Origin: Nitrososphaeria archaeon
GTDB taxonomy: Archaea > Thermoproteota > Nitrososphaeria > JACIWG01
Direction: 5' to 3'
Assembly (NCBI GenBank): GCA_050011875.1
Contig: JBEKIG010000003.1
Span: 1-64,000 of the forward strand
Length of the DNA stretch: 64,000 nt
A program made the translations under genes and the position numbers. The stretch's first letter is position 1. Each line of letters starts with the position of its first letter. Shown here piece by piece: positions 1 through 64,000 of this stretch. The notes beneath the pieces are model-generated. The model saw only the letters and a program-made list of their open reading frames with translations. It did no database searches and was not told where the DNA came from.

Positions 1-419
1 CCTTGTCTTTATCTTCTGCATGGCCTTAGGCAAGGTGGAGTATAGATATAGTGCTATTCTTAGAATTAGGGGAAGATCTGCTGTTCTAATTTTTGAACAG
101 CGCACTTTTCATAAAAAATGTTATCCACCAAGTTATCCTGTCCTATGTTAAAGGCTTTTTTTGTCTGAAATCATGTGATCTTGCTCGAGATATTGTCGGA
201 CAATTTCCTCGTTTACGTCATTTATGGTTTTTAAATATATTATTGCTAATCCTTTAAAGTTTTATTTCCGTCTCAGGACTTATTTTTATAGGCTTATATG
301 TGAACCTACTTTTCTAAGCGGATATTACAAACTTCTTAAACACTTTCTTTTTCTATTGCAATGCTTAAATGATTTGTCATTTTTCTGTAGAAACGGTTTT
401 CTTATCAGATCAAGGCTAC

Positions 420-490
420 TTACTGAATGTTTGCCGCCTTGTAGAGAAACATCACATTTACGAAGCCGATGCTTTACAAATAGGGCCAGG
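420..490 (+). pseudogene. PIN-domain (VapC-like) gene fragment
   Basis: Translates as LLNVCRLVEKHHIYEADALQIG, resembling the 'l..k..iy.aDAlqia' PIN motif; no start or full domain. Boundaries approximate. Confidence 0.5.
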
Positions 491-611
491 AAAACATTTC
501 AGTGTGGATCCAGCCTTTAGTGCAGGAATGGTTCATATAAGCACCAAAGACAACGCGTGAGGTGTTCAGCTACTGGATACTCCTTAGTTAACCAACGCGA
601 GTCGAACTATA

Positions 612-1004
612 CTAGATCCATCTCACCTTTATTTCCTTCACCAATCCAAGATGAGGGTCATCCGACAGACATGCGGCATCTAGAAGCTGAGCTGTAGCCG
701 CGATCATGCTATCCGCCATTGAGATCCCATATTTCTGCCTTAGCTCAGCTGAACTCTTAGCAATGGCTTTGTCGACATCGACTATCTTGAAGTCCTTTTC
801 CAAAAGTTGCGCCCTCAAGGCAGCGGTTTCGCGTCCTTCCTTGACGAGAGTAAGCCTATAGACTTCGTGCACTACGATGGATGAAATATACCTTTCCCTG
901 TTCTTTCTTATTTCATCCTTGGTTCTCTGAAGAATCTTTTCGTCTTTGGAGTAGTAATGCTCAAAGAAGAACCTTGTATCATAAACGATCTTAGACATCT
1001 TCAT
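612..1004 (-). CDS. vapC: PIN-domain toxin (VapC family)
   Basis: N-terminal IVYDT, VHEV, SMADSMIAATA and LSDDPHL acidic PIN motifs; overlaps the upstream antitoxin ORF. Confidence 0.92.
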   Translation of the reverse strand: MKMSKIVYDTRFFFEHYYSKDEKILQRTKDEIRKNRERYISSIVVHEVYRLTLVKEGRETAALRAQLLEKDFKIVDVDKAIAKSSAELRQKYGISMADSMIAATAQLLDAACLSDDPHLGLVKEIKVRWI

Positions 1005-1221
1005 CCCTAAGCCTGTCCAAGAGCCTCTTCATCTCCTGAGGGGTTGCGTATGAAGAGCCTGAGCCAGCAAGATCGACAGTCGATTTCTTAGGCCTTATGA
1101 GTATGCCTTCTTTTGTGTCGACGAACTCTAGCCTTGTCCCCTCCTCGATCTTATACTTGCGACGGAGCTTAGCTGGGATTGTTGTCTGGCCTTTTCTAGT
1201 TACTACTACTTCGTTTTCCAA
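991..1221 (-). CDS. vapB: AbrB/MazE/SpoVT-family antitoxin (VapB)
   Basis: VTRKGQTTIPAKLRRKYKIEEG swapped-hairpin motif; immediately upstream of vapC with overlap. Confidence 0.92.
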   Translation of the reverse strand: MENEVVVTRKGQTTIPAKLRRKYKIEEGTRLEFVDTKEGILIRPKKSTVDLAGSGSSYATPQEMKRLLDRLRDEDV

Positions 1222-1698
1222 CTTATTCCACTGTAGTACTTTTACTGCGTACTACATATAAATATTTTCCAACCGCCCCCTTTAATTTGAATCACAGTTT
1301 GATTTTGAATCTGAGTCTCAGTAGTTGTCTGCGTTTCTGTAAAAGTCTGATTTTGTGCCTCGGTCTGTATCTGAGACTCTTCTTTTAAGCTTCCCTCAGG
1401 GCTAAAACATCTTTTTGTCGATGTTTACATCAACTTGAGGCTTTACTACTTTTAGGTTTATTAATTTGAACTAAGAATTCAAACAGAGGAAAACCTCATC
1501 TGATTATGTCCTATCTTCATATTTATAGAACTTTAAACCTCTGACTGGTTGTTTACCTTGTCTTTCAAAATCAAAATAGATGCAGTGAGATTTCTTCGAA
1601 CATAATAACTTTGACAATAGCTTAGATCTTTGAAATATTTAAAAAGAAATCATTTGCGATTGTTTCCGGGCGGTTAAAGATGTGCTTTATAGCCTACG

Positions 1699-4377
1699 TC
1701 ATTTCTTTTCCTTCTTGCCCGTCGTAAGCAATATGAGCGAGGTAACACTTATCGCCGTTCCTATCCCATATGCAAAGATAGTCGGTGAAGACAGGAGGAC
1801 CCCTGTCAAAATGGTTGTTGGAGTTGAAGTTTTAATTGATGAAGTTTTAGTTGATGTTGAAATAGATGTCGTTGAAGTTGAAGTTGAAGTTCTTGTCGAA
1901 GTAGTTGTAAAGGTTGTAGTTGTAATAGGCAAGGTTATAATAGTTGTTGTAGTTAACGGACTTTGTTGGATAGCATCCATTATAATACCATTAACCCATG
2001 TAGTCCATGTAGCGTTGTAATTTCGTGTTGAAGAAACCGTTTGATAGTATGAACCCATCTCTCCAGAACGCCATGTATTATAAATCAAAAACCATGGAGA
2101 ACTTAGATATTCAAGATTATGCCTATCCATTCCCCCCATAGTTATGAGCATATCGTTAGCGTTTGAAGTTGTAAGTGACGCATTTGCTGTACCAGATCCG
2201 ATGACGCTTGAGCCGTCAAATATGCCTGTGGTATTATCGTAGTTCATTATCGCATAAAAGACCGCTTCATCAGCAACACCAGTGCCATTTAGATTCACTG
2301 TCACCGTTATAGAACCATGTGAACTCCATTGAGCGTAGAATCTTGTGCAATTGTCAGTGCCAAAATAATCATAACTATCTGCTGAAGCTCTCTTTACCCA
2401 AGTTAGAGAAGGACTTGATGTGACAGATTTTATATGGTTCGTCAAGCACTGTGTATCTAAAATCAGCAGTTCATAGTTCGCCGTGGTTGTAATGGAAACC
2501 GTTGGTGTAAGATTTAAATCATTAACGTCATACATACCTGAAGCATCTACTGAAATATTGTTTGAAATAACACTTCCAGATGGATAATAGGCATAATTAC
2601 CAGACATTATGGTTCCGTTGGGTGTATCGTAATATGATATTGATATTGCGTTATTTCCTAATAACGTATTGTTAATGTTTAATCCGTTATCAGTTATATG
2701 TGCCGAAGTCGAAATATCTATCCCATAAATTGCAGTAGGTTCTAAAGTGTAAAAGATGTTGTTATGTATTATACAAATGTTCCAAGCGCCACCTGTTACA
2801 CCATACTCGCTGAAACCGTTAAAGATGTTGTTTTCTATGGTGCCGTTTGTTACATCTTGGAGTGCTACATCAATATCTGAATCCGTGAAGTTATTGGAAC
2901 AAATAACTAAGTTATTGACATAACCTTGCCCTGCATCCGCACTTATCCTTCCATCAATAGAGTTGCCGGTGACATTGATTAAATCAGCATGACTGATTCT
3001 CATGCCCCCTAAAAAATTGTTGTTTATGACAGAAACGTTATAATCAGGCGAATATGAACTACCAGCAGTAACATCTATTGCAGTATCTCCAGCACCTAAT
3101 ACTGTATTATTTTCTATGATGGAGTTGGTTACTGTACAGGAACCCAAAAGTATTGTGTCACCAGTAGCATTGATTATTGTATTTCCTGATATAGTAATAT
3201 CATAGCATAAATAAGGAGGTGGACTTATACAGATAGATGTAACGCTGTTTAATATAATATTATTTTTAATCAGACCAACATTCGTAGACCTGTAAGTAAC
3301 TCCTACTGTCTCATTGAATTTACATCTTTGGATTGTAATATTGTGATTCATTCCTCCTAAATCAAATCCGTCACCCCTATCAACAGTTAAATCTTGAAGA
3401 ACAAAGTTAGATACGTTACCACTGCTGGCAAAAAATCCCTTATTACTGCCTGCATTCCATCTAATTATAGTCTGATTCATTCCTTGCCCTTCAATAGTCA
3501 CGTTTGATTTGACAACTATATCAGAATCGATTGGATTCACCATATACGTTCCTTTAACGAGAATGGTTCCCCCAGATGTAGATAGAGAATTGATAGCGGT
3601 TTGCAGGTTAGCGAAATCAGCGGGTACAATCAAATATGGAGTTACAGTTGCCGTACCATTTTGTTTTACGGCATCCAACATTTCTGCCCAATTGGAGGAA
3701 ACTGAAGTAAAATTCGCTTGGTATGTTTCAGTAGACGAAACTTTATAATATTCTGAAGTTAAATAATCATAAGATGAAAGTTGTGCTATGGATGTAAAAG
3801 GAGAAACTGCTGGTAATGAATTACTTTGACTGTTAGCTAAAGCAATTAGAATATCATTGGCATTTGTAGTGGTTATAGAGGCGTAAACTGGGTTAGATGA
3901 AGTTCCAGAAGTTATAGATGGTGAACCGTCAAAAGGAGACGTTGTATTTGCGTTTAAAATATCATAAACTGTGAATCCAAAATAGTTATAGTCTAAACTG
4001 GTTGTCACGTTAATATCATTAGTACCCGAAGAAGTCCATATCGCATAATATCTATAAAGAGTATAATACCCATTGTTAATAGATGCTCTCAAAGCAAAAC
4101 TGAGAGTTGGACTACTTGTAACAGATACGACTGTTTTGCCCCCTGAAACTATATCAACGATGATGAGAGAATTATTTCCAGTTGTGGTTATGGAAATAGC
4201 TTTCCATTGAACATTAACCGTATCTACTTGATTATGCTTGTCGAAGGCAATATCGCCAACGAAAGCCTGAGCTGGAGAAGGAATGGGGGGAAAAGAACAA
4301 ATAGAAAAAAGTATAGAAAAAAAGAAAAGAAACACTAAAACAATAGATATGATTTTTTTGTATCCTAACTTTTTCAT
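1699..4377 (-). CDS. Large secreted/surface glycoprotein: signal peptide, beta-rich domain A, right-handed beta-helix, second domain A, Thr-rich linker, C-terminal TM anchor
   Basis: KKLGYKK plus hydrophobic stretch; I.NN.I parallel beta-helix repeats; the 'TT.NAND.LI' motif occurs twice; many NxS/T sequons; poly-T/S stretch; TM followed by KKEKK. Confidence 0.85.
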   Translation of the reverse strand: MKKLGYKKIISIVLVFLFFFSILFSICSFPPIPSPAQAFVGDIAFDKHNQVDTVNVQWKAISITTTGNNSLIIVDIVSGGKTVVSVTSSPTLSFALRASINNGYYTLYRYYAIWTSSGTNDINVTTSLDYNYFGFTVYDILNANTTSPFDGSPSITSGTSSNPVYASITTTNANDILIALANSQSNSLPAVSPFTSIAQLSSYDYLTSEYYKVSSTETYQANFTSVSSNWAEMLDAVKQNGTATVTPYLIVPADFANLQTAINSLSTSGGTILVKGTYMVNPIDSDIVVKSNVTIEGQGMNQTIIRWNAGSNKGFFASSGNVSNFVLQDLTVDRGDGFDLGGMNHNITIQRCKFNETVGVTYRSTNVGLIKNNIILNSVTSICISPPPYLCYDITISGNTIINATGDTILLGSCTVTNSIIENNTVLGAGDTAIDVTAGSSYSPDYNVSVINNNFLGGMRISHADLINVTGNSIDGRISADAGQGYVNNLVICSNNFTDSDIDVALQDVTNGTIENNIFNGFSEYGVTGGAWNICIIHNNIFYTLEPTAIYGIDISTSAHITDNGLNINNTLLGNNAISISYYDTPNGTIMSGNYAYYPSGSVISNNISVDASGMYDVNDLNLTPTVSITTTANYELLILDTQCLTNHIKSVTSSPSLTWVKRASADSYDYFGTDNCTRFYAQWSSHGSITVTVNLNGTGVADEAVFYAIMNYDNTTGIFDGSSVIGSGTANASLTTSNANDMLITMGGMDRHNLEYLSSPWFLIYNTWRSGEMGSYYQTVSSTRNYNATWTTWVNGIIMDAIQQSPLTTTTIITLPITTTTFTTTSTRTSTSTSTTSISTSTKTSSIKTSTPTTILTGVLLSSPTIFAYGIGTAISVTSLILLTTGKKEKK

Positions 4378-4556
4378 TATATCATCATATTAAAAATTCT
4401 ATTTAATATATATAAAATGAATTATATTATTTTATCAATGTATATACCTTAGCCAAAACCAACGTTAGATATGTAAATCCCCCGACATCTAACAATATCG
4501 GCCCATAGTTATCCTAACTCGCCAGCAAAAACATACACACACAAAAAAAGGTCTGT

Positions 4557-4781
4557 TCAGCTAAAGAAGACTAACAGCGCCACAATACCTTGCTCCGTCA
4601 AGAAGATTTTACCATCGCTTAGTTCGACAACATATCCTTTTTTCTTTAATCCGTTAAGTTACTCTAGGCTTGAATATACCTTTTCCTTAAGGATCACCTT
4701 TTTTGCAGAAGTCGCGTTGTACATGCAGAATAGTTCCTCAAGGAGTTCGATGTTTAATTTTGATCCTAAAGTTTCAAACAT
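4557..4781 (-). pseudogene. Pseudogene copy of the small winged-helix-like gene at 26518-26742
   Basis: Same 225-nt length and highly similar sequence (MFETLGSKLNIELLEELFCMYNATSAKK...), but an in-frame TAA replaces CAC after YSSLE. Confidence 0.85.
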
Positions 4782-5110
4782 TTTGAAATCCCCATCTCGA
4801 GTCCTTTCGCCTTATAGATCATAGGCGAGATTATTGATTTTTGGAATGGAAAATAAAGAGTTAAAATCCTGCTAAGGCTGTTATTAAGATTCATTGAATA
4901 ACATTTTAATTTGAAGTCATAAATGGTCTATTAGGACAGGCCCGGTTGGTTTATTTTTATTTTGTTGAATATTGAATTTGGTTGCAGCTTAATGTTTTTT
5001 GTAATACTTATTTTCTCAATACTTAGATACCTGCTTGAACATTTAGTCAAACAGCTTCACTATGATTTTCCATTGTATTCTTTTATCGTAAATTCTACAC
5101 TACGCCAGCA

Positions 5111-6280
5111 TTAAGGTAGGTGAAAAATGCTTTTTCTCTTGTCCTCATTGAGTTGTGTTCGAGCTGTGGGCATATAATATTCACGTCTGTTATCGTGATT
5201 TAAACGTGCGACTGCTGTTCTAAAAATTGATTTGGCATATTCTTGTTTTACAAATATTCCACTACCTAATATGATTCTAACTCTCTTCAAACAATTAGCC
5301 CTCCAAAATTCTACTATCGGAAGATAAGTCAAAAAGTCTATCTTTTGAACCTCCTTCTTGTCAAACAAATCTTTAATTGCAGCATACATTACGAACTTCC
5401 CCAAACTTAACTCCCTATATTCTTCAGCGAAAGACGTCTTTGCCATGTAGGCGGTTCCTTTATACTGTAAGATCATCGCGTAGGCAACAGGCTGGTTATT
5501 GAGTTCCAGGAACCAAATTTTTCGCTTTATGATTATAGTATTGTTGTTTGTTGATGATGATGACTTTAGGAACCATATTATAGAATCATCAACCGTTTGC
5601 CCTTGTCTAATTTTTTCTTTCCAACTCAGCTTTTCAATAGCTAGTATCTTGTCATATATAGCCTCTTCACTGTATTCATTATTGTTCTCAATTACCGTTA
5701 GTTTCCATTTACCTCCTTTATTCATTTTGTTTTCGATTTGTCTAAGTTTTCTCCTAAAATGACGGCCACATAATTTTTTATAGTCATCCCAAGAGCAACT
5801 AACTGAAATTACCCCATGATCCATGAACTGGTGTGATTGCTCAAAAAAGGGGATATTGTTTGACACACATATACGCTTCAAACCACGGAGATTTGGTGAG
5901 TCGCTATTCAAGTCTAAGACTATTAACTTGGAGTTTAATCTCTTAAGAACTAAGTGAAGTACAGTTTCCATAGTCATCGATTCATAATTTTCCTTTATGA
6001 CAAAATTTGGGGAAGCCCAATATTCAGTGAGAAATCTAGCGTAGCGAATTCCAAGATTTCGCCTTAGAATCAGTGGGGCTAACCCGACAATTTCCCCATC
6101 AACTCTTACGATTACGATAGCGGGAATATGAGTTATGGAGGCATTTCGATCCATTGCGTTTCTTATGAACGGTAATTGCATGAAAGGATTTTCACCGTAT
6201 TCTTTCAGAAAAACGTCCAAATCATTTTCATCTTCTGATAACTCCTCGGTATTAGTGATTATTCTTGCAGATACCTTCAT
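5111..6280 (-). CDS. GNAT N-acetyltransferase, CelD/BcsL-like
   Basis: 'DGEIVGLAPL', 'IEKLSWK' and 'KTSFAEEYRELSLGK...IDFL' are typical of the CelD/BcsL-like double GNAT. Confidence 0.8.
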   Translation of the reverse strand: MKVSARIITNTEELSEDENDLDVFLKEYGENPFMQLPFIRNAMDRNASITHIPAIVIVRVDGEIVGLAPLILRRNLGIRYARFLTEYWASPNFVIKENYESMTMETVLHLVLKRLNSKLIVLDLNSDSPNLRGLKRICVSNNIPFFEQSHQFMDHGVISVSCSWDDYKKLCGRHFRRKLRQIENKMNKGGKWKLTVIENNNEYSEEAIYDKILAIEKLSWKEKIRQGQTVDDSIIWFLKSSSSTNNNTIIIKRKIWFLELNNQPVAYAMILQYKGTAYMAKTSFAEEYRELSLGKFVMYAAIKDLFDKKEVQKIDFLTYLPIVEFWRANCLKRVRIILGSGIFVKQEYAKSIFRTAVARLNHDNRREYYMPTARTQLNEDKRKSIFHLP

Positions 6281-6549
6281 CTGCTCACTCGCTTAATAAT
6301 AGTAATAACTGGTTCTAATGAATATTTCGCTTGACGCTATATCTCGCTCAACCCAGCAGTCGTCGGGTGTTCATTGAAGTAGAACTACGTGAGCATCTTG
6401 ATGAACAGGCTCCGCAAGGCAGTTCTGTTAAGCAGGGATTTATTGGAATTTAATTTAGAACTGCGTCGATCCTCCGAATGCCTGCTACTATTGCACCTCA
6501 GCCCCCTCTATTCTCACTTTATTACAAATAATACATGTAATAAGAAAAT

Positions 6550-7010
6550 AATGCTTATGCGATTTGGAAAAATGTTCTAAACAAATTAGGTTTCTTAAAA
6601 AAAGATAGTTCAACGAATAGAATAACTGTTCATCCACATGTTTTAAGAAAGTTCTTTAGAACTAGGCTAGGTGCCGTTATCCCCGTTGACATTGTAGAAA
6701 CTTTAATGGGGCATGAAGGGTATTTAACAGAGGTTTATAGGAAATATTCTTTCGAAGATTTAGGTAAGTTCTATCAGCAAGGAGAACACACTTTAACGGT
6801 CTTTGGTTCTGGAGAAGATGTTAACAAGCTGAGAGAGGAAATAAGCGAAAAAAACAAGGAGCTTCAAACACTAGTTAATTCTCTAGCCACAGAGAATATT
6901 AGCTAAAGAAATAGGGTTGAAGTGCTAGAAAAGGAGATTTCTAAGGTTTCAGAAATAGAGAAGATAGTTAAAGAACTCAAACAGAAAAGACTAGAGGTCA
7001 ACTAATTTAA
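6550..7010 (+). pseudogene. C-terminal fragment of an archaeal tyrosine integrase
   Basis: Frame reads KLGFLKKDSSTNRITVHPHVLRKFFRTRLG...LMGHEGYLTEVYRK: HxLR, MGH and catalytic Tyr, then a coiled-coil tail broken by a stop/frameshift; no N-terminus. Confidence 0.85.
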
Positions 7011-7062
7011 GGTTCTAAGACTGCTAAAAAAATGAAGGGATACAAACTGCACTTGTGCATGT

Positions 7063-7776
7063 CTAGAGTGAATAAGTCAACGTAATTTGTCCGCTGACCG
7101 TTTTGCCAGCTGTAAGGGAAAAACTGTTGTCGAAGATCATATAGTAGCTTTGGCCCGCTGGAATCGAAACGCTGATGTTTGCTGAAATAACCACACCGCT
7201 ATTATAGTATGCACTTATCTGGTTACCGTTATACCAGCTATCAAACTGGGAGGTGCTCATGATATATACCTCGATGTCGTTTCCTAACTCTCCCGAAGCC
7301 GTTAAATTACCTGTTACCGTAACATTCATTACGTTGTAAGGGACTTTGAACGGTGCATAATCAAAATATCCCGCATCCACGGATGTTGAACCGTTAAAAA
7401 GGTAAACCGTAAAAGCAGTTACGATATTATTCCCATACGTGGTAGTGGTTGAATAGGTAATCAAGGAAGTTGTATTCAGAGGTGAAATTGTTGGAGTACT
7501 AGTTAAAGTCTGCGTTAAAGTACTAGTTGAAGTCTTTGTTAAAGTACTAGTTGAAGTCTTCGTTAAGGTACTAGTTGAAGTCTGCGTAAAAGTAACAGTT
7601 GAAATTTGCGTTAAAGTACTAGTTGAAGTCTGCGTAATAGATTGTGTAACAGTTTGTGAATTTGTTTCTGTTACGGTTTGAGATTTTTGACCATACAAAT
7701 ATCCAACTAAACTAGTTAAAACAACAACTGCTATAACAAGAGTACCTATTACTCCGTAAACAGTTTTAGATGACAT
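7063..7776 (-). CDS. Membrane-anchored protein with Thr-rich repeat stalk and C-terminal beta-sandwich domain
   Basis: N-terminal TM; TLT(Q/K)TSTS repeats; C-terminal 'YYNSG...YYMIFDNSFS' domain. Confidence 0.75.
   Translation of the reverse strand: MSSKTVYGVIGTLVIAVVVLTSLVGYLYGQKSQTVTETNSQTVTQSITQTSTSTLTQISTVTFTQTSTSTLTKTSTSTLTKTSTSTLTQTLTSTPTISPLNTTSLITYSTTTTYGNNIVTAFTVYLFNGSTSVDAGYFDYAPFKVPYNVMNVTVTGNLTASGELGNDIEVYIMSTSQFDSWYNGNQISAYYNSGVVISANISVSIPAGQSYYMIFDNSFSLTAGKTVSGQITLTYSL
7497..7636. repeat. Imperfect 24-bp coding tandem repeat, about 6 copies
   Basis: actagttgaagtct(g/t)(c/t)gttaaagt-like units encode TLTxTSTS. Confidence 0.85.
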
Positions 7777-8581
7777 GACTTTACCCTAATAAAAATATTA
7801 ACTCAGATATTTAAGATTATAACTCTACACTGCAGTAAATTTAAATAAAAACAGAAGATATTTTAGAAATTTTATTTATAATGAAAGATATAATTTTGGA
7901 GGCGGTTAACTAGCCACACTCTATTTTTTTATTCTACAGCTAGTTCTGAAGGTGTGGTCCAATGATCAAAGCTGGGTTGAGGTTGGAAGTGCGATTTGGG
8001 AGGTAGATGTCGGTGTTTGATTGATGGTTATGTAATCGCTTAAGCATGGTGTCAGAGTAATAATATGTTTAGTTTTTGCTTGATCTGTTAGATTATGCTT
8101 GTTTCTATCAAGTTTAATCAATTAATCTAAATATTTAATTCAAATATAGAATATATGAAGAAAGTTAATAATTGTGCTGGGAGGGTTGAGAATATCAGGA
8201 ATATTGCAATTACTAGAGGTTAGTAGTATTAGCTAGAACCGTTATTAATTATAATATATTATAATAACAACAACATATATGTGTGTTAGTTGAAAGAAGA
8301 GCAAGAACACAAATAACATATGACATAAAAGAGTTAATAAGTAAAAATAAAAGTGAATTAGAAGAAATTAAAAGAGCAGGAAAGATATTTAATAAAGCAA
8401 TAAATAAGACTATCATAAGATTAAGATAAATAATCAAAAAAATAACAGTTAACTATTAACTTATACATCTTATTTTTTGGAAACTTCCCAAAAGGTTCAA
8501 AGGAAGCAACCTGCGCCCTAAGATTAACTTACACTACTCCATTTAAGTTAACGATATAAAAGTAGGGGGAATCAGTAAACT

Positions 8582-9502
8582 TTAATTTTGTTTAGCTTTT
8601 GGGGAGGTTTTATTTTTACGTAATAGGGCGACTGCCAAAAGCGCTACGACTGCCAGCAGAGGAATCCAAAGCAGCGGAAGGTATAGGTTCAAGCTTTCTT
8701 GTATAACGACGCCTCCAACAGGTAAAATTGTGGTCGTCGAAGTAGTCGTCGAAGTAGTCGTTGATGTAGCCTGTACAGCGTCTAACATTTCAATCCAAGG
8801 ATAGGTTGGCGGTGTAGTAAAATTCGCTTGATAAGTTCCCGTTGATGATACAATATAATATTCCGAAGTTAAAGATTCATAGGAACTTGTATGATATATT
8901 AAAGTAAAAGGTGATACTGCACTTAACCCTCCAGATTCACTACCAGCCTCTGCGATAAGCATGTCATTAGCATTTGTTGTTGTTATAGAGGCGTAAACTG
9001 GATTAGACGAATTTCCATTAGTTTTAACTGTCGAGCCGTCGAAAGGAGATGCTGTATTAGCATTTAAAATATCATAAGCTATTACTGCAAAATAGTTATC
9101 GCTTGCGCTAGTTGTAACGTTAATAGCTATTGTACCATGAGATGACCAAACAGCGTAATATCTGTAAAGAATACTATTACCTGTGGAAGTTGAATCTCTT
9201 AAAGTAAAAGTAATACTCTGATTATCTGAAACAGACGAGACTGTTTTGGAAACAGTACCCACATCCAGAATTATGAGTGCATCGTTTGCAGTAGTAGTTA
9301 AGTTAATTACTTCACTTTGTATATTTACAGTGTCAATATATGTAGAACTGTCAATAACAATACTTCCTGTGGCGTGAGCTACATTTTCTCCGAAAAACGA
9401 TGAAAAAGAAGTAAACATCGTTAAAACGAAAATGGACACTAAAACAATAGACGCTATTTTCTTATATCCTAACTTATATCCTGAAAACTTTTTTTCCATC
9501 AT
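8582..9502 (-). CDS. Surface protein: signal peptide, domain A, Thr linker, PVGG-TM-basic tail
   Basis: Clear paralog of the N-terminal domains of 1699-4377 and 34843-36108 (SPFDGS..SNPVYASITTTNANDMLIA..SEYYIVSSTGTYQANFT). Confidence 0.85.
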   Translation of the reverse strand: MMEKKFSGYKLGYKKIASIVLVSIFVLTMFTSFSSFFGENVAHATGSIVIDSSTYIDTVNIQSEVINLTTTANDALIILDVGTVSKTVSSVSDNQSITFTLRDSTSTGNSILYRYYAVWSSHGTIAINVTTSASDNYFAVIAYDILNANTASPFDGSTVKTNGNSSNPVYASITTTNANDMLIAEAGSESGGLSAVSPFTLIYHTSSYESLTSEYYIVSSTGTYQANFTTPPTYPWIEMLDAVQATSTTTSTTTSTTTILPVGGVVIQESLNLYLPLLWIPLLAVVALLAVALLRKNKTSPKAKQN

Positions 9503-9846
9503 ATCATCATCTCAACTATGTTAGCCAAATACTATCAGCTGAAAGAGATTAAAATAGGTTAATAAAGTTTACTAAATATGTAAAGGTTAGTTAAAAAAAT
9601 GATTTCATATAAAAGCTGTGTGAACAATTTTGGAATATGTTAAGCCGAGGAAAGAGATAATTTCCGAATTTTTTTCCTTCTGTAGTTTGTGACATTGGCA
9701 GCAGCTTCCTGTCAGGAAATCAGCAATAGTGCATTAAACAGTTTAATGAGCTGTTTTTCGTGTTAGTCTACTATTGTCATTGAAGGGTTTACTGATAACT
9801 GTTAGGAAAGGGTTTTTTGCTTAGTCGGATCCGATTTTTACAAATT

Positions 9847-10005
9847 ATGTTCGAAAAGACACCAACTATGATAGTTGTAAGACCTTCGTCGAGTAAGGTA
9901 TGACACAAGTATTTCACTTTCCTGCCAGCAGAGGGGTACACTTACTTGAAGGAATATCTTGAAGAGTGGATCAGAACAAATGAAGGGTTAACTAGTTCAA
10001 CTCTC
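9847..10005 (+). pseudogene. Internal fragment of an archaeal tyrosine integrase
   Basis: Reads MFEKTPTMIVVRPSSSKV*HKYFTFLPAEGYTYLKEYLEEWIRTNEGLTSST, matching the 'P..i.Vr..lSK..h.YfTFl..Eg...lk.YL' integrase segment; internal stop. Confidence 0.7.
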
Positions 10006-10091
10006 AATATCAATGGCAAAATTTTAATGCCCGACATAAAATACACTATCTATTTTTTCACTAAAATGAATCTGAAAATGCTTTTTATCAA

Positions 10092-10331
10092 TTAATCAAT
10101 TAATTTAGTTAATCTCCAAATGAAGAATCCTACTGCACTTACTATGAATGATACGATTGTAAAAGTGTCCACTCTCAGCCAAGGCGTGAGATGTGACAAA
10201 GGGTAGGTCAACCATTTGGAATCATGAAACTGCAACGCCACCCCGTAAAGCCAGCCTAATAAGCCATATAAGAAAAGAAACTGCCCTGTTACATTGATAA
10301 CAATCGTAGATTTGTCCACAATACTTTTCAT
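10092..10331 (-). CDS. Small membrane protein (2 TM), unknown function
   Basis: 79-aa ORF with two hydrophobic segments; TATA-like TTTATA upstream. Confidence 0.65.
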   Translation of the reverse strand: MKSIVDKSTIVINVTGQFLFLYGLLGWLYGVALQFHDSKWLTYPLSHLTPWLRVDTFTIVSFIVSAVGFFIWRLTKLID

Positions 10332-10721
10332 ACAGAAAGTTTTCGTCGACTTAACCTATAAATGTTTCTACTCTCTATTTTATATCTTCCTATCAATATA
10401 GGTAAGTCGAAAGAGGCTTCAATTTTAATACGATAGAAGCTGTGATCTTCGATTTTGATGGTGTGATAGCTGTCTAAATCCTAACCCCGCTAAACCCCTC
10501 TCAAGAATATATACTTAATTTAAAGTTCTTGGTTATTTCTTGCCGTTGTCGCTGTGCCTTGGGAAAGTGTACACTCTGATCCAGCCTTGGGTGCAGGAAT
10601 AGTTCATATGAGCACCGAAGAGTGTCTCATAAATGTCTCGTTTTTGTCCCTTTCTACCATAGCGCTTTCTACTATAGCGCGCGCTAAGCCAAAAAATGGC
10701 TTTTTCTTTAACACGCGAGAT

Positions 10722-11387
10722 TCAGACGGCCCAGCTTACATTCTCTTTGATAATTCTTGCGGGGATGCCAGCGACCAAACATGCGTTAGGCACATCTTTA
10801 GTGACTATTGCCCCTGTGGCCACCACAGCGCCGTCGCCTATCCTGACACCTTTCAAAATTGCGGCTCTACTACCAATCCAGACATGACAACCGATGAAGA
10901 CTGGCTTGGAAACTGCGAAATCATCACGAATGATTCTATGGAAATCAGTGTCTCTTATTTCAACATCATATGAAATGTGTGAATTATCACCGACAGAAAT
11001 GTGGTCCGCACACATAATCTTAGAATCCGAACCAACATGTATTTGGTCACCAAATTCTAAGGTTGCGCCTTCGGCGATGAGAATTTTAGTGCCGTACCCA
11101 ACGCGAACGGACCCGTTGACTATCATTTTGCTGTTCTCACACATCTCGAATGTGCAGGGACTGTTGGACACAAAACTGGTCTCATAAATGCCTAGACTAA
11201 ACATGCCTTTATTGACTATCCGAGCGCTTTTGTCAACCTCTACCGCTGCGTTTCCATTCACTAAGAAGCAGCTTAAACCTTTGCCGTTATCACCTGCTCT
11301 TGTCCGAGAATAAACATATCTGCTCTTAAGAAGTGTTCTCACGCCGATTCTATTAGAAATCATTTTTCTTAGTTTGACTACACTCAC
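10722..11387 (-). CDS. Hexapeptide-repeat (left-handed beta-helix) O-acyltransferase
   Basis: 'DTDFH...PVFIGCHVWIGSRAAILKGVRIGDGAVVATGAIVTKDVP...AGIPARII' signature. Confidence 0.92.
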   Translation of the reverse strand: MSVVKLRKMISNRIGVRTLLKSRYVYSRTRAGDNGKGLSCFLVNGNAAVEVDKSARIVNKGMFSLGIYETSFVSNSPCTFEMCENSKMIVNGSVRVGYGTKILIAEGATLEFGDQIHVGSDSKIMCADHISVGDNSHISYDVEIRDTDFHRIIRDDFAVSKPVFIGCHVWIGSRAAILKGVRIGDGAVVATGAIVTKDVPNACLVAGIPARIIKENVSWAV

Positions 11388-12158
11388 ACGGTGTATTAAC
11401 TTCTTGTCGGTTTTTAAGTTTTATAGTATTTGAGCATAGTGGTGGCGGGCCCGCTGCGCGCGTGGCTGTTCCTAAATTAGTTCGCGGAGTACTCTTGTGC
11501 TTCTGGATTTGTCTACTTTGTGAGTGTTTACGCGCGCGCTAACTCAGCTTAGTTGGCAACGCGGCTACAAGATTATTAATCGTATTTCTTGGCTGCCCGT
11601 CTCAGATTGTCCTACTCAGAGATAACACCTTCCTTGAATAGGCCCTCGTTAAGTGCATAAAGAATTGCTGCACTCTTGGAACATTCAATACTATATCCTG
11701 CTGTAAAAGAACATCTGAAAAGTTACCCTGAGATTTACCCCAGATTGAAAAAATTTGAGGAAACGTTTGATGAACTAAATGAGAAATTGCTTCAGAATAA
11801 GGAAGTGCTTCAGAAATATTTTAACCCTGAATTAGAAGGGCCTTTCAAGTTCATTTTCCAAGTACAACAACAATCTTAACTTCGACCATTACTATTATAC
11901 ATGATAACCTTATGAGGCGATAAAATGTGTTTTTTATGATTCCGATACGAATTTTCTAAAGTGCGCTCAGGCTCTACCTACCGTTTACATAGGCATTTCT
12001 CAGAACATGCTGTCATGCCATTGGCTTGTGCCCTGAGACAGAACTAAGATGCTGAATTAAATTACAAGTCTAGTAAGGTTAACTCAGGAGAAAGGTTTAT
12101 AACTTAAAGACACTTTATTTTTTTATGGTCGTACGAAGATAAAAACAGAAGTGGAAAC

Positions 12159-12720
12159 ATGAATAGAAACGAAATAGACTGGAATAAACCTTCTCTGCGA
12201 CGTTGGATGAATACCACGGCGAAAAGTAACACGCAGAGTGCCTACCGAAGTGTATATCAGGCTTGAGAGCAACACAGCTTATTGACGAATCAGTGGAGGA
12301 CATGAAGAAAGACGTGAGGGAAGGAAGAGATGTAGTGAAGACGCGTATCCTAGCATTCTACAACTGGCTAGTGAAAGAGTTTCCTGTGCACCAAGGCGTC
12401 ACGGGCACTGAATACGTGGTTATCCACAAGGGTCTTCACCCAAAAAGTACCGACATATTCTTGGGCGCAATAAGACGCTTCTACGCAACTTTTGACATCA
12501 CGGTGAAACTGAAAGGAAGACAGCGACTTCTTAGGGCTAAAGTTTTCAACAGGCGAATTCAGCTTACGACACTTGACATTAAGGCTCTGCTAGATAATGC
12601 AAGAAGCCCCAGAGAACGAGACCTAATTCTGACGATGTTCCAGGGAGGAATGGACGTCAGCACTCTCTGCGGAATAACTTATGGTGACGTGACCGACGGT
12701 TTAGCAAAGAATGAGCACCC
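12159..12720 (+). pseudogene. N-terminal fragment of an archaeal tyrosine integrase, truncated
   Basis: MNRNEIDW...SLRRWM...TQSAYRS, then a frameshift into the 12263 ORF ending DIKALLDNARSPRERDLILTMFQGGMDVSTLC..TYGDV (box I region); breaks off where the GNAT gene begins. Confidence 0.75.
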
Positions 12721-12773
12721 GATTATCTATTCTATTCTGCAGCTCGCGCGAATTTCGAATAGTAGTGGTAATT

Positions 12774-13886
12774 TTGAGAGTAGTTGAGGTGACCTTTGAG
12801 GAATTTCTCCAACTTAGGAAAACGTGGGATGATGCATTGTGCAGAAGTATTGATAATAACGTGTTTCTTACTTGGGAATGGTTGTCCAGTTGGTGGAGAA
12901 TTTTCGGGAAAGAAAGAGACTTTCATCTCATCACGGTTGCCGATGGCGAAAGATTGTTGGCTGCAGCACCTCTAATGATTTCAGAGTACAATGTAAGTAG
13001 ATTGAAACTACGCAAACTTGAATTCATCGGTAGTCCTGATTCAGATTATCATACTTTTCTGCTTACAGAAAAGAAGCTAGAGCATGTAAGAATGATGATT
13101 GAGTATACAGGCGAAAGAACAAACTGGGATTCTGTCGAATTTCACGAAATCCCTGAAGACTCGAATACAGCAGAGTTTCTAACAATGCTAAAAAAGCCCT
13201 TATTTAAAGCGAGAATGCAACATGTTTGCCCTTATTCGACTCTGCCAAACCAGTTTAATGATTATTTAATTAAGCTAGATAGAAAAGTTCGCGGTGAACT
13301 TCACAGATGTGAAAAGAGACTGAGAGAGGAAAACAATATAGGCTTCAGAATCTGCAATAAAATAACAGATGTAAGAGAAGCCATGAGGACTTTTATTGAT
13401 TTGCATGAAAAGAGGTGGCGTTCGAAGAAGCAATCAGGGTCTTTCTCAAGCAAAAAAAATTTTGCAAACTTCCACCTAGAAGTCGCCCAATTGTTCGCTG
13501 AAAGAGGTTGGCTTTCTCTTAGCTTCACGACGGTGAACGACATGCCCGTTGCCTGTAGCTATGACTTCACATATGGACAAAAGCTTTACGGCTACTTGTC
13601 TGGCTTCGACCCTTCCTATGCCAAATACGGCATTGGAGATATCAACTTGATGTATCTAATTGAGCATTGCATTAAGAACAATCTGAGAGAGATTGATTTT
13701 ATGAGAGGGGACGAACCATACAAGAAAAAGTGGAATACGAAAGTAAGGAGAAATCTCGAGTTTTGGACTGCCAAGAGGAGGTTTGTTCCCCTCTTCTACA
13801 ACTTGATAAACAAGAACGACAATTTCGCTTTTCTGGTGGATCACTCATCCTTCATATCGTATATTAAAAGATCGCTTTTGTCGTGA
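12774..13886 (+). CDS. GNAT N-acetyltransferase, CelD/BcsL-like
   Basis: 'FLTWEWLSSWW', 'LAAAPL', 'SDY', 'LHEKRW', 'SGFDPSY', 'IDFMRGDEPYK'; start taken as the in-frame TTG at 12774. Confidence 0.9.
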   Translation: MRVVEVTFEEFLQLRKTWDDALCRSIDNNVFLTWEWLSSWWRIFGKERDFHLITVADGERLLAAAPLMISEYNVSRLKLRKLEFIGSPDSDYHTFLLTEKKLEHVRMMIEYTGERTNWDSVEFHEIPEDSNTAEFLTMLKKPLFKARMQHVCPYSTLPNQFNDYLIKLDRKVRGELHRCEKRLREENNIGFRICNKITDVREAMRTFIDLHEKRWRSKKQSGSFSSKKNFANFHLEVAQLFAERGWLSLSFTTVNDMPVACSYDFTYGQKLYGYLSGFDPSYAKYGIGDINLMYLIEHCIKNNLREIDFMRGDEPYKKKWNTKVRRNLEFWTAKRRFVPLFYNLINKNDNFAFLVDHSSFISYIKRSLLS

Positions 13887-14377
13887 ACGTAGCCAGCAAT
13901 AACCTTATAGCCTAACTGTTCAAAGAGTTTCACTCTTTCATTTTGAGGAGATATTCCGTCTTGATAAAGCTTCTTACTATTCGGTTTAGCTATTTGAGAA
14001 TGTTGAGGTCCTTCTAGCTCTTCGGTTTCATCTAAATCGGGTTCTTCCACATATAGAGGGTCAATGCACCCAGTTCTAAGGTTAAATCTTGGGTGCTTGG
14101 TAAAATCGAAATCGTTATTATTAGATGGTCTTTCGTTCTCTGGAAGGTTTAGAAAAGCTAAATCGCAAAAAGGGACATCTAAACACTCTTTAGGAAGGTA
14201 CTTTGGTAATGGATGTTCTAAAATCTCACTGAACTGTCTTATAGACCATTTACTACACGCACTACGGAAATATCAGAAGAAAGCTGGTTAAGCATTGAAG
14301 TTTATCGCGTTACATGAATAAGATTCCAGTGCTCTATTCTTAATTGCTCTTATCTAGCATTAGCCGTCTTTAAACGG

Positions 14378-14827
14378 CTAAAGTTTATTTTTTAAATTTT
14401 CTGCAAACGCTTGGGCTTTATTTAAATCCTCTTCGTTTGGTCTACCTTTGCTTATTCCTCCCAAGATGAAAGTGTCATAGCCTGGACAGTTAAACTCATC
14501 GATTATTGTTAAGCCTTTATTTTGCAGGGCAACCCGTAGGGCTTGATGACAGTTTGGAGTTCGTTTTTCATTTTGGTCTCCGCTTGTGGAAAAAATAAAC
14601 GCTTTCTTATTGAGATTAGGCATGTTCGCTATCATTTCAAGTAAGCTTTTATGGTGTTTACCATAAAATATTCCTGAGCCAAAACCAACCAGATCGTATT
14701 CTGCAAGGTTTTTTGGGTCGAATGCACCGACTTTTCTTAGGTCCGCACCTAGAACATTCGTCATTACGTTTGCCACTTTTTCAGTGTTTCCATGATGAAT
14801 AGAAACATAAATTATTATGGCTTTCAT
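14378..14827 (-). CDS. Flavodoxin-family protein
   Basis: YVSIHHGNTEKVA FMN loop, GFGSGIF, FIFSTSG, GRPNEEDL. Confidence 0.92.
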   Translation of the reverse strand: MKAIIIYVSIHHGNTEKVANVMTNVLGADLRKVGAFDPKNLAEYDLVGFGSGIFYGKHHKSLLEMIANMPNLNKKAFIFSTSGDQNEKRTPNCHQALRVALQNKGLTIIDEFNCPGYDTFILGGISKGRPNEEDLNKAQAFAENLKNKL

Positions 14828-15345
14828 AATTTAGCATCATTTATAACCGGGTTACCTGTTGATTTATGTTTTTATTTGCACTTGTTCATATAATATTTTA
14901 ACATTCTATAAAAGACTAATTTGGGATCATTCAACTATATAATTAGATTTCACTCATTTGTCCGATCTTCGATGAGACAGCTCTTCCTTGCTATGCTACA
15001 GCAAATATTCTTCCCACTCTAACGTTTGGGGTGACACATTCGATCAACCCCCTTGATTTTAGCTCTCAGAGTGCTCGACTGATGTTCGCGATGCTCGTAT
15101 GCAGTTCTCTGGCCAGTATCGTCGGAGTCTTCGGAGTCTTAAGTTTCGTCAATACAGCCTTTCTGTTCTTACTGCGAGAGACATGCAAGAGTCCGAGTGT
15201 AAAAATGTATCTAAATATCTACCTTAAAATAAAAAGGTACTTAAAATCAAACATCTAGGATTAAAAAAGCACCTATAAGCTCGTAATGAGGATTAAAATA
15301 TCATGTCTGAAGTTGGTAAATGTTTAGGTTTTAGGCATGGTGTTT

Positions 15346-15700
15346 CTATCCTTGCTTATTAATGGATTGATTTGTTTCTTTATCTCCAATATTAGTGTCC
15401 TTACTGTCCTTTGTGTCCTTTCGTTGTTTTTCTGCTTTATTTTCTTCTATTTTTTGTTGAGAGGACGCTATGGACACTAAGGACACTATATTTTGATGTT
15501 TAGGAGCATAATTATATCTTCTGCAAATATCAGCAATATCCTTTAAGCAAAAATGTCTAGCACGGTTTCCCTTATGTTCTGGTTTTGCTCTCATAGAGCT
15601 TAGAACCCTTCCCTCTATTGAAGGACTCTAAGAATCATAAAATTCCTTTTCATCATATTTGTCTGATGCTGGATTAAAGTATTCTTCTTTTACATTATTC
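15346..15700 (-). pseudogene. Possible C-terminal remnant of a plasmid/virus replication-type gene
   Basis: Broken frame ending in short KDTKDSKDT and SIVSLVSIAS repeats, as seen at the ends of element-borne primase/helicase-type proteins; weak. Confidence 0.3.
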
Positions 15701-16023
15701 TAAATAGACTTTAATATATTACATCTCACGTGAATGGAATTATTTGTATTACATTCTAATATATATAATATTATCATATTTCGTATTAGGTATAATCAAA
15801 TTACATTAATATTTAATTAATCAAAAAAATAACAGTTAACTATTTATTTTAGTTTATGATCAATGGAAACCAACGACACCAGAAGAAGTAGAAACGAAAG
15901 ATAAACTGGGAAAAGATAACCTCTCCTGCAACAGGAATGATGACTCTTAGGTCTTCAATGTCACTCATTACATGTTATAAATTGGGGAAGAAGGTTATAA
16001 ACTCTTCCAAAGTTTTTTTGGTA

Positions 16024-16250
16024 GTCAACTACTACCTCTTGAAAGGGTTAGCTTGTAGCTGTCATCCACTACTCACGTAGGAGAAGCTTCACCTGACGTT
16101 ACGATTGGCTCGTTGACGAAGAGCATGAGGTACTCAGACTTGCCAAGCACCTCGATGTTTCTGGAAGCATTAAAGTCAGCATGTAATTCAAAGCAGCAGT
16201 TGCCACAGCGAAAACGAAGCCCATGACGATTCTAACGGTGAATGTTGGGG
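16024..16250 (-). mobile_element. tnpB: IS200/IS605-family remnant: TnpB C-terminus plus right end
   Basis: Minus strand reads NRHGLRFRCGNCCFELHADFNASRNI (Zn-ribbon and RuvC-III 'AD.NA..NI'), followed by GTCAACGAGCCAATCGTAAC...AGCTACAAGC...GGTAGTAGTTGAC, a typical archaeal IS605 3' end. Confidence 0.85.
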
Positions 16251-16654
16251 TCTTCTTGCAAATTAGATAAAGTCAACCTATTATGCGTTAGTCTTCTTCA
16301 AAATCTTATATAAAATCTAAAATTGTAAAATATGCATATTTAGAAAACATTTTCAGCAATTCTACCATCGGTCGATTTCATTATCCTTGACAAAAGTAAG
16401 GTTATGTCCTTTGAAATAGACCCTAAAACCTTAGATCATTGGACCAAACCGCCAGAGCTAGTGATAGAATAAAAAAGAGGAATCACCAAGAAGCGTTCTC
16501 CTTCTCCTTAGCATAATATTCATGTTAAGCTTAAATAGTGTCTAGCTTATTCTTTAAATATTATGATAAAAGATTTCATAATAATCTTTTTCTATGAAAA
16601 AGTACAAATGAATGACCAAATAACATTTACGACATTTACTCATAATTCAGAATC

Positions 16655-17341
16655 TTGAAGAAGGTTCAGACGATGATATTGCCTAAGGTTCATTGGGATA
16701 CACGCCGGAGGATGCCTTGCTTCTGGTTTTTCAATATGTCTTATGCTCCTTGGGCTTTTCTTAGGGTTTTGATTAGAATATGGAGGTATAAGGATTTTAG
16801 TGTTGTTTCTGATGATGGTATAGATACTCTTGTGGTATCTTATAGAGGGATGAGATTACATATTTCATATGAATATGCACTAAATTTTTTTTATGAGTGG
16901 AAAGACTTCTCTTCTGATTATATTATTGAAGGTTTCAGTTTAAAGGATAAGGTTGTGCTAGACGTTGGTGCAGGCTGCGGTGAGACTGCATTGTTTTTTC
17001 TCAGTCACGGGGCTAAGAAGGTTGTGTGCATCGAGAAGGATCATAAATGCTTTGATTTGCTAAAGAAAAACCTACAAGATGGTTTAAGAATTGAAGCTAT
17101 AAACGAATCGTTTAAATTAGATCATCTAAGGCAGTTCAGATTCGACTTCGCAAAGATAGATATTGAGGGAGGAGAAAGTGAGTTGTTAAAACTTGACAAA
17201 ATAAATTTCCCTCTTGCAATAGAAATACATGGTAAGGAAATGTTCTTTCGTTTCCACAAAAAATTTTGCGAGCTAAAGACTTTAAAGGCATGGAGAAATG
17301 AAACGAATCAATTAGTATTCATTTGCCAACAACAAAAGTAG
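16655..17341 (+). CDS. FkbM-like class I SAM methyltransferase
   Basis: VVLDVGAGCGETA and KIDIEGGE...IEIH motifs; true start may be downstream. Confidence 0.85.
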   Translation: MKKVQTMILPKVHWDTRRRMPCFWFFNMSYAPWAFLRVLIRIWRYKDFSVVSDDGIDTLVVSYRGMRLHISYEYALNFFYEWKDFSSDYIIEGFSLKDKVVLDVGAGCGETALFFLSHGAKKVVCIEKDHKCFDLLKKNLQDGLRIEAINESFKLDHLRQFRFDFAKIDIEGGESELLKLDKINFPLAIEIHGKEMFFRFHKKFCELKTLKAWRNETNQLVFICQQQK

Positions 17342-17377
17342 ATGGTTTTTTACCTATAACATACTTTGATTGGTGTT

Positions 17378-17411
17378 GATGGCTGATGATGGCTGATGAT
17401 GGCTGATGATG
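17378..17411. repeat. 10-bp tandem repeat (gatggctgat), about 3 copies
   Basis: gatggctgat gatggctgat gatggctgat gatg seen directly. Confidence 0.9.
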
Positions 17412-17922
17412 ACAGGTTATATACCCTTCTTATTCCCTTATTAAAGTTCTTAACCATGAGGTGTTCTTAAGAGTTCCTTATCTTCACCCTTATTTACCGT
17501 CTGTTCCCATCTGAACCGCTTAAGTTTCCTATCGTCTTAAATGTTCTTTAAGATTCTCTATGACACCGACGGTTTGTTTTATGATTACGATACGAATTTT
17601 CTGCCATTAAAGCAATATTATTCTGATATTGTTCACTGCCCCAGAACTGAAAATCATCAGAATCAAAAATGTCATTCTTTAAGACGATATCAGACTTCTC
17701 AGCTAAGAGCTTAAAGCTATCGAGAGTCTGAATGAAAAAATGATACTGGGCATCTATCCCGACCCAATCGACACCATGATGATTCCAAATGTATTCGGTT
17801 CTTTAAAAGGTCTGCTTACAATTACAAAGTGAGCATGCTTAGGTGCTATTGACCTAATTCTGGGAAACTTCTGTTTGATGAGCTTAACTCTAAAGTCTTT
17901 ATCTGACTTACTATCTATCGTC

Positions 17923-18717
17923 TTAACTACTCTGGAAGGATAATGTTTTCAAGAGAAGCTTCAACCACGTTCTTCGACCAAATAAGAAGGGGCTAACAGC
18001 CAACTCGCAGCCCCTACATAGAACGTCACCGTCTAATGTGAACATGTTTCTCTGGATGCGCTTAAGATCTTTAGAGTTCAAAATATCCATATAGCTCTGC
18101 TTAAGCAGATTTCCCAAGACATGTTTTAGTCCGAAGTCCTGGGGGCATAAGACTACATCGCAGTTAGGGAGCATCACAAAGTCTGAATGAGTGAGGTGAG
18201 TGCAGTAGAAGAACCCTTTTTTATGGAAGCGCTTAGCTCCTCTCGATAGGCCTGCCCTCCCTATATTTTTAAAGTTATTGTTCATAATGGAGAATGCATC
18301 AATCCTTAAAGTTGTTAGAACCTCGGTTAAAGTTTCTCGGTACTCTTCCGTAATTGGGATCTTCGCGTTCCCCAAGTTGTCTGGAAGATGCAGGGTAAAG
18401 CGCTCTATGTTCAGCTTCGCAAGCCGTTTAACATCTTCAGGCTTTAATCCGACCAGAGTTGAGAAAATGTCGACTGGGTGCCCCCTTTCCCTCGCGTACT
18501 CTATCATATCCACCGCGCATGGGTTGATGAAAGGCTCGTTGAAACCTGAAAAGTCAAGTATAACATCATTCGGCACATTCGATAAAGCAGCTTTAAAATC
18601 TTCTAGCGAAAGAAACTTAACACCCTTATAGGCTTTCTGGTAGAACTCTTGAGGGCAGAAGTAGCAGTTCATAGTACAGAAACCTGCAGTTGAAATCTCT
18701 AACTCACCATTCACCAT
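17923..18717 (-). CDS. Radical SAM / SPASM-twitch domain protein
   Basis: CTMNCYFC (CxxxCxxC), SGFNEP, and C-terminal C...VVLCPQD...LGNL...CRGC. Confidence 0.9.
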   Translation of the reverse strand: MVNGELEISTAGFCTMNCYFCPQEFYQKAYKGVKFLSLEDFKAALSNVPNDVILDFSGFNEPFINPCAVDMIEYARERGHPVDIFSTLVGLKPEDVKRLAKLNIERFTLHLPDNLGNAKIPITEEYRETLTEVLTTLRIDAFSIMNNNFKNIGRAGLSRGAKRFHKKGFFYCTHLTHSDFVMLPNCDVVLCPQDFGLKHVLGNLLKQSYMDILNSKDLKRIQRNMFTLDGDVLCRGCELAVSPFLFGRRTWLKLLLKTLSFQSS

Positions 18718-19192
18718 AAAACATCATTTCTTCCATATCATAACGTCTATTTCATTGGGGATGTTGAAGAATAGAAACTTCGTTAAATCGTGGGTTCTAA
18801 TTTCGCAAGGATAGTTTCTAAGAATTTGTTCGTTTAGAACGTCTCTAATGGTTAATATGGAAGAAGGTGAATGGAAGAAGAACTGTAATCGACCTATTTC
18901 TTCAAGATCATTGTATGTTATTTCATTTTCTGGCATAATATCTATATGAAAATTATATAATTAACCTATTATTTTAGCTTTTTCATATATAATCTATAAT
19001 TAACATAAACATAAGCTTTGAATAAAAAAATTAAACTTCCTATAGCCACCAATGTCCACACTGTTTCAGTACGAAAATAAATCGAACAATCACAACATGA
19101 AGGATGATGCTGGTATTGACTTTCAAAACAGTTATTTATAATTCAATTTATTAAATGTTTTATAAAGTTATTTAAATTTCTTTAAAATCTCT

Positions 19193-20032
19193 TTAAACTA
19201 TATTTATAGAGTCTTTGAAAGTCTTTAAACTGTCCTTTAAATCCTTACGAATCGCACCTAGACGATCAATGACCACAAGAGGTAGCTTCACTTTGTCTGC
19301 AAATTCAAGAAAAGCATTATTATCAATAACATCATCTGAAAGAAGGATTCCTCCATCCTTCAAATAAGGCCACACAATATTATATTCATTTATCATGTTC
19401 TTGTAAGTGTGTCGTGAATCATGGATAAAAATGTCAATACTCTGTAACCCATCTAGCATCTTGGGTAATATTCTAGTGCTTTCTCCCAACATCAATGTCC
19501 ACCTCGGCCTTAGCTCTTCTGGGATTACCCAGCCCAAACTTTTCCCCAAAGGCACAATTACACCCTCTCTATAGTGCAAGTCTATAGAATATAGTCCACC
19601 ATTAGCATTAGCGTTTAATGCTTTTAAAATAAAAGCTGATGATATGCCATTGGCAACACCAGTTTCCACAACGATTTTTGGATCCAATCGTCTTATTAGT
19701 ACATAAAGTAGTAAGCCGGATTCAAAACTAATAGGGCCTCCTGTGCCTTTGAGCTGTTTTATGCATGAATCAATATGTCGAAGAAAAATAGAGTCGTCTA
19801 ACTCCTTTTTCAGTGTTACAACATTTGGTTCGGTAACGTTTGTTAGAATTTCTACCCCCTTTTCAAAGGATTCGTAGTTTCGTTCGTATTCGCTAATTCT
19901 TGAGCGATTTTTTTTTGACTCTCGCTGTTCAAAGGGCCTAAGGATAGCTCTATAAATAAGGTAAGGATGACGCAAGTAACGAATTTTACGTATATAGTTT
20001 TTCACTTTCTCAGCCATCATTGCATTGAACAC
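19193..20032 (-). CDS. Class I SAM-dependent methyltransferase (Methyltransf_24-like)
   Basis: VVETGVANGISS, LYSID, IFIHDSRH, GGILLSDDV. Confidence 0.9.
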   Translation of the reverse strand: MFNAMMAEKVKNYIRKIRYLRHPYLIYRAILRPFEQRESKKNRSRISEYERNYESFEKGVEILTNVTEPNVVTLKKELDDSIFLRHIDSCIKQLKGTGGPISFESGLLLYVLIRRLDPKIVVETGVANGISSAFILKALNANANGGLYSIDLHYREGVIVPLGKSLGWVIPEELRPRWTLMLGESTRILPKMLDGLQSIDIFIHDSRHTYKNMINEYNIVWPYLKDGGILLSDDVIDNNAFLEFADKVKLPLVVIDRLGAIRKDLKDSLKTFKDSINIV

Positions 20033-20184
20033 TTGAAGTTAGGCTTTAAGGTTATCGCTTGATACGTTCACGACAAAAGAGTTAGCGATAGAATAAAAAA
20101 CAGAGTGTGGCTAGTCGACCATTAGCCTTTTCTGTTTAAGTTCAATCTAGTAACACAACTAACCTTTTTGACCTTGATAAGTTA

Positions 20185-20511
20185 GTGGTTTTTTATCAAA
20201 AAGCCTATGGAGAAGATGGTTCTAAAATTGTCTCTTTTCTTTATTCATGTGGAGAATATGGGATAAAATATTGGTGTGAAGAGGGGCATCATTACATTCT
20301 TAAGAAAAAACTATGTAATGAGAGGCGTTATTGTCCGATTTGTGCGGATGCCTATAAACGTATGAAGGTAGGGCATGCTGTTGAAACGTTTAAGAAATTG
20401 CATGATCTTCACACTGGGCAGATCCATCCAACTCAGGCTGTGATTACTTTCCCTAAAGAGCCTTGGCGTGAGGTGGCTGGGAATGTTGATAAGGCTTTTG
20501 CTCTGGTTTAG
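20185..20511 (+). pseudogene. Truncated rolling-circle Rep / IS91-like N-terminal zinc-binding region
   Basis: SCGE...C..GH...LCNERRYCPIC followed by AVITFP (motif-1-like); stops before any HUH motif. Confidence 0.6.
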
Positions 20512-20886
20512 TAGGTTTTAACAACGTTAAGAAGTGTCCTTAAGTATTACATCGCAATATTCAATCATTCTATTTTTATTAAGATACCATAGCTTGGGAC
20601 GTTCTTTATCCATATCCAGTTTATATTCTTTTTCATGAGAATCGACATATTCCATTATTTTATTTTCTTCTTTAAAGATTTCAGGATACGTTTTTTGATA
20701 ATCAGGATTGTATTCGCTATTTATAAAGTTTAAGAGTCTAATATATTCTCTTATTTCTTGAGAAACAGATTTAGTTTTTATATATTTATTATATCGCTTC
20801 TGGTCATCTTCTATATCTTCACCCTCTACAAAAATAAAAATAGCATAATATATTCTCTTGCATCATATCATTATTAAGACAACTTC

Positions 20887-22374
20887 CTAACCACTCACTT
20901 GATAGACAGAAACAGTTGGAGCAGCAGTAAAAGCCCCGAAGTTGATATGCATCCCTTGGCTCATTCTATAAGGAGCATTCCCAGCTATTCCAGTTCCCAA
21001 AGCTTTCAACCCTGAGGCTATTGTGTTACCAAAGTCATCTAGAATTGAAATACTTACGCCAGTGCCACCAGAACAGTTTATCAGAAAATCCGTGTTTGCC
21101 ATGTAGTCTGTACTTGCAATAGGTGTAGCTACACCTTCCAAAGCAATATTTATTCCTATATGATATTGCCCACCCGATTGAACATAAAATGGCGTAGACT
21201 GTTTCCCAAATGAAAAACCAATCGTTTTCAATGATAATATATCTCCCGCAATTGTACCCTTTAAGTGCATTCCTGCATTTACCGCAGCGGCTTGTTGTGT
21301 ATGAATAATTGTTACAACTTGTGCAGAATAACCACCAGTAATATGACTGCCAACATTTGCTGTTGCTGGATACCCAAGATTGTCTAAAACAATATCCGAT
21401 CCATTCAAATAAATGTAGCTTCCTATGTCCGCAGTACCATAATTACTAATTCCTTCAATCACAGTAGGACCGTTACCATAAAAAGCTAAACCACTAGTAA
21501 AAGCATTGGAGTAACCACTTGGATTGCTTCCATCCATCTCTACCTTTCCCCCTCGCCAGCTGAATCCTTCATACCACTCCCATAGAAGAGCTTGAAAGGG
21601 GTATGTGCTACCACTAGCAAGTGCTCCATCTATCTCTACATGCTTCCAAGTAACAGGTTCAGAAGGCCCAGCATATCCGCCGACACATATCGCAGTCACT
21701 GGATTAGTGCCTTGAAGAGTGGCATTTACGCTCAACTGCATGTCCTCAAGAAAAACATCGTAGTATTCTAAATCTACAATACTGTAGGTTCCACTGATAC
21801 CAGAAGTTCCAGTATAATTTCCACCTATAAGTAAAGATAAGTCTTTAAAGGTAAGCTTAGGTCCATACTCACCACCTATCCAACCTGTATAACCTGTAGT
21901 AATTGCTGACGGAACTTTTCCAGTAGGTTTAAAGCATATAGTTGTATTGCTTTTCCCGCTGCCTTGAAAAGTAGCCTGAAAAGAATGAGCTGTACCGGTT
22001 GGTAAAGTCCACGGAGTTAAGCAATTGTAGTCAGCTGGAAATATAGTAACTGTACCACCTCTTGCATACACCGAAGTGCCTAGAGTTGCCAAAGCGTTTA
22101 TCACCGCCTGGAACACAGTAGAAGCATCTGTACTTGACGCACTAAAGTCTATTGCACCTGTTATTCCATTCTTTGCATTAATAGTAGAGCCATCTGCTGA
22201 AGGAAAGATAACGTATGATGAATCTGAGGCAAATGAACCATACTTGATAGGTATCTGTGGATCTACTGATTGCGCCTTAGAAACCCCCAACTGTTTTCCA
22301 ATGATAAAAGATGTGCCTAAAGCGCCTCCCACACCTAAAGTTTTTAGCAACTTCCTTCTATCTATTTTTTCCAA
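20887..22374 (-). CDS. Tat-exported beta-helix (pectin-lyase/tailspike-like) protein
   Basis: DRRKLLK twin-arginine signal; 'NAKNGITGAIDF..TDASTVFQAVINAL...GGTVTI..ADY...FQGSG' beta-helix cap; Gly/Ser/Thr-rich. Confidence 0.7.
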   Translation of the reverse strand: MEKIDRRKLLKTLGVGGALGTSFIIGKQLGVSKAQSVDPQIPIKYGSFASDSSYVIFPSADGSTINAKNGITGAIDFSASSTDASTVFQAVINALATLGTSVYARGGTVTIFPADYNCLTPWTLPTGTAHSFQATFQGSGKSNTTICFKPTGKVPSAITTGYTGWIGGEYGPKLTFKDLSLLIGGNYTGTSGISGTYSIVDLEYYDVFLEDMQLSVNATLQGTNPVTAICVGGYAGPSEPVTWKHVEIDGALASGSTYPFQALLWEWYEGFSWRGGKVEMDGSNPSGYSNAFTSGLAFYGNGPTVIEGISNYGTADIGSYIYLNGSDIVLDNLGYPATANVGSHITGGYSAQVVTIIHTQQAAAVNAGMHLKGTIAGDILSLKTIGFSFGKQSTPFYVQSGGQYHIGINIALEGVATPIASTDYMANTDFLINCSGGTGVSISILDDFGNTIASGLKALGTGIAGNAPYRMSQGMHINFGAFTAAPTVSVYQVSG

Positions 22375-22402
22375 ACGCTATTCATAAGAATCAAATTTTC
22401 CC

Positions 22403-22498
22403 TATATTTAAACTTTTTATTAAGGTTATTTAAACCTTTCTAAAAAATTTCACAAATTTCTTCATTTTTTATTGTGAAAATTTATTAACTGACTATTT
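22403..22498 (-). promoter_or_regulatory. 96-bp promoter block, copy 1 (BRE+TATA and inverted repeat)
   Basis: Near-identical to 36133-36228; minus strand AAAAAGTTTAAATATA lies about 30 nt before the start; TTTCACAA-N16-TTGTGAAA palindrome. Confidence 0.8.
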
Positions 22499-22523
22499 AA
22501 TCATGAGATTATTACACATACTG

Positions 22524-22577
22524 AACCCTTTTTCCATCATATCATCATTAAGTTACTACTATGCAATTATAACTTTT
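22524..22577 (-). repeat. Orphan promoter plus start-codon stub, copy 1
   Basis: Near-identical to ~37579-37633; minus strand AAAAGTTATAATTGC...GATGATATGATGGAAAAA matches the start of gene 8582-9502 (MMEKK). Confidence 0.8.
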
Positions 22578-22600
22578 GCGGTCTGTTTATTTTTTAACTA

Positions 22601-22865
22601 TGGCTTTATCCTTCTCATGATTCGCAAATACTGCATGGGTTTCATTATTATATTGGCTCGCAATCATAGGTTGGTTTTCATAAATTAATCGGTTCGCAAA
22701 TCACCTATGGTTTTCATAAGATGTTTGGCTCACACGAATCCAAATGGTTTTCACTTCTCGCTTGGCTCGCATTCGCAACATGGTTTTCGAATTGATTATG
22801 GCTCGCAAGGATTTATTGGTTTACATTTTATAGAAGGCTCGCATGGTTCTCATAATTAACTCGCT
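22601..22865 (-). ncRNA. TIGR-like dual-repeat, dual-spacer guide-RNA array (36-nt period, 6 complete units at 22618-22843)
   Basis: Plus strand alternates tggctcgca-type repeats (22618, 22654, 22690, 22726, 22763, 22799, 22835) and tggttttca-type repeats (22636, 22672, 22708, 22745, 22781, 22817), with 12 unique spacers (eleven of 9 nt, one of 10 nt). Minus strand reads TGCGAGCCA-N9-TGAAAACCA-N9. Strand is inferred from the published TIGR motifs. Confidence 0.85.
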
Positions 22866-22867
22866 TT

Positions 22868-23430
22868 TATAATTTAGCGATGGTGTTAATCGAAATCGTT
22901 GGGTTCCAGGCGATTTCCCAGTAATTAGGTGTAGAATAGGTCGTGCCCCAAATGAGAAGAGTGTCGTTGCTTGCGTCGAATGAATAGTTTCCAGAAAGAA
23001 GGGTATTGTTGAAATACACGCTTTGCGGATTTCCTTGATTTCCATACCAGACTTTAACGAGAAAGCTGCTTCCGCTTAATCCAGTGACATTGAAACTCGT
23101 TATGTTATTATCTAAAGAGATTATCGTAAGATGTCAGATGTCTCCCATCTTATGTTTGGAGAAAATGTTTCACCTGTTTATAACTGCCAAAATCTTAGAG
23201 TCATTATTGATGTAAGTGAAGTTGTTAAAGTATATAGTTGGAGCAGAGAATCTTATGGTTACGTTATTTTGTAATTGAAAATAGTAGGTTAAAGTATCTA
23301 AACTAAAGACATAACTTAAATTAGCGTGAACTAAAGAGAAAGGAATTGATGATAGAAAGATAACTGATAACACTAGTATTGATATGAGATTTTTATGTTC
23401 GGGTTTAAAAAACCAAGCCCGCAGTTTCAA
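22868..23430 (-). pseudogene. Frameshifted surface-protein gene (signal peptide plus domain B)
   Basis: YVFSLDTLTYYFQLQNNVTIRFS..., then after frameshifts ...VKVWYGNQGNPQSVYFNNTLLSGNYSFDASNDTLLIWGTTYSTPNYWEIAWNPTISINTIAKL*; homologous to 35025-35365. Confidence 0.8.
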
Positions 23431-23496
23431 TTAACTCACACACTTATATCTAAACTTTTTATTGTCTTCCGTTTCGATTTAGCAATTTGAGTGTAA

Positions 23497-23598
23497 ATGG
23501 ATAATAACTTGATTTTTGATGTAGGGACGCATAAAGGAGAAGATACTTCGTACTACTTATTCAAGGGATGCAAAGACATTATGAACGATATGTGGTAA
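23497..23598 (+). pseudogene. N-terminal stub of an FkbM methyltransferase
   Basis: MDNNLIFDVGTHKGEDTSYYLFKGCK, then a stop after 33 aa. Confidence 0.7.
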
Positions 23599-23684
23599 AT
23601 AACAATGGAGTCTGACTAAAAGCAAATACTTTTTTCCCCTTGTTTCTTACATATTGTTTAAACAAGAATTTTTGTGTTGTTTTA

Positions 23685-24596
23685 CTACTGGCTATTGGAC
23701 CTGTAAATAAAATTATCAAAAACTACACTATGATTTTTTTTTGTTGAAAGCTTCTGTGCGTACACCATTCTATATTGGCGATCAACTTTATCGATAGTAA
23801 AGCCTAGATCCCTTAATTTTTCTAACATTATGGAAAGACTATTTTCGCTTATGTCAGTATATTGAAATATAAGATGATCTATATTTTCTTTTAACTTTTC
23901 CCCACAGTTAAGTATTATGTCTACCTCACATCCTTTACAATTCATTTTCAATAAATCGATATGCTTATTCAATGCTTCTTGGCAACTAATTGTATTAACG
24001 TTTAAAGTGATAGAATTCGCAGGAATTTCATATAAAGAACCAAGCCCCGCAATAAATTTCGATACATGAAGTACTGATTCTCCGCTATTTTTAGAAATGG
24101 CTGAATTAATAGGTTTTATATTCGCTGTAGCATTATTAAGTGCTATATTAGATACCATCAATTCGAAATTATAAGGATTAGGCTCATAGACTTCAACAAA
24201 TTCGGCTCCCTTTTTAATGAAATATACTGCTGTGTCCCCAATATAACCACCAATATCAACAATCTTTCCCTTTATTGGATAATAATCATAAAATTTTCTA
24301 GAGAAAATATCCACCAAAGACGTAAGGTCGTTTGAAATAGGGATTCTTGGCGACGGGAAAAGATTAAGCATGAATTTATAGGTCTCAGTATTCCCATAAA
24401 TCGTAATGTTATAGTAATCATTAACCTTTGATATGTTTACTTTTCTATGACCATACCTTGAAGTCAAGAGAAAGAGCATTACATATAGGTGAGATATAAT
24501 ATTTGGATACAACTTGGCTTGTTTTAGAAGATCTCGTTTTATTGAGGGAGAAAATTTGTATACGTATAAAAGTTCACGTTTTGTTTTCAACGACAA
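23685..24596 (-). CDS. FkbM-family methyltransferase
   Basis: IVDIGGYIGDTA, YEPNP, LLKMNCKGCE. Confidence 0.88.
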   Translation of the reverse strand: MSLKTKRELLYVYKFSPSIKRDLLKQAKLYPNIISHLYVMLFLLTSRYGHRKVNISKVNDYYNITIYGNTETYKFMLNLFPSPRIPISNDLTSLVDIFSRKFYDYYPIKGKIVDIGGYIGDTAVYFIKKGAEFVEVYEPNPYNFELMVSNIALNNATANIKPINSAISKNSGESVLHVSKFIAGLGSLYEIPANSITLNVNTISCQEALNKHIDLLKMNCKGCEVDIILNCGEKLKENIDHLIFQYTDISENSLSIMLEKLRDLGFTIDKVDRQYRMVYAQKLSTKKNHSVVFDNFIYRSNSQ

Positions 24597-25201
24597 ACGT
24601 TAAAACAAAAGATTAATTGTAATCTGATTAATAGATTGTAGCGATATTCTAAACTTATCTATTAAAGATATGCCTTCAAGATAGAGCAGTTTCTTTTTTT
24701 CAATATTCCCTATAAGGTTTAACATTATTTTCATTTCCTAAATTTTTCACTAGACCTGGTAAAAAGTGTCTAATATATATATTGTGCGAGAAGATTGATA
24801 TGGACTCCTTATAATATTCTAATTTTCTTTGAAAACTCAGGAGAGACCTTAGCGCCAAATGACGGTGTGCTAAATCCTCTCCTTGTTTTAGTGTTCACCC
24901 ACCCATTTATGATTTATCAAGCGATTATTGTTATAAACCATAAAATTACGGTGCTTAACAGTTTAGCTGGGAACTGAGGGTAAGCAAGGGAAAATAGAGG
25001 AAACTGTTAAATCACTTCATGCAGGTAAAGTAATAAGGGGGGTATAGCGAAGATTTATAAGGAAATGGCTTTTTAGACCTTGTGAACATGGAAAACAAGG
25101 AAAACAACCTGAACAATGTGGTTGAACAAGGTGAATCTAAGAAAAACAGCTTGAACAATGCAGATGAACAAGACGTAACAGGTGAACAGGGGGAGGTGGG
25201 C

Positions 25202-25768
25202 ATGGAGATGACCTTAGAACAGGTTAAGGCCGAAGTCTTGAAGCTTGTCGATGAAGGGGAAAACTACAGAGATATAGCGAAGATCAAATGGAATGTTAAA
25301 GGTGCGAAAAAGCATTTTTCAATAACCTGGATAAGCAACTTGGTGAAAAAACGGAATAACCCTCAGAGTAGCCTTCTGAAGTTAAGCGATGAAGAGCTGA
25401 CGAAGAGGGCGTTTAAGCTGTTTGATGCAGGCAATGGACCTATAGCTGTCGTGGAGCAGTTAGATGCTTCACCTGATGAAGCGAAGACGCTGTACAATGA
25501 ATATGTGGAGCTGAAGGCCCTAGACCTTTCTAAACCCTCTATTCCCCTACAGTTTAAGCAGTTTAAAGAGAGGCTTGACAGGCTAGATAACGGCTGGTAC
25601 ATTATACAGTCCTTAGTTGAAGCAGTTAACAAGGAAATACCGGAAATACTTTTACCTAAGAGAGAGCAAATAAAGGGAATTGATCTCTGCTTTCTATTTT
25701 TAGAGGCAAAAGAGGTGTGCCAACATGTTAACGAATCAAATAATAGATTGGTCTCACATAGATCATAG
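25202..25768 (+). CDS. Plasmid/virus-type HTH-containing protein
   Basis: 'VLKLVDEGENYRDIAK' HTH-like region and 'RAFKLFDAGNGPIAVV..LD..P.EA..LY.EY..L' region; GGAGGTG SD before ATG 25202 (the ORF track starts at 25082). Confidence 0.6.
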   Translation: MEMTLEQVKAEVLKLVDEGENYRDIAKIKWNVKGAKKHFSITWISNLVKKRNNPQSSLLKLSDEELTKRAFKLFDAGNGPIAVVEQLDASPDEAKTLYNEYVELKALDLSKPSIPLQFKQFKERLDRLDNGWYIIQSLVEAVNKEIPEILLPKREQIKGIDLCFLFLEAKEVCQHVNESNNRLVSHRS

Positions 25769-26517
25769 ATTAATCTTTTCGATGAATGACTAATAATTTA
25801 ATGTCTCACATAGATCATAGATCTATCGGGTGTAGTCAGAGGGCATTTGTCGAGGCAAAATTTAAAGAATGGAGTCTTAATAAGCATTATGGAGCCACAC
25901 TGATAGTGTCATGTCAGTCTGGTTAACACTGAGAAGTATGTGAGGCTAAGTTATCACAACCCTATTCCCATAAAACTCCCTTATGTTATGCCTTAATGTA
26001 GCCAAAATATTCCCAAAAAAACTAGCCCGTCATATAAGGCATTTAATCGCCCTATTTTCTAAACGAAGATGTAATCAGATGTTCACTACTAAGACTTATA
26101 TAAATCCCAAGCCCAAGGTTTCTCATCCCGTCACTAACATAATCTTCTTTCCATTTAGCAAACTTTTCAATTTTCTATCAAAAGCTAAATCTTTCAAGAT
26201 ATAATGTTAATGAAATTATTTGCCGTTTTATTTGTTTCATTTCCTGCAATAAATTGACTTCTTAAATATTATTAATTTATCTTCTGCCTCTCAAGTCAAA
26301 ACAGCTCTCAATGGAGATCTAGTTTACGAATATGCTGAACCTTTAGCTTCATAGTAATCCAAATGCCTTTAACAATCTTGCAAGGTCACGACTATCTATT
26401 ATACAATACATACTTATTTTTTTGTTTTTAATAAGAAACGTACTCTTGTTCTCAAGCAAGAAGATTTTAAGGGAAAAGCCCCAGACAATTATTTTTCAGT
26501 ACTTCCAAAAGGTCTGC

Positions 26518-26742
26518 TCAGCTAAAGAAGGCTAACAGCGCAACAATACCTTCCCACGTCAAGAAGATTTTACCATTGTATAGTTCAACAACGTATCCTT
26601 TTTTCTTTAATTCGTTGATGTGCTCTAGGCTCGAGTAAACCTTTTCCTTTGGGACTGCCTTTTTTGCAGAAGTCGCGTTGTACATGCAGAATAGTTCCTC
26701 AAGGAGTTCGATGTTTAATTTTGATCCTAATATTTTGGTCAT
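26518..26742 (-). CDS. Small winged-helix-like protein
   Basis: 'INELKKKGYVVE..GKIFLT.EG' wing motif; a second, inactivated copy at 4557-4781 supports coding status. Confidence 0.7.
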   Translation of the reverse strand: MTKILGSKLNIELLEELFCMYNATSAKKAVPKEKVYSSLEHINELKKKGYVVELYNGKIFLTWEGIVALLAFFS

Positions 26743-27030
26743 TTCGATATCCCCCTTTGGAGTCTAATTACATTAAAGATCGTAGGCGAGATTATTGATT
26801 TTTGGAATAGAAAATACAAAGTTAATCTTGTTAAAGCTGTTATTAAGATCCATTGGATAGCATTTTAATTTGAAAAAAAGTTCTACTATTGAAGAAAATG
26901 TTTTTTGAGTTCATTAAAACAGCTAAAAGCTACAGTGATTGTTGAAAAATATAGGGTGTCTGATTCTTTGCCTCATCTTCAAATCTATTACGTTTATAGG
27001 GTAAAATCATCGGTTCCATAGGTAGAATAA

Positions 27031-27972
27031 TTAGAGTACAATGTTAAACCTTTTCATTGCATATTCTTTCAGAATTTTTGGATAGTCACCATATTTGGAT
27101 TTATCATGTAATGTAAATTTGCTTAGAAAATCCTTAAAGTAGATTCTCGATGCTTCTTCAATATTTTTCGTATTGTATTCTTCTAGAATCCTATTTTGAA
27201 CATATTTTTCAAAAGTTATTTTACTAGTAAGATCTTTCTCAAACAATTCGTACCAATATTTTCTGAAAAGTAGACGTTTTGGTGGTTTTACAGTACGTAA
27301 GTGAAAAGATAACGGTTTATCGATTGAAAGTCTTTTTGCATAATAAAACGGTATACGCATATATTCATAGCCATGGGGAATCTGTACGAAAACAGAACGT
27401 GGAGTATATTTCGAAAGCCAATGTTCAAATTCAAACGGTTCTACTAAATTCTGATGGTATAGATCTCCATCCAAGCAAATGTTAGACCAATAAATAGAAT
27501 AGAATCTCTTGACATTAAGACTTCCAATCAATTCCCTTATGGTAGATGACATTTCTTCTTTTGCTATAAAGTCTCCATCCCATCTTAAAACCCATTTATA
27601 ATTTGTAAGTTTAAATCCTTTATTTGATAAATTCACAATATTGTCTTCAAAATCGATAATATGATTTATTTTCAACCCCCATTTTTCTTTTATATCTTCG
27701 ATGATTATTGCAGTATTATCTGTAGAACTGTCAATAATAACGTACTCGTTAACAAGGTCTTTTATACTCAAGAGAGAAGGTTCAATCCACCATTCCTCAT
27801 TCTTAACTCTCACAAGAGCAGAGATACCTTCAAATTTGTCAGATAAAGTTGCTGAAGGGACAAGCCCACTTATACTACACAAATCCACAAGAAAATTCCT
27901 AATATTATCAGCCATTCTAGGTCCAATAAATTTTCTAACATTCTCTAAAAAATGGTCAGGATTAATGTGCAT
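27031..27972 (-). CDS. Glycosyltransferase, GT-A fold (GT2-like)
   Basis: GISALVRVKNEE, IIDSSTD, WVLRWDGD (DxD). Confidence 0.85.
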   Translation of the reverse strand: MHINPDHFLENVRKFIGPRMADNIRNFLVDLCSISGLVPSATLSDKFEGISALVRVKNEEWWIEPSLLSIKDLVNEYVIIDSSTDNTAIIIEDIKEKWGLKINHIIDFEDNIVNLSNKGFKLTNYKWVLRWDGDFIAKEEMSSTIRELIGSLNVKRFYSIYWSNICLDGDLYHQNLVEPFEFEHWLSKYTPRSVFVQIPHGYEYMRIPFYYAKRLSIDKPLSFHLRTVKPPKRLLFRKYWYELFEKDLTSKITFEKYVQNRILEEYNTKNIEEASRIYFKDFLSKFTLHDKSKYGDYPKILKEYAMKRFNIVL

Positions 27973-28023
27973 TTATTTTTACCTTAGAAACAAGTCAATT
28001 AGTTCGATGATCAATGGTTCTCC

Positions 28024-28839
28024 TCAAATATAATCGACAACCGATGCTTTATATATCCTCTTCCGAATTACTGGCAAAAGAATTTTAAACATTAATGGCA
28101 GCTTCTTTTTAATCTTTGGATAAGCGTATTCATATCCCATAAGGACTTTTGAATAGTATCTTTTGTAGAAATATCTTATAACTAGTTTGCCGCCAAAAGT
28201 TTTTTTGAAGAAACTTAATTCATATAGTGGATTCCTTTTATCATGTATTATAAAGCAGCCACCTAAATCAAATTCCTGATTTCCGCTCTCCTTTGCATAT
28301 CTTATTGCCTCCCAGACCATTAATCTATTACCATGCCCGATTAACATTGCCGTTCTTCTATCAGATTCCAAATATTTTGATGCACCTATAAGCCAGTACA
28401 TATGCTTCTTGTCTCTCAGATAAAATTGACCACCCAGTATTTTTCCATCGTATTCAGCAGTAAATAATATTCCATATTTGCGCATAAATTCAGGAGTTAC
28501 ATTATAGTCAGGTAAACCCTTTTCCGTTCTAAAGGAGTGATTTATTTCCAAGAAGGTGTCATAATCTTGACTTATCTTTACCTTTACTCCTTTTTTTATG
28601 GCGCTCTTAATTGACCACCTACACGATCCTTTGTCCATTTTTTTCCAGATCAAACCTATGCTTTGATTTAGATCAATAACTGAAGTCGTCAACACTCTTG
28701 AGTAAAAACCTTTTGCAACCGATCTATTAGGACATGCATGAAACATTATTTCATCGTAGCCACCAACGTCAAAGGGACTCTCAGCGAAAAATACATTTTT
28801 CTTTTTAAAGAGACCTATATTGGAATCGAATTCTAGCAT
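28024..28839 (-). CDS. FemAB-like / GNAT-fold acyltransferase
   Basis: 'IDL..S...IWKKM...CRWSIK.AIKKGV', 'MVWEAIRYAK..G..EFDLGG', 'FKKTFGG'. Confidence 0.85.
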   Translation of the reverse strand: MLEFDSNIGLFKKKNVFFAESPFDVGGYDEIMFHACPNRSVAKGFYSRVLTTSVIDLNQSIGLIWKKMDKGSCRWSIKSAIKKGVKVKISQDYDTFLEINHSFRTEKGLPDYNVTPEFMRKYGILFTAEYDGKILGGQFYLRDKKHMYWLIGASKYLESDRRTAMLIGHGNRLMVWEAIRYAKESGNQEFDLGGCFIIHDKRNPLYELSFFKKTFGGKLVIRYFYKRYYSKVLMGYEYAYPKIKKKLPLMFKILLPVIRKRIYKASVVDYI

Positions 28840-28873
28840 AGAAACCTACAACAATTTACCGTCTTTGGAACCG

Positions 28874-29641
28874 TTATTTAAATGGATTACGGATTAGTCT
28901 TTCATTCTTCTTTGTCGTAAGGGTGGAGAAGTATTTGTTAGCCTCTTGATAGGTGTTCATGTCCCCTATATCGTACCAGATGCCGGTTAAAACGAAGCCC
29001 TGTACGGCTTCTTTCTTGCTGAGCCATTTGATGAAATTTCCTGGTGCGTCACAATCTAATCCACGATTTACATATTCATTCAGTCTGTGAAGTGTTCTTC
29101 TTGGAAACAGGTATAAGCAGGTTCCTATCAGAGTAGTTTTTGGTTCCTTTGGTTTCTCAGAAAAGTGCACTATCTTTCCTCCGGAACCTAATACCACAGC
29201 GGAATATCGTTTAACTAACTCAAAGTTTTCAAGGTTATAAAGTCCTACTAATGGAAGGTGCGAATGATTAAATTTCCAAACTAATCCCTTAAAGCTTGAT
29301 GTGAAGATGTTGTCACCAGCGGCTATTAGGCAGTCATCGTCGATCTTTGGTGCCAGATTTGCCAACGCTCTTACTGCTCCTAGCTTTTCATTTTCAGATC
29401 TAGATGGTTCTACAACTAACCTGATATTTGTCAGCGACATTTGGGACAGATATTTTTCAAAATTCTCTTGAAATCTTATGTTAGTTGAGATAATTATTTC
29501 ACTGACATTTATTTCAACTATCTTTTCAAGCAAATATTCGATGACTGGTTTACCAGCTACTGGAAGCAGAGGTTTAGGCTTGTCCTTTGTCAGCGGCCAA
29601 AGTCTGGTGCCGTAACCTCCTGCTAAAATTAGCGCCTTCAT
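28874..29641 (-). CDS. Sugar-1-phosphate nucleotidyltransferase (RmlA/GalU-like)
   Basis: MKALILAGGYGTRLWPLT..PKPLLPV, EKP, WYDIG. Confidence 0.93.
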   Translation of the reverse strand: MKALILAGGYGTRLWPLTKDKPKPLLPVAGKPVIEYLLEKIVEINVSEIIISTNIRFQENFEKYLSQMSLTNIRLVVEPSRSENEKLGAVRALANLAPKIDDDCLIAAGDNIFTSSFKGLVWKFNHSHLPLVGLYNLENFELVKRYSAVVLGSGGKIVHFSEKPKEPKTTLIGTCLYLFPRRTLHRLNEYVNRGLDCDAPGNFIKWLSKKEAVQGFVLTGIWYDIGDMNTYQEANKYFSTLTTKKNERLIRNPFK

Positions 29642-29940
29642 CTAACGCACAAAATTTATTTATAATTTATAAAAAGTTTCTAAAGTCGGTTAGTGCTAAT
29701 TATTTGAACAGAAGAAGATATCCATTCATTAGCTTTCCTGAAAGTCGGAGTGGAGATAAAAAAAATATTCTTTAAGAAGCCAGTAATCCACGGCTCTATT
29801 CCAAGACTATTGAAGAAATTTGTGTAGACCCTATCGTAGTTTGTTGTCATGTCATTAAATCTCTAAAAAATATTTTCAATCGAATTATTTTCCAAGAAAT
29901 CGCTATATGCTGCACCTTAAACCTAATCGTAGAAAAATTT

Positions 29941-31509
29941 CTAACCATTTTGAAAACGTGCGATAAGTTTTGATTCATAATCCAGAATAAATTTTAGAAT
30001 TGGCCAAATAATCTTTATCTTTTTAAGCATCATCGTTAGATTTTCTATATCAATCGGATTAATCGCTCTAACTAAAGGCAAAAGAGTCAAGTAAACAAAA
30101 AGAAATAAAAGACTGTTGATCACCAAACTTGTTATATTACTTAATGTTAATTTATTGACTATCAGTAAAACTGGTACAGCCGAAATAAATGATGTCAAGT
30201 ATATTTTTAATGATGCTTTAAAGTCTAAGGTGGTTCCAACTTTCTTTATTGCAATATTTAATTGATATAAAGTAGAAACTAGACCAGAAATGATTCCTGA
30301 TATTATTAAGCCAGGTACGCCATAAAAAATGATTAGGATAAAGGCTAAAGGTAAAAAGACAAAAAAATTTATTGCATTGGCTTTAAAATATATCTTCGTT
30401 TCTCCAATCCCAGTGAACAAATCGATAAAGATAATGCTACCAAAGCCAGCGAAGAAGTAGGTCAAAAGACTAAGTTGAAGGTATAATGGAGCGAGTGGGA
30501 AATCTGGACCATACAAAATCTGGACAATCTGCTTCGAAAGAATTGCTATTATTAGTGCCGATGGAACTACTATCAAAGAAGAATACTTGATTGAGCGTTT
30601 AAAGATTCTTTTAAGTTCGTCGCTGCCGGAACTAACTTTCGAGTATGCAGGGAAGAGCACACCAAATGGAACGGTTAGGATAGTTAGCATTGACAACAAC
30701 AGTGTTGCGACAGCATAGTTCCCGATTTCGGCGTTTGAACAAAAATGAGCTAATATGATTGTCTGAAACGGGGATATTATGAGACCGAACAAACCTGCAG
30801 CGTAGATGGGAATGCCATAGTTAAAAATAACTTTAGAATCGCTTGTTAAGCCATCTTTAGAAGGGTTACCGAGTTTCCTGTAAAATCGCATGAATAGGAG
30901 GCCACCCAAAACGCTGGCGACTATATATGATAAGACATGGCCGGTTAAAGCGCCAAAGATCCCTAGTCCGAGAAGGATAAGTAAAGGTGACAGAGCCGTT
31001 TTTACAGTTGCCTGAATAAAGGATGTTAGAGCTGTTCCCTCCATCTTATCTAACCCCATAAAAGCAGATCCTAGCGAATTGAAAATAGTCTGGAATATAA
31101 TAAGAAGTGATGTAAATTTGATAAAAGGACTTAGTTCAATACGATTCGTAAAATAGATGGCTATGAAATTCGAAAAAACAAAGCATATGCAAAAAACTGT
31201 TACACCTATTATCAGCTTTAAGATAAAACCTGTTTTCAGAATACTGGCTGCAAGATCTTTTTTCCCTTCAGATCTATATTTTGCTGTAAACCTAGTTATA
31301 GCATAGTTTATTCCGAAATCTAAGGAGTTAACTAATAACTGAGGTGCAACTATTGCAAGGGAATAAAGTCCATAGTTATCTTGACCGAGTAATCGAGCAA
31401 TGAGAATTGAGCCGACCGCTAGTATTAAGAGTGAAACGAAACTCCCTGAAAATAGAAAGAAACCGCCTCGAGCTGAATCTTCTGCTATTTCTTTTAGATT
31501 ATCGGACAT
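29941..31509 (-). CDS. Oligosaccharide flippase (Wzx/MOP family)
   Basis: About 14 TM segments; 'ARLLGQDNYGLYS', 'DFGIN.AITRF', 'EIGNYAVA'. Confidence 0.9.
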   Translation of the reverse strand: MSDNLKEIAEDSARGGFFLFSGSFVSLLILAVGSILIARLLGQDNYGLYSLAIVAPQLLVNSLDFGINYAITRFTAKYRSEGKKDLAASILKTGFILKLIIGVTVFCICFVFSNFIAIYFTNRIELSPFIKFTSLLIIFQTIFNSLGSAFMGLDKMEGTALTSFIQATVKTALSPLLILLGLGIFGALTGHVLSYIVASVLGGLLFMRFYRKLGNPSKDGLTSDSKVIFNYGIPIYAAGLFGLIISPFQTIILAHFCSNAEIGNYAVATLLLSMLTILTVPFGVLFPAYSKVSSGSDELKRIFKRSIKYSSLIVVPSALIIAILSKQIVQILYGPDFPLAPLYLQLSLLTYFFAGFGSIIFIDLFTGIGETKIYFKANAINFFVFLPLAFILIIFYGVPGLIISGIISGLVSTLYQLNIAIKKVGTTLDFKASLKIYLTSFISAVPVLLIVNKLTLSNITSLVINSLLFLFVYLTLLPLVRAINPIDIENLTMMLKKIKIIWPILKFILDYESKLIARFQNG

Positions 31510-31688
31510 TGCCTTTCACTCAAATTAAGTAGATGTTTTTTCCAAATGGGTATATAAAGAGACTTAATTTTACCAAATTTTTCTCTTATGATTTCTGAAC
31601 TATTGTCTGTTGGGAAATTAATGGATAATCCACCTAGGCTCTTGATACCATTGCAATTCGGAATAATTACTACCACCTTTGGAGTCAA
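31510..31688 (-). pseudogene. Internally deleted GT2 remnant
   Basis: MTPKVVVIIPNCNG...TDNSSEIIREKF reproduces GT2 N-terminal motifs in a 64-aa ORF. Confidence 0.6.
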
Positions 31689-31698
31689 AGGTTAATTT

Positions 31699-32322
31699 TC
31701 AACTTCGAGTTGTCACAAAGTTTAAAAGTATTTCAGAAGATTCTTCTACGCTTTTTTTTGTCGTATCAAGCTTAAAGGCATTCAAGATTTTGGCTAGTTT
31801 CTCATAAATTATGAGTTGTCTTTGTAGAGAAAGATAGTCAATACCATTTCTTCTTTTAATTAATTCTCTATATTCTGCAGTTATATATATTCTGGCTTTT
31901 GATTTTAAAGCCAAAGCATTTAAAAATCTAGATGAAAAAGACTTACAGTAATTTAGGTCATTGGTTGTTAAAGTAACCCAAACAATAAAATCTGGTACAT
32001 ATCTTTCAGCGATTACTATAAAACCCAGTAAGTTTGGAATGACAAAGCGCAGCAAGATTATTGGAATAACGGAAATAAATTCTATTAATTTCCATATAGG
32101 GAGAAATTTCTTGGGAATAGTTATTTGATAGTAAGGATTATCTTCTCCTTTAAAGATTGCAAATTTTCTAAGAAATCTTGCGATAACAGATGCTATAGTG
32201 TGACTTCCTCTCATCCATGAAAGCTTTGTTTTATACCCTTTACCTTGAAGGTTAGTCGCGAGTGTTCTAGCCAAAGAAGTCTTTCCAGATCCGTCAGGTC
32301 CAAAAAAGCAAATGATCGTCAT
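31699..32322 (-). CDS. Thymidylate-kinase-like P-loop kinase
   Basis: ICFFGPDGSGKTS Walker A; IAERYVPD at the DRY position. Confidence 0.8.
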   Translation of the reverse strand: MTIICFFGPDGSGKTSLARTLATNLQGKGYKTKLSWMRGSHTIASVIARFLRKFAIFKGEDNPYYQITIPKKFLPIWKLIEFISVIPIILLRFVIPNLLGFIVIAERYVPDFIVWVTLTTNDLNYCKSFSSRFLNALALKSKARIYITAEYRELIKRRNGIDYLSLQRQLIIYEKLAKILNAFKLDTTKKSVEESSEILLNFVTTRS

Positions 32323-33128
32323 TTTTTATTCGCATCGTCCTTAACTAGTAAATATTTCCAATTCCTATTTAGGAATTCTATTATAATTTTTTGTATTTCT
32401 TTGATTGTTTTATTGTCAATTCTAAGATAGAGAAGTTTGGAACAAAGTTTCTTTGAAATATTCAAAAGAACCGAACGTTGCATACCAATATAGTCAGGAG
32501 CAATTAATATATTCGTATAAAGTTCAGCACGGATATTCCTATTCATCCAATGCGTTAGGAGATCTTTTGTGTTCGTATCAAGGAAAATGATCAAATAAGA
32601 TCCACCTAAATAGGATAGTTTTTGCATATAATTTATCGCAAAAGAAAGATCCTTAATAGGATATCCAATTGACCTTGCAAGGTACATATAATCTGATATT
32701 GCTGCCGGAAAATATTCCTCCACTATAACTATCCTTCCCCTCTTAATTGGGATAAAGATTTTTAAAAAGAAGAGGATGGACAGGCTTATTAAGTCAAGTG
32801 TTAACCATAACCTTAAAATTTTTTTCGTAAGTTCAGGTTTATTTTCTATTAATGTACGTATTGGGTAAGAATGTTCTTTATCCTTAACTAGCAGTTCAAC
32901 TAAAAAGATATTTAAAAGATATGCTAACAGATGATTGGTTTTCAGGAAAGTTTTCCGAACCTTAAATCCATCAGATTTGAGTCTTGACTCAAGAAGTCGT
33001 ATCTGAGTCGATTTTCCAACTCCTACTGTTCCAAGAAAGACTAAGACAGACATCTTATCAATAACATTTCCGGTTGTTCTAATTTTCAAGGAGAATCTTA
33101 GATAATTTCTGCACGATAGAATCTTCAT
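32319..33128 (-). CDS. Thymidylate-kinase-like P-loop protein (divergent paralog)
   Basis: VFLGTVGVGKSTQ Walker A; IVEEY at the DRY position; true start probably near 33053. Confidence 0.75.
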   Translation of the reverse strand: MKILSCRNYLRFSLKIRTTGNVIDKMSVLVFLGTVGVGKSTQIRLLESRLKSDGFKVRKTFLKTNHLLAYLLNIFLVELLVKDKEHSYPIRTLIENKPELTKKILRLWLTLDLISLSILFFLKIFIPIKRGRIVIVEEYFPAAISDYMYLARSIGYPIKDLSFAINYMQKLSYLGGSYLIIFLDTNTKDLLTHWMNRNIRAELYTNILIAPDYIGMQRSVLLNISKKLCSKLLYLRIDNKTIKEIQKIIIEFLNRNWKYLLVKDDANKK

Positions 33129-34311
33129 TGAACCTTTCCAATGTTGAATTTCTGAGACTTAAGCCAATATTGGAAAGTTGTTCTCCAGACAATGGAAGTA
33201 CATATTCAACTTTATCTACTAATCCATTTAAATTGTCAGGTTTAAAAACCATTTTTTCTGCAAAAGTTCCCTGGACAATTTCTGGAATACCTCCTACTTC
33301 AGAGACTATGGGAATAGTTCCCTTTAACATCGATTCTAGAACAGTATAAGATAAGGGTTCTTCCCAAATCGAAGTAAATAGTAATGCATTACTTATAGAA
33401 TATAGTTTCGACATTTCTTCTCCATTTATTCGATCGAAAATTGATAACCTTCCTTCAAGTACTTTATCGCTCAATTTCAACAAAGTATCTTTTGCTTTTA
33501 AGTTAAAGGTATAGTTTGTGGTTGCAAGAAATAATTTCGTTTTCTTATGTTTTCCAAATACTTTTCCAAATGCGTTTAGAACCAAATGGAAGCCCTTAAA
33601 GTATCGATCACCACCCAAGTACAGGAATGCTGGATTTTCTATCTTTTTTTCAATTAAAGGGATATGTGGCAACGGGTTATAGGCAACTTTGATCTTGTTT
33701 TGAATTTCAGGTAGAACTAATCCAACAATCTGGCCTTGTCTTTTTGAAACACAAATCACTTTATCGGCGCCCATTATCCATAGTTTACTTAATCTATTAA
33801 TTGGGGTCATAGAAGATGAGAGCAGCGCTTTGTATACATTATGCTTTTCAAGAATTTCGAATTCCATGCTTCTCCTAATATCATCTAATAATCCAAATTT
33901 AAAGTCTGATGCTGTACGACTAAAGACACCTGCACAATACGTAATAGGCTGGTAGTCATGAAGATGAACTAAAACTTTCTTGCCAAGTTTCTTTGCATTT
34001 GGAACAAGAGGATAAGCAAGTCTTGGTATATATGTGATATCATTGTTTTTTATAATTTTATTGAAAGAACCCAGTTTACTTGCTGTCATTAGATTTCTCC
34101 ATAAGTGTATCTTCGTTGGAGTGTCTAAAATATCTGAGTAAATAAAATTGGCACCATCTGTCTTGTATGGTTCTTTTGTTCCTGTCAGTACAGTAATTTT
34201 TAAGTCATTGTTTGTCGCACTCAACAAGCTAAGTATTAAATAAGTGGCAAACTCAGCCCCTCCACCTTGCGGCCAATACTTTTCAGAAATTACAAGAATT
34301 TTGGTAGTCAT
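33079..34311 (-). CDS. Glycosyltransferase GT4
   Basis: YWPQGGGAE, HLHDY, KG, SIWEEPLSYTVLES, VGGIPE. Confidence 0.9.
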   Translation of the reverse strand: MTTKILVISEKYWPQGGGAEFATYLILSLLSATNNDLKITVLTGTKEPYKTDGANFIYSDILDTPTKIHLWRNLMTASKLGSFNKIIKNNDITYIPRLAYPLVPNAKKLGKKVLVHLHDYQPITYCAGVFSRTASDFKFGLLDDIRRSMEFEILEKHNVYKALLSSSMTPINRLSKLWIMGADKVICVSKRQGQIVGLVLPEIQNKIKVAYNPLPHIPLIEKKIENPAFLYLGGDRYFKGFHLVLNAFGKVFGKHKKTKLFLATTNYTFNLKAKDTLLKLSDKVLEGRLSIFDRINGEEMSKLYSISNALLFTSIWEEPLSYTVLESMLKGTIPIVSEVGGIPEIVQGTFAEKMVFKPDNLNGLVDKVEYVLPLSGEQLSNIGLSLRNSTLERFNEDSIVQKLSKILLEN

Positions 34312-34321
34312 CTAAATCATT

Positions 34322-36108
34322 TCAATTAATTTCACAATATCTTTTTCTTCTTGCCCATCGTAAGCAATATGAGCACGGTATATTTATCGCCGTTCCTATC
34401 TCATATGCAAAGATAGTCGGTGAAGACAGGATGACTCCTGTCAAAATGGGTGCTAATACTTTTACAAAACCTGAAATAGAAGTAGCAGAAGTTGTAGATG
34501 ATGATGAAGTTGAAGTACTTACAGTTATTGCACTTGACCACAATTCAACATCTGATTCTGCTGTATTTCTCATATAGAGCCTACCCTCTATGACATATGT
34601 TCCAGCTTTTGGAGGAGTCCATATCCAACTATAACTTGTTGGTACATTTATTGCTGGAGGAAGACCTTGTGGTGGACCCTTCGCACCTGAAGCCGTCATA
34701 TTATACCAATAAACTCCTACACCTAAAGTATTATTAACATAATAACTTAAATCAAAATATTGAAGAGCAATATTTGGACCCGTGCATACTCCTGTAACTG
34801 TCACATTAAATGTTGATTGTGAAAGTTGTTTAACCATTACTTTTACAAAACCTGAAATAGAAGTAGCAGAAGTTGTAGACGATGTTGAAGTTGAAGTAGT
34901 CGAAGTTGAAGTAGTCGAAGTTGAAGTTTTCGGAGTAGTTGAAGTAGTCGAAGTTGAAGTTTTCGGAGTAGTTGAAGTAGTCGAAGTTGAAGTTTTCGGA
35001 GTAGTTGAAGTAGTCGAAGTTGATCAAAGGAGTAGTTCCCTGAAAGGAGAACGTTGTTGAGATATACTCTTGTAGGTTTTCCTTGATTACCGCACCAAAC
35101 TTTAACTAGATAACTATTACCATTTAGACCGGTGACATTAAATCCCGCAATATTATTGTTCAAAGAAATTATCGTTAAGTTGTCAGATGTCTCCCAACCT
35201 ATGTTTGGAGAAAACGCCTGCAGTGTTGAGAGATGCCAAAATCTTATCGAATCACTATTTAGGTATGTGAAATTATCAAAGTATATAGTGGAAGGAGAAA
35301 ATCTTATTGCTGCACCGTTCTGTAACTGAAAATAGTAGATTGAAGTGTCTAAGCTGTAAACATAGGCTGCCGTAGTTGTGATTGTCGATTTCACTGCGTC
35401 TAACATTTCAACCCAATTGGAATTAGCTGAGGTAAAATTCGCTTGATAAGTTCCCGTTGACGATACAATACGATATTCTGAAGTCATTGTATCATAAGAA
35501 TCCATATGAACTATTGATGTAAAAGGTGATACTGCAGCCAAGTTAGTTAATCCGCCAGGACGACCTTCAACGTCTGCAATAAGCATGTCATTGGCATTTG
35601 TTGTAGCTTTTTGGGCGTAAACTGGATTAGACGAAGTTCCACTAGTTTTAATGGTTGAACCATCGAAAGGAGATGTTGTATTGGCATTTAAAATATCATA
35701 AAGTATCATTCCAAAATACTCATAACTCGAACTGGATGTGACATCAAAACCTATCGCACCATGCGATGACCAAACAGCGTAATATCTGTAAACATTATAA
35801 CTGCCTGAAGAAGTTGAATTTTTTAAAGTTACAGTAATACCCTTATTATCTGTGACTGATGTAATTGTTTTCCCATAGGAACCTATATCCAATATTATAA
35901 GAGCATTATTTGCAGTCGTATTTAATCCGATTACATAACTTTTTGTATTACAAGTATCTTTTGAATTAATCTTGTCAAGAACAATAACGCCTGTGGCGTG
36001 AACTACATTTTCTCCGAAAAACAATGAAAAAGAAGTTAACATCGTTAAAACGAAAATGGACACTAAAACAATAGATACAGTTTTCTTATATCCTAACTTT
36101 CTAAGCAT
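34322..36108 (-). pseudogene. Frameshifted modular surface protein (signal, domain A, domain B, Thr repeat, Ig/PKD-like domain, anchor)
   Basis: ORF 34843-36108 enters the Thr repeat out of frame after GNYSFD. The other frame reads STSTTSTTPK...SISGFVKVMVKQ into ORF 34322-34837. The anchor carries a further 1-nt deletion relative to 1699-1812. Confidence 0.8.
34911..35023. repeat. 33-bp perfect tandem repeat, 3.4 copies
   Basis: gtagtcgaagttgaagttttcggagtagttgaa at 34911, 34944 and 34977 plus a partial copy; encodes TSTSTTSTTPK. Confidence 0.95.
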
Positions 36109-36132
36109 GCCAATTACACTAACTGAAATAAA

Positions 36133-36228
36133 TATATTTAAACTTTTTATTAAGTTTATTTAAACCTTTCTAAAAAATTTCACCAATTTCTTCATTTTTT
36201 ATTGTGAAAATTTATCAACTAACTATTT
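36133..36228 (-). promoter_or_regulatory. 96-bp promoter block, copy 2
   Basis: Near-identical to 22403-22498; lies directly upstream of the 36108 start. Confidence 0.8.
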
Positions 36229-36432
36229 GGAATAATCTCATAGACATGACTACGGTCCTGCAGATACTGATAGTCTAATCTCTAGTATTTAAAGAACGTA
36301 GAGAATAATACAAATTGAGACCCAAATCCAAAAAATTTTTCTAAAATAGCACTTTGAGGATGATTTTCGAGTTCTGTCCTTCTGGTTTTACCAAGTTAAA
36401 CGCCTTTTGGACACTACTAGTTAAACTTACTA

Positions 36433-37446
36433 TTATGGTATGAAATGGTATCTTTGCAGTATCTTCTTTGGCCTTATTAGTCCATACTTAAACGATGCCA
36501 ATTTCCTTTGATCAAATGTATATGGCGGAATTCTACCTAGTTTATATAGATTCAAAGAATTCGTATTATTTACAAAGTTTTCCATCGTTACCGCAGCACT
36601 AAATCCTACTTTTTTCAAGCAATCCACAACCCCCTCACTATATGTCCCAAAAGGATATGCAAATGTCATAAATTGTGATCTACTGTACTCTCTTACGAAA
36701 GAGTATGCTTCATAGAGTTCGTTTTGAAGTCTATCCGAAGCAAGTATGGGTAGGCTGACATGACAAAATCCATGACCGCCTATTTCAATGCCATATTCAA
36801 CCATTTCCTTAAGTTCATCGTGGTTAAGCATAATTGGTAACTCTAAGGCTTTGGAAACATCGATACCTGAAGTATCCACTAGTTTTTTTATGAATAAATT
36901 TATACCTTCGATGTCTTCATTCAATAGTTTATTGATAAAATTTTGCTTAACTCTAATCTTATCGTTTATACTGTATATTATGGAAGTCCCAAATTGTGCG
37001 AGGTCTAGCTTTGTGGGTATATCCAAATGGTCGATTATAAATGCCAATTGCTCATACCATGGAATGGTCTTATACTTCACAAAGCTTGAGGGGACAAAGA
37101 CTGTACATCTAATGCCATATTTACGCATTATTGGGAAAGCATACTTGTATACGCCTACATATCCATCGTCGAAGGTCAGAACTGCGATTCTCTTAGGTGA
37201 TTCACCTCGACGGATCAAGCATAAAGCTTCTCCTAGTGGCAGTATCGAGTAGCCAACTTTCTTTAGATACTTTATTTGCATTTCAAGTATCTGACTTGGT
37301 AAAGGCTTCTCTTGCAACCAAGAGATTTCATTTTTTCCAATATTATGATACATCACAATAGCTAATGGGTCAATAGGGAAAAATTTGGCGAAATGATCAA
37401 TAATACCCGCCTTATCGAATAAGATTAAAAAGGAGCTTAAGCTCAT
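36433..37446 (-). CDS. Polysaccharide deacetylase (CE4/NodB)
   Basis: MYHNI, LTFDDGY, IGGHG..H..L, FAYPFG. Confidence 0.92.
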   Translation of the reverse strand: MSLSSFLILFDKAGIIDHFAKFFPIDPLAIVMYHNIGKNEISWLQEKPLPSQILEMQIKYLKKVGYSILPLGEALCLIRRGESPKRIAVLTFDDGYVGVYKYAFPIMRKYGIRCTVFVPSSFVKYKTIPWYEQLAFIIDHLDIPTKLDLAQFGTSIIYSINDKIRVKQNFINKLLNEDIEGINLFIKKLVDTSGIDVSKALELPIMLNHDELKEMVEYGIEIGGHGFCHVSLPILASDRLQNELYEAYSFVREYSRSQFMTFAYPFGTYSEGVVDCLKKVGFSAAVTMENFVNNTNSLNLYKLGRIPPYTFDQRKLASFKYGLIRPKKILQRYHFIP

Positions 37447-37578
37447 AAAAAATTATAGATAGCTTTCATTTGCCTTTTTTCTTGTAAATTTTAATCTTCA
37501 ACTGGTTCATTTTATATTTTTTTCTTATATCGTCTATCAAAATTTTCAGGTAAGAAGCTTTAAATGAAGAATTCCTAA

Positions 37579-37633
37579 AACCCTTTTTTCCATCATATCA
37601 TCAATAAGTTACTACTATGCAATTATAACTTTT
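37579..37633 (-). repeat. Orphan promoter plus start-codon stub, copy 2
   Basis: Near-identical to 22524-22577; the ATG ATG GAA AAA frame stops after 16 codons. Confidence 0.75.
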
Positions 37634-37796
37634 ATGGTATCGTCTTTAGAAATCTTCGCGAGAATATCTTGCAACAAATAAAAAATAAAAGGGACAATGG
37701 GAGGGAATACTCTAAGACCATATTTCCTTAGAACGTCTTCATGAAAGAAAACAGAGTTTGTCACAATATTAGTAGAAGGAGGATTCTTTTTCAAAT

Positions 37797-38996
37797 TTAA
37801 TAATTCATCACATTTCGGTAAATAGTTTGAATTTGTTCCGCATATAGGTGTGGTCCCAATTTTTTCTCAGCAAAGGCTCTTCCCCTTAGGCCTAGTTCTT
37901 TAGAAAATCCTTCATTTTCCACAATAGAGGTTATACTTTTGGTAAATTTATTGACGTCAAAAGGACTAACTGCAAACCCTGCTCCAGAGTCTTCTATCAT
38001 CTCTTTAACTCCTCCGACGGCAAAACCTATGACAGGTTTTCCTAAAGAGAACGCTTCAGCAACCGTATATCCGAATGCTTCGAACCCTAGAACAGGCATA
38101 ATTACAGCTCTGCATCTGCTAATAATCTCAACCTTTTCTTTGGATACAAAGCCATGATATATTATATTTTTATATTCTCTGGAGCTTTTTCTTACTTCTT
38201 CCTCTAATAGTCCTGCTCCCATGACATTAAAGGTTGTCTCTGGCAATCTCTGAGCCATATCTGATAGAAGATGAACACCCTTCTGATAATTTAATCTAGC
38301 ACAGAAAGCAACTGCATTCCTTCCTCCATATTTGGGCTCCATGTTGATTAACTCCTCAGGAATAAGATTTGGCAGTGTATAGATTCTTTTAAGCTTCAGA
38401 CTTTGTTCAATGGATTTAGCAAGCGACTTGCAAGGAGATATGACCGCTTTAGAGTTGCGAAGCAAAGAACGGAGGGAATAATGTAAATTGATTCCGTCAA
38501 TTAATCTGCTTACCTTATTTTCTTTATACAATTCAGCAACTTTCATTAAGCATCTAATACAATGTGTTTGCACACCCAAATTGCTACATATAATTTGTTC
38601 TGGAAGCTTAACTGCCCACCCGCTAGGGCATACATACATCCAACTGTGGACCGTGGTTACAATGGGGATATCCATCTTCTTTGCGACATTGACTATGTTT
38701 CTAGGATATCTAGCATTAGCTACGTTAACATGGATGATATCCGGTTTTTCATCTTTCAGGACCTCTTCAAGTTTTTGCCTTAAAATTTCATCTCTAAAAT
38801 CTCTTATAATAGGCGTCTTCAAACCGATTATGCCAACTATTCTATTATCTTCAGATGAACTGCCAAGTAAAATCCTAATCGCCTTATTCCCCAATATATC
38901 TTCATTTACTTTAGCTAGAAGTTCAACATAAAGTTCTTTGCCAAAAAGGCCTTTCCCAGAACCAAACCCAGAATCATCTATGACAGCAATTTTCAT
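37797..38996 (-). CDS. Glycosyltransferase GT4
   Basis: KPDIIH, RLNYQKG, EAFGYTVAEAFSLGKPVI, VGGVKE. Confidence 0.92.
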   Translation of the reverse strand: MKIAVIDDSGFGSGKGLFGKELYVELLAKVNEDILGNKAIRILLGSSSEDNRIVGIIGLKTPIIRDFRDEILRQKLEEVLKDEKPDIIHVNVANARYPRNIVNVAKKMDIPIVTTVHSWMYVCPSGWAVKLPEQIICSNLGVQTHCIRCLMKVAELYKENKVSRLIDGINLHYSLRSLLRNSKAVISPCKSLAKSIEQSLKLKRIYTLPNLIPEELINMEPKYGGRNAVAFCARLNYQKGVHLLSDMAQRLPETTFNVMGAGLLEEEVRKSSREYKNIIYHGFVSKEKVEIISRCRAVIMPVLGFEAFGYTVAEAFSLGKPVIGFAVGGVKEMIEDSGAGFAVSPFDVNKFTKSITSIVENEGFSKELGLRGRAFAEKKLGPHLYAEQIQTIYRNVMNY

Positions 38997-39003
38997 TTTT
39001 GTC

Positions 39004-40140
39004 TTATGCCTTAATTTTATTTACTATAAAACCTATTAATGTCAGATAAGTTCTTAAAGATCTTATTAGGAACATAAGAATAGGGAATGCTATTCTTTGA
39101 AGTCGCGAAAACACTCTATAATACCCTTTGTACCAATTATGTAGAACAATGACTGAGCCTAACGATAGGGTATAGGTTACAAAATAGAACCAGCCTTTGA
39201 TGAATAAAGCTATCAATATCATAGGATTGGTGAAATAGAATAAGTATTCGAGCAATTGAGTTGTTGGACTCACTTTTAGAACCTGAATCATACTCCACCA
39301 GTTCGCTTTGATGTACTGTCTGATATATTTCTTAATATACCCCGGAAAAAGTGAAAAATTTTCTCCTTCGAGCACTGTTCCTTTTTTATTTTTAGAGTCA
39401 ACATCTCTTCCCTCTAAGTGTACCTGCGTTATCGTTCCATCGACTATCATCGTATAACCATTCTTTCTCATTCTACTTCCAAGTTCCCAGTCCTCATGTA
39501 TTGAAAGAGGTAATCCCATGTCTTCCCTAAAGAAACCAATTTTCGTTAGAACATCTTTTCTATAAGCAGTAACCAATAAAGCAGAGGAAATTGTTGTTTT
39601 TATTCCTAAGTATTTCATATGATTTAACTTATATTTCATTGATATTTTATTGATCCCTTCTGGGACACAAGGGAAAGTGACTGCAGCCACCTTACTATCT
39701 TCTGAAAATATGTTTAATGCATGTTCCAATGTCAAGGGATGTACTTTGACATCGTCTGGGAGTACCAGTTGTATCTCTCCTTTACTTTCGTTTATACCTT
39801 TATTCCAGGCTTTGGTTGCTATGTTTTCTTCTATATATAGAACTCGAATGTTGGAGAAAAGATTTGGATTCATTTCCAAAAATCCTTTAATCGCAGTTTG
39901 TGATTCGTTATCATTAAAATCACAAACTATTAGCATTTCCAAGCTCTTAGGATCGTACTCGATCGACGCCAATGATTCTAATGTCCTTATCAAAGTATCG
40001 CTACTATGATATGTTCTTATGATCAAGGAGACAAATGGAATCCAATTCTTTAGAGGTTTACCCATGTTGTTCAAATCAAATAACATAGTTGTTGGAAGAC
40101 TGCCTCGGTAGATTTGATGATATCGTATAATATGCATCAA
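39004..40140 (-). CDS. Glycosyltransferase GT2 with C-terminal TMs
   Basis: VSLIIRTY, LPDD, HEDWELG; paralog of 40810-41937; real start probably near 40068-40088. Confidence 0.88.
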   Translation of the reverse strand: MMHIIRYHQIYRGSLPTTMLFDLNNMGKPLKNWIPFVSLIIRTYHSSDTLIRTLESLASIEYDPKSLEMLIVCDFNDNESQTAIKGFLEMNPNLFSNIRVLYIEENIATKAWNKGINESKGEIQLVLPDDVKVHPLTLEHALNIFSEDSKVAAVTFPCVPEGINKISMKYKLNHMKYLGIKTTISSALLVTAYRKDVLTKIGFFREDMGLPLSIHEDWELGSRMRKNGYTMIVDGTITQVHLEGRDVDSKNKKGTVLEGENFSLFPGYIKKYIRQYIKANWWSMIQVLKVSPTTQLLEYLFYFTNPMILIALFIKGWFYFVTYTLSLGSVIVLHNWYKGYYRVFSRLQRIAFPILMFLIRSLRTYLTLIGFIVNKIKA

Positions 40141-40813
40141 TGTAGGTCATGAATTTTGTATCAGGCCTAAAATCGAACAAAAAATCTTCATAAACTTCAT
40201 TCATCATTCTTTGCTTTAAAATAGTCATAACATATTTGTTCAAACGTCCCTTGGTCCCAACGGAAAGGACAAAATAAAGTGGATGTACAAGTACAGTAAC
40301 CAGTTCAGATCTGTTAAGTTTCTTTTTTAAATCCTTCTTGAATCTCACATATCCTTCCTTAGCACCAAAGTTTCTTACGTAGTACAAGTCAAAATCAATA
40401 GGCGTTGGCATAACGAAAGTTTTAACTTGATAATTTGGAAAACCATAACCTTCCATATACTTAAGCCCTAGAGATTCCATGGTAACCCATGTGGCATCGC
40501 CGCGAAACCCAATAGTCGAGCCACAAGGTGTTACACCATTTATGTTTGCTACTCTTTCCTTCAAAAAGTTTAATTCGTTAGTAGAAGCAGGTAGTTTCGG
40601 ATCATTTGTCGTATTGATAAGGTGCAGCCCCACTTCCCATCCTTCACTCTCGATTTGCCTAAGATAATTGCAATATTTTTCTGAGTTCAGAAGATCTGTT
40701 CGCACGAAAAAAGTTGATCTCACTTTATACTTACGTTCAAGTGCAATTACCTTAGATATACCCCACTTTAGATCCCAAACTGTATCAACATCATGCCTTA
40801 ATCCTATGATCAA
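40076..40813 (-). CDS. Polysaccharide-deacetylase-like protein
   Basis: LRHDVD, RSTFF, EVGLH, LVHP. Confidence 0.8.
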   Translation of the reverse strand: MIIGLRHDVDTVWDLKWGISKVIALERKYKVRSTFFVRTDLLNSEKYCNYLRQIESEGWEVGLHLINTTNDPKLPASTNELNFLKERVANINGVTPCGSTIGFRGDATWVTMESLGLKYMEGYGFPNYQVKTFVMPTPIDFDLYYVRNFGAKEGYVRFKKDLKKKLNRSELVTVLVHPLYFVLSVGTKGRLNKYVMTILKQRMMNEVYEDFLFDFRPDTKFMTYIDAYYTISSNLPRQSSNNYVI

Positions 40814-41937
40814 AATTCGGAAACTCCTTTATAAATCTTATTTTTGAACGCATTCAATGTTAAACCGATTATAAACGCATATGTCCTGACAGACCTTACT
40901 ACGAATAATATAATCGGGTATCCAAAACGATCGTTATAACCATAGGTTTTATAATGACCCTTGAAAAAGCTCCAAAAAATTATTAAAACGAAAATTGATA
41001 CAAAGTATGTCGATGAATAAAACCGATTGTTCAAAATTAAAATCAGAAGTAAAATTGGATTCATGAAGTAAAAAACGTACTCCAGTAACTGGCTTAAGGG
41101 GCTGACCTTTAAGACTTGAAGCATGCTCCACCAATGCTTTGTAGCATAGCCTTTGACATAATTTATTGACTTAGAAATTGGTGAACGTAATCCCATATAC
41201 TTAACATCCTTCTTATCTAAGTGAAACTTTTGGGGGTCTTTTTTTCGATCTGTCAAATCGTATACATGGTTTAGGACAACTGTTCCGTCAATAACTACTC
41301 TGTACCCATGTTTTTCAAGTCTTGAACCAAGTTCCCAGTCTTCGTGAATCGAATTTGGTGGGCCCATATCTTCTCTATAGAACCCAACTTCTTCGAGTGC
41401 ATCCATCCTAAACAGAGTACAGGGTGACACTGCATTTACACTAGTTTGTGCTCCAATAAATCTTCCATAATTTAACTTTTCATCTATACGTGGATACTTT
41501 GGCATTGCGGGAAATGCGACCGCAGCAATATGCTGATCGGATAAAATAATTTCTAAGGCTTTCTTAAGGCAATTTTTTTCAAGTAATGTATCATCGTCGA
41601 CAAGCATAACAAATCTATCTGGGGAATGCCTTAATCCGTAGTTTCTTTCAATATCTGCATTGGGTGTTTCCAATAACTTTAAGTCCACATTCAAAGTACC
41701 TGTTTCTTTGACTTCATTTACGTATTTTTTAGCTTCATCGTCATTTGTGTCAGCAACAACAGTCGTACTTATTCTATCTCTGGGATAATCCAATTCAGCT
41801 ATCGAATGCAGTACGAGTTTAAGTGCTTGCCCCGCATAAAATGTAGGTATGACTATGCAAACATGTGGGAGAACAGACACGTATGGCTCTTTTGGATTCT
41901 TTTCTATGTTTGCTGAATTATTTAGCAAATGATTCAA
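40810..41937 (-). CDS. Glycosyltransferase GT2 with C-terminal TMs
   Basis: IVIPTF, RNYG, VDDD, HEDWELG. Confidence 0.9.
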   Translation of the reverse strand: MNHLLNNSANIEKNPKEPYVSVLPHVCIVIPTFYAGQALKLVLHSIAELDYPRDRISTTVVADTNDDEAKKYVNEVKETGTLNVDLKLLETPNADIERNYGLRHSPDRFVMLVDDDTLLEKNCLKKALEIILSDQHIAAVAFPAMPKYPRIDEKLNYGRFIGAQTSVNAVSPCTLFRMDALEEVGFYREDMGPPNSIHEDWELGSRLEKHGYRVVIDGTVVLNHVYDLTDRKKDPQKFHLDKKDVKYMGLRSPISKSINYVKGYATKHWWSMLQVLKVSPLSQLLEYVFYFMNPILLLILILNNRFYSSTYFVSIFVLIIFWSFFKGHYKTYGYNDRFGYPIILFVVRSVRTYAFIIGLTLNAFKNKIYKGVSEF

Positions 41938-42034
41938 GATATTAACTCAAGAAAATAAATTATGTCCATGTTCAGTACATTGTTCTCCTTTCTGCCTGAA
42001 CTTGATTAATATGAAGATAGACAACCTCGCATTT

Positions 42035-43111
42035 TTATAGGATCTTTTTATATATTTCGTATAATTTTTTAGAGACAACCTTTAGGGAATGAAATTCTAA
42101 AGCCCAGCGTTTCGTTAAGGTAACTTCTTTACGTTTCATCTCTTCGTCCAACATCATATCGAGTGTATATCTTGCAATATCTGGAGGAGAAAGATACGAA
42201 GGCATTGGAGGTAGATTTGGGTAGTACGGAAGTTTGTAGATGTTTTTATTCCAGAACGTCGAAATTGGTTTGCCTGCGGCCATGGCTTCTAGTTCAACAA
42301 GACCCAGTGCTCCGAATGCAAACTGTCCCCATACCACGGTGCTCTTTTTCAGATGATCGATGTATCCACCTCGCGATAACACCGGGAGCCATATTACCCT
42401 TTTATCATTTCTTAATTCTTCATAGAACCGAGGATAGTCAATACCCCACATTATTGTCTTTAGTCGGACTCTTTCGTCAAGTTTCCTTAATATCTTCCAA
42501 GCATCAAACGCTACCGATGTTTTTTTGGTTAATTCATCGTGCCTTGTAGGTAAGAAGACAGTAAATCTATCTTCATCTCCATGTTGGTTTTCATTTATCA
42601 TAGGGTCTATTGGACATGGCATATAGCTTGAATGCTCACGAGAACCTTTCCAAAATAAATAGTTGATAAGGTCTGGTGTGCTGACTAAATTCCAATTTTC
42701 TCTGAACATTCCATAACATGTACGTGCCACTTGTCTACTACCCCATCCACCATACTTGTAGAACTTACGTAGTTCCACACCATGAAAATAGCGTATAACT
42801 TTAGCTCGGTTTAACTTCACTAGAATTGAATTTATGACACCCCCTCCTCCATGAAGATGGATGATTTCAAATTTATCCTTGTTTAGAAGACGTGCAATAT
42901 CAAAATAATTTATTGGTCTTTCCATTCGAAAGCGACGAATATCTACATTAAGTGGGTTTCCAGAATCATATCCGTAAGTTAGCTTTCTCTCCCAATCATC
43001 CCTTGATGTGGAGGGCATAAAGAGAGAACTCTCTATTCCAAAGTATTTCTCTACACCGTAAGCTAGAAGATAAGGGACATTTACAGTATTGTAGAAATGT
43101 GCTACCTTCAT
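42035..43111 (-). CDS. Glycosyltransferase, GT-B fold (GT4-like)
   Basis: IIHLH, FHG.ELR, GQFAFGALGLVELEAMAAGKP. Confidence 0.85.
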   Translation of the reverse strand: MKVAHFYNTVNVPYLLAYGVEKYFGIESSLFMPSTSRDDWERKLTYGYDSGNPLNVDIRRFRMERPINYFDIARLLNKDKFEIIHLHGGGGVINSILVKLNRAKVIRYFHGVELRKFYKYGGWGSRQVARTCYGMFRENWNLVSTPDLINYLFWKGSREHSSYMPCPIDPMINENQHGDEDRFTVFLPTRHDELTKKTSVAFDAWKILRKLDERVRLKTIMWGIDYPRFYEELRNDKRVIWLPVLSRGGYIDHLKKSTVVWGQFAFGALGLVELEAMAAGKPISTFWNKNIYKLPYYPNLPPMPSYLSPPDIARYTLDMMLDEEMKRKEVTLTKRWALEFHSLKVVSKKLYEIYKKIL

Positions 43112-43373
43112 ATTGTGTTCTTAGCGAATATGTCTGTTTTTCTATTCTGCTGCAAGTTTTTTATTAAGTGTTTATTGAGTGAATGTTCTTTTGATTTCTC
43201 TAATACCAAAATGCTTTTTTCATTAAATAAGGTACTTAGTTCTTTTAAATCAATTACTCGCATTCAAAAAACCTACACGATAGAAAGTGACAATCAGAAT
43301 AAGAATATTTTGAGTTCTTCTGAAACGTTATCATGCTCCTTTCTTATCGACAACATCCTCAAATACCAAGTTT

Positions 43374-44369
43374 TCATGCTTTCAGCCAGCTAATAGCACT
43401 TGCAAGATAGAGAGCATCGCAGTGTGCGCACACAGTAATCCTATTTCCTTGTCCTTTCATGTGAAGCTTTTTAACATTATCTAATGTCTTCGAGCTTAAT
43501 ACCTTATTGAGGCTTTGTTTAGATAAATCCCCTAGCTTGATTGAGCAATTGTAGTCCATATTACATAATGGAACATTTCCATCAGCCATAACTGCTATCT
43601 GTTCCCATAGATGTCTACAAGGAAAAGCGTAATTAGTCTTCAATTCTAATGACTTTGGTATTGCACCCATTGTTCTGTCAGGGCACACTTCACAGTTATC
43701 GGCATAACGTTCACTAAAACTCTTAAATGCCGCAACCTCGCCTATATTGTCACTAGTTATAGCCATATTGAACTGAATCAAAGGTTTCTTTCTCGAACTC
43801 CTATTTCTCGCTTCAATAAGATTGAGTGCATTCTTTATGACCATATTGAAATCGGCGCCTCTTCTAATCTTTTCGTAAGTTTTTTTAGTAACACCGTCAA
43901 TGCTTATGACGATCAAATCTATCCCCGAAGACAGTAGTTTCCCGATCTTATCATCGGTTAAGAGGGTCGCATTAGTGAACATACTAACTATCAAATTTTT
44001 ACTTTTGGCATATGCAATCCTATCGAATAGCAATGGATCTAGAAGTGGTTCGTTATAGAAATTTAGAGTAATATGTGTGATACCAAATAACGAACACTGG
44101 TCGATTATTTTTTTATATAGTGACATATCCATGACAGTGGTTCCCCTAGATTTCTGGCCTTGTCTCTCCAAAGTAGTAGGGCACATCCGGCATCTTAGGT
44201 TACATGCACTGCATGTTTCGATAAGCATTAATTTTGGCGTTGGAAATGAGTTTGACCTTATTTTGGCGATTTTCGAATATATTAAGGGATACATATGTCC
44301 GATAAACGGCATTTGAATCAATGAGAATACTTTTCGTTCAGTGATGAGTAATGACAGGGATTTTGTCAA
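43374..44369 (-). CDS. Radical SAM / SPASM domain protein
   Basis: CNLRCRMC, NEPLL, TNATLL, SIDG, and PC..LW......DG.V..C..D...CAHC. Confidence 0.92.
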   Translation of the reverse strand: MTKSLSLLITERKVFSLIQMPFIGHMYPLIYSKIAKIRSNSFPTPKLMLIETCSACNLRCRMCPTTLERQGQKSRGTTVMDMSLYKKIIDQCSLFGITHITLNFYNEPLLDPLLFDRIAYAKSKNLIVSMFTNATLLTDDKIGKLLSSGIDLIVISIDGVTKKTYEKIRRGADFNMVIKNALNLIEARNRSSRKKPLIQFNMAITSDNIGEVAAFKSFSERYADNCEVCPDRTMGAIPKSLELKTNYAFPCRHLWEQIAVMADGNVPLCNMDYNCSIKLGDLSKQSLNKVLSSKTLDNVKKLHMKGQGNRITVCAHCDALYLASAISWLKA

Positions 44370-44403
44370 GATTTAGGACTCTGTAATGGTTTGTTAAAGC
44401 GAC

Positions 44404-44443
44404 TCTTTAATGTTAGGATTATTTCTTTAATGTTAGGATTATT
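44404..44443. repeat. 20-bp perfect tandem duplication
   Basis: tctttaatgttaggattatt twice, upstream of the radical SAM gene. Confidence 0.9.
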
Positions 44444-44595
44444 GTTTGGCGGTAAATTTGGAAAATAAGTAGGTTTTCCTTTGGTTTTTCCAGCACAAAA
44501 ATGCTCTTTCTGTCAAATAGAGTACTTACGCTTTTAGATTAATTATTTTCATTTAAAAAATCCAAACGGTGGGGAAGAATAAATTATAAAGGAAA

Positions 44596-45450
44596 TCAAG
44601 ATACTAATATTTTACGCTTAAAAGTTCTGAGAGCAGCATATTGATAGATCTTAGCTAATTCGTCTGAAACAGGATCGCTTTCCTTTATTTTGGACTTCGT
44701 TCTTAAATAACCAATAAAGTATGAAAAATCCTTTTTTCGAACGGTCTTATAGATAACCCACCAAAAAGGCAATCCATGGTAAGCGTCTGCAACCCCTTTC
44801 ATTATTCCCCTGAAGTAGCTAACGTTCCTGAAGGTCCAGGACATTGCACAAGGGATAGGATATACATAATTTCCCATTGAGAGGGTTAACAGTATGTGAT
44901 CAAAATCCCATGAGGCAAGTTTCCTAATATCTGATATGTTATTCAATTTGAGCCAATGATTTCCCTTATATAAGCGATTAGATCCCCAGAGCATGATTTT
45001 TATTTTATCCAAAGGAAAAGAATCATCGTTAAGCCCAATAGGTTCAAGAGTACCAGCAGTTATACAAAGTCTGGGGTCTTTATGGAAATATGGTATTAGC
45101 TTCTCAAAATATCTTTTTTCAATTACAACATCGGACTCTATTACTGCTACGTAGTCTATATTTGATGATGTTTCCTCCAGGGTTTTGTTAAGATGCCAAT
45201 AGACATTATTAATATTCCACTTTCCCAGTTCAGAATATCTTTTAATGTTTATAATCGAGAAGTCTATTCCGCTCGGTTTAAGGATATTCTGAGCAATTTC
45301 TAAGCTTCTGTCTGTTGAATCATTGTTACCGATAATTACTTTTGAAGGTTTAACAGATTGTTTTAGCAAACTATCTAGCATGAAAGAAATTCTTTCTTCC
45401 TCATTAAATACAGGTGTCAGGACCGCTATCTTTGGTTCCATGCAAACCAT
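44596..45450 (-). CDS. Glycosyltransferase GT2
   Basis: LTPVFNEE, NNDSTDRS, IESD, SWD. Confidence 0.88.
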   Translation of the reverse strand: MVCMEPKIAVLTPVFNEEERISFMLDSLLKQSVKPSKVIIGNNDSTDRSLEIAQNILKPSGIDFSIINIKRYSELGKWNINNVYWHLNKTLEETSSNIDYVAVIESDVVIEKRYFEKLIPYFHKDPRLCITAGTLEPIGLNDDSFPLDKIKIMLWGSNRLYKGNHWLKLNNISDIRKLASWDFDHILLTLSMGNYVYPIPCAMSWTFRNVSYFRGIMKGVADAYHGLPFWWVIYKTVRKKDFSYFIGYLRTKSKIKESDPVSDELAKIYQYAALRTFKRKILVS

Positions 45451-45473
45451 TTGAATTTCTGATTTTAGTTATA

Positions 45474-47258
45474 TCAGCCTTGTACTGATATTACTAAATG
45501 AGTATCACTCATGTATACGATGTCGCTGATTGATGATTGGTTCAATACCGCTTCCTGCTGCAGCCTTGCTATTGTTAGTATAAATAAGGCTTGTCCATAA
45601 TCTCTAAATGTACTCTGCCCATCCAATATACTATATATTATCTGCCTTACAGGCTTGTATAGACCTAATGATATAGTGATATCATAATCACTGTACACTG
45701 TTATATTTTGTTTTAAGAGGCCTAAAAGGTCATTTGACTGTATATATGTATCATAAGGGTGTATGGTAGAGGAAACTTCAAAATTAGGGTGCTCTGTGGT
45801 AGCATATTCTGGGCTGTAGGATCCCAGAGCCACCATTGACGCTAGTAGAATAACAATTATTATGACTGGAAATATTTTAAACTTCTCTAAGGTCAGATCT
45901 ATGGCAATTACGGATGATAGCATAGCTAAAAAGAATGCTACGGGCAACATGTATTGAGCCGATCCAGATCCGATCACGTAGCCTGAAAAAGCAAAAGCAA
46001 TGAAAAGGATTGAAGATATCGCAGATGAAAAACCTAGGTTAATCTTCGCCCCACTTAAAACAGATTCAGTCGGTTTTTTTCTCAAAAAGAAAAATATGAG
46101 TGCCAGGGCAAGCGATGCTGCTATCGCGAATGGGACGGCCCATGCGTAAGAGAATATCCTAAAACTAGGATCACTGTAACCTGGAGCAATTAAACTGGTT
46201 ATGGTAGTGCCTCCTATTACCTCTCCCGCTTTTCCACCCAGTAGCATACTAACAAAGCCGATGCCAGCATCATAGAGACTCTTCGCATCTCCAAGAACTA
46301 GGGTTGAAAGGTACAAGTTGAACCAGTACGCTGAAGTAATTAGAAGAGTTATCTTCAGCGCTTTATCCATACCCTTTATGCTGGTGAATTTCAAAAGGGG
46401 AATTAGGGAAGATACTACAAAAAGGCCTATTAGAGTTATTGGCGCTATCGGGTGAGCGAAGACGCCTACTATTATCGGCAATATCATTAGACTAATCGTT
46501 TTGCGGCTGGGCTGTACAGTGTTCATCATTAGAAGCAATAGAACAAGGAACATGTAAGGGAGAGGTAAACCTATTCTCCCTATCACGACAGATAAATTGG
46601 GTATTGATATTAAGAGCATAAGCCCAGGTAGAGATTTATCCGCCCCAATCTTTCTTAGTAGCACCCAAAACATGAGAAACGAGACAACTAATTGGACTGT
46701 GGGATAAATGATGTTAATTCCTGAAGTCGTCAGATTAGTTATTAAACCAAAGGGGACCATTAAAAGGTCATAAATGGGTATAAAATAATACAATCCTTCT
46801 GCTTCTGCTGAGGCGAAACCAGTTTGATATGCCGTTACGTTACCGCTTGTGTAGAGAGGTAATATGCTGAGAGTAGAAGGTGGATACATATGATTCCAGA
46901 CGAAGAGGGAAATTGTAGGTGTCAGTACCGCTACAACCATAGCGAAAAGAAGTACGGAAAATTTCCCACGAAAGACTGTATAGACTACGAATAAACCTGA
47001 TAACACACCCTCCATGATGAAGAAAATAATAGGCCTAACAGCTTCATTACCTATTGGTAAAACTGATGAGATAGCTGTGATAAGAGTCAGTAATATTACA
47101 ATGATATCAAGTAGTTTAGCTGATCTTAAACTAATTCTCGGTTTAGACCTTCCCTTACCCCATAAACTGTAGATAAGAGTTGGAACTAACAGTAGTACAA
47201 GTACAATTCCTTCATACATGATGGCTTCTGTAAACGTTTTAGGTTGAAGTATAGACAA
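45474..47258 (-). CDS. Multi-pass membrane protein (possible GT-C/polymerase-like)
   Basis: More than 12 hydrophobic segments, 'YYFIP', 'FAHP'; located in the glycosylation operon. Confidence 0.65.
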   Translation of the reverse strand: MSILQPKTFTEAIMYEGIVLVLLLVPTLIYSLWGKGRSKPRISLRSAKLLDIIVILLTLITAISSVLPIGNEAVRPIIFFIMEGVLSGLFVVYTVFRGKFSVLLFAMVVAVLTPTISLFVWNHMYPPSTLSILPLYTSGNVTAYQTGFASAEAEGLYYFIPIYDLLMVPFGLITNLTTSGINIIYPTVQLVVSFLMFWVLLRKIGADKSLPGLMLLISIPNLSVVIGRIGLPLPYMFLVLLLLMMNTVQPSRKTISLMILPIIVGVFAHPIAPITLIGLFVVSSLIPLLKFTSIKGMDKALKITLLITSAYWFNLYLSTLVLGDAKSLYDAGIGFVSMLLGGKAGEVIGGTTITSLIAPGYSDPSFRIFSYAWAVPFAIAASLALALIFFFLRKKPTESVLSGAKINLGFSSAISSILFIAFAFSGYVIGSGSAQYMLPVAFFLAMLSSVIAIDLTLEKFKIFPVIIIVILLASMVALGSYSPEYATTEHPNFEVSSTIHPYDTYIQSNDLLGLLKQNITVYSDYDITISLGLYKPVRQIIYSILDGQSTFRDYGQALFILTIARLQQEAVLNQSSISDIVYMSDTHLVISVQG

Positions 47259-47308
47259 TTAATTCCAAAGTCTCCTTATTTCTACATTCCACCTAATACT
47301 TTCTTCAC
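47191..47308. repeat. 118-bp direct repeat, copy 1 (copy 2 at 48387-48504)
   Basis: agtagtacaagta.aatt.cttcatacatgatggcttctgtaaacgttt...attccacctaatactttcttcac occurs twice, 1196 bp apart. Confidence 0.92.
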
Positions 47309-48309
47309 TTATCATGGATTTCCTGGATGGTTTTTTTTATTTGCCTCTCAAGTTCGACTGCTTTGTCCTGAACTTTACTTCTATAGAATTGGTAGTTGCT
47401 CAACAACACGTTTTCTGCGTCAAGAAGGGAGGATGGTTGATGGACATCAAAGTAGACAGCACTGTCCCCTAGTACTGATTTCAATGCCAAAGTATTAGAA
47501 GCCAAAATAGGTTTTCCGCAGGCTAATGCTTCAAAAGACGAACATTGTGCGTCTAGGTCACTGGTTGTCGCCGATAGGACGAATTTACTGTTCAAGAGAA
47601 TCCCCAAATAAGCCCCATAATCCAAATACCCAGTAAAAAAGACGTTTTTACCAATACCAAGTCTTCGAATCGAGGCAAGTATACGGGGTGGAGGTCGACC
47701 AGTCACAACTAATGGTATAGAAATTTGCAAACTATCCCACATGTGTATCAAGTCGTTAATTGGTTCGTCGGGGTGCCAGCTAGCAGGAAATAACGCATAT
47801 TCATCTAATCCCAAATCCATTTTGCAATCTGTATCCTTAACTAACTCTTGTAAAGTATAAAATGGGTCATAGAGTACAGTGGCTTTTGGAGCTAGTTTTT
47901 TTGGGAGGAGGAAATAGTTTGTCTCGTTATGTAATAGAATCACGTCGACATATTCAAGAAGACCCTTGAAAGGGGCATTTAAAATGCCGTGCTTGCTGAA
48001 TTCAAATTGTGCCGTCAGAAAGCCTGTATGCACATCGGCAATCAACTTGAAGCCCTTTTTGAAACTCTTCATCATTAAGACTGAAAGTAGTAAGGGTCCA
48101 GTCGGCAGTTGAACAACTACAGAATGCGGCTTAACTGTCTCTAGTTGGTCATTAATCTTCGCGGCTAAATCAATGTAGGGAGGGCTAGATCGTATTAGGC
48201 AGAGCTTAGCACCTAGTGCTTTTGCTAACAATATACTTCTTGTAGTAAGTACATTTAGAGCGAAAACAATTTTTCGCTGTTCCATTTTATCAAGCTTAGG
48301 TAATAACAA
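47305..48309 (-). CDS. Glycosyltransferase GT4-like
   Basis: IADVHTG, PASWHPDEP, FTGYL, SFEALACGKPILAS. Confidence 0.85.
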   Translation of the reverse strand: MLLPKLDKMEQRKIVFALNVLTTRSILLAKALGAKLCLIRSSPPYIDLAAKINDQLETVKPHSVVVQLPTGPLLLSVLMMKSFKKGFKLIADVHTGFLTAQFEFSKHGILNAPFKGLLEYVDVILLHNETNYFLLPKKLAPKATVLYDPFYTLQELVKDTDCKMDLGLDEYALFPASWHPDEPINDLIHMWDSLQISIPLVVTGRPPPRILASIRRLGIGKNVFFTGYLDYGAYLGILLNSKFVLSATTSDLDAQCSSFEALACGKPILASNTLALKSVLGDSAVYFDVHQPSSLLDAENVLLSNYQFYRSKVQDKAVELERQIKKTIQEIHDK

Positions 48310-48477
48310 CTAAGTGCTTTTTACTATTATAAATTGCATTATTGTCATATACTTGAATCACTACCCTCTCCTGCTGCAATCTCCTGAGTAGTACAAGTAA
48401 AATTGCTTCATACATGATGGCTTCTGTAAACGTTTCAGGTTGGAGTATAGCCAATTAATTTCAAAGTCTCCTTATTT

Positions 48478-49521
48478 CTATATTCCACCTAATACTTTCT
48501 TCACCGAATATTTCAGAGTCGATTTTCGAGAGAGGATGTTGCCTATTAAAAGCAAATACTTTCTTGAATCCTGCGAACTTCTAGCCAAGTTCGCTAAAAT
48601 CTGGAGATGTGTATTCGTGCCAAGTTTTATTGGAAAGTCTCCTTCAAGCATCTTTTCTGAAGCCTTTCTTTCTATTAGAGCCCATCGACTTGTGTTCGTC
48701 TTCCCCATTTTTTCAAGGACGTGTGAATCATCCAAAGCTAGCGCATCGATCTTCAACCCTACAGAAACTAGTTCTCTCGAAAGGCCGATTTCAGAAAAAA
48801 CAGCTCGTGTATCCGTCAAGCTATATTTTTGAAACAGCATTAAAGAATCATATATATCACTCAACTTAAGTTCAGCTTCTTTAACTAACGAATGTAAAAC
48901 CCTTATGATTGCTTCCAGCATATCATCAGGCGTATGAATGGTTAATTTCCTATCCCCCAAGTTGATGCTCTTTTCTACCGTATATTTGAAAATCAGTTCC
49001 GGTTTAAGGTAGCTCACCCCTGCAACGGTCAGGTCAGTATGTAGGTCCAATATTATGGGGTTCCCTTTAATTATCAGGCCAGTGGCATATTTCTTCCTGG
49101 TATCGTCAATTAAGTAAAACCCGCTGTTCAACAAAAATGTGATTGTTTTAGGTAAGTCTTCCAGAGGGACAATAAAATCTGAATCTACGCCCACATAGCC
49201 GCTCGGACAGTAGGTCTTAAAGATCGCATATGATATATTGTGTCCGTCTAGGACAGATACCGCTCTCTCAACCATTTTGTCCCTATACCTTGCCAAAATT
49301 TTATCCTTCTCAACCATCGGACCCAGTTCGTTTAGAAGGCCTTGATTTCTCATTTCTCCTTTCATTGAGCTAAGGTACTTGTGCGCGGCAACATGGATCC
49401 TGTTCTTGGCCAATATATCTGAGAGAGCTTTAACGTTTTCGATCGGAATTTTAGGCGGAGGTGTGTTATGATATATGCTCCTGGTTATTTCAAGAGCTTC
49501 GAAACCTAGATTACTGGGCAT
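48478..49521 (-). CDS. Pol-beta-superfamily nucleotidyltransferase (NTP_transf_5-like)
   Basis: 'YAIFKT.....VGVDSDFIV' DxD motif and 'LDLH'. Confidence 0.75.
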   Translation of the reverse strand: MPSNLGFEALEITRSIYHNTPPPKIPIENVKALSDILAKNRIHVAAHKYLSSMKGEMRNQGLLNELGPMVEKDKILARYRDKMVERAVSVLDGHNISYAIFKTYCPSGYVGVDSDFIVPLEDLPKTITFLLNSGFYLIDDTRKKYATGLIIKGNPIILDLHTDLTVAGVSYLKPELIFKYTVEKSINLGDRKLTIHTPDDMLEAIIRVLHSLVKEAELKLSDIYDSLMLFQKYSLTDTRAVFSEIGLSRELVSVGLKIDALALDDSHVLEKMGKTNTSRWALIERKASEKMLEGDFPIKLGTNTHLQILANLARSSQDSRKYLLLIGNILSRKSTLKYSVKKVLGGI

Positions 49522-49522
49522 T

Positions 49523-50584
49523 TTAATTGTACAACTTTTCAGAAATTTCTGTTGAAACCTTCTTCCAAGTGTAATCGTATCTTCTTTTTACCCCGTTAGG
49601 CTTTTCAAGCATGTCCGATATACTCTTCCCAACCTCATCGGCATCATAACCATGCACGATTCTAACGTTGTAATCGGCAAAATTATAGCCCCACGGTTTC
49701 GAAACAACAACGGGTAAGCCTATGCCAAGAGCTTCTGCGGTTACTATACTAAATGCCTCGTATAAGGATAGATTTGCAAAGAGACTTGAATTGCTCAAAA
49801 GTTCAAGATATTTTTTTCTCGGGAGAAAGTCATAATATTCAACTTGCAGTTGCAATCTCTTTGCCATTTCAAGGACGTTGGGAAGGTAGCTTCCATTCCC
49901 TACAATGCGGAAGGTAATCTTCTGTCCTAGCATCTGTTGAGCCTTTAAAATCGCTTTAGCTAACACATGAACCTGCTTGTATTCCTCTATCCTACCGGCG
50001 TACATCACCGAAGGTGTTTCTGGCTGTTTCCATCTATATAAGAAAGTATCATCTGAAATTCCATTTGGTATGATTATCGGTTCCACCTGAAAATCTCTTC
50101 GAAGTAGTTTTGATTCGAACAACGATACAGCATGTACCTTATCTGCTCGCTGAAGCGTTTTCCTTGCTAATGGTTTGTACAATTTCCACATCAGACGGGT
50201 TTGAGAATTACTTCCACCCTCATGATGGTGAGGTGAAACAATTAGTTTAGAGTCAAGGTGCAGGAGAGCATGAGAAAAGACGGTGACAGGCACCGTGAGC
50301 GCCCCAATATTATGCACGTGAACGACGTCCGCATCTATTTTTCGTAGCAAACCTGTTAGTTCCGGTGACGGGAAAAAATAATTGTTAGATGGGGCCACTC
50401 CAGCTATCCTAATAACTTCCACCCCATCGAATAAAATCTCTTGTTTAAGGGATCGATGGAGCCTTAAAGTCATAACGGTTACCTGATCACCCGATAGCGT
50501 AAGCTCCCGTGCCAAGTTTTCAATTACGTTTGAGAGTCCTCCACGGTATGGAGGAAATGAATGGCTGACTAAGAGAATTTTCAG
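49523..50584 (-). CDS. Glycosyltransferase GT4
   Basis: Frame extends upstream of 50515 to (L)KILLVSHSFPPYRGG; GRIEEYK and EAFSIVTAEA motifs; start inferred at CTG 50584. Confidence 0.88.
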   Translation of the reverse strand: MKILLVSHSFPPYRGGLSNVIENLARELTLSGDQVTVMTLRLHRSLKQEILFDGVEVIRIAGVAPSNNYFFPSPELTGLLRKIDADVVHVHNIGALTVPVTVFSHALLHLDSKLIVSPHHHEGGSNSQTRLMWKLYKPLARKTLQRADKVHAVSLFESKLLRRDFQVEPIIIPNGISDDTFLYRWKQPETPSVMYAGRIEEYKQVHVLAKAILKAQQMLGQKITFRIVGNGSYLPNVLEMAKRLQLQVEYYDFLPRKKYLELLSNSSLFANLSLYEAFSIVTAEALGIGLPVVVSKPWGYNFADYNVRIVHGYDADEVGKSISDMLEKPNGVKRRYDYTWKKVSTEISEKLYN

Positions 50585-50586
50585 AC

Positions 50587-51780
50587 CTAATTACCCACTA
50601 CGGACTCGTAGATCTTGATTGTCATTTCCGCAACCTTATCCCACGTGAACCTGTTCGCAAAGCGTCTCCCGTTTTGAGATAGCTTTGTTCTCAGATCTTG
50701 GTCTGAAATCAGGTTCTCTATGGCTTTTGACAAGGATTTCGGGTCACGTGGAGGTACAAGCAGCGCATCCTCTCCGTTTCTGGCAAGTGAAGGAAAACCC
50801 GAAATATTTGAGCTTATAACGCTGGTTTCCGCGACCATAGCTTCCAGCATAGAAATTGGACCCGCCTCATAGTCTGAAGACATGATAAAAATATCGGAAG
50901 CTCTATAATGGAGCTCAAGTTCATCGCGTGTGAGCCATCCCAAGAATTTTACTTTGTCATCGATCTTCAGCCTTATCGCCAGATTTATCAGGTTTGGTCT
51001 TAAGGGACCGTCTCCCCCTATCCTTACTTCAATCTTCTCTAAATACTCACCTTTGAGGAGTGACAATGCTTCAAGTAAAATATCGAGTTTCTTTCTTGCG
51101 ATGTGCTGGCAAGAGGTAAAGAGCAGTATCCTATCATCCTTGATGCCTAGCATTTCTTTGGCCTTTCCTTTAGAAATTGGAGAGTACATGTTCCTCGGAT
51201 CGACACCGTTCATTATTGTCACAAGTTTACTTACTCCCAACCTGTACTTTCTCGCGAGTTCATTTCTAACATGCAATGCGGGAGTAATTACTACCTTACT
51301 TGTAGCCAAAGACGCGTATTCCATCAGGAAACCAAATGACGTATAGAAAACCATGCGTTCGATATTCCTAAAGTGTGGGGAGCCAGCCAATATTGACGCG
51401 ACTTCCGAATAGCTGGTGTCATGAATAGTTGTAACCTTATTCTGGGCCTTGATCAGCCCACCGACATAAGGCTCCTGGATGTGGACGACATCGTACTTAT
51501 TTCCTTCGATGATCCCTATTATTTTTCTGGTGAATGAAGCAATGTCATAAGGAATTAGGAGGTCTCGTGATATGGGTTGACCCTCCCGGCTTATCATGGA
51601 GCTTTTTGGATCGATAAAGGTCACTTTCCCATTAGATTTTCCTGAATTCCCAAAGGAAATGACGTCGACGTCTACCCCAAGTTGTTCCAGTGAATTGACC
51701 AGGTTATACGTATGCGTGGCGACTCCACCGACGATAAATGGCGGATACTCTCTTCCGACGATTAGAACCCTAAGGTCCAT
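50587..51780 (-). CDS. Glycosyltransferase GT4
   Basis: EYPPFIVGGVA, TTIHD, EAGPISMLEAM, FTWD. Confidence 0.93.
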   Translation of the reverse strand: MDLRVLIVGREYPPFIVGGVATHTYNLVNSLEQLGVDVDVISFGNSGKSNGKVTFIDPKSSMISREGQPISRDLLIPYDIASFTRKIIGIIEGNKYDVVHIQEPYVGGLIKAQNKVTTIHDTSYSEVASILAGSPHFRNIERMVFYTSFGFLMEYASLATSKVVITPALHVRNELARKYRLGVSKLVTIMNGVDPRNMYSPISKGKAKEMLGIKDDRILLFTSCQHIARKKLDILLEALSLLKGEYLEKIEVRIGGDGPLRPNLINLAIRLKIDDKVKFLGWLTRDELELHYRASDIFIMSSDYEAGPISMLEAMVAETSVISSNISGFPSLARNGEDALLVPPRDPKSLSKAIENLISDQDLRTKLSQNGRRFANRFTWDKVAEMTIKIYESVVGN

Positions 51781-51804
51781 CTGACGTTCAATTGTAGTTA
51801 TTAG

Positions 51805-52740
51805 TTAATACAAGACTTGGTTGATGAGCGTATTTATGTTATTTTCGGGTTTAATCAAGAAAGTTTGTGAAAGTTTCTGAAAGTTACTGAAGGCTCTATT
51901 AGGTTTTGACGAAGCTGTGGTTATGGCGTATATGCTGTCTTCATATCTTTCCAGGTCTTCTATTGCCTGGTCTAAACTGACAATGCCTGAAGCGAGGATG
52001 TTGATGGCGATGATTTTGCTTTTCTTACCTACCTCTTTAATCGCATTTTCAACTCCATCCTTACTTTCTGTCATTTGATAACCCACCCTGTTAATTGGTG
52101 TCATAATATATTCTGGAAAATGACCACTTTTTGTGAGAGAATTGGACAAAGAACTAAAATTCCTAGTTTCTAAACCGAATCCGACATTGAACCTAGTATT
52201 CATGTGACGTTCTAAAGGCTTTATTGAATCCATAAGGTCAAATGCTATAAAAAGCTCAGTTAACACTTCATGTAATAAAATACCCTTGATGTTTTTTCTA
52301 GGCAAGATTTCAAAGTAGGGGATAAGCTCCGATTCAAGAAAAACGCCCGCTAACCTATCTAACTTCAGGGTCAAAAGTGATACAAGAGCGTCTGAAATAG
52401 ACATTTTGGCGCTGAAGAAGTCCCTTAACTTAGATTTGATAAGCGCTGGCGTTCCGTCAACGTTGCTTTTTCTAACGTATGATTGTGAATAAGGCACAAG
52501 GATATAGTAGTTCATCCTTCCCAGAAGTGCTTTATCAGAATCATGGAAGTACGTTAGAAGCTCAAGATTGCTTTTGTGGCTCGAAAAAGTGAACCCTGTC
52601 GCACCGCCCTCTAAGGCCGCTCTAACTACATTAGCTTTATTCTCTAATTGACATTCTTTATCCTCCTCCTTAGCCTTTTCCTGACATAGATGACTGACTC
52701 CGATGAAAGCGTTATCCCCAAGTAAGAGTTCCCTGACCAT
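51805..52740 (-). CDS. Conserved hypothetical protein, possible aldo/keto-reductase-like barrel
   Basis: LLLGDNAFIGVSH, MTPINRVGYQM, IAINILASG; coupled to the oxidoreductase gene. Confidence 0.6.
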   Translation of the reverse strand: MVRELLLGDNAFIGVSHLCQEKAKEEDKECQLENKANVVRAALEGGATGFTFSSHKSNLELLTYFHDSDKALLGRMNYYILVPYSQSYVRKSNVDGTPALIKSKLRDFFSAKMSISDALVSLLTLKLDRLAGVFLESELIPYFEILPRKNIKGILLHEVLTELFIAFDLMDSIKPLERHMNTRFNVGFGLETRNFSSLSNSLTKSGHFPEYIMTPINRVGYQMTESKDGVENAIKEVGKKSKIIAINILASGIVSLDQAIEDLERYEDSIYAITTASSKPNRAFSNFQKLSQTFLIKPENNINTLINQVLY

Positions 52741-53789
52741 TACATTTGTGCCTTCCGATAGAGTTCGTCAACTAAATACATTGTTTCACGCACATTCTCT
52801 AAACTGGTCAGAGGCTCTTCTGATGAACAAATAGTCTGTAGAAAATGCATGTTTTCTAGGGTATATTCGGGATCGCCGAGGTTAACTGGAGGCGTACTCT
52901 GATAGTAATTGGGCTTGTACAGCTCTAACCTCTTATTCCTTTTTTCGGGATAGTTCCCTATATATTCCACCCTAAGGTGATCTTCAGTAACCTCCAAAGT
53001 TCCCTTAGAACCCCTGATCATGATATAAGTTAAAGGCACCCTATGTTCAGGGCTTGACCATGTTGTCTCAACAAAAACATCGGCTCCTTTGGCAGTCTTC
53101 ATGGTAAATTCAAAATAGTCATCTACATTTGTAAAAATCTTTTTGAAGTTAGATGATTTTACCGTGTCTATTTTTAACATCCAATTAAGAAGGTCTACTA
53201 GATGTATCCCTAAATCAAGCAACACACCCCTACCAATATTGTCGAATCTATCCGTACGTGTTAATATATCACTTGACTTTATGTAAGAAGATACATTTTC
53301 TATCTCGCCGATTTCACCTTCTGAAATTATATTTTTTGCATGCCTAAACGGCAGCGCAAACCTTTTCTGGAACCCCACCATAACCCTTTTGCTTGACCCT
53401 TTCTTGTTAATCAACGAGCTTAGCTGTCGTGAGTCAATTGTTGGCGGCTTTTCTACAAATATGTTTTCAACTTGAGACTCAAGCAGTCTAGAAACAATGT
53501 TATAATGTGAACCCGCTGGTGTAGTCACGTAAACCGTATCAGGATTATTTTTTCGCAGCATTTCATCCAAGTCCCTATAAAATTTGGTACACTTGATGAT
53601 CCTTGACGCGCCAAAGGTAAGTAGGCGCCCTTTGTCAACGACGGCTTTGACACTTCCGGGCTTGAGCAGGTTAAGAATTCCACTGTGTAATGCGCCCATC
53701 TTTCCAAAACCTACAATGGATATATTGAAATCCTGATTCATGTAGCTTTTCCAGTTCTCAACTTCTTGGAGAATTTTTTCTGTTGACAT
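52740..53789 (-). CDS. Gfo/Idh/MocA oxidoreductase
   Basis: IVGFGKMG, TPAGSH, FVEKP, VGFQKRF, GVLLDLGIH. Confidence 0.93.
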   Translation of the reverse strand: MSTEKILQEVENWKSYMNQDFNISIVGFGKMGALHSGILNLLKPGSVKAVVDKGRLLTFGASRIIKCTKFYRDLDEMLRKNNPDTVYVTTPAGSHYNIVSRLLESQVENIFVEKPPTIDSRQLSSLINKKGSSKRVMVGFQKRFALPFRHAKNIISEGEIGEIENVSSYIKSSDILTRTDRFDNIGRGVLLDLGIHLVDLLNWMLKIDTVKSSNFKKIFTNVDDYFEFTMKTAKGADVFVETTWSSPEHRVPLTYIMIRGSKGTLEVTEDHLRVEYIGNYPEKRNKRLELYKPNYYQSTPPVNLGDPEYTLENMHFLQTICSSEEPLTSLENVRETMYLVDELYRKAQM

Positions 53790-53808
53790 AAAGTAACACG
53801 ATATGGGT

Positions 53809-54741
53809 TTACTTACCGTTATGATTGTTGTTATTCGTAAACTTGTTCAGTCTTTCGATCATCCTGTATTCCATTCTTTTTATGTATAGTGCCATAATGG
53901 ATAGTAGTAGTGATATTATTCCTACGCCACCTACCGTAACCCCCATTATTGCCCAGACGAAGTGATTCACTCCCAGAAATAGTAAACTAATCACAACATA
54001 TGAAAGTATTATCACCGCGGGAAGAATGAAAAATGAACCTGCGGCTAGTATTACGAACGTCGGATTATATCTTAAGGCAAGACTTATTATATCCCTAAGT
54101 ATGGTCAGTCCTTGAGTTTTACCGAGCTTTGCTTTTCCAAGTCTGGATCTATAGTTACCGTTTACATTTGTAATCTTTCTAGATGTAGTTGCCACATGAG
54201 CGGCCATTTCTACTTCCAGACTAAAGCCTCTGAACTCAAACCAGAGATCTTTTCCGACATCGGTTTTGAGCAGGTACATACCTGATAAAACGTCTTTCAA
54301 TTCGGTTCCGAAAAGTAAGTTAAAGAAACCAGTTATGAACCCGTTACCTAGCCTGTTTAACAGGGGAATATTCTTTTTGCCTCCAATTCTCGCTACTATG
54401 ACTTCATCATTATCCTCTGCAATTTTGATCATATTTTCTACGTCATTAGGATCATATGTGTTATCTCCGTCCATAACCAAAAGGTACTTGGTATCTACGA
54501 GTTGAAGGACCGATTTTATCGCGTCTGCTTTACCCTTCCCATCTTGAGCTACGACTTCAACACCTTTCAAGCGCGTTATCTCAGGTGTTCCGTCTGTGGA
54601 ATGGCCATCTACGACTAGCATCTTTGTAAAGCCTTTTTGTTTAAGTTCGTCAATCACCTTGCCTATCGCTAAAGCTTCATTTAGAGTGGGTATGATGACC
54701 GTTATTTCATCCTTTGAGGGCGTTTGATGGTTTGTGATCAT
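53809..54741 (-). CDS. DPM1/AglJ-like polyprenol-phosphate glycosyltransferase (GT2)
   Basis: IIPTLNE, VDGHSTDGT, GKADA, MDGDNTYDP, DVLSG, R.G..KL; two C-terminal TMs. Confidence 0.9.
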   Translation of the reverse strand: MITNHQTPSKDEITVIIPTLNEALAIGKVIDELKQKGFTKMLVVDGHSTDGTPEITRLKGVEVVAQDGKGKADAIKSVLQLVDTKYLLVMDGDNTYDPNDVENMIKIAEDNDEVIVARIGGKKNIPLLNRLGNGFITGFFNLLFGTELKDVLSGMYLLKTDVGKDLWFEFRGFSLEVEMAAHVATTSRKITNVNGNYRSRLGKAKLGKTQGLTILRDIISLALRYNPTFVILAAGSFFILPAVIILSYVVISLLFLGVNHFVWAIMGVTVGGVGIISLLLSIMALYIKRMEYRMIERLNKFTNNNNHNGK

Positions 54742-54769
54742 GATTTATGACTTTACAAACATTTTTTCT

Positions 54770-55372
54770 TTAGGACCGCAGGGAAGTGAATTTTCTCTTT
54801 AATGCCCCTAAACCTAAGCATATGCTCAAAAAGGAGAGTGAAAGTAAGACAGAATCTAGTCTTACGCCGAAGGGGGTGTAGCTCAGTACGAGCGCTATTA
54901 GCGGTACAATTGTCAGCGATATTCCCATAGATAACACTACCCTTTCAATTTGCGATAGCTCTTCTTTTTTGTGATATAGGATTTCAATCAACGTCGAACC
55001 TGGAATGTATAGTACGAAGATGGAGCCGAGTAAATATCGTATGTAGACGAATGGTCCAAGAGGCACATAAACTGTTATGATTGTAGATGCGACCAATGCC
55101 GACAGAGCCCAAAACCATGCAGAATATGAGCTGAACAGGTAGGATCTCAAGGTTGCCGGAGGTCTAGGGTCGTAAAGATGAATTAGCCCTTCCTGATTTA
55201 ACGTATAGATCTTCTTGACTATCTCGTACTTTTTGATTTTCGTTGAATCAGAGAGAACCCTTATAGCTTCGCTTAACTTTGGTCCTTCATTTTTTCTGAA
55301 GAACTCTAAGATTTCGTTTGAACTTTCTGATTCTAAGCCGGAGCCGTTATGTTCAACCAAAGTTGGTTCCAT
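54770..55372 (-). CDS. DUF1616-like membrane protein
   Basis: 'RYLLGSIFVLYIPG', 'LSQIERVVLSMGISL'. Confidence 0.75.
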   Translation of the reverse strand: MEPTLVEHNGSGLESESSNEILEFFRKNEGPKLSEAIRVLSDSTKIKKYEIVKKIYTLNQEGLIHLYDPRPPATLRSYLFSSYSAWFWALSALVASTIITVYVPLGPFVYIRYLLGSIFVLYIPGSTLIEILYHKKEELSQIERVVLSMGISLTIVPLIALVLSYTPFGVRLDSVLLSLSFLSICLGLGALKRKFTSLRS

Positions 55373-55812
55373 TTTCCGCTATATTGTATTCCTTCTTTTT
55401 CCAAAGTCCACATCTCAAAAATTAGTTTTGCATCTGTCATGGGCTTACCGAAGGTTAATTTTATTGGTAAAGTAGTGTTTTGCTCTATTGGAAGGATGAT
55501 TTCGTAAGACGAAATTATGGGGGCGTTCGCAGGCTGAGTAGCATTGACGATCGTATTAGAGCTTCCGAGCTTGACGTATACGATATAGTAGGTGGTCTGT
55601 GCTTCATAGTTGGCAACGTAAAGGTAGAGGTTGAGGGTTTCGTTGACCTGCGTACTGTTTGGGTAGTCGCTCATCTTCATCTCAGGCCCAAGAACTGCAA
55701 TTTCTGAAAATGGCTCACTGATCCTTTCACCTAGTAGTGTCGAAGAGACTGCAAACATGCCTCCTACAACTATGAGAGCCAGCACTAGGGCTGTTACCTC
55801 ATCGTCGATCAA
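55333..55812 (-). CDS. DUF1616 C-terminal-like protein
   Basis: TM followed by 'EPFSEIAVLGP...SDYP' and 'QLWLNIT'. Confidence 0.75.
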   Translation of the reverse strand: MIDDEVTALVLALIVVGGMFAVSSTLLGERISEPFSEIAVLGPEMKMSDYPNSTQVNETLNLYLYVANYEAQTTYYIVYVKLGSSNTIVNATQPANAPIISSYEIILPIEQNTTLPIKLTFGKPMTDAKLIFEMWTLEKEGIQYSGKWNQLWLNITAPA

Positions 55813-56279
55813 CTAGGCCTCACCCTCCAATTTGCTCGGTATTTCGCCCAACTACTCCACAATATTCTTGGTAGGTAGAGGTAAACGAACGCACATGTAA
55901 CAGCAATAAATGCTATCGTCGAAACAAGCGAAACGTTTGTCGAGAGCGTCCTACTCTCGCCCTCCTTTATCAGGGACGGTATCGAACTATTTACGTTTTC
56001 AATTATTGATGAAGCCTGGGAAAGGAGAGAGCTATCCGAGCTGTTTCCCTCCGCTTGATCGATAAGCTGCAAAGCCATGTCAAGTTCCTGAGCTGGAAGG
56101 GTCACGTTTGCGCCCATTCTTTCTGCATCCTGGAGCCTAAAAAATGTGGACTTTACGTAATCCTTTAGTTTTAAAGCTTCCGTTGAATCATCCGTTTGGG
56201 CCTCCGTTCTAAATGACGAGAAAAAGGTATTTGAAAATAAAACTATAATCAATAAGAATACAAACAGCCTGCTTCTCAT
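55809..56279 (-). CDS. Secreted/anchored helical protein, unknown function
   Basis: Signal peptide, 'AERMGANVT' helical domain, C-terminal TM. Confidence 0.7.
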   Translation of the reverse strand: MRSRLFVFLLIIVLFSNTFFSSFRTEAQTDDSTEALKLKDYVKSTFFRLQDAERMGANVTLPAQELDMALQLIDQAEGNSSDSSLLSQASSIIENVNSSIPSLIKEGESRTLSTNVSLVSTIAFIAVTCAFVYLYLPRILWSSWAKYRANWRVRPS

Positions 56280-56319
56280 TTAAGTCATTGCCTAAATTTT
56301 TTTGCTTTGATTATCTGTT

Positions 56320-57273
56320 CTAGAACCGTAGAGCCAGCAGGTATAATGTCACGTTACTTAGACCATGAGCGAGCACGGGGGATATGAGACTGTTCGTCTT
56401 CATCATCAGATAACCAAATACGGAGGAAACCAGGAAAGCGGATAGGATTTCAAACGGATTAGACCATCCAATCTGAAACAAGGAAAAAATTATTGATGTA
56501 ACGTAGATCGACTGACCTTGTGTAAGAAATCCTGTCATATGAGTCTGAATTATACCCCTGAACAATAACTCTTCAGTAAGGCCGACAAAGACTATCATGA
56601 AGATAGCGACGTAAACTATGTTCTGAAGAAGGTTCGGTCCTATGCTGTTTGCCTTCGGACTTAATACCAAATACTGGAAGAGCCCTAACAGTAACCCTGA
56701 GGCGATTCCTGCAAGCATCTGCCAGCTTAACTTGGTTGTACCCCTCCATAGTCCAACCTTATCTAATGATATCCTCCTGAACCATACATACAGCATTATG
56801 CCAGTAACCAGTATAGTATATGCTATAGGGAGAATCAGAGCCGAATCCAGTACTTGGACTGGAAATGGAAAAAGGACTATCTTGATTGCAAAAAGAATGC
56901 CGCACGCTTCGAGAACGATTCTGACATCTTCCCCTCTATTTCTCAATAATGCGCCAAAGAGTGGAAGAACAAGAAAGCCGCCAAAGGCTAACATGATACC
57001 ATATAAGGCGTAGGCACTGCTCAAAAGGAATCCGTCAACGAAAGCGAGAACCATTACGATGTATGCAACCGATAAAAGCCTGATCCTTCTAAACTCGATG
57101 ATGTATGATACAATCAGTCCGGTTGACACAAAAATAAGGTTAAAGAAAAAAAGGCTGTAAGGATATTTAAAGTAAAAGAACAGGCCCAAATAGGACAATA
57201 CAGCCGCTATGGTAGACAGTGAGGTTGCTGTAATTATATCGTATGGAAATTCTAATTTGCTGCTAACCTTCAA
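56320..57273 (-). CDS. CPBP (CAAX protease/Abi) intramembrane protease
   Basis: TEELLFRG, FSLFQ (His replaced by Gln), AHGLSN. Confidence 0.85.
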   Translation of the reverse strand: MKVSSKLEFPYDIITATSLSTIAAVLSYLGLFFYFKYPYSLFFFNLIFVSTGLIVSYIIEFRRIRLLSVAYIVMVLAFVDGFLLSSAYALYGIMLAFGGFLVLPLFGALLRNRGEDVRIVLEACGILFAIKIVLFPFPVQVLDSALILPIAYTILVTGIMLYVWFRRISLDKVGLWRGTTKLSWQMLAGIASGLLLGLFQYLVLSPKANSIGPNLLQNIVYVAIFMIVFVGLTEELLFRGIIQTHMTGFLTQGQSIYVTSIIFSLFQIGWSNPFEILSAFLVSSVFGYLMMKTNSLISPVLAHGLSNVTLYLLALRF

Positions 57274-57299
57274 TTTTCTTACTTATCCATTTTACATTG

Positions 57300-57695
57300 T
57301 TAGACCATAAGGTTTAGAATTTCAAATAGGACTCTAAAAGAAAAAAGAATTACAAGCATTGAAGCAGGCGTCATCCAACTTTTTCTAAATTCCTCTATAA
57401 TTTTCCTACTTGTACCATACGACGGATCAGCCAATTCAACGTAAATGACCGTAGCTAGCGCGAGAATGGTTATGACTAAACTGCCCTGGAAAAAAGTATT
57501 TCCAAATATTGCTGTCAACTGGGACCCATCTAATGTCGTTGTATTAAAAACCATCGTGCCTAGAAAGTTTGTGCTAAGCACCGTGGACAAGCCGTAAAGG
57601 TTAGAGTTTACCCTAAGTAAGCCTATTACAGCCAATAGAAGGATATAAAGACCTATGATGATCTGTGGCCGGCGATCTCCCATTAAAAACGCCAT
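57300..57695 (-). CDS. Membrane protein, unknown function
   Basis: Three hydrophobic segments; co-oriented in the operon. Confidence 0.6.
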   Translation of the reverse strand: MAFLMGDRRPQIIIGLYILLLAVIGLLRVNSNLYGLSTVLSTNFLGTMVFNTTTLDGSQLTAIFGNTFFQGSLVITILALATVIYVELADPSYGTSRKIIEEFRKSWMTPASMLVILFSFRVLFEILNLMV

Positions 57696-57770
57696 TTGAT
57701 GTTCAGGATTTTAAACATTAATCTAGGACGTTGTTCTTAACTTTTACCGGTTATTATCCAGAGAATGTTT

Positions 57771-58049
57771 CTATTTGCTCTCCGGTATTGCGGATCCTGC
57801 TTCTTCATCCTTTACAGCTTTCATCTCTTTTTCTATTTCCTTTTCTATTTCTTCAATCGGCTTAGGTGGCGGTGTCGTGGCAAGCGTGTACCCTATCCAT
57901 CCGACTACAGCTAGACCTCCCGCAATAATTAGGAAGCCTGTAATCTGAAGCACTATTATTGAAAATGAGTACATCAGGAATCCGTAAACAATTATTCCAA
58001 CAATGCTTCCTAAAAGGAGCAGTGCCCCAATCAACTGATCTTTATTCAT
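57771..58049 (-). CDS. Conserved small 2-TM archaeal protein, copy 1
   Basis: 'WIGYTLATTPPPKPIEEIEKE'; paralog at 59653-59931. Confidence 0.8.
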   Translation of the reverse strand: MNKDQLIGALLLLGSIVGIIVYGFLMYSFSIIVLQITGFLIIAGGLAVVGWIGYTLATTPPPKPIEEIEKEIEKEMKAVKDEEAGSAIPESK

Positions 58050-58059
58050 CTTCTATCGC

Positions 58060-58488
58060 CTATTTTGTATACGTATGAGGGTTTATAAAAATACCCCAAT
58101 ATATAGCAAAGCTCCTGTCGCTCGACCATAACGCAGCCTCCTTGTAGCCGCAACTAACGGCGTATTTTGATATCCTATACGCTGATTTTATGCCAAGCAG
58201 GTAATTTCTGTACACAAAGGAAGTAAGTTCGGTTATTTCCTTGACTATTCTTGTTATGGCATGCAGTAGTTCCATGCTCTTGAACCTTATCTCTAGCTTG
58301 GAGCTGAGTAGGAGCAGGCTCCTGTCCATCTTCTCTAACTTTCTCCACGCACCAGACCTTTTCGCCTTGGTTATTATTTTAGCGAGGTCAGCCCTTATCC
58401 TTCCGCTGGTGTTGAGGAGAAGTCCAGTATGTTCATTTATTTCATTATTTTCTCTTATGGTTTTATCTTTACCGTTAAACCCTTGCAT
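58060..58488 (-). CDS. Hypothetical protein
   Basis: 142-aa ORF with 'KAKRSGAWRKL' and 'AVSCGYKEAALW'; its 3' part is duplicated at ~59942-60095. Confidence 0.65.
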   Translation of the reverse strand: MQGFNGKDKTIRENNEINEHTGLLLNTSGRIRADLAKIITKAKRSGAWRKLEKMDRSLLLLSSKLEIRFKSMELLHAITRIVKEITELTSFVYRNYLLGIKSAYRISKYAVSCGYKEAALWSSDRSFAIYWGIFINPHTYTK

Positions 58489-58621
58489 ACAATCTCAATT
58501 GCTTTCACAAAATGGTAAATAAGTTCTTGCTTGTATACTAATGGGAGATTTGGTCTATTTTGATGGGAAATATCATATTTTAGTTTACATTGAGAAATAA
58601 AATACAAGAAAAAAGACAGTT

Positions 58622-58780
58622 ATGAGATACATTTCCAGCGGCTCAAGGCACTTTTTAGAGCTTTTAACCTATAAATTGTAGACCTGGGTTGTCAACATTC
58701 CAAGGGAGTTCTATGACTTCGAAGACTTCGATAGCGGGAAGTGGGACAACTACGACCTTATCATCCCAAAAAACGGCGAA
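58622..58780. repeat. Composite duplication remnant (lrp 3' flank plus internal asparagine-synthetase fragment)
   Basis: 58622-58675 matches ~61343-61396; 58682-58780 matches 62606-62704. Confidence 0.92.
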
Positions 58781-58889
58781 ATTAGATGAACTGCTTGAAA
58801 CCAAACAAAGGTTGGGGAATATGTATGTAAGGATCAGCAGGATAACAAATTTTTTTAAATAACAAAGGTGGGCTAGCGATAACTACTTT

Positions 58890-59615
58890 TCATTTCTCTT
58901 CGAGCCATAGCCAGACGCAGGCAGCTAGGAGCCCTCCTATGATGGGAGCGGCCAAAAATAGCCAGAGCTGGTTCAAAGCAGTTCCCCCAACGATGACCGC
59001 TGGGCCAAGGCTTCGTGCAGGATTGACTGAGGCACCTGTGATAGGTATTCCTACAAGGTTAATTATTACCAGACTTAATCCGATGGATAGCCCAGCGAAA
59101 CCCTTAGGAGCCTTCTCGCCAGTTGACCCGAAGAAGACCATCAGTAGGATAAAGGTCAGGACCATTTCAGCGATAAAACAGGATAACATGGAGAACCCCT
59201 CAATTGAAGCTTCCGCGTAACCGTTCTGCGCTAGGCCTACAGTTGCAAGGTTATACTGCGGATTTCCTGCAGCTATGTCGTAGAGCATTGCGGATGCGAA
59301 TATCGCTCCAATACACTGCACCGCCACATAGGATACCGCACGTCTAACCTTCATCTTCCCAGCTGCCAACATCGATATCGAAACCGCTGGGTTTAGGTGG
59401 CATCCGGAGATACTTCCTATAGTGTATGCCATAGCAAGGTAGGAGAGGCCGAAGGCAAAGGCTGTTCCGATATAGTTTCCGCCTAGTAAAGAGGCAGCGC
59501 ACCCTATGAAGACATACACGAAAGTACCCAAGAACTCAGCAAAATACATCTTTGTTTGACTTGGTTCACCCGTAACAGGACTTGGTTCGCTCATTGCATG
59601 ATCTGTTTCGCTCAT
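58890..59615 (-). CDS. aqpZ: Aquaporin Z (MIP family)
   Basis: AEFLGT, SGCHLNPAVS, SVNPARS (two NPA motifs), QLWLF..APIIGG. Confidence 0.93.
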   Translation of the reverse strand: MSETDHAMSEPSPVTGEPSQTKMYFAEFLGTFVYVFIGCAASLLGGNYIGTAFAFGLSYLAMAYTIGSISGCHLNPAVSISMLAAGKMKVRRAVSYVAVQCIGAIFASAMLYDIAAGNPQYNLATVGLAQNGYAEASIEGFSMLSCFIAEMVLTFILLMVFFGSTGEKAPKGFAGLSIGLSLVIINLVGIPITGASVNPARSLGPAVIVGGTALNQLWLFLAAPIIGGLLAACVWLWLEEK

Positions 59616-59652
59616 AACAAAACCTTCAGGAAAACATCACAAGACATCATTT

Positions 59653-59931
59653 CTACTTGCTCTCTGATGTTGCAGGACCTGCTTCTTCATCCTTTGTGGC
59701 TGGCATCTCTTTTTCTGCTTCCTTTTCTATTTCTTCGATCGGCTTTGGAGTAGGTGTTGTCACAAGCGTGTACCCTATCCAGCAGACTACAGCTAGACCT
59801 CCTGCAATGATTACGAAGCCTGTAATCTGAAGCACTATTACAGGAAATGAATACAAAAGGAAGCCATAAACAATTATCCCAACAATGCTTACAAAAAGGA
59901 GCAGTGCCCCGATCAACTGATCTCTATGCAT
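59653..59931 (-). CDS. Conserved small 2-TM archaeal protein, copy 2
   Basis: Same length as, and highly similar to, 57771-58049. Confidence 0.8.
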   Translation of the reverse strand: MHRDQLIGALLLFVSIVGIIVYGFLLYSFPVIVLQITGFVIIAGGLAVVCWIGYTLVTTPTPKPIEEIEKEAEKEMPATKDEEAGPATSESK

Positions 59932-59941
59932 ATTCTATCAC

Positions 59942-60095
59942 CTCTTTCATATACATGTGAGGGTTTATAAAAATACCCCAATATATAGCAAAGCTCCTAT
60001 CGTTCGACCATAACGCAGCCTCCCTGTAACCACAACTAACAGCGTTTTTTGCTATCCTATACGCTGATTTTATGCCCAGCGGGTAATTTCTGTAA
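59942..60095 (-). pseudogene. 3' fragment of the 58060-58488 gene
   Basis: gagggtttataaaaataccccaatatatagcaaagctcct...ggtaatttctgta matches 58077-58212. Confidence 0.85.
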
Positions 60096-60312
60096 ACTTC
60101 CTTCTTAGAAATTACGAATTAAGATATAGCGACACATAATGGACGACTATAGCTTAATATTCAAACTTTCTGGGCTGTGTTGATCCTATCCTTTGGACGT
60201 GTACTAGCCTTTTTTGGATTCGACTTCATAGCTTCCTACCTATTTCTTTAGAAAAGCTTTATTTGGAAGGACTTAAACCTCCATTAATTAGTATCGTTAA
60301 AGGGTTTTAGAT

Positions 60313-61290
60313 TTGATGAAAAAAGCTCTTGTTACAGGTGGAGCAGGCTTCATAGGCAGCCATATTGTCGATGCCTTAATGTCTGATGGCCTCCGCGTTA
60401 CTATATGTGATAATCTCAGCAGTGGGAAGCTTGATAATATCCAAAGAAACTTAGGGAAAGATTCTTGCACGTTCTTCAAAGGGGATATGTTAGAAGGGAG
60501 TGCTGTTTCATACGTTCTAAAAGGCTGTGATGTCGTGTGGCATCTTGCAGCTAATCCTGAAGTTAAGCTTAGCTCCACAAATCCTGACATTCATTATAAG
60601 CAGAACATCCTGGCTACATATAACCTACTCGAAGCCATAAGGAAGGATGGGAACGTCAAGATCCTTTGTTTTGCTTCTACCTCCACTGTTTATGGGGACG
60701 CCCTTCAGATTCCCACTCTTGAAGATTGTTCACCTTTGGAACCTGTCTCAGTTTATGGTGCCAGCAAGCTTGCCTGTGAAGCTCTAATATCCGCTTACGC
60801 CCACACTTACGGGTTTAATGCCATCATCTACCGTTTAGCTAACGTTGTCGGTCCAAGGAGTGAGCATGGAGTTATCTACGACTTCGTCAGGAAGCTTCAG
60901 GGGAACCCTAAGGAATTGGAGATCTTGGGTGATGGCGCTCAGACAAAATCATATCTTCATGTTAGAGACTGTGTCGAAGCAATGCAATATGGTCTAGATA
61001 ATTCGAAAAAGCAGGTTGAAGTCTTCAACGTTGGTTCAGAGGACCAGATCAACGTTAAGGCTATAGCTGAGATAGTTATAGAAGAAATGGGCCTGAAAGG
61101 CGTTGAACTCAAGTTCACCGGCGGCGTTGACGGAGGCAGAGGCTGGATAGGTGATGTCAAGAATATGCTCCTAGATGTAGGTAAACTTAAAGCATTAGGT
61201 TGGAAACCTGAACTCAATAGTGAAAATGCTGTAAGGTCTGCTGCGAAAGACCTAATCAAGAAGATGGCGGTGGAGAGGAAGTCTCCTTAG
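60313..61290 (+). CDS. NAD-dependent epimerase/dehydratase (GalE-like)
   Basis: VTGGAGFIGSH, STSTVYG, YGASK. Confidence 0.95.
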   Translation: MMKKALVTGGAGFIGSHIVDALMSDGLRVTICDNLSSGKLDNIQRNLGKDSCTFFKGDMLEGSAVSYVLKGCDVVWHLAANPEVKLSSTNPDIHYKQNILATYNLLEAIRKDGNVKILCFASTSTVYGDALQIPTLEDCSPLEPVSVYGASKLACEALISAYAHTYGFNAIIYRLANVVGPRSEHGVIYDFVRKLQGNPKELEILGDGAQTKSYLHVRDCVEAMQYGLDNSKKQVEVFNVGSEDQINVKAIAEIVIEEMGLKGVELKFTGGVDGGRGWIGDVKNMLLDVGKLKALGWKPELNSENAVRSAAKDLIKKMAVERKSP

Positions 61291-61409
61291 TCCTCTAATT
61301 TCATTAAAATATGATTTTTCATCATCAAATTCACATTATAATGTGAGACATATTTCCAGCGGCTCAAGGCACTTTTTAGAGCTTTTAACCCATAAAATCT
61401 ACAAGCAAG

Positions 61410-61853
61410 TCATAAGATGTCCTTGATAGTCTGAAAGGAAACGCATGTCTGCGTCTTCTGTATACCCCTCATCATCCTGAGCTTATCTATGACAAGTGTC
61501 CCTATTTCGCTCACTGACCCTGCACGCACCTTAATTATTATATCCCATTCCCCTGAAATCAGGGAGACCTCATAGACTTCAGGTATCTTCGCCATTTCTT
61601 CTGCGACGCTCCTCTGTGAAACGTTACTTTCCCCGCTGAAGCTGACTAGAATGAAAGCCGTCACTTCCTTCCCGATCTTATGGTAGTCTAGTAAGGCTGT
61701 AAACTTTTTTATTACACCGCTCCCTACAAGCCTCCTCATCCTCTCCTGAACCGTAGCACGAGGCATTCCCAGCTCGCTCGCCATTTCCACGACAGGCTTC
61801 CTACCATCATCGAGCAACTGAAGTAAGATTTTTCTGTCCTTGTCGTCCATCAT
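61410..61853 (-). CDS. Lrp/AsnC transcriptional regulator
   Basis: DDKDRKIL..L..DGR.P..E.A.ELG....TV..R...L...GVI HTH; ISGEWD RAM domain. Confidence 0.95.
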   Translation of the reverse strand: MMDDKDRKILLQLLDDGRKPVVEMASELGMPRATVQERMRRLVGSGVIKKFTALLDYHKIGKEVTAFILVSFSGESNVSQRSVAEEMAKIPEVYEVSLISGEWDIIIKVRAGSVSEIGTLVIDKLRMMRGIQKTQTCVSFQTIKDIL

Positions 61854-61871
61854 ATTAGCATAATGCTAATA
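61853..61871. promoter_or_regulatory. Palindromic operator candidate
   Basis: TATTAGCA-TAA-TGCTAATA, a perfect inverted repeat at the lrp start in the divergent intergenic region. Confidence 0.6.
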
Positions 61872-61936
61872 AAAAGAGATATATATATTTTTTATCCGTT
61901 ATATTGCCAAAGAATATGGTATAATGTTTTTAAGGG

Positions 61937-62944
61937 ATGCAAAGTGTCGCTTTGTTCGTGCTGATTCAAAAAGGCGGAGAAGGAGAAAAAGGTTCGATTG
62001 AAATACCGAAATCGCTTGAGCAGATGACTACTGAAGAGTTGACTGAGAAATTCTTTTTGAGTAAGATATGCACTCAGACCCTGAAATCACTCACGGAAGG
62101 CTTCACTGAAGAGGGTTTCGAATGGTTTCTACCCGTAATATTCTCGAAGTCAACCGATCCCCTCTGGCCCGACCCAGGGGCGTCGATTGAGAAAAGGATT
62201 GAAACCGAGATATACGGTGTGACCGTCAGGACGACCCTGAGCATGATCATTCACAAGCTCGTCGCCTGCTCTCTAGCCTATCCGAAGTTCTTCGCCATTT
62301 CACCAAACGTAAGAATAGAGAAGAGGGAGAGGCGATCCACGGGACGGCACATATATGAATTCACACAGCTCGACTTTGAGACAAGAAACGCTTCCTCAGA
62401 TGACATAAGAAGCTTGGTGGAGAGGATATTCTGCAGGGTGATCTGCGACCTTAAAAGCAAGCGCAAGGAGGAGCTGATGCACCTTGGAAGATATAATATA
62501 ATAACCATTCCAGAGATTCCGTTCAAAGTTTACGATAGGGAAGAGTTAGAGGGTAAGTGGGGTAATGACTGGGAATCGATGCTACCTAAAGAAATACAGG
62601 CCCCAACCTGGGTTGTCAACATTCCAAGGGAGTTCTATGACTTCGAAGACTTCGATAGCGGGAAGTGGGACAACTACGACCTTATCCTGCCCAAAAACGG
62701 CGAAGTGCTATCAGGTGCAAGGAGGGAGTGGCAGTACGATAAGATTGTGAAGAAGATCGAAAGGGATGAAGTGAAGAAAGAAAATTATAAGATCCTTTTG
62801 GGGCTCGCAAAGGAAAATAGGCTCAGACCTTCAGCCGGAGCAGGCATAGGCATCGAAAGGCTTGTCAGCTGGATAGTGGGTGCAAAACACGTAGGTGAAG
62901 TGCAGCCATTTCCAAAGATACCTGGCGTAGTCTACGAACTATAG
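61937..62944 (+). CDS. Archaeal asparagine synthetase (class II aaRS paralog lacking the anticodon domain)
   Basis: STDPLWPD, SPNVRIE..TGRH.YEFTQLDFE (motif 2), GEVLSGARRE, SAGAGIGIERL (motif 3); start may lie slightly downstream. Confidence 0.88.
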   Translation: MQSVALFVLIQKGGEGEKGSIEIPKSLEQMTTEELTEKFFLSKICTQTLKSLTEGFTEEGFEWFLPVIFSKSTDPLWPDPGASIEKRIETEIYGVTVRTTLSMIIHKLVACSLAYPKFFAISPNVRIEKRERRSTGRHIYEFTQLDFETRNASSDDIRSLVERIFCRVICDLKSKRKEELMHLGRYNIITIPEIPFKVYDREELEGKWGNDWESMLPKEIQAPTWVVNIPREFYDFEDFDSGKWDNYDLILPKNGEVLSGARREWQYDKIVKKIERDEVKKENYKILLGLAKENRLRPSAGAGIGIERLVSWIVGAKHVGEVQPFPKIPGVVYEL

Positions 62945-63193
62945 CTCTTTTATTAGATCGTAGCCTAAGGATAATGGACTACGGGTTCGGCAACACAGGG
63001 GTTAACGCGTCCTTCGTAACTGTAATGGATATGACGATAGATGGAAATCATATGATACTACTAAAAAATTTATCTTCCTTACTCATAAAATGTGATATTT
63101 TGCTAAAGTATTTATAAAAAGTTATAACAAAATCTTAGGAATCCTATATTAGTATATTAAAATCCTAAAAGCTTATATTAAGAGAAAAGTACT

Positions 63194-63910
63194 TTGTATA
63201 AGATGAAGATGGATATAATAGAAAATTTTAATGAAGCAGGAAGGTTCACAGGAAGATTATTTAAAAATATCGGCAACCTTGTGATACTGATAGTATTAGC
63301 AATCATACCCATAGTTGACTTTATCTTTCTTGGCTACTTAGGCAAGCTTATCAGGGAAGGAAGAAGTTTGGATGAACCGCCTAAACTATCAGATTACGGG
63401 AAACTTTTTGTTAACGGATTAAAAATAATCATCGCAGTAATCGTTTACGCGATTATACCGGCGATCATCTTAGGGGTGCTGGCGTTGCCCTTTATGCACA
63501 CTTTCTCTCTCGGCTTCTTAGTCTCTCCCATGGCTTTTATAGGATCGATCTTTGCTTACGTAGTGATAGCGGTTGTAATATTCTTCGTCTTCTCGATATT
63601 TGGAGTAGCAGCGATAGGTAATATGATACGCAACGATAGATTCATGAAAATATTCGCTTTCGGGGAAGCCTGGGCGATAATATCTAAGACAGGGTTCGGA
63701 AAATACCTCACATGGCTTGTTCTTGTCTTTATCTTAGGACTAATAGGTTCAGCTTTCGGGGCGTTGAATTGGATCTTAGGAGCGATAGTCTCAGTCTTCA
63801 TAGGAATCTTTGTAGTAAGGTCTTTTTCGACATTGCTCGATGAGGCGCTTGGACAAGCCACACAGCCTCCAGCGGTTACGGTTAATCCTCCAGCTCCTCC
63901 ATCTCCTTGA
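63194..63910 (+). CDS. DUF4013-like membrane protein
   Basis: 'IIPIVDFIFLGY', 'PP...DYGKLFVNGLK', Pro-rich tail. Confidence 0.75.
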   Translation: MYKMKMDIIENFNEAGRFTGRLFKNIGNLVILIVLAIIPIVDFIFLGYLGKLIREGRSLDEPPKLSDYGKLFVNGLKIIIAVIVYAIIPAIILGVLALPFMHTFSLGFLVSPMAFIGSIFAYVVIAVVIFFVFSIFGVAAIGNMIRNDRFMKIFAFGEAWAIISKTGFGKYLTWLVLVFILGLIGSAFGALNWILGAIVSVFIGIFVVRSFSTLLDEALGQATQPPAVTVNPPAPPSP

Positions 63911-64000
63911 GTGGAAGAAATCTAACAGTTGGAAACCATCCCGTAATTTATCGTTTTACGTTCAATGATATCAAAATTAATTGCAATGATATGTCCATTA

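What the first reader, a model, noticed from the sequence alone, without database searches (positions are those of the whole stretch)
22601..22865. 36-nt dual-repeat, dual-spacer array: a TIGR-like guide-RNA locus
Seen: two different 9-nt repeats strictly alternate, each followed by a unique spacer. Minus strand 5'->3': TGCGAGCCT TCTATAAAA TGTAAACCA ATAAATCCT TGCGAGCCA TAATCAATT CGAAAACCA TGTTGCGAA TGCGAGCCA AGCGAGAAG TGAAAACCA TTTGGATTCG TGTGAGCCA AACATCTTA TGAAAACCA TAGGTGATT TGCGAACCG ATTAATTTA TGAAAACCA ACCTATGAT TGCGAGCCA ATATAATAA TGAAACCCA TGCAGTATT TGCGAATCA. This is six complete units, and both repeat types share a TG...CCA frame. It is not CRISPR, because the repeats and spacers are too short and there are two repeat types. 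It is not a coding repeat, because the repeat-phased frames contain stops and one 10-nt spacer breaks phase. Established: TIGR arrays (TIGR-Tas, Faure et al., Science 2025) have edge and loop repeats with two ~9-nt spacers. They are processed into 36-nt tigRNAs that guide Nop-domain Tas proteins to DNA, one spacer per strand. Inference: this locus encodes about six guides of the form AGCCA-N9-TGAAAACCA-N9-TGCG.
Basis: partly seen in the sequence, partly recalled or inferred. Interest (0 to 1): 0.95.

Follow-up and report, generated by a model that had tools for sequence, protein, structure and literature searches.

The report
Solitary TIGR guide-RNA array, no Tas
This is a real TIGR-type guide-RNA array of six units in an archaeal chromosome, but the Tas protein that such arrays need is missing from its surroundings and from the assembled genome, so it is probably a leftover and not a working system.

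Summary
Window 22618-22843 (minus strand) carries 13 strictly alternating 9-nt repeats, 7 edge (TGCGAGCCA-like) and 6 loop (TGAAAACCA-like). They are separated by 12 unique spacers of 9 nt (one of 10 nt), giving six 36-nt units. That is 6 pattern matches against 0.02 expected, and it is the only such chain in the 2.64-Mb genome. The repeats fit the published TasR-type dual-repeat TIGR definition: UG start, CCA end, A-rich loop, extra C-G pair in the edge. The identical repeat pair forms 36-nt arrays in many bacterial, archaeal and viral contigs. There, 32 of 39 loci have a Tas gene alongside (homologous to PDB 9MTY TasR and to TasH). Here none exists. The neighbours are cell-envelope glycosylation genes and a pseudogene. 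A Tas profile finds nothing in six frames of the 97%-complete MAG apart from an IS110 transposase, and the only Nop protein is housekeeping Nop5 beside fibrillarin. The 3' end of the array is canonical, but the 5' end, where tas usually lies, is collapsed and differs in a diverged strain. Verdict: a genuine but solitary TIGR array. It is most likely a relic, less likely served by a tas gene encoded elsewhere. Expression is untested.

The parts
22618..22843 (-). Dual-repeat TIGR array: 7 edge repeats (consensus TGCGAGCCA) alternating with 6 loop repeats (consensus TGAAAACCA), with 12 unique spacers, giving six units
22799..22843 (-). Unit 1 (edge E0 to edge E1). E0 ends CCT instead of CCA, and the loop is TGTAAACCA
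   Evidence: frequencies of these variants in Tas-linked arrays
22763..22807 (-). Unit 2. The loop starts CG instead of TG, a variant seen in 7% of Tas-linked loop repeats; otherwise canonical
22726..22771 (-). Unit 3. Spacer B is 10 nt, making a 37-nt unit. The contig of the diverged strain X4 departs from this sequence inside spacer A of this unit (at 22756)
22690..22734 (-). Unit 4. Its 5' edge is TGTGAGCCA (C3>U keeps a G.U pair). The boxes used by this unit are canonical
22654..22698 (-). Unit 5. Its 5' edge TGCGAACCG carries the rare G6>A change (breaks the extra pair) and A9>G
22618..22662 (-). Unit 6, ending in TGCGAAtca. This is a 3'-truncated terminal edge like those closing Tas-linked arrays
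22844..22864 (-). Collapsed 5' unit: partial edge GCGAG (22864-22860), a 7-nt spacer (22859-22853), then loop-like TGAGAACCA (22852-22844) abutting the first full edge with no spacer
   Evidence: my reading of the sequence
22865..22872 (-). TTATAAAA, a TATA-box-like word about 20 nt upstream of the loop-like repeat. It is a possible archaeal promoter for the array and overlaps the stop codon of the pseudogene. This is inference only
   Evidence: flank sequence; no promoter test for archaea was available (scans the bacterial type only)
22601..22617 (-). 3' trailer with degenerate repeat-like words (TGAGAAGGA, then TAAAGCCA); no terminator-like hairpin was found
22867..23430 (-). Pseudogene directly upstream on the same strand. 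It has a signal peptide, then two in-frame stops and a double frameshift. It is a truncated paralogue (58% identity to residues 241-362) of the 421-aa protein at 34843-36108
20887..22374 (-). Downstream gene on the same strand: a 495-aa secreted protein with a twin-arginine-like signal and no Pfam family. It is not a Tas
22403..22577 (.). Two short intergenic elements (22403-22498, 22524-22577) repeated at 96% identity at 36133-36228 and 37579-37633 and on other contigs. They are probably shared promoter or leader segments of surface-protein genes and are not part of the array

Best explanation
Window 22618-22843 (minus strand) is a genuine dual-repeat TIGR array of the TasR-associated repeat class, with six 36-nt units (one of 37 nt). 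In complete systems such an array is transcribed as one precursor. A Tas dimer grips the UG (box D) and CCA (box C) ends of the edge and loop repeats, and the precursor is cut inside the edge repeats into about 36-nt tigRNAs. The two 9-nt spacers then pair with opposite strands of an 18-bp DNA target (established, from Faure et al. 2025 and later papers). Here the array stands alone. No tas gene lies beside it, and none was found in the assembled genome. I infer that it is the remnant of a TIGR-Tas locus, probably brought in by a mobile element. The tas gene, normally on the same strand and mostly upstream, would have been lost in a rearrangement of this hypervariable cell-envelope island. The array may still be transcribed, but without Tas it should be neither processed nor used. 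Shown here: the array, its class, the absence of Tas from the assembly, and the broken 5' side. Inferred: loss of tas and present inactivity.
For: Array identity. It has two alternating 9-nt repeats with 9-nt spacers, both repeats starting UG and ending CCA. The loop interior is AAAA, and edge positions 3 and 6 form C-G or U-G in 5 of 7 edges. These are the features given in the text of Faure et al..

Same repeats elsewhere. The exact pattern edge-N9-loop occurs in 41 genome and 27 viral stretches, and 41 of these 68 loci hold chains of 6 or more repeats. I examined 39 of those 41. Of these, 30 have an adjacent 139-365-aa protein that matches a common profile at E 9e-31 or better, and 2 more have a copy cut by the contig end. 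Two of these proteins match the TasR structure 9MTY at 5.8e-25 and 2.1e-22, and TasH chains at 5.7e-09 and 4.4e-18.

No Tas here. The 10 nearest ORFs are methyltransferases, glycosyltransferases and secreted proteins, and 20 more across the window are of the same kind. A 30-sequence Tas profile was run with filters off at E<=10 against 55,614 six-frame segments of the genome. Its only hit below E 1 is on contig C61 (3.7e-4), which Pfam shows to be an IS110 transposase. The genome search with profile A1 gives 0 matches in G000. The only Pfam Nop hit is Nop5 next to fibrillarin.

Signs of decay or rearrangement. The 5' end is a collapsed unit instead of the usual truncated '...AGCCA + 9-nt spacer' start, while the 3' end is canonical. 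In 20 of 20 Tas-linked arrays tas is on the same strand, upstream in 15 of them. The upstream neighbour here is a pseudogene. Two of 7 edges carry G6>A, which has frequency 0.021 in 189 Tas-linked edges. A diverged strain (run X4) shares only the 3' part of the array and departs inside spacer A3.

Rarity in the lineage. The edge-type array was found in 2 of 401 genomes of the class (G000 and G070), and G070's lies beside a Tas. Clear Tas matches occur in only 3 of 301 genomes of the class, and in 0 of 9 in the same family.
Against: The genome is a MAG of 119 contigs (97.2% complete by marker genes, 4.8% contamination), so a tas gene on an unbinned contig, plasmid or virus cannot be excluded.

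Repeat degeneracy (7 of 13 repeats deviant, 0.69 mismatches per repeat, one odd spacing) lies inside the range of Tas-linked arrays (0.20-0.80 deviant; up to 3 odd spacings).

Three units (2, 4, 6) have fully acceptable boxes.

Irregular junctions also occur in a Tas-linked locus: L008 has a 3-nt spacer between two sub-arrays.

The array is kept without a single difference in contigs from two further studies. In the diverged X4 strain its 3' part shows only 4 differences in 139 nt; one of these restores CCA in the last edge, and one is C3>U, which keeps the pair. That fits maintenance at least as well as decay, although it rests on one 350-nt contig at depth 3.2.

No expression data of any kind were available.
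Confidence: 0.55

Rival explanations
1. The array is a working guide locus whose Tas protein is encoded elsewhere. The tas gene could be on an unassembled or unbinned part of the same genome, on a plasmid, or on a virus that infects this archaeon. The precursor would then be processed and used in trans.
For: The MAG is fragmented into 119 contigs. Published TIGR-Tas systems are mostly on viruses and other mobile elements. 18 of the 27 viral stretches with this exact repeat pair carry a Tas gene. The array is identical in contigs from two other studies and little changed in a diverged strain. Its degeneracy is within the range of Tas-linked arrays. A TATA-like word sits just upstream.
Against: Where enough flank is held, tas is next to the array: 32 of 39 loci, and 5 of the remaining 7 are short or cut contigs. 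The papers read describe tas genes as adjacent to their arrays. No Tas was found in 2.64 Mb. No spacer pair matches the genome or 88 foreign loci better than shuffled spacers do.
Confidence: 0.3
2. The array RNA is used by the host's own box C/D machinery (Nop5-fibrillarin-L7Ae), or by another host protein, independently of any Tas. It could act, for example, as a source of short guides or as a regulatory transcript for the downstream surface-protein gene.
For: Nop5 and fibrillarin are present. [quoted passage not shown] The array lies on the same strand, 244 nt upstream of a secreted-protein gene.
Against: Archaeal Nop5 binds RNAs through K-turns held by L7Ae, which tigRNA repeats lack (paper text). 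No Rfam family, C/D sRNAs included, reaches its threshold in the window. The transcript has no unusual structure, z -1.1. Nothing here shows an interaction.
Confidence: 0.04
3. It is not TIGR-related: a chance or unrelated short-repeat structure, such as a coding repeat, a CRISPR-like array, or an array of protein-binding sites.
For: Tandem Repeats Finder did not report it, and the defining protein is missing.
Against: 0 of 100 shuffles reach the observed count. All six frames have stops. The repeats are 9 nt long and of two kinds, unlike CRISPR. The same two 9-mers at the same spacing flank Tas genes in dozens of unrelated loci.
Confidence: 0.03

Closest known systems
Dual-repeat TIGR arrays of TasR systems (Faure et al., Science 2025, PMC12045711; TasR RNP structure PDB 9MTY)
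   Same: Two alternating 9-nt repeats with 9-nt spacers and a 36-nt unit. Both repeats start UG and end CCA. The loop interior is A-rich and the edge has an extra C-G (or U-G) pair. The terminal edge is 3'-truncated. Six units is within the usual 5-15.
   Different: There is no adjacent tas gene and none in the assembly. The 5' end is collapsed instead of starting with a truncated edge plus spacer. No terminator-like hairpin was found. The array lies in a chromosomal glycosylation island with no mobile-element genes in view.
The TIGR-Tas locus of G070, a genome of the same class (locus L079)
   Same: Same class of archaea. The edge core GCGAGCCA is shared, with 36-nt periodicity and 9-nt spacers.
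   Different: G070 has a 284-aa Tas (profile A1 E 1.4e-67; 9MTY 2.1e-22) directly downstream of about 47 repeats on the same strand. Its repeats start AG and its loop is AGATACCCA. The window's repeats are instead identical to the type spread among bacteria, DPANN-type archaea and viral contigs. This points to horizontal origin over vertical descent within the class (inference).
Orphan CRISPR arrays (arrays without cas genes; from general knowledge, no paper read here)
   Same: A guide-RNA array left without its effector genes, either a decaying relic or served in trans.
   Different: A different system: two 9-nt repeats instead of one of 23-50 nt, split spacers, and a Nop-domain effector. I found no printed description of solitary TIGR arrays.
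Archaeal box C/D sRNAs
   Same: A tandem two-guide layout bounded by short box motifs that contact a Nop domain (paper text). The host has Nop5 and fibrillarin.
   Different: There are no RUGAUGA/CUGA boxes, no K-turn, and 9-nt guides where 10-12 nt is usual. No Rfam match was found.

Membership tests
Dual-repeat TIGR array | Two distinct alternating 8-12-nt repeats interspaced by spacers of about 9 nt | tested here: met
   7 edge and 6 loop 9-mers alternate strictly. 11 spacers are 9 nt and 1 is 10 nt. The definition is from the paper text.
Dual-repeat TIGR array | Both repeats begin UG (box D) and end CCA (box C) | tested here: met
   9 of 13 repeats have all five box letters. The deviants are E0 (CCT), L2 (CG), E4 (CCG) and E6 (TCA, the terminal edge). 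Such variants occur at 1-7% in Tas-linked arrays.
Dual-repeat TIGR array | TasR-type interiors: an A-rich loop, and an edge with an extra covarying base pair | tested here: met
   The loop interior is AAAA in 4 of 6 repeats (the others are TAAA and AAAC). Edge positions 3-6 are C-G in 4, U-G in 1 and C-A in 2 of 7. In 189 Tas-linked edges they are C-G 164, U-G 18, other 7.
Dual-repeat TIGR array | The same repeats are found next to Tas genes elsewhere | tested here: met
   The exact edge-N9-loop pattern is in 68 stretches, and 32 of the 39 array loci examined have a Tas homologue alongside.
Dual-repeat TIGR array | Starts with a 5'-truncated edge and ends with a 3'-truncated edge followed by a terminator | tested here: inconclusive
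   The 3' end is met: TGCGAAtca, like TGCGAA/TGCGTA at the ends of Tas-linked arrays. The 5' end is not met (collapsed unit). No terminator-like site was found, but the scan is of the bacterial type and the host is an archaeon.
TIGR-Tas system (array plus effector) | A Tas (Nop-domain) gene adjacent to the array | tested here: not met
   There is no Nop or Tas among the ORFs flanking the array or elsewhere in the window. The Tas profile finds nothing in six frames of the genome except an IS110 transposase on C61. G000 has 0 matches.
TIGR-Tas system (array plus effector) | Transcription and processing into tigRNAs of about 36 nt | not testable with these tools
   No RNA run holds the locus. The four runs laid are DNA contigs.
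TIGR-Tas system (array plus effector) | Spacer pairs match DNA targets on opposite strands | tested here: inconclusive
   Both geometries were tested. There are 0 hits at 1 mismatch or fewer in the genome, and counts at 2-3 mismatches equal those of shuffled spacers. There is no hit at 2 mismatches or fewer in 88 foreign loci. Public collections were not scanned; natural targets are unknown for TIGR in general.
CRISPR array | One repeat of about 23-50 nt, with spacers of similar size | tested here: not met
   There are two repeat kinds of 9 nt with 9-nt spacers. Cas genes were not searched for specifically.
Box C/D sRNA | C box RUGAUGA and D box CUGA forming K-turns; a match to the Rfam models | tested here: not met
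   No Rfam family reaches its gathering score in the window, and the box words are absent from the repeats.
Coding tandem repeat (12-aa period) | An open reading frame through the repeat | tested here: not met
   There are 1-8 stops in each of the six frames, and the 10-nt spacer breaks phase.

The most novel reading that the evidence does not exclude
A free-living archaeon keeps a Tas-less TIGR array in its cell-surface glycosylation island on purpose. Its transcripts would be loaded by the Tas protein of an invading virus or plasmid that uses the same, very widespread, edge/loop repeats. This would re-aim or saturate the invader's own RNA-guided nuclease, making the array a host-side guide decoy or hijack. 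Retention of the array in several peat populations, including a diverged strain in which one repeat change restores CCA and another preserves the edge base pair, would then reflect selection.
Probability: 0.08. Interest if true: 0.85.

Novelty: new member of a known kind. Interest (0 to 1): 0.4.

Why it matters
TIGR-Tas systems were described only in 2025, and their natural roles, targets and spacer origins are still stated as unknown. The published catalogues were built outward from tas genes, so arrays without tas are invisible to them. I found no printed mention of solitary TIGR arrays. This locus shows that such arrays exist on the chromosome of a free-living archaeon, in a class where TIGR-Tas is rare (2 of 401 genomes with this array type). 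It also shows that the TGCGAGCCA/TGAAAACCA repeat pair is shared almost unchanged by very different Tas proteins (23-51% identity to the first sequence of alignment A1) in bacteria, archaea and viruses. If the array is a relic, it is a datable trace of past TIGR-Tas carriage and loss. If it is served in trans, it would be the first hint of guide and effector being separated in this family. Either way it argues for array-first searches. The practical value is modest: it is one locus, with no expression data.

Tried and rejected
Expression. The look-up of sequencing runs listed no RNA holder, so nothing can be said about transcription. The four runs laid are DNA contigs only.

Bacterial-type promoter and terminator scan. 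It found 5 promoter-like sites against 3.6 expected and no terminator. This is uninformative for an archaeon.

Structure of the unannotated 228-aa ORF at 25082-25768 as a hidden Tas. The single-sequence model had mean pLDDT 53.5, and only residues about 41-145 were moderately confident, looking like helix-turn-helix modules. I judged it too poor for a fold search and ran none. The Tas profile did not hit this ORF even at E 10.

Metagenome scan with a unit-specific 27-mer. The one contig found (L089) is 100% identical to the window over 7,001 bases, so it gave no new context. The same 27-mer has 0 hits in viral contigs.

Synteny with the same-genus genome G001. The island is rearranged, so no empty-site comparison was possible.

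Shared spacers. There are 0 exact matches among 656 distinct spacers from the other arrays and three one-mismatch 9-mers, which I take as chance. The flanks match no foreign locus.

Repeat degeneracy as a test of decay. It lies within the range of Tas-linked arrays and is therefore not diagnostic.

Target geometry. The papers read did not state in words which half of each strand is paired, so I tested both orders. mis-indexed units 3 and 4 by one base; this was corrected.

Scans of public collections for the 18-bp joined spacer targets were not done. They would have required typing joined sequences, and an exact 18-mer in collections of that size is expected by chance anyway.

Supplementary files of the papers (fig. 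S4, S5 and table S1 of Faure et al., with the repeat alignments and locus list) could not be seen. They may already list arrays with this repeat pair.
Full report
WHAT IS THERE. On the minus strand of window 22843..22618 there are 13 nine-nucleotide repeats at 18-nt spacing (one gap of 19). Seven are of one kind (consensus TGCGAGCCA) and they alternate strictly with six of another kind (consensus TGAAAACCA). The 12 intervening spacers are all different, 11 of 9 nt and one of 10 nt. The pattern edge-N9-loop with up to three mismatches occurs six times in the window, all here, against 0.02 expected, and 0 of 100 shuffles reach six. A scan of the whole 2.64-Mb assembly for chains of TGNNNNCCA-like words found only this 13-member chain and five chance chains of 5-6 unrelated words. 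All six frames across the array carry stops. The transcript has no unusual fold, z -1.1. No Rfam family reaches its threshold in the window, and there are no tRNA genes.

WHAT KIND OF THING IT IS. I read passages and sections 5 and 6 of Faure et al. 2025 (PMC12045711), not its supplements. The text defines dual-repeat TIGR arrays as two alternating 8-12-nt repeats with 9-nt spacers. For TasR arrays it says that edge and loop repeats both start UG and end CCA, that the loop interior is A-rich, and that the edge carries one extra base pair supported by covariation. The window's repeats fit on every count: UG-CGAG-CCA and UG-AAAA-CCA, with C3-G6 or U3-G6 in five of seven edges.

I then tested the link to Tas directly instead of by resemblance. 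The exact pattern occurs in 41 stretches of the genome collection and 27 of the viral collection, and 41 of these 68 loci hold chains of six or more repeats. I examined 39 of the 41, leaving out L020 and L054, whose only chains were six repeats long. Of the 39, 30 have an adjacent protein of 139-365 aa that matches a common profile at E 9e-31 or better, and two more (L041, L045) have that protein cut by the contig end. Of the other seven, five are held as 3.2 kb or less. That leaves L027 (array at the locus edge) and L063. Two of these proteins match the TasR structure 9MTY (5.8e-25, 2.1e-22) and TasH chains (5.7e-09, 4.4e-18), and 9MTY is the TasR model of the paper. So the repeat pair in the window is the repeat pair of real TIGR-Tas systems, in bacteria, archaea and viral contigs alike.

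THE MISSING PARTNER. The organism is an archaeon. It has a Nop5-fibrillarin gene pair, and the Pfam Nop model rings only in archaeal control genomes. The runs that hold the locus are labelled peat metagenome.

Around the array there is no Tas. The ten nearest ORFs are methyltransferases, a glycosyltransferase, an acetyltransferase, a radical-SAM protein, secreted proteins and unknowns. Twenty more across the window are glycosyltransferases, acetyltransferases, deacetylases, a flippase and a beta-helix protein, with no integrase, transposase or capsid gene.

A profile of the 30 Tas proteins was run with filters off at E up to 10 against 55,614 six-frame segments of the genome. It hit only C61:65-1375 at 3.7e-4, and everything else was above E 2. 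That ORF is a complete IS110 transposase (DEDD_Tnp_IS110 1.1e-30, Transposase_20 5.8e-22) on a 2.1-kb contig. It is a known relative of Tas, not a Tas. tblastn with all 30 proteins found nothing better than 0.003, on the same contig. The independent genome search with alignment A1 gave 0 matches in G000. The profile is sensitive enough: in the same run it found a 284-aa Tas in G070 at 1.4e-67 and one in G033 at 5.7e-28.

IN THE LINEAGE. The array DNA has no match in 40 relatives; only its flanks match, within G000 and weakly in G001 and G009. Among 301 genomes of the class, 30 have a match to the Tas profile at E 0.001 or better. Only three are strong (G070, G033 and a 134-aa fragment with an in-frame TGA in G257); the rest are multi-copy proteins of about 370-380 aa of IS110 type. 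In the same family, 0 of 9 match. The edge-type array pattern occurs in 2 of 401 genomes of the class, G000 and G070. In G070 about 47 repeats lie directly upstream of the Tas gene on the same strand, with repeats AGCGAGCCA and AGATACCCA. The window's repeats are thus closer to the cosmopolitan type than to those of its class relative. I read this as a sign of horizontal origin (inference).

ANATOMY OF THE ENDS. I listed the termini of 24 other arrays with this consensus pair (several are near-duplicates from related viral contigs, so they are not independent). In all 20 with a Tas call the gene is on the same strand as the array, upstream in 15 and downstream in 5.

By my reading of that listing, 14 of 24 end with a loop repeat, 9-10 nt, then TGCG followed by non-repeat sequence, and four more end in a degenerate edge. 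The window's last repeat, TGCGAAtca, is of this kind.

At the 5' end, about 14 of 24 begin with a 5'-degenerate edge (...AGCCA) followed by a normal spacer. The window instead has a partial GCGAG, 7 nt, a loop-like TGAGAACCA, and then the first full edge with no spacer at all (22864-22844). This looks like an internal unit that has suffered deletions. An irregular 3-nt junction also exists inside the Tas-linked locus L008, so this alone is weak evidence.

Directly upstream on the same strand lies a pseudogene (22867-23430). It has two in-frame stops and a double frameshift, and it is a truncated copy of the 421-aa surface protein at 34843-36108.

POPULATION DATA (contigs only). Run X1 may be the source sample. 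X2 and X3, from other studies, cover the array partly (X2 from 22630 upward, X3 up to 22636) without any difference. X4 holds a diverged strain, with other contigs 4-10% different. One 350-nt contig at depth 3.2 covers 22460-22756.

Within the array part of that contig there are four differences. 22620 turns the last edge from TCA to CCA. 22660 is C3>U in edge 5, which keeps a G.U pair. 22649 and 22683 lie in spacers. Beyond 22756, inside spacer A of unit 3, the contig runs into unrelated sequence. That strain therefore seems to share only units 4-6 and half of unit 3. So the 5' side of the array varies between strains and the 3' side is stable. The metagenome collection holds one contig with unit 4, 100% identical over 7,001 bases.

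IS IT DECAYED? Seven of 13 repeats deviate from consensus (0.69 mismatches per repeat). Tas-linked arrays with the same consensus range from 0.20 to 0.80 deviant repeats and also show odd spacings, so this is not diagnostic. Position by position, the loop variants and the C3>U edge variant are the common tolerated ones (5-10% in 189 edges and 194 loops from 21 Tas-linked arrays). G6>A, which breaks the extra pair, has frequency 0.021 there and occurs in two of the seven edges here, one of them internal. The conservation figures for the box positions in that table are inflated, because my chain finder required the boxes. By the boxes each guide would use, units 2, 4 and 6 look intact, while units 1, 3 and 5 each have one defect (CCU, a 10-nt spacer, CCG).

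TARGETS. Spacer pairs were joined programmatically in both possible geometries. There were 0 hits at one mismatch or fewer in the genome, 2 at two and 71 at three; shuffled spacers gave 0.2, 5.2 and 64.8. In 88 foreign loci (575 kb) there were none at two or fewer and 9 at three, against 12.2 for shuffles. Spacers are 26% G+C against 37% for the window. The paper states that natural targets and spacer origins of TIGR systems are unknown.

HOW IT MOST LIKELY WORKS, OR NO LONGER WORKS. In complete systems Tas is needed for maturation. Faure et al. found no 36-nt RNAs without TasR. Later work places a Y/H catalytic pair for processing in the C-terminal loop of dual-repeat Tas proteins (passages of the TIGRFinder preprint) and shows that the SpTasH Nop domain is required (passages of PMC13421893). 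An array without Tas should therefore stay an unprocessed transcript at best.

My best reading (0.55) is that a TIGR-Tas locus, probably delivered by a mobile element, lost tas and the start of its array in a rearrangement of this hypervariable envelope island, leaving six units. The main rival (0.3) is that tas exists on a part of the genome, plasmid or virus that is not in the MAG (119 contigs) and serves the array in trans. Use by the host's Nop5 machinery (0.04) and a non-TIGR origin (0.03) are unlikely.

NOVELTY. This is a new member of a known kind. I found no printed description of solitary TIGR arrays. 'Orphan' occurs 0 times in Faure et al.. 'Standalone', 'solitary' and 'in trans' occur 0 times in the TIGRFinder preprint, whose catalogue was built around tas loci. 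A library search for 'TIGR array' with 'orphan' returned one irrelevant paper. Supplements were closed and may bear on this.

Noticed in passing
window 17377-17411: A perfect 10-nt tandem repeat TGATGGCTGA x3.5 in an intergenic stretch. It strings together words resembling box C (UGAUGA) and box D (CUGA) without guide-length spacers, and there is no Rfam hit.
   Followed up: no
window 22867-23430 (minus): A pseudogene with a signal peptide followed by two in-frame stops and a double frameshift. It is a truncated paralogue of the 421-aa surface protein at 34843-36108, and another copy lies on contig C5.
   Followed up: partly
window 22403-22498 and 22524-22577; also 36133-36228, 37579-37633; G000 contigs C22 and C5; G001 and G009: Short intergenic elements repeated at 81-96% identity upstream of several surface-protein genes, and also in two related genomes. 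They are probably shared promoter or leader modules. In other copies 1,356 bases separate the two parts.
   Followed up: partly
window 34860-35023: Complex tandem repeats (periods of 6, 15, 33 and 48) at the 3' end of the 421-aa gene, giving a repetitive C-terminal tail in the protein.
   Followed up: no
L063:3021-3299 (viral contig, 14.7 kb): Another array of this family with no Tas homologue beside it. The only profile hit is weak (E 0.0026) and lies 8.5 kb away. It may be a second solitary array.
   Followed up: no
L081 (G257:C1:883100-883258): A Tas-like fragment (E 1.7e-14) in a 134-aa frame with an in-frame TGA, in a complete genome of the same class. It looks like a decayed tas gene. 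No array chain was found in the 3.2 kb fetched.
   Followed up: partly
G000 contig C61 (L070:65-1375): A complete IS110-family transposase filling a 2.1-kb contig. It is the only relative of the Tas fold family in the assembly besides Nop5.
   Followed up: yes
L008 (10.6-kb MAG contig): One Tas gene is flanked by four sub-arrays of the same repeat pair, one upstream and three downstream, with an irregular 3-nt junction between two of them.
   Followed up: no
window 1-64000: The whole window is a large cell-envelope glycosylation island on one strand, and it is rearranged relative to the same-genus genome G001.
   Followed up: partly
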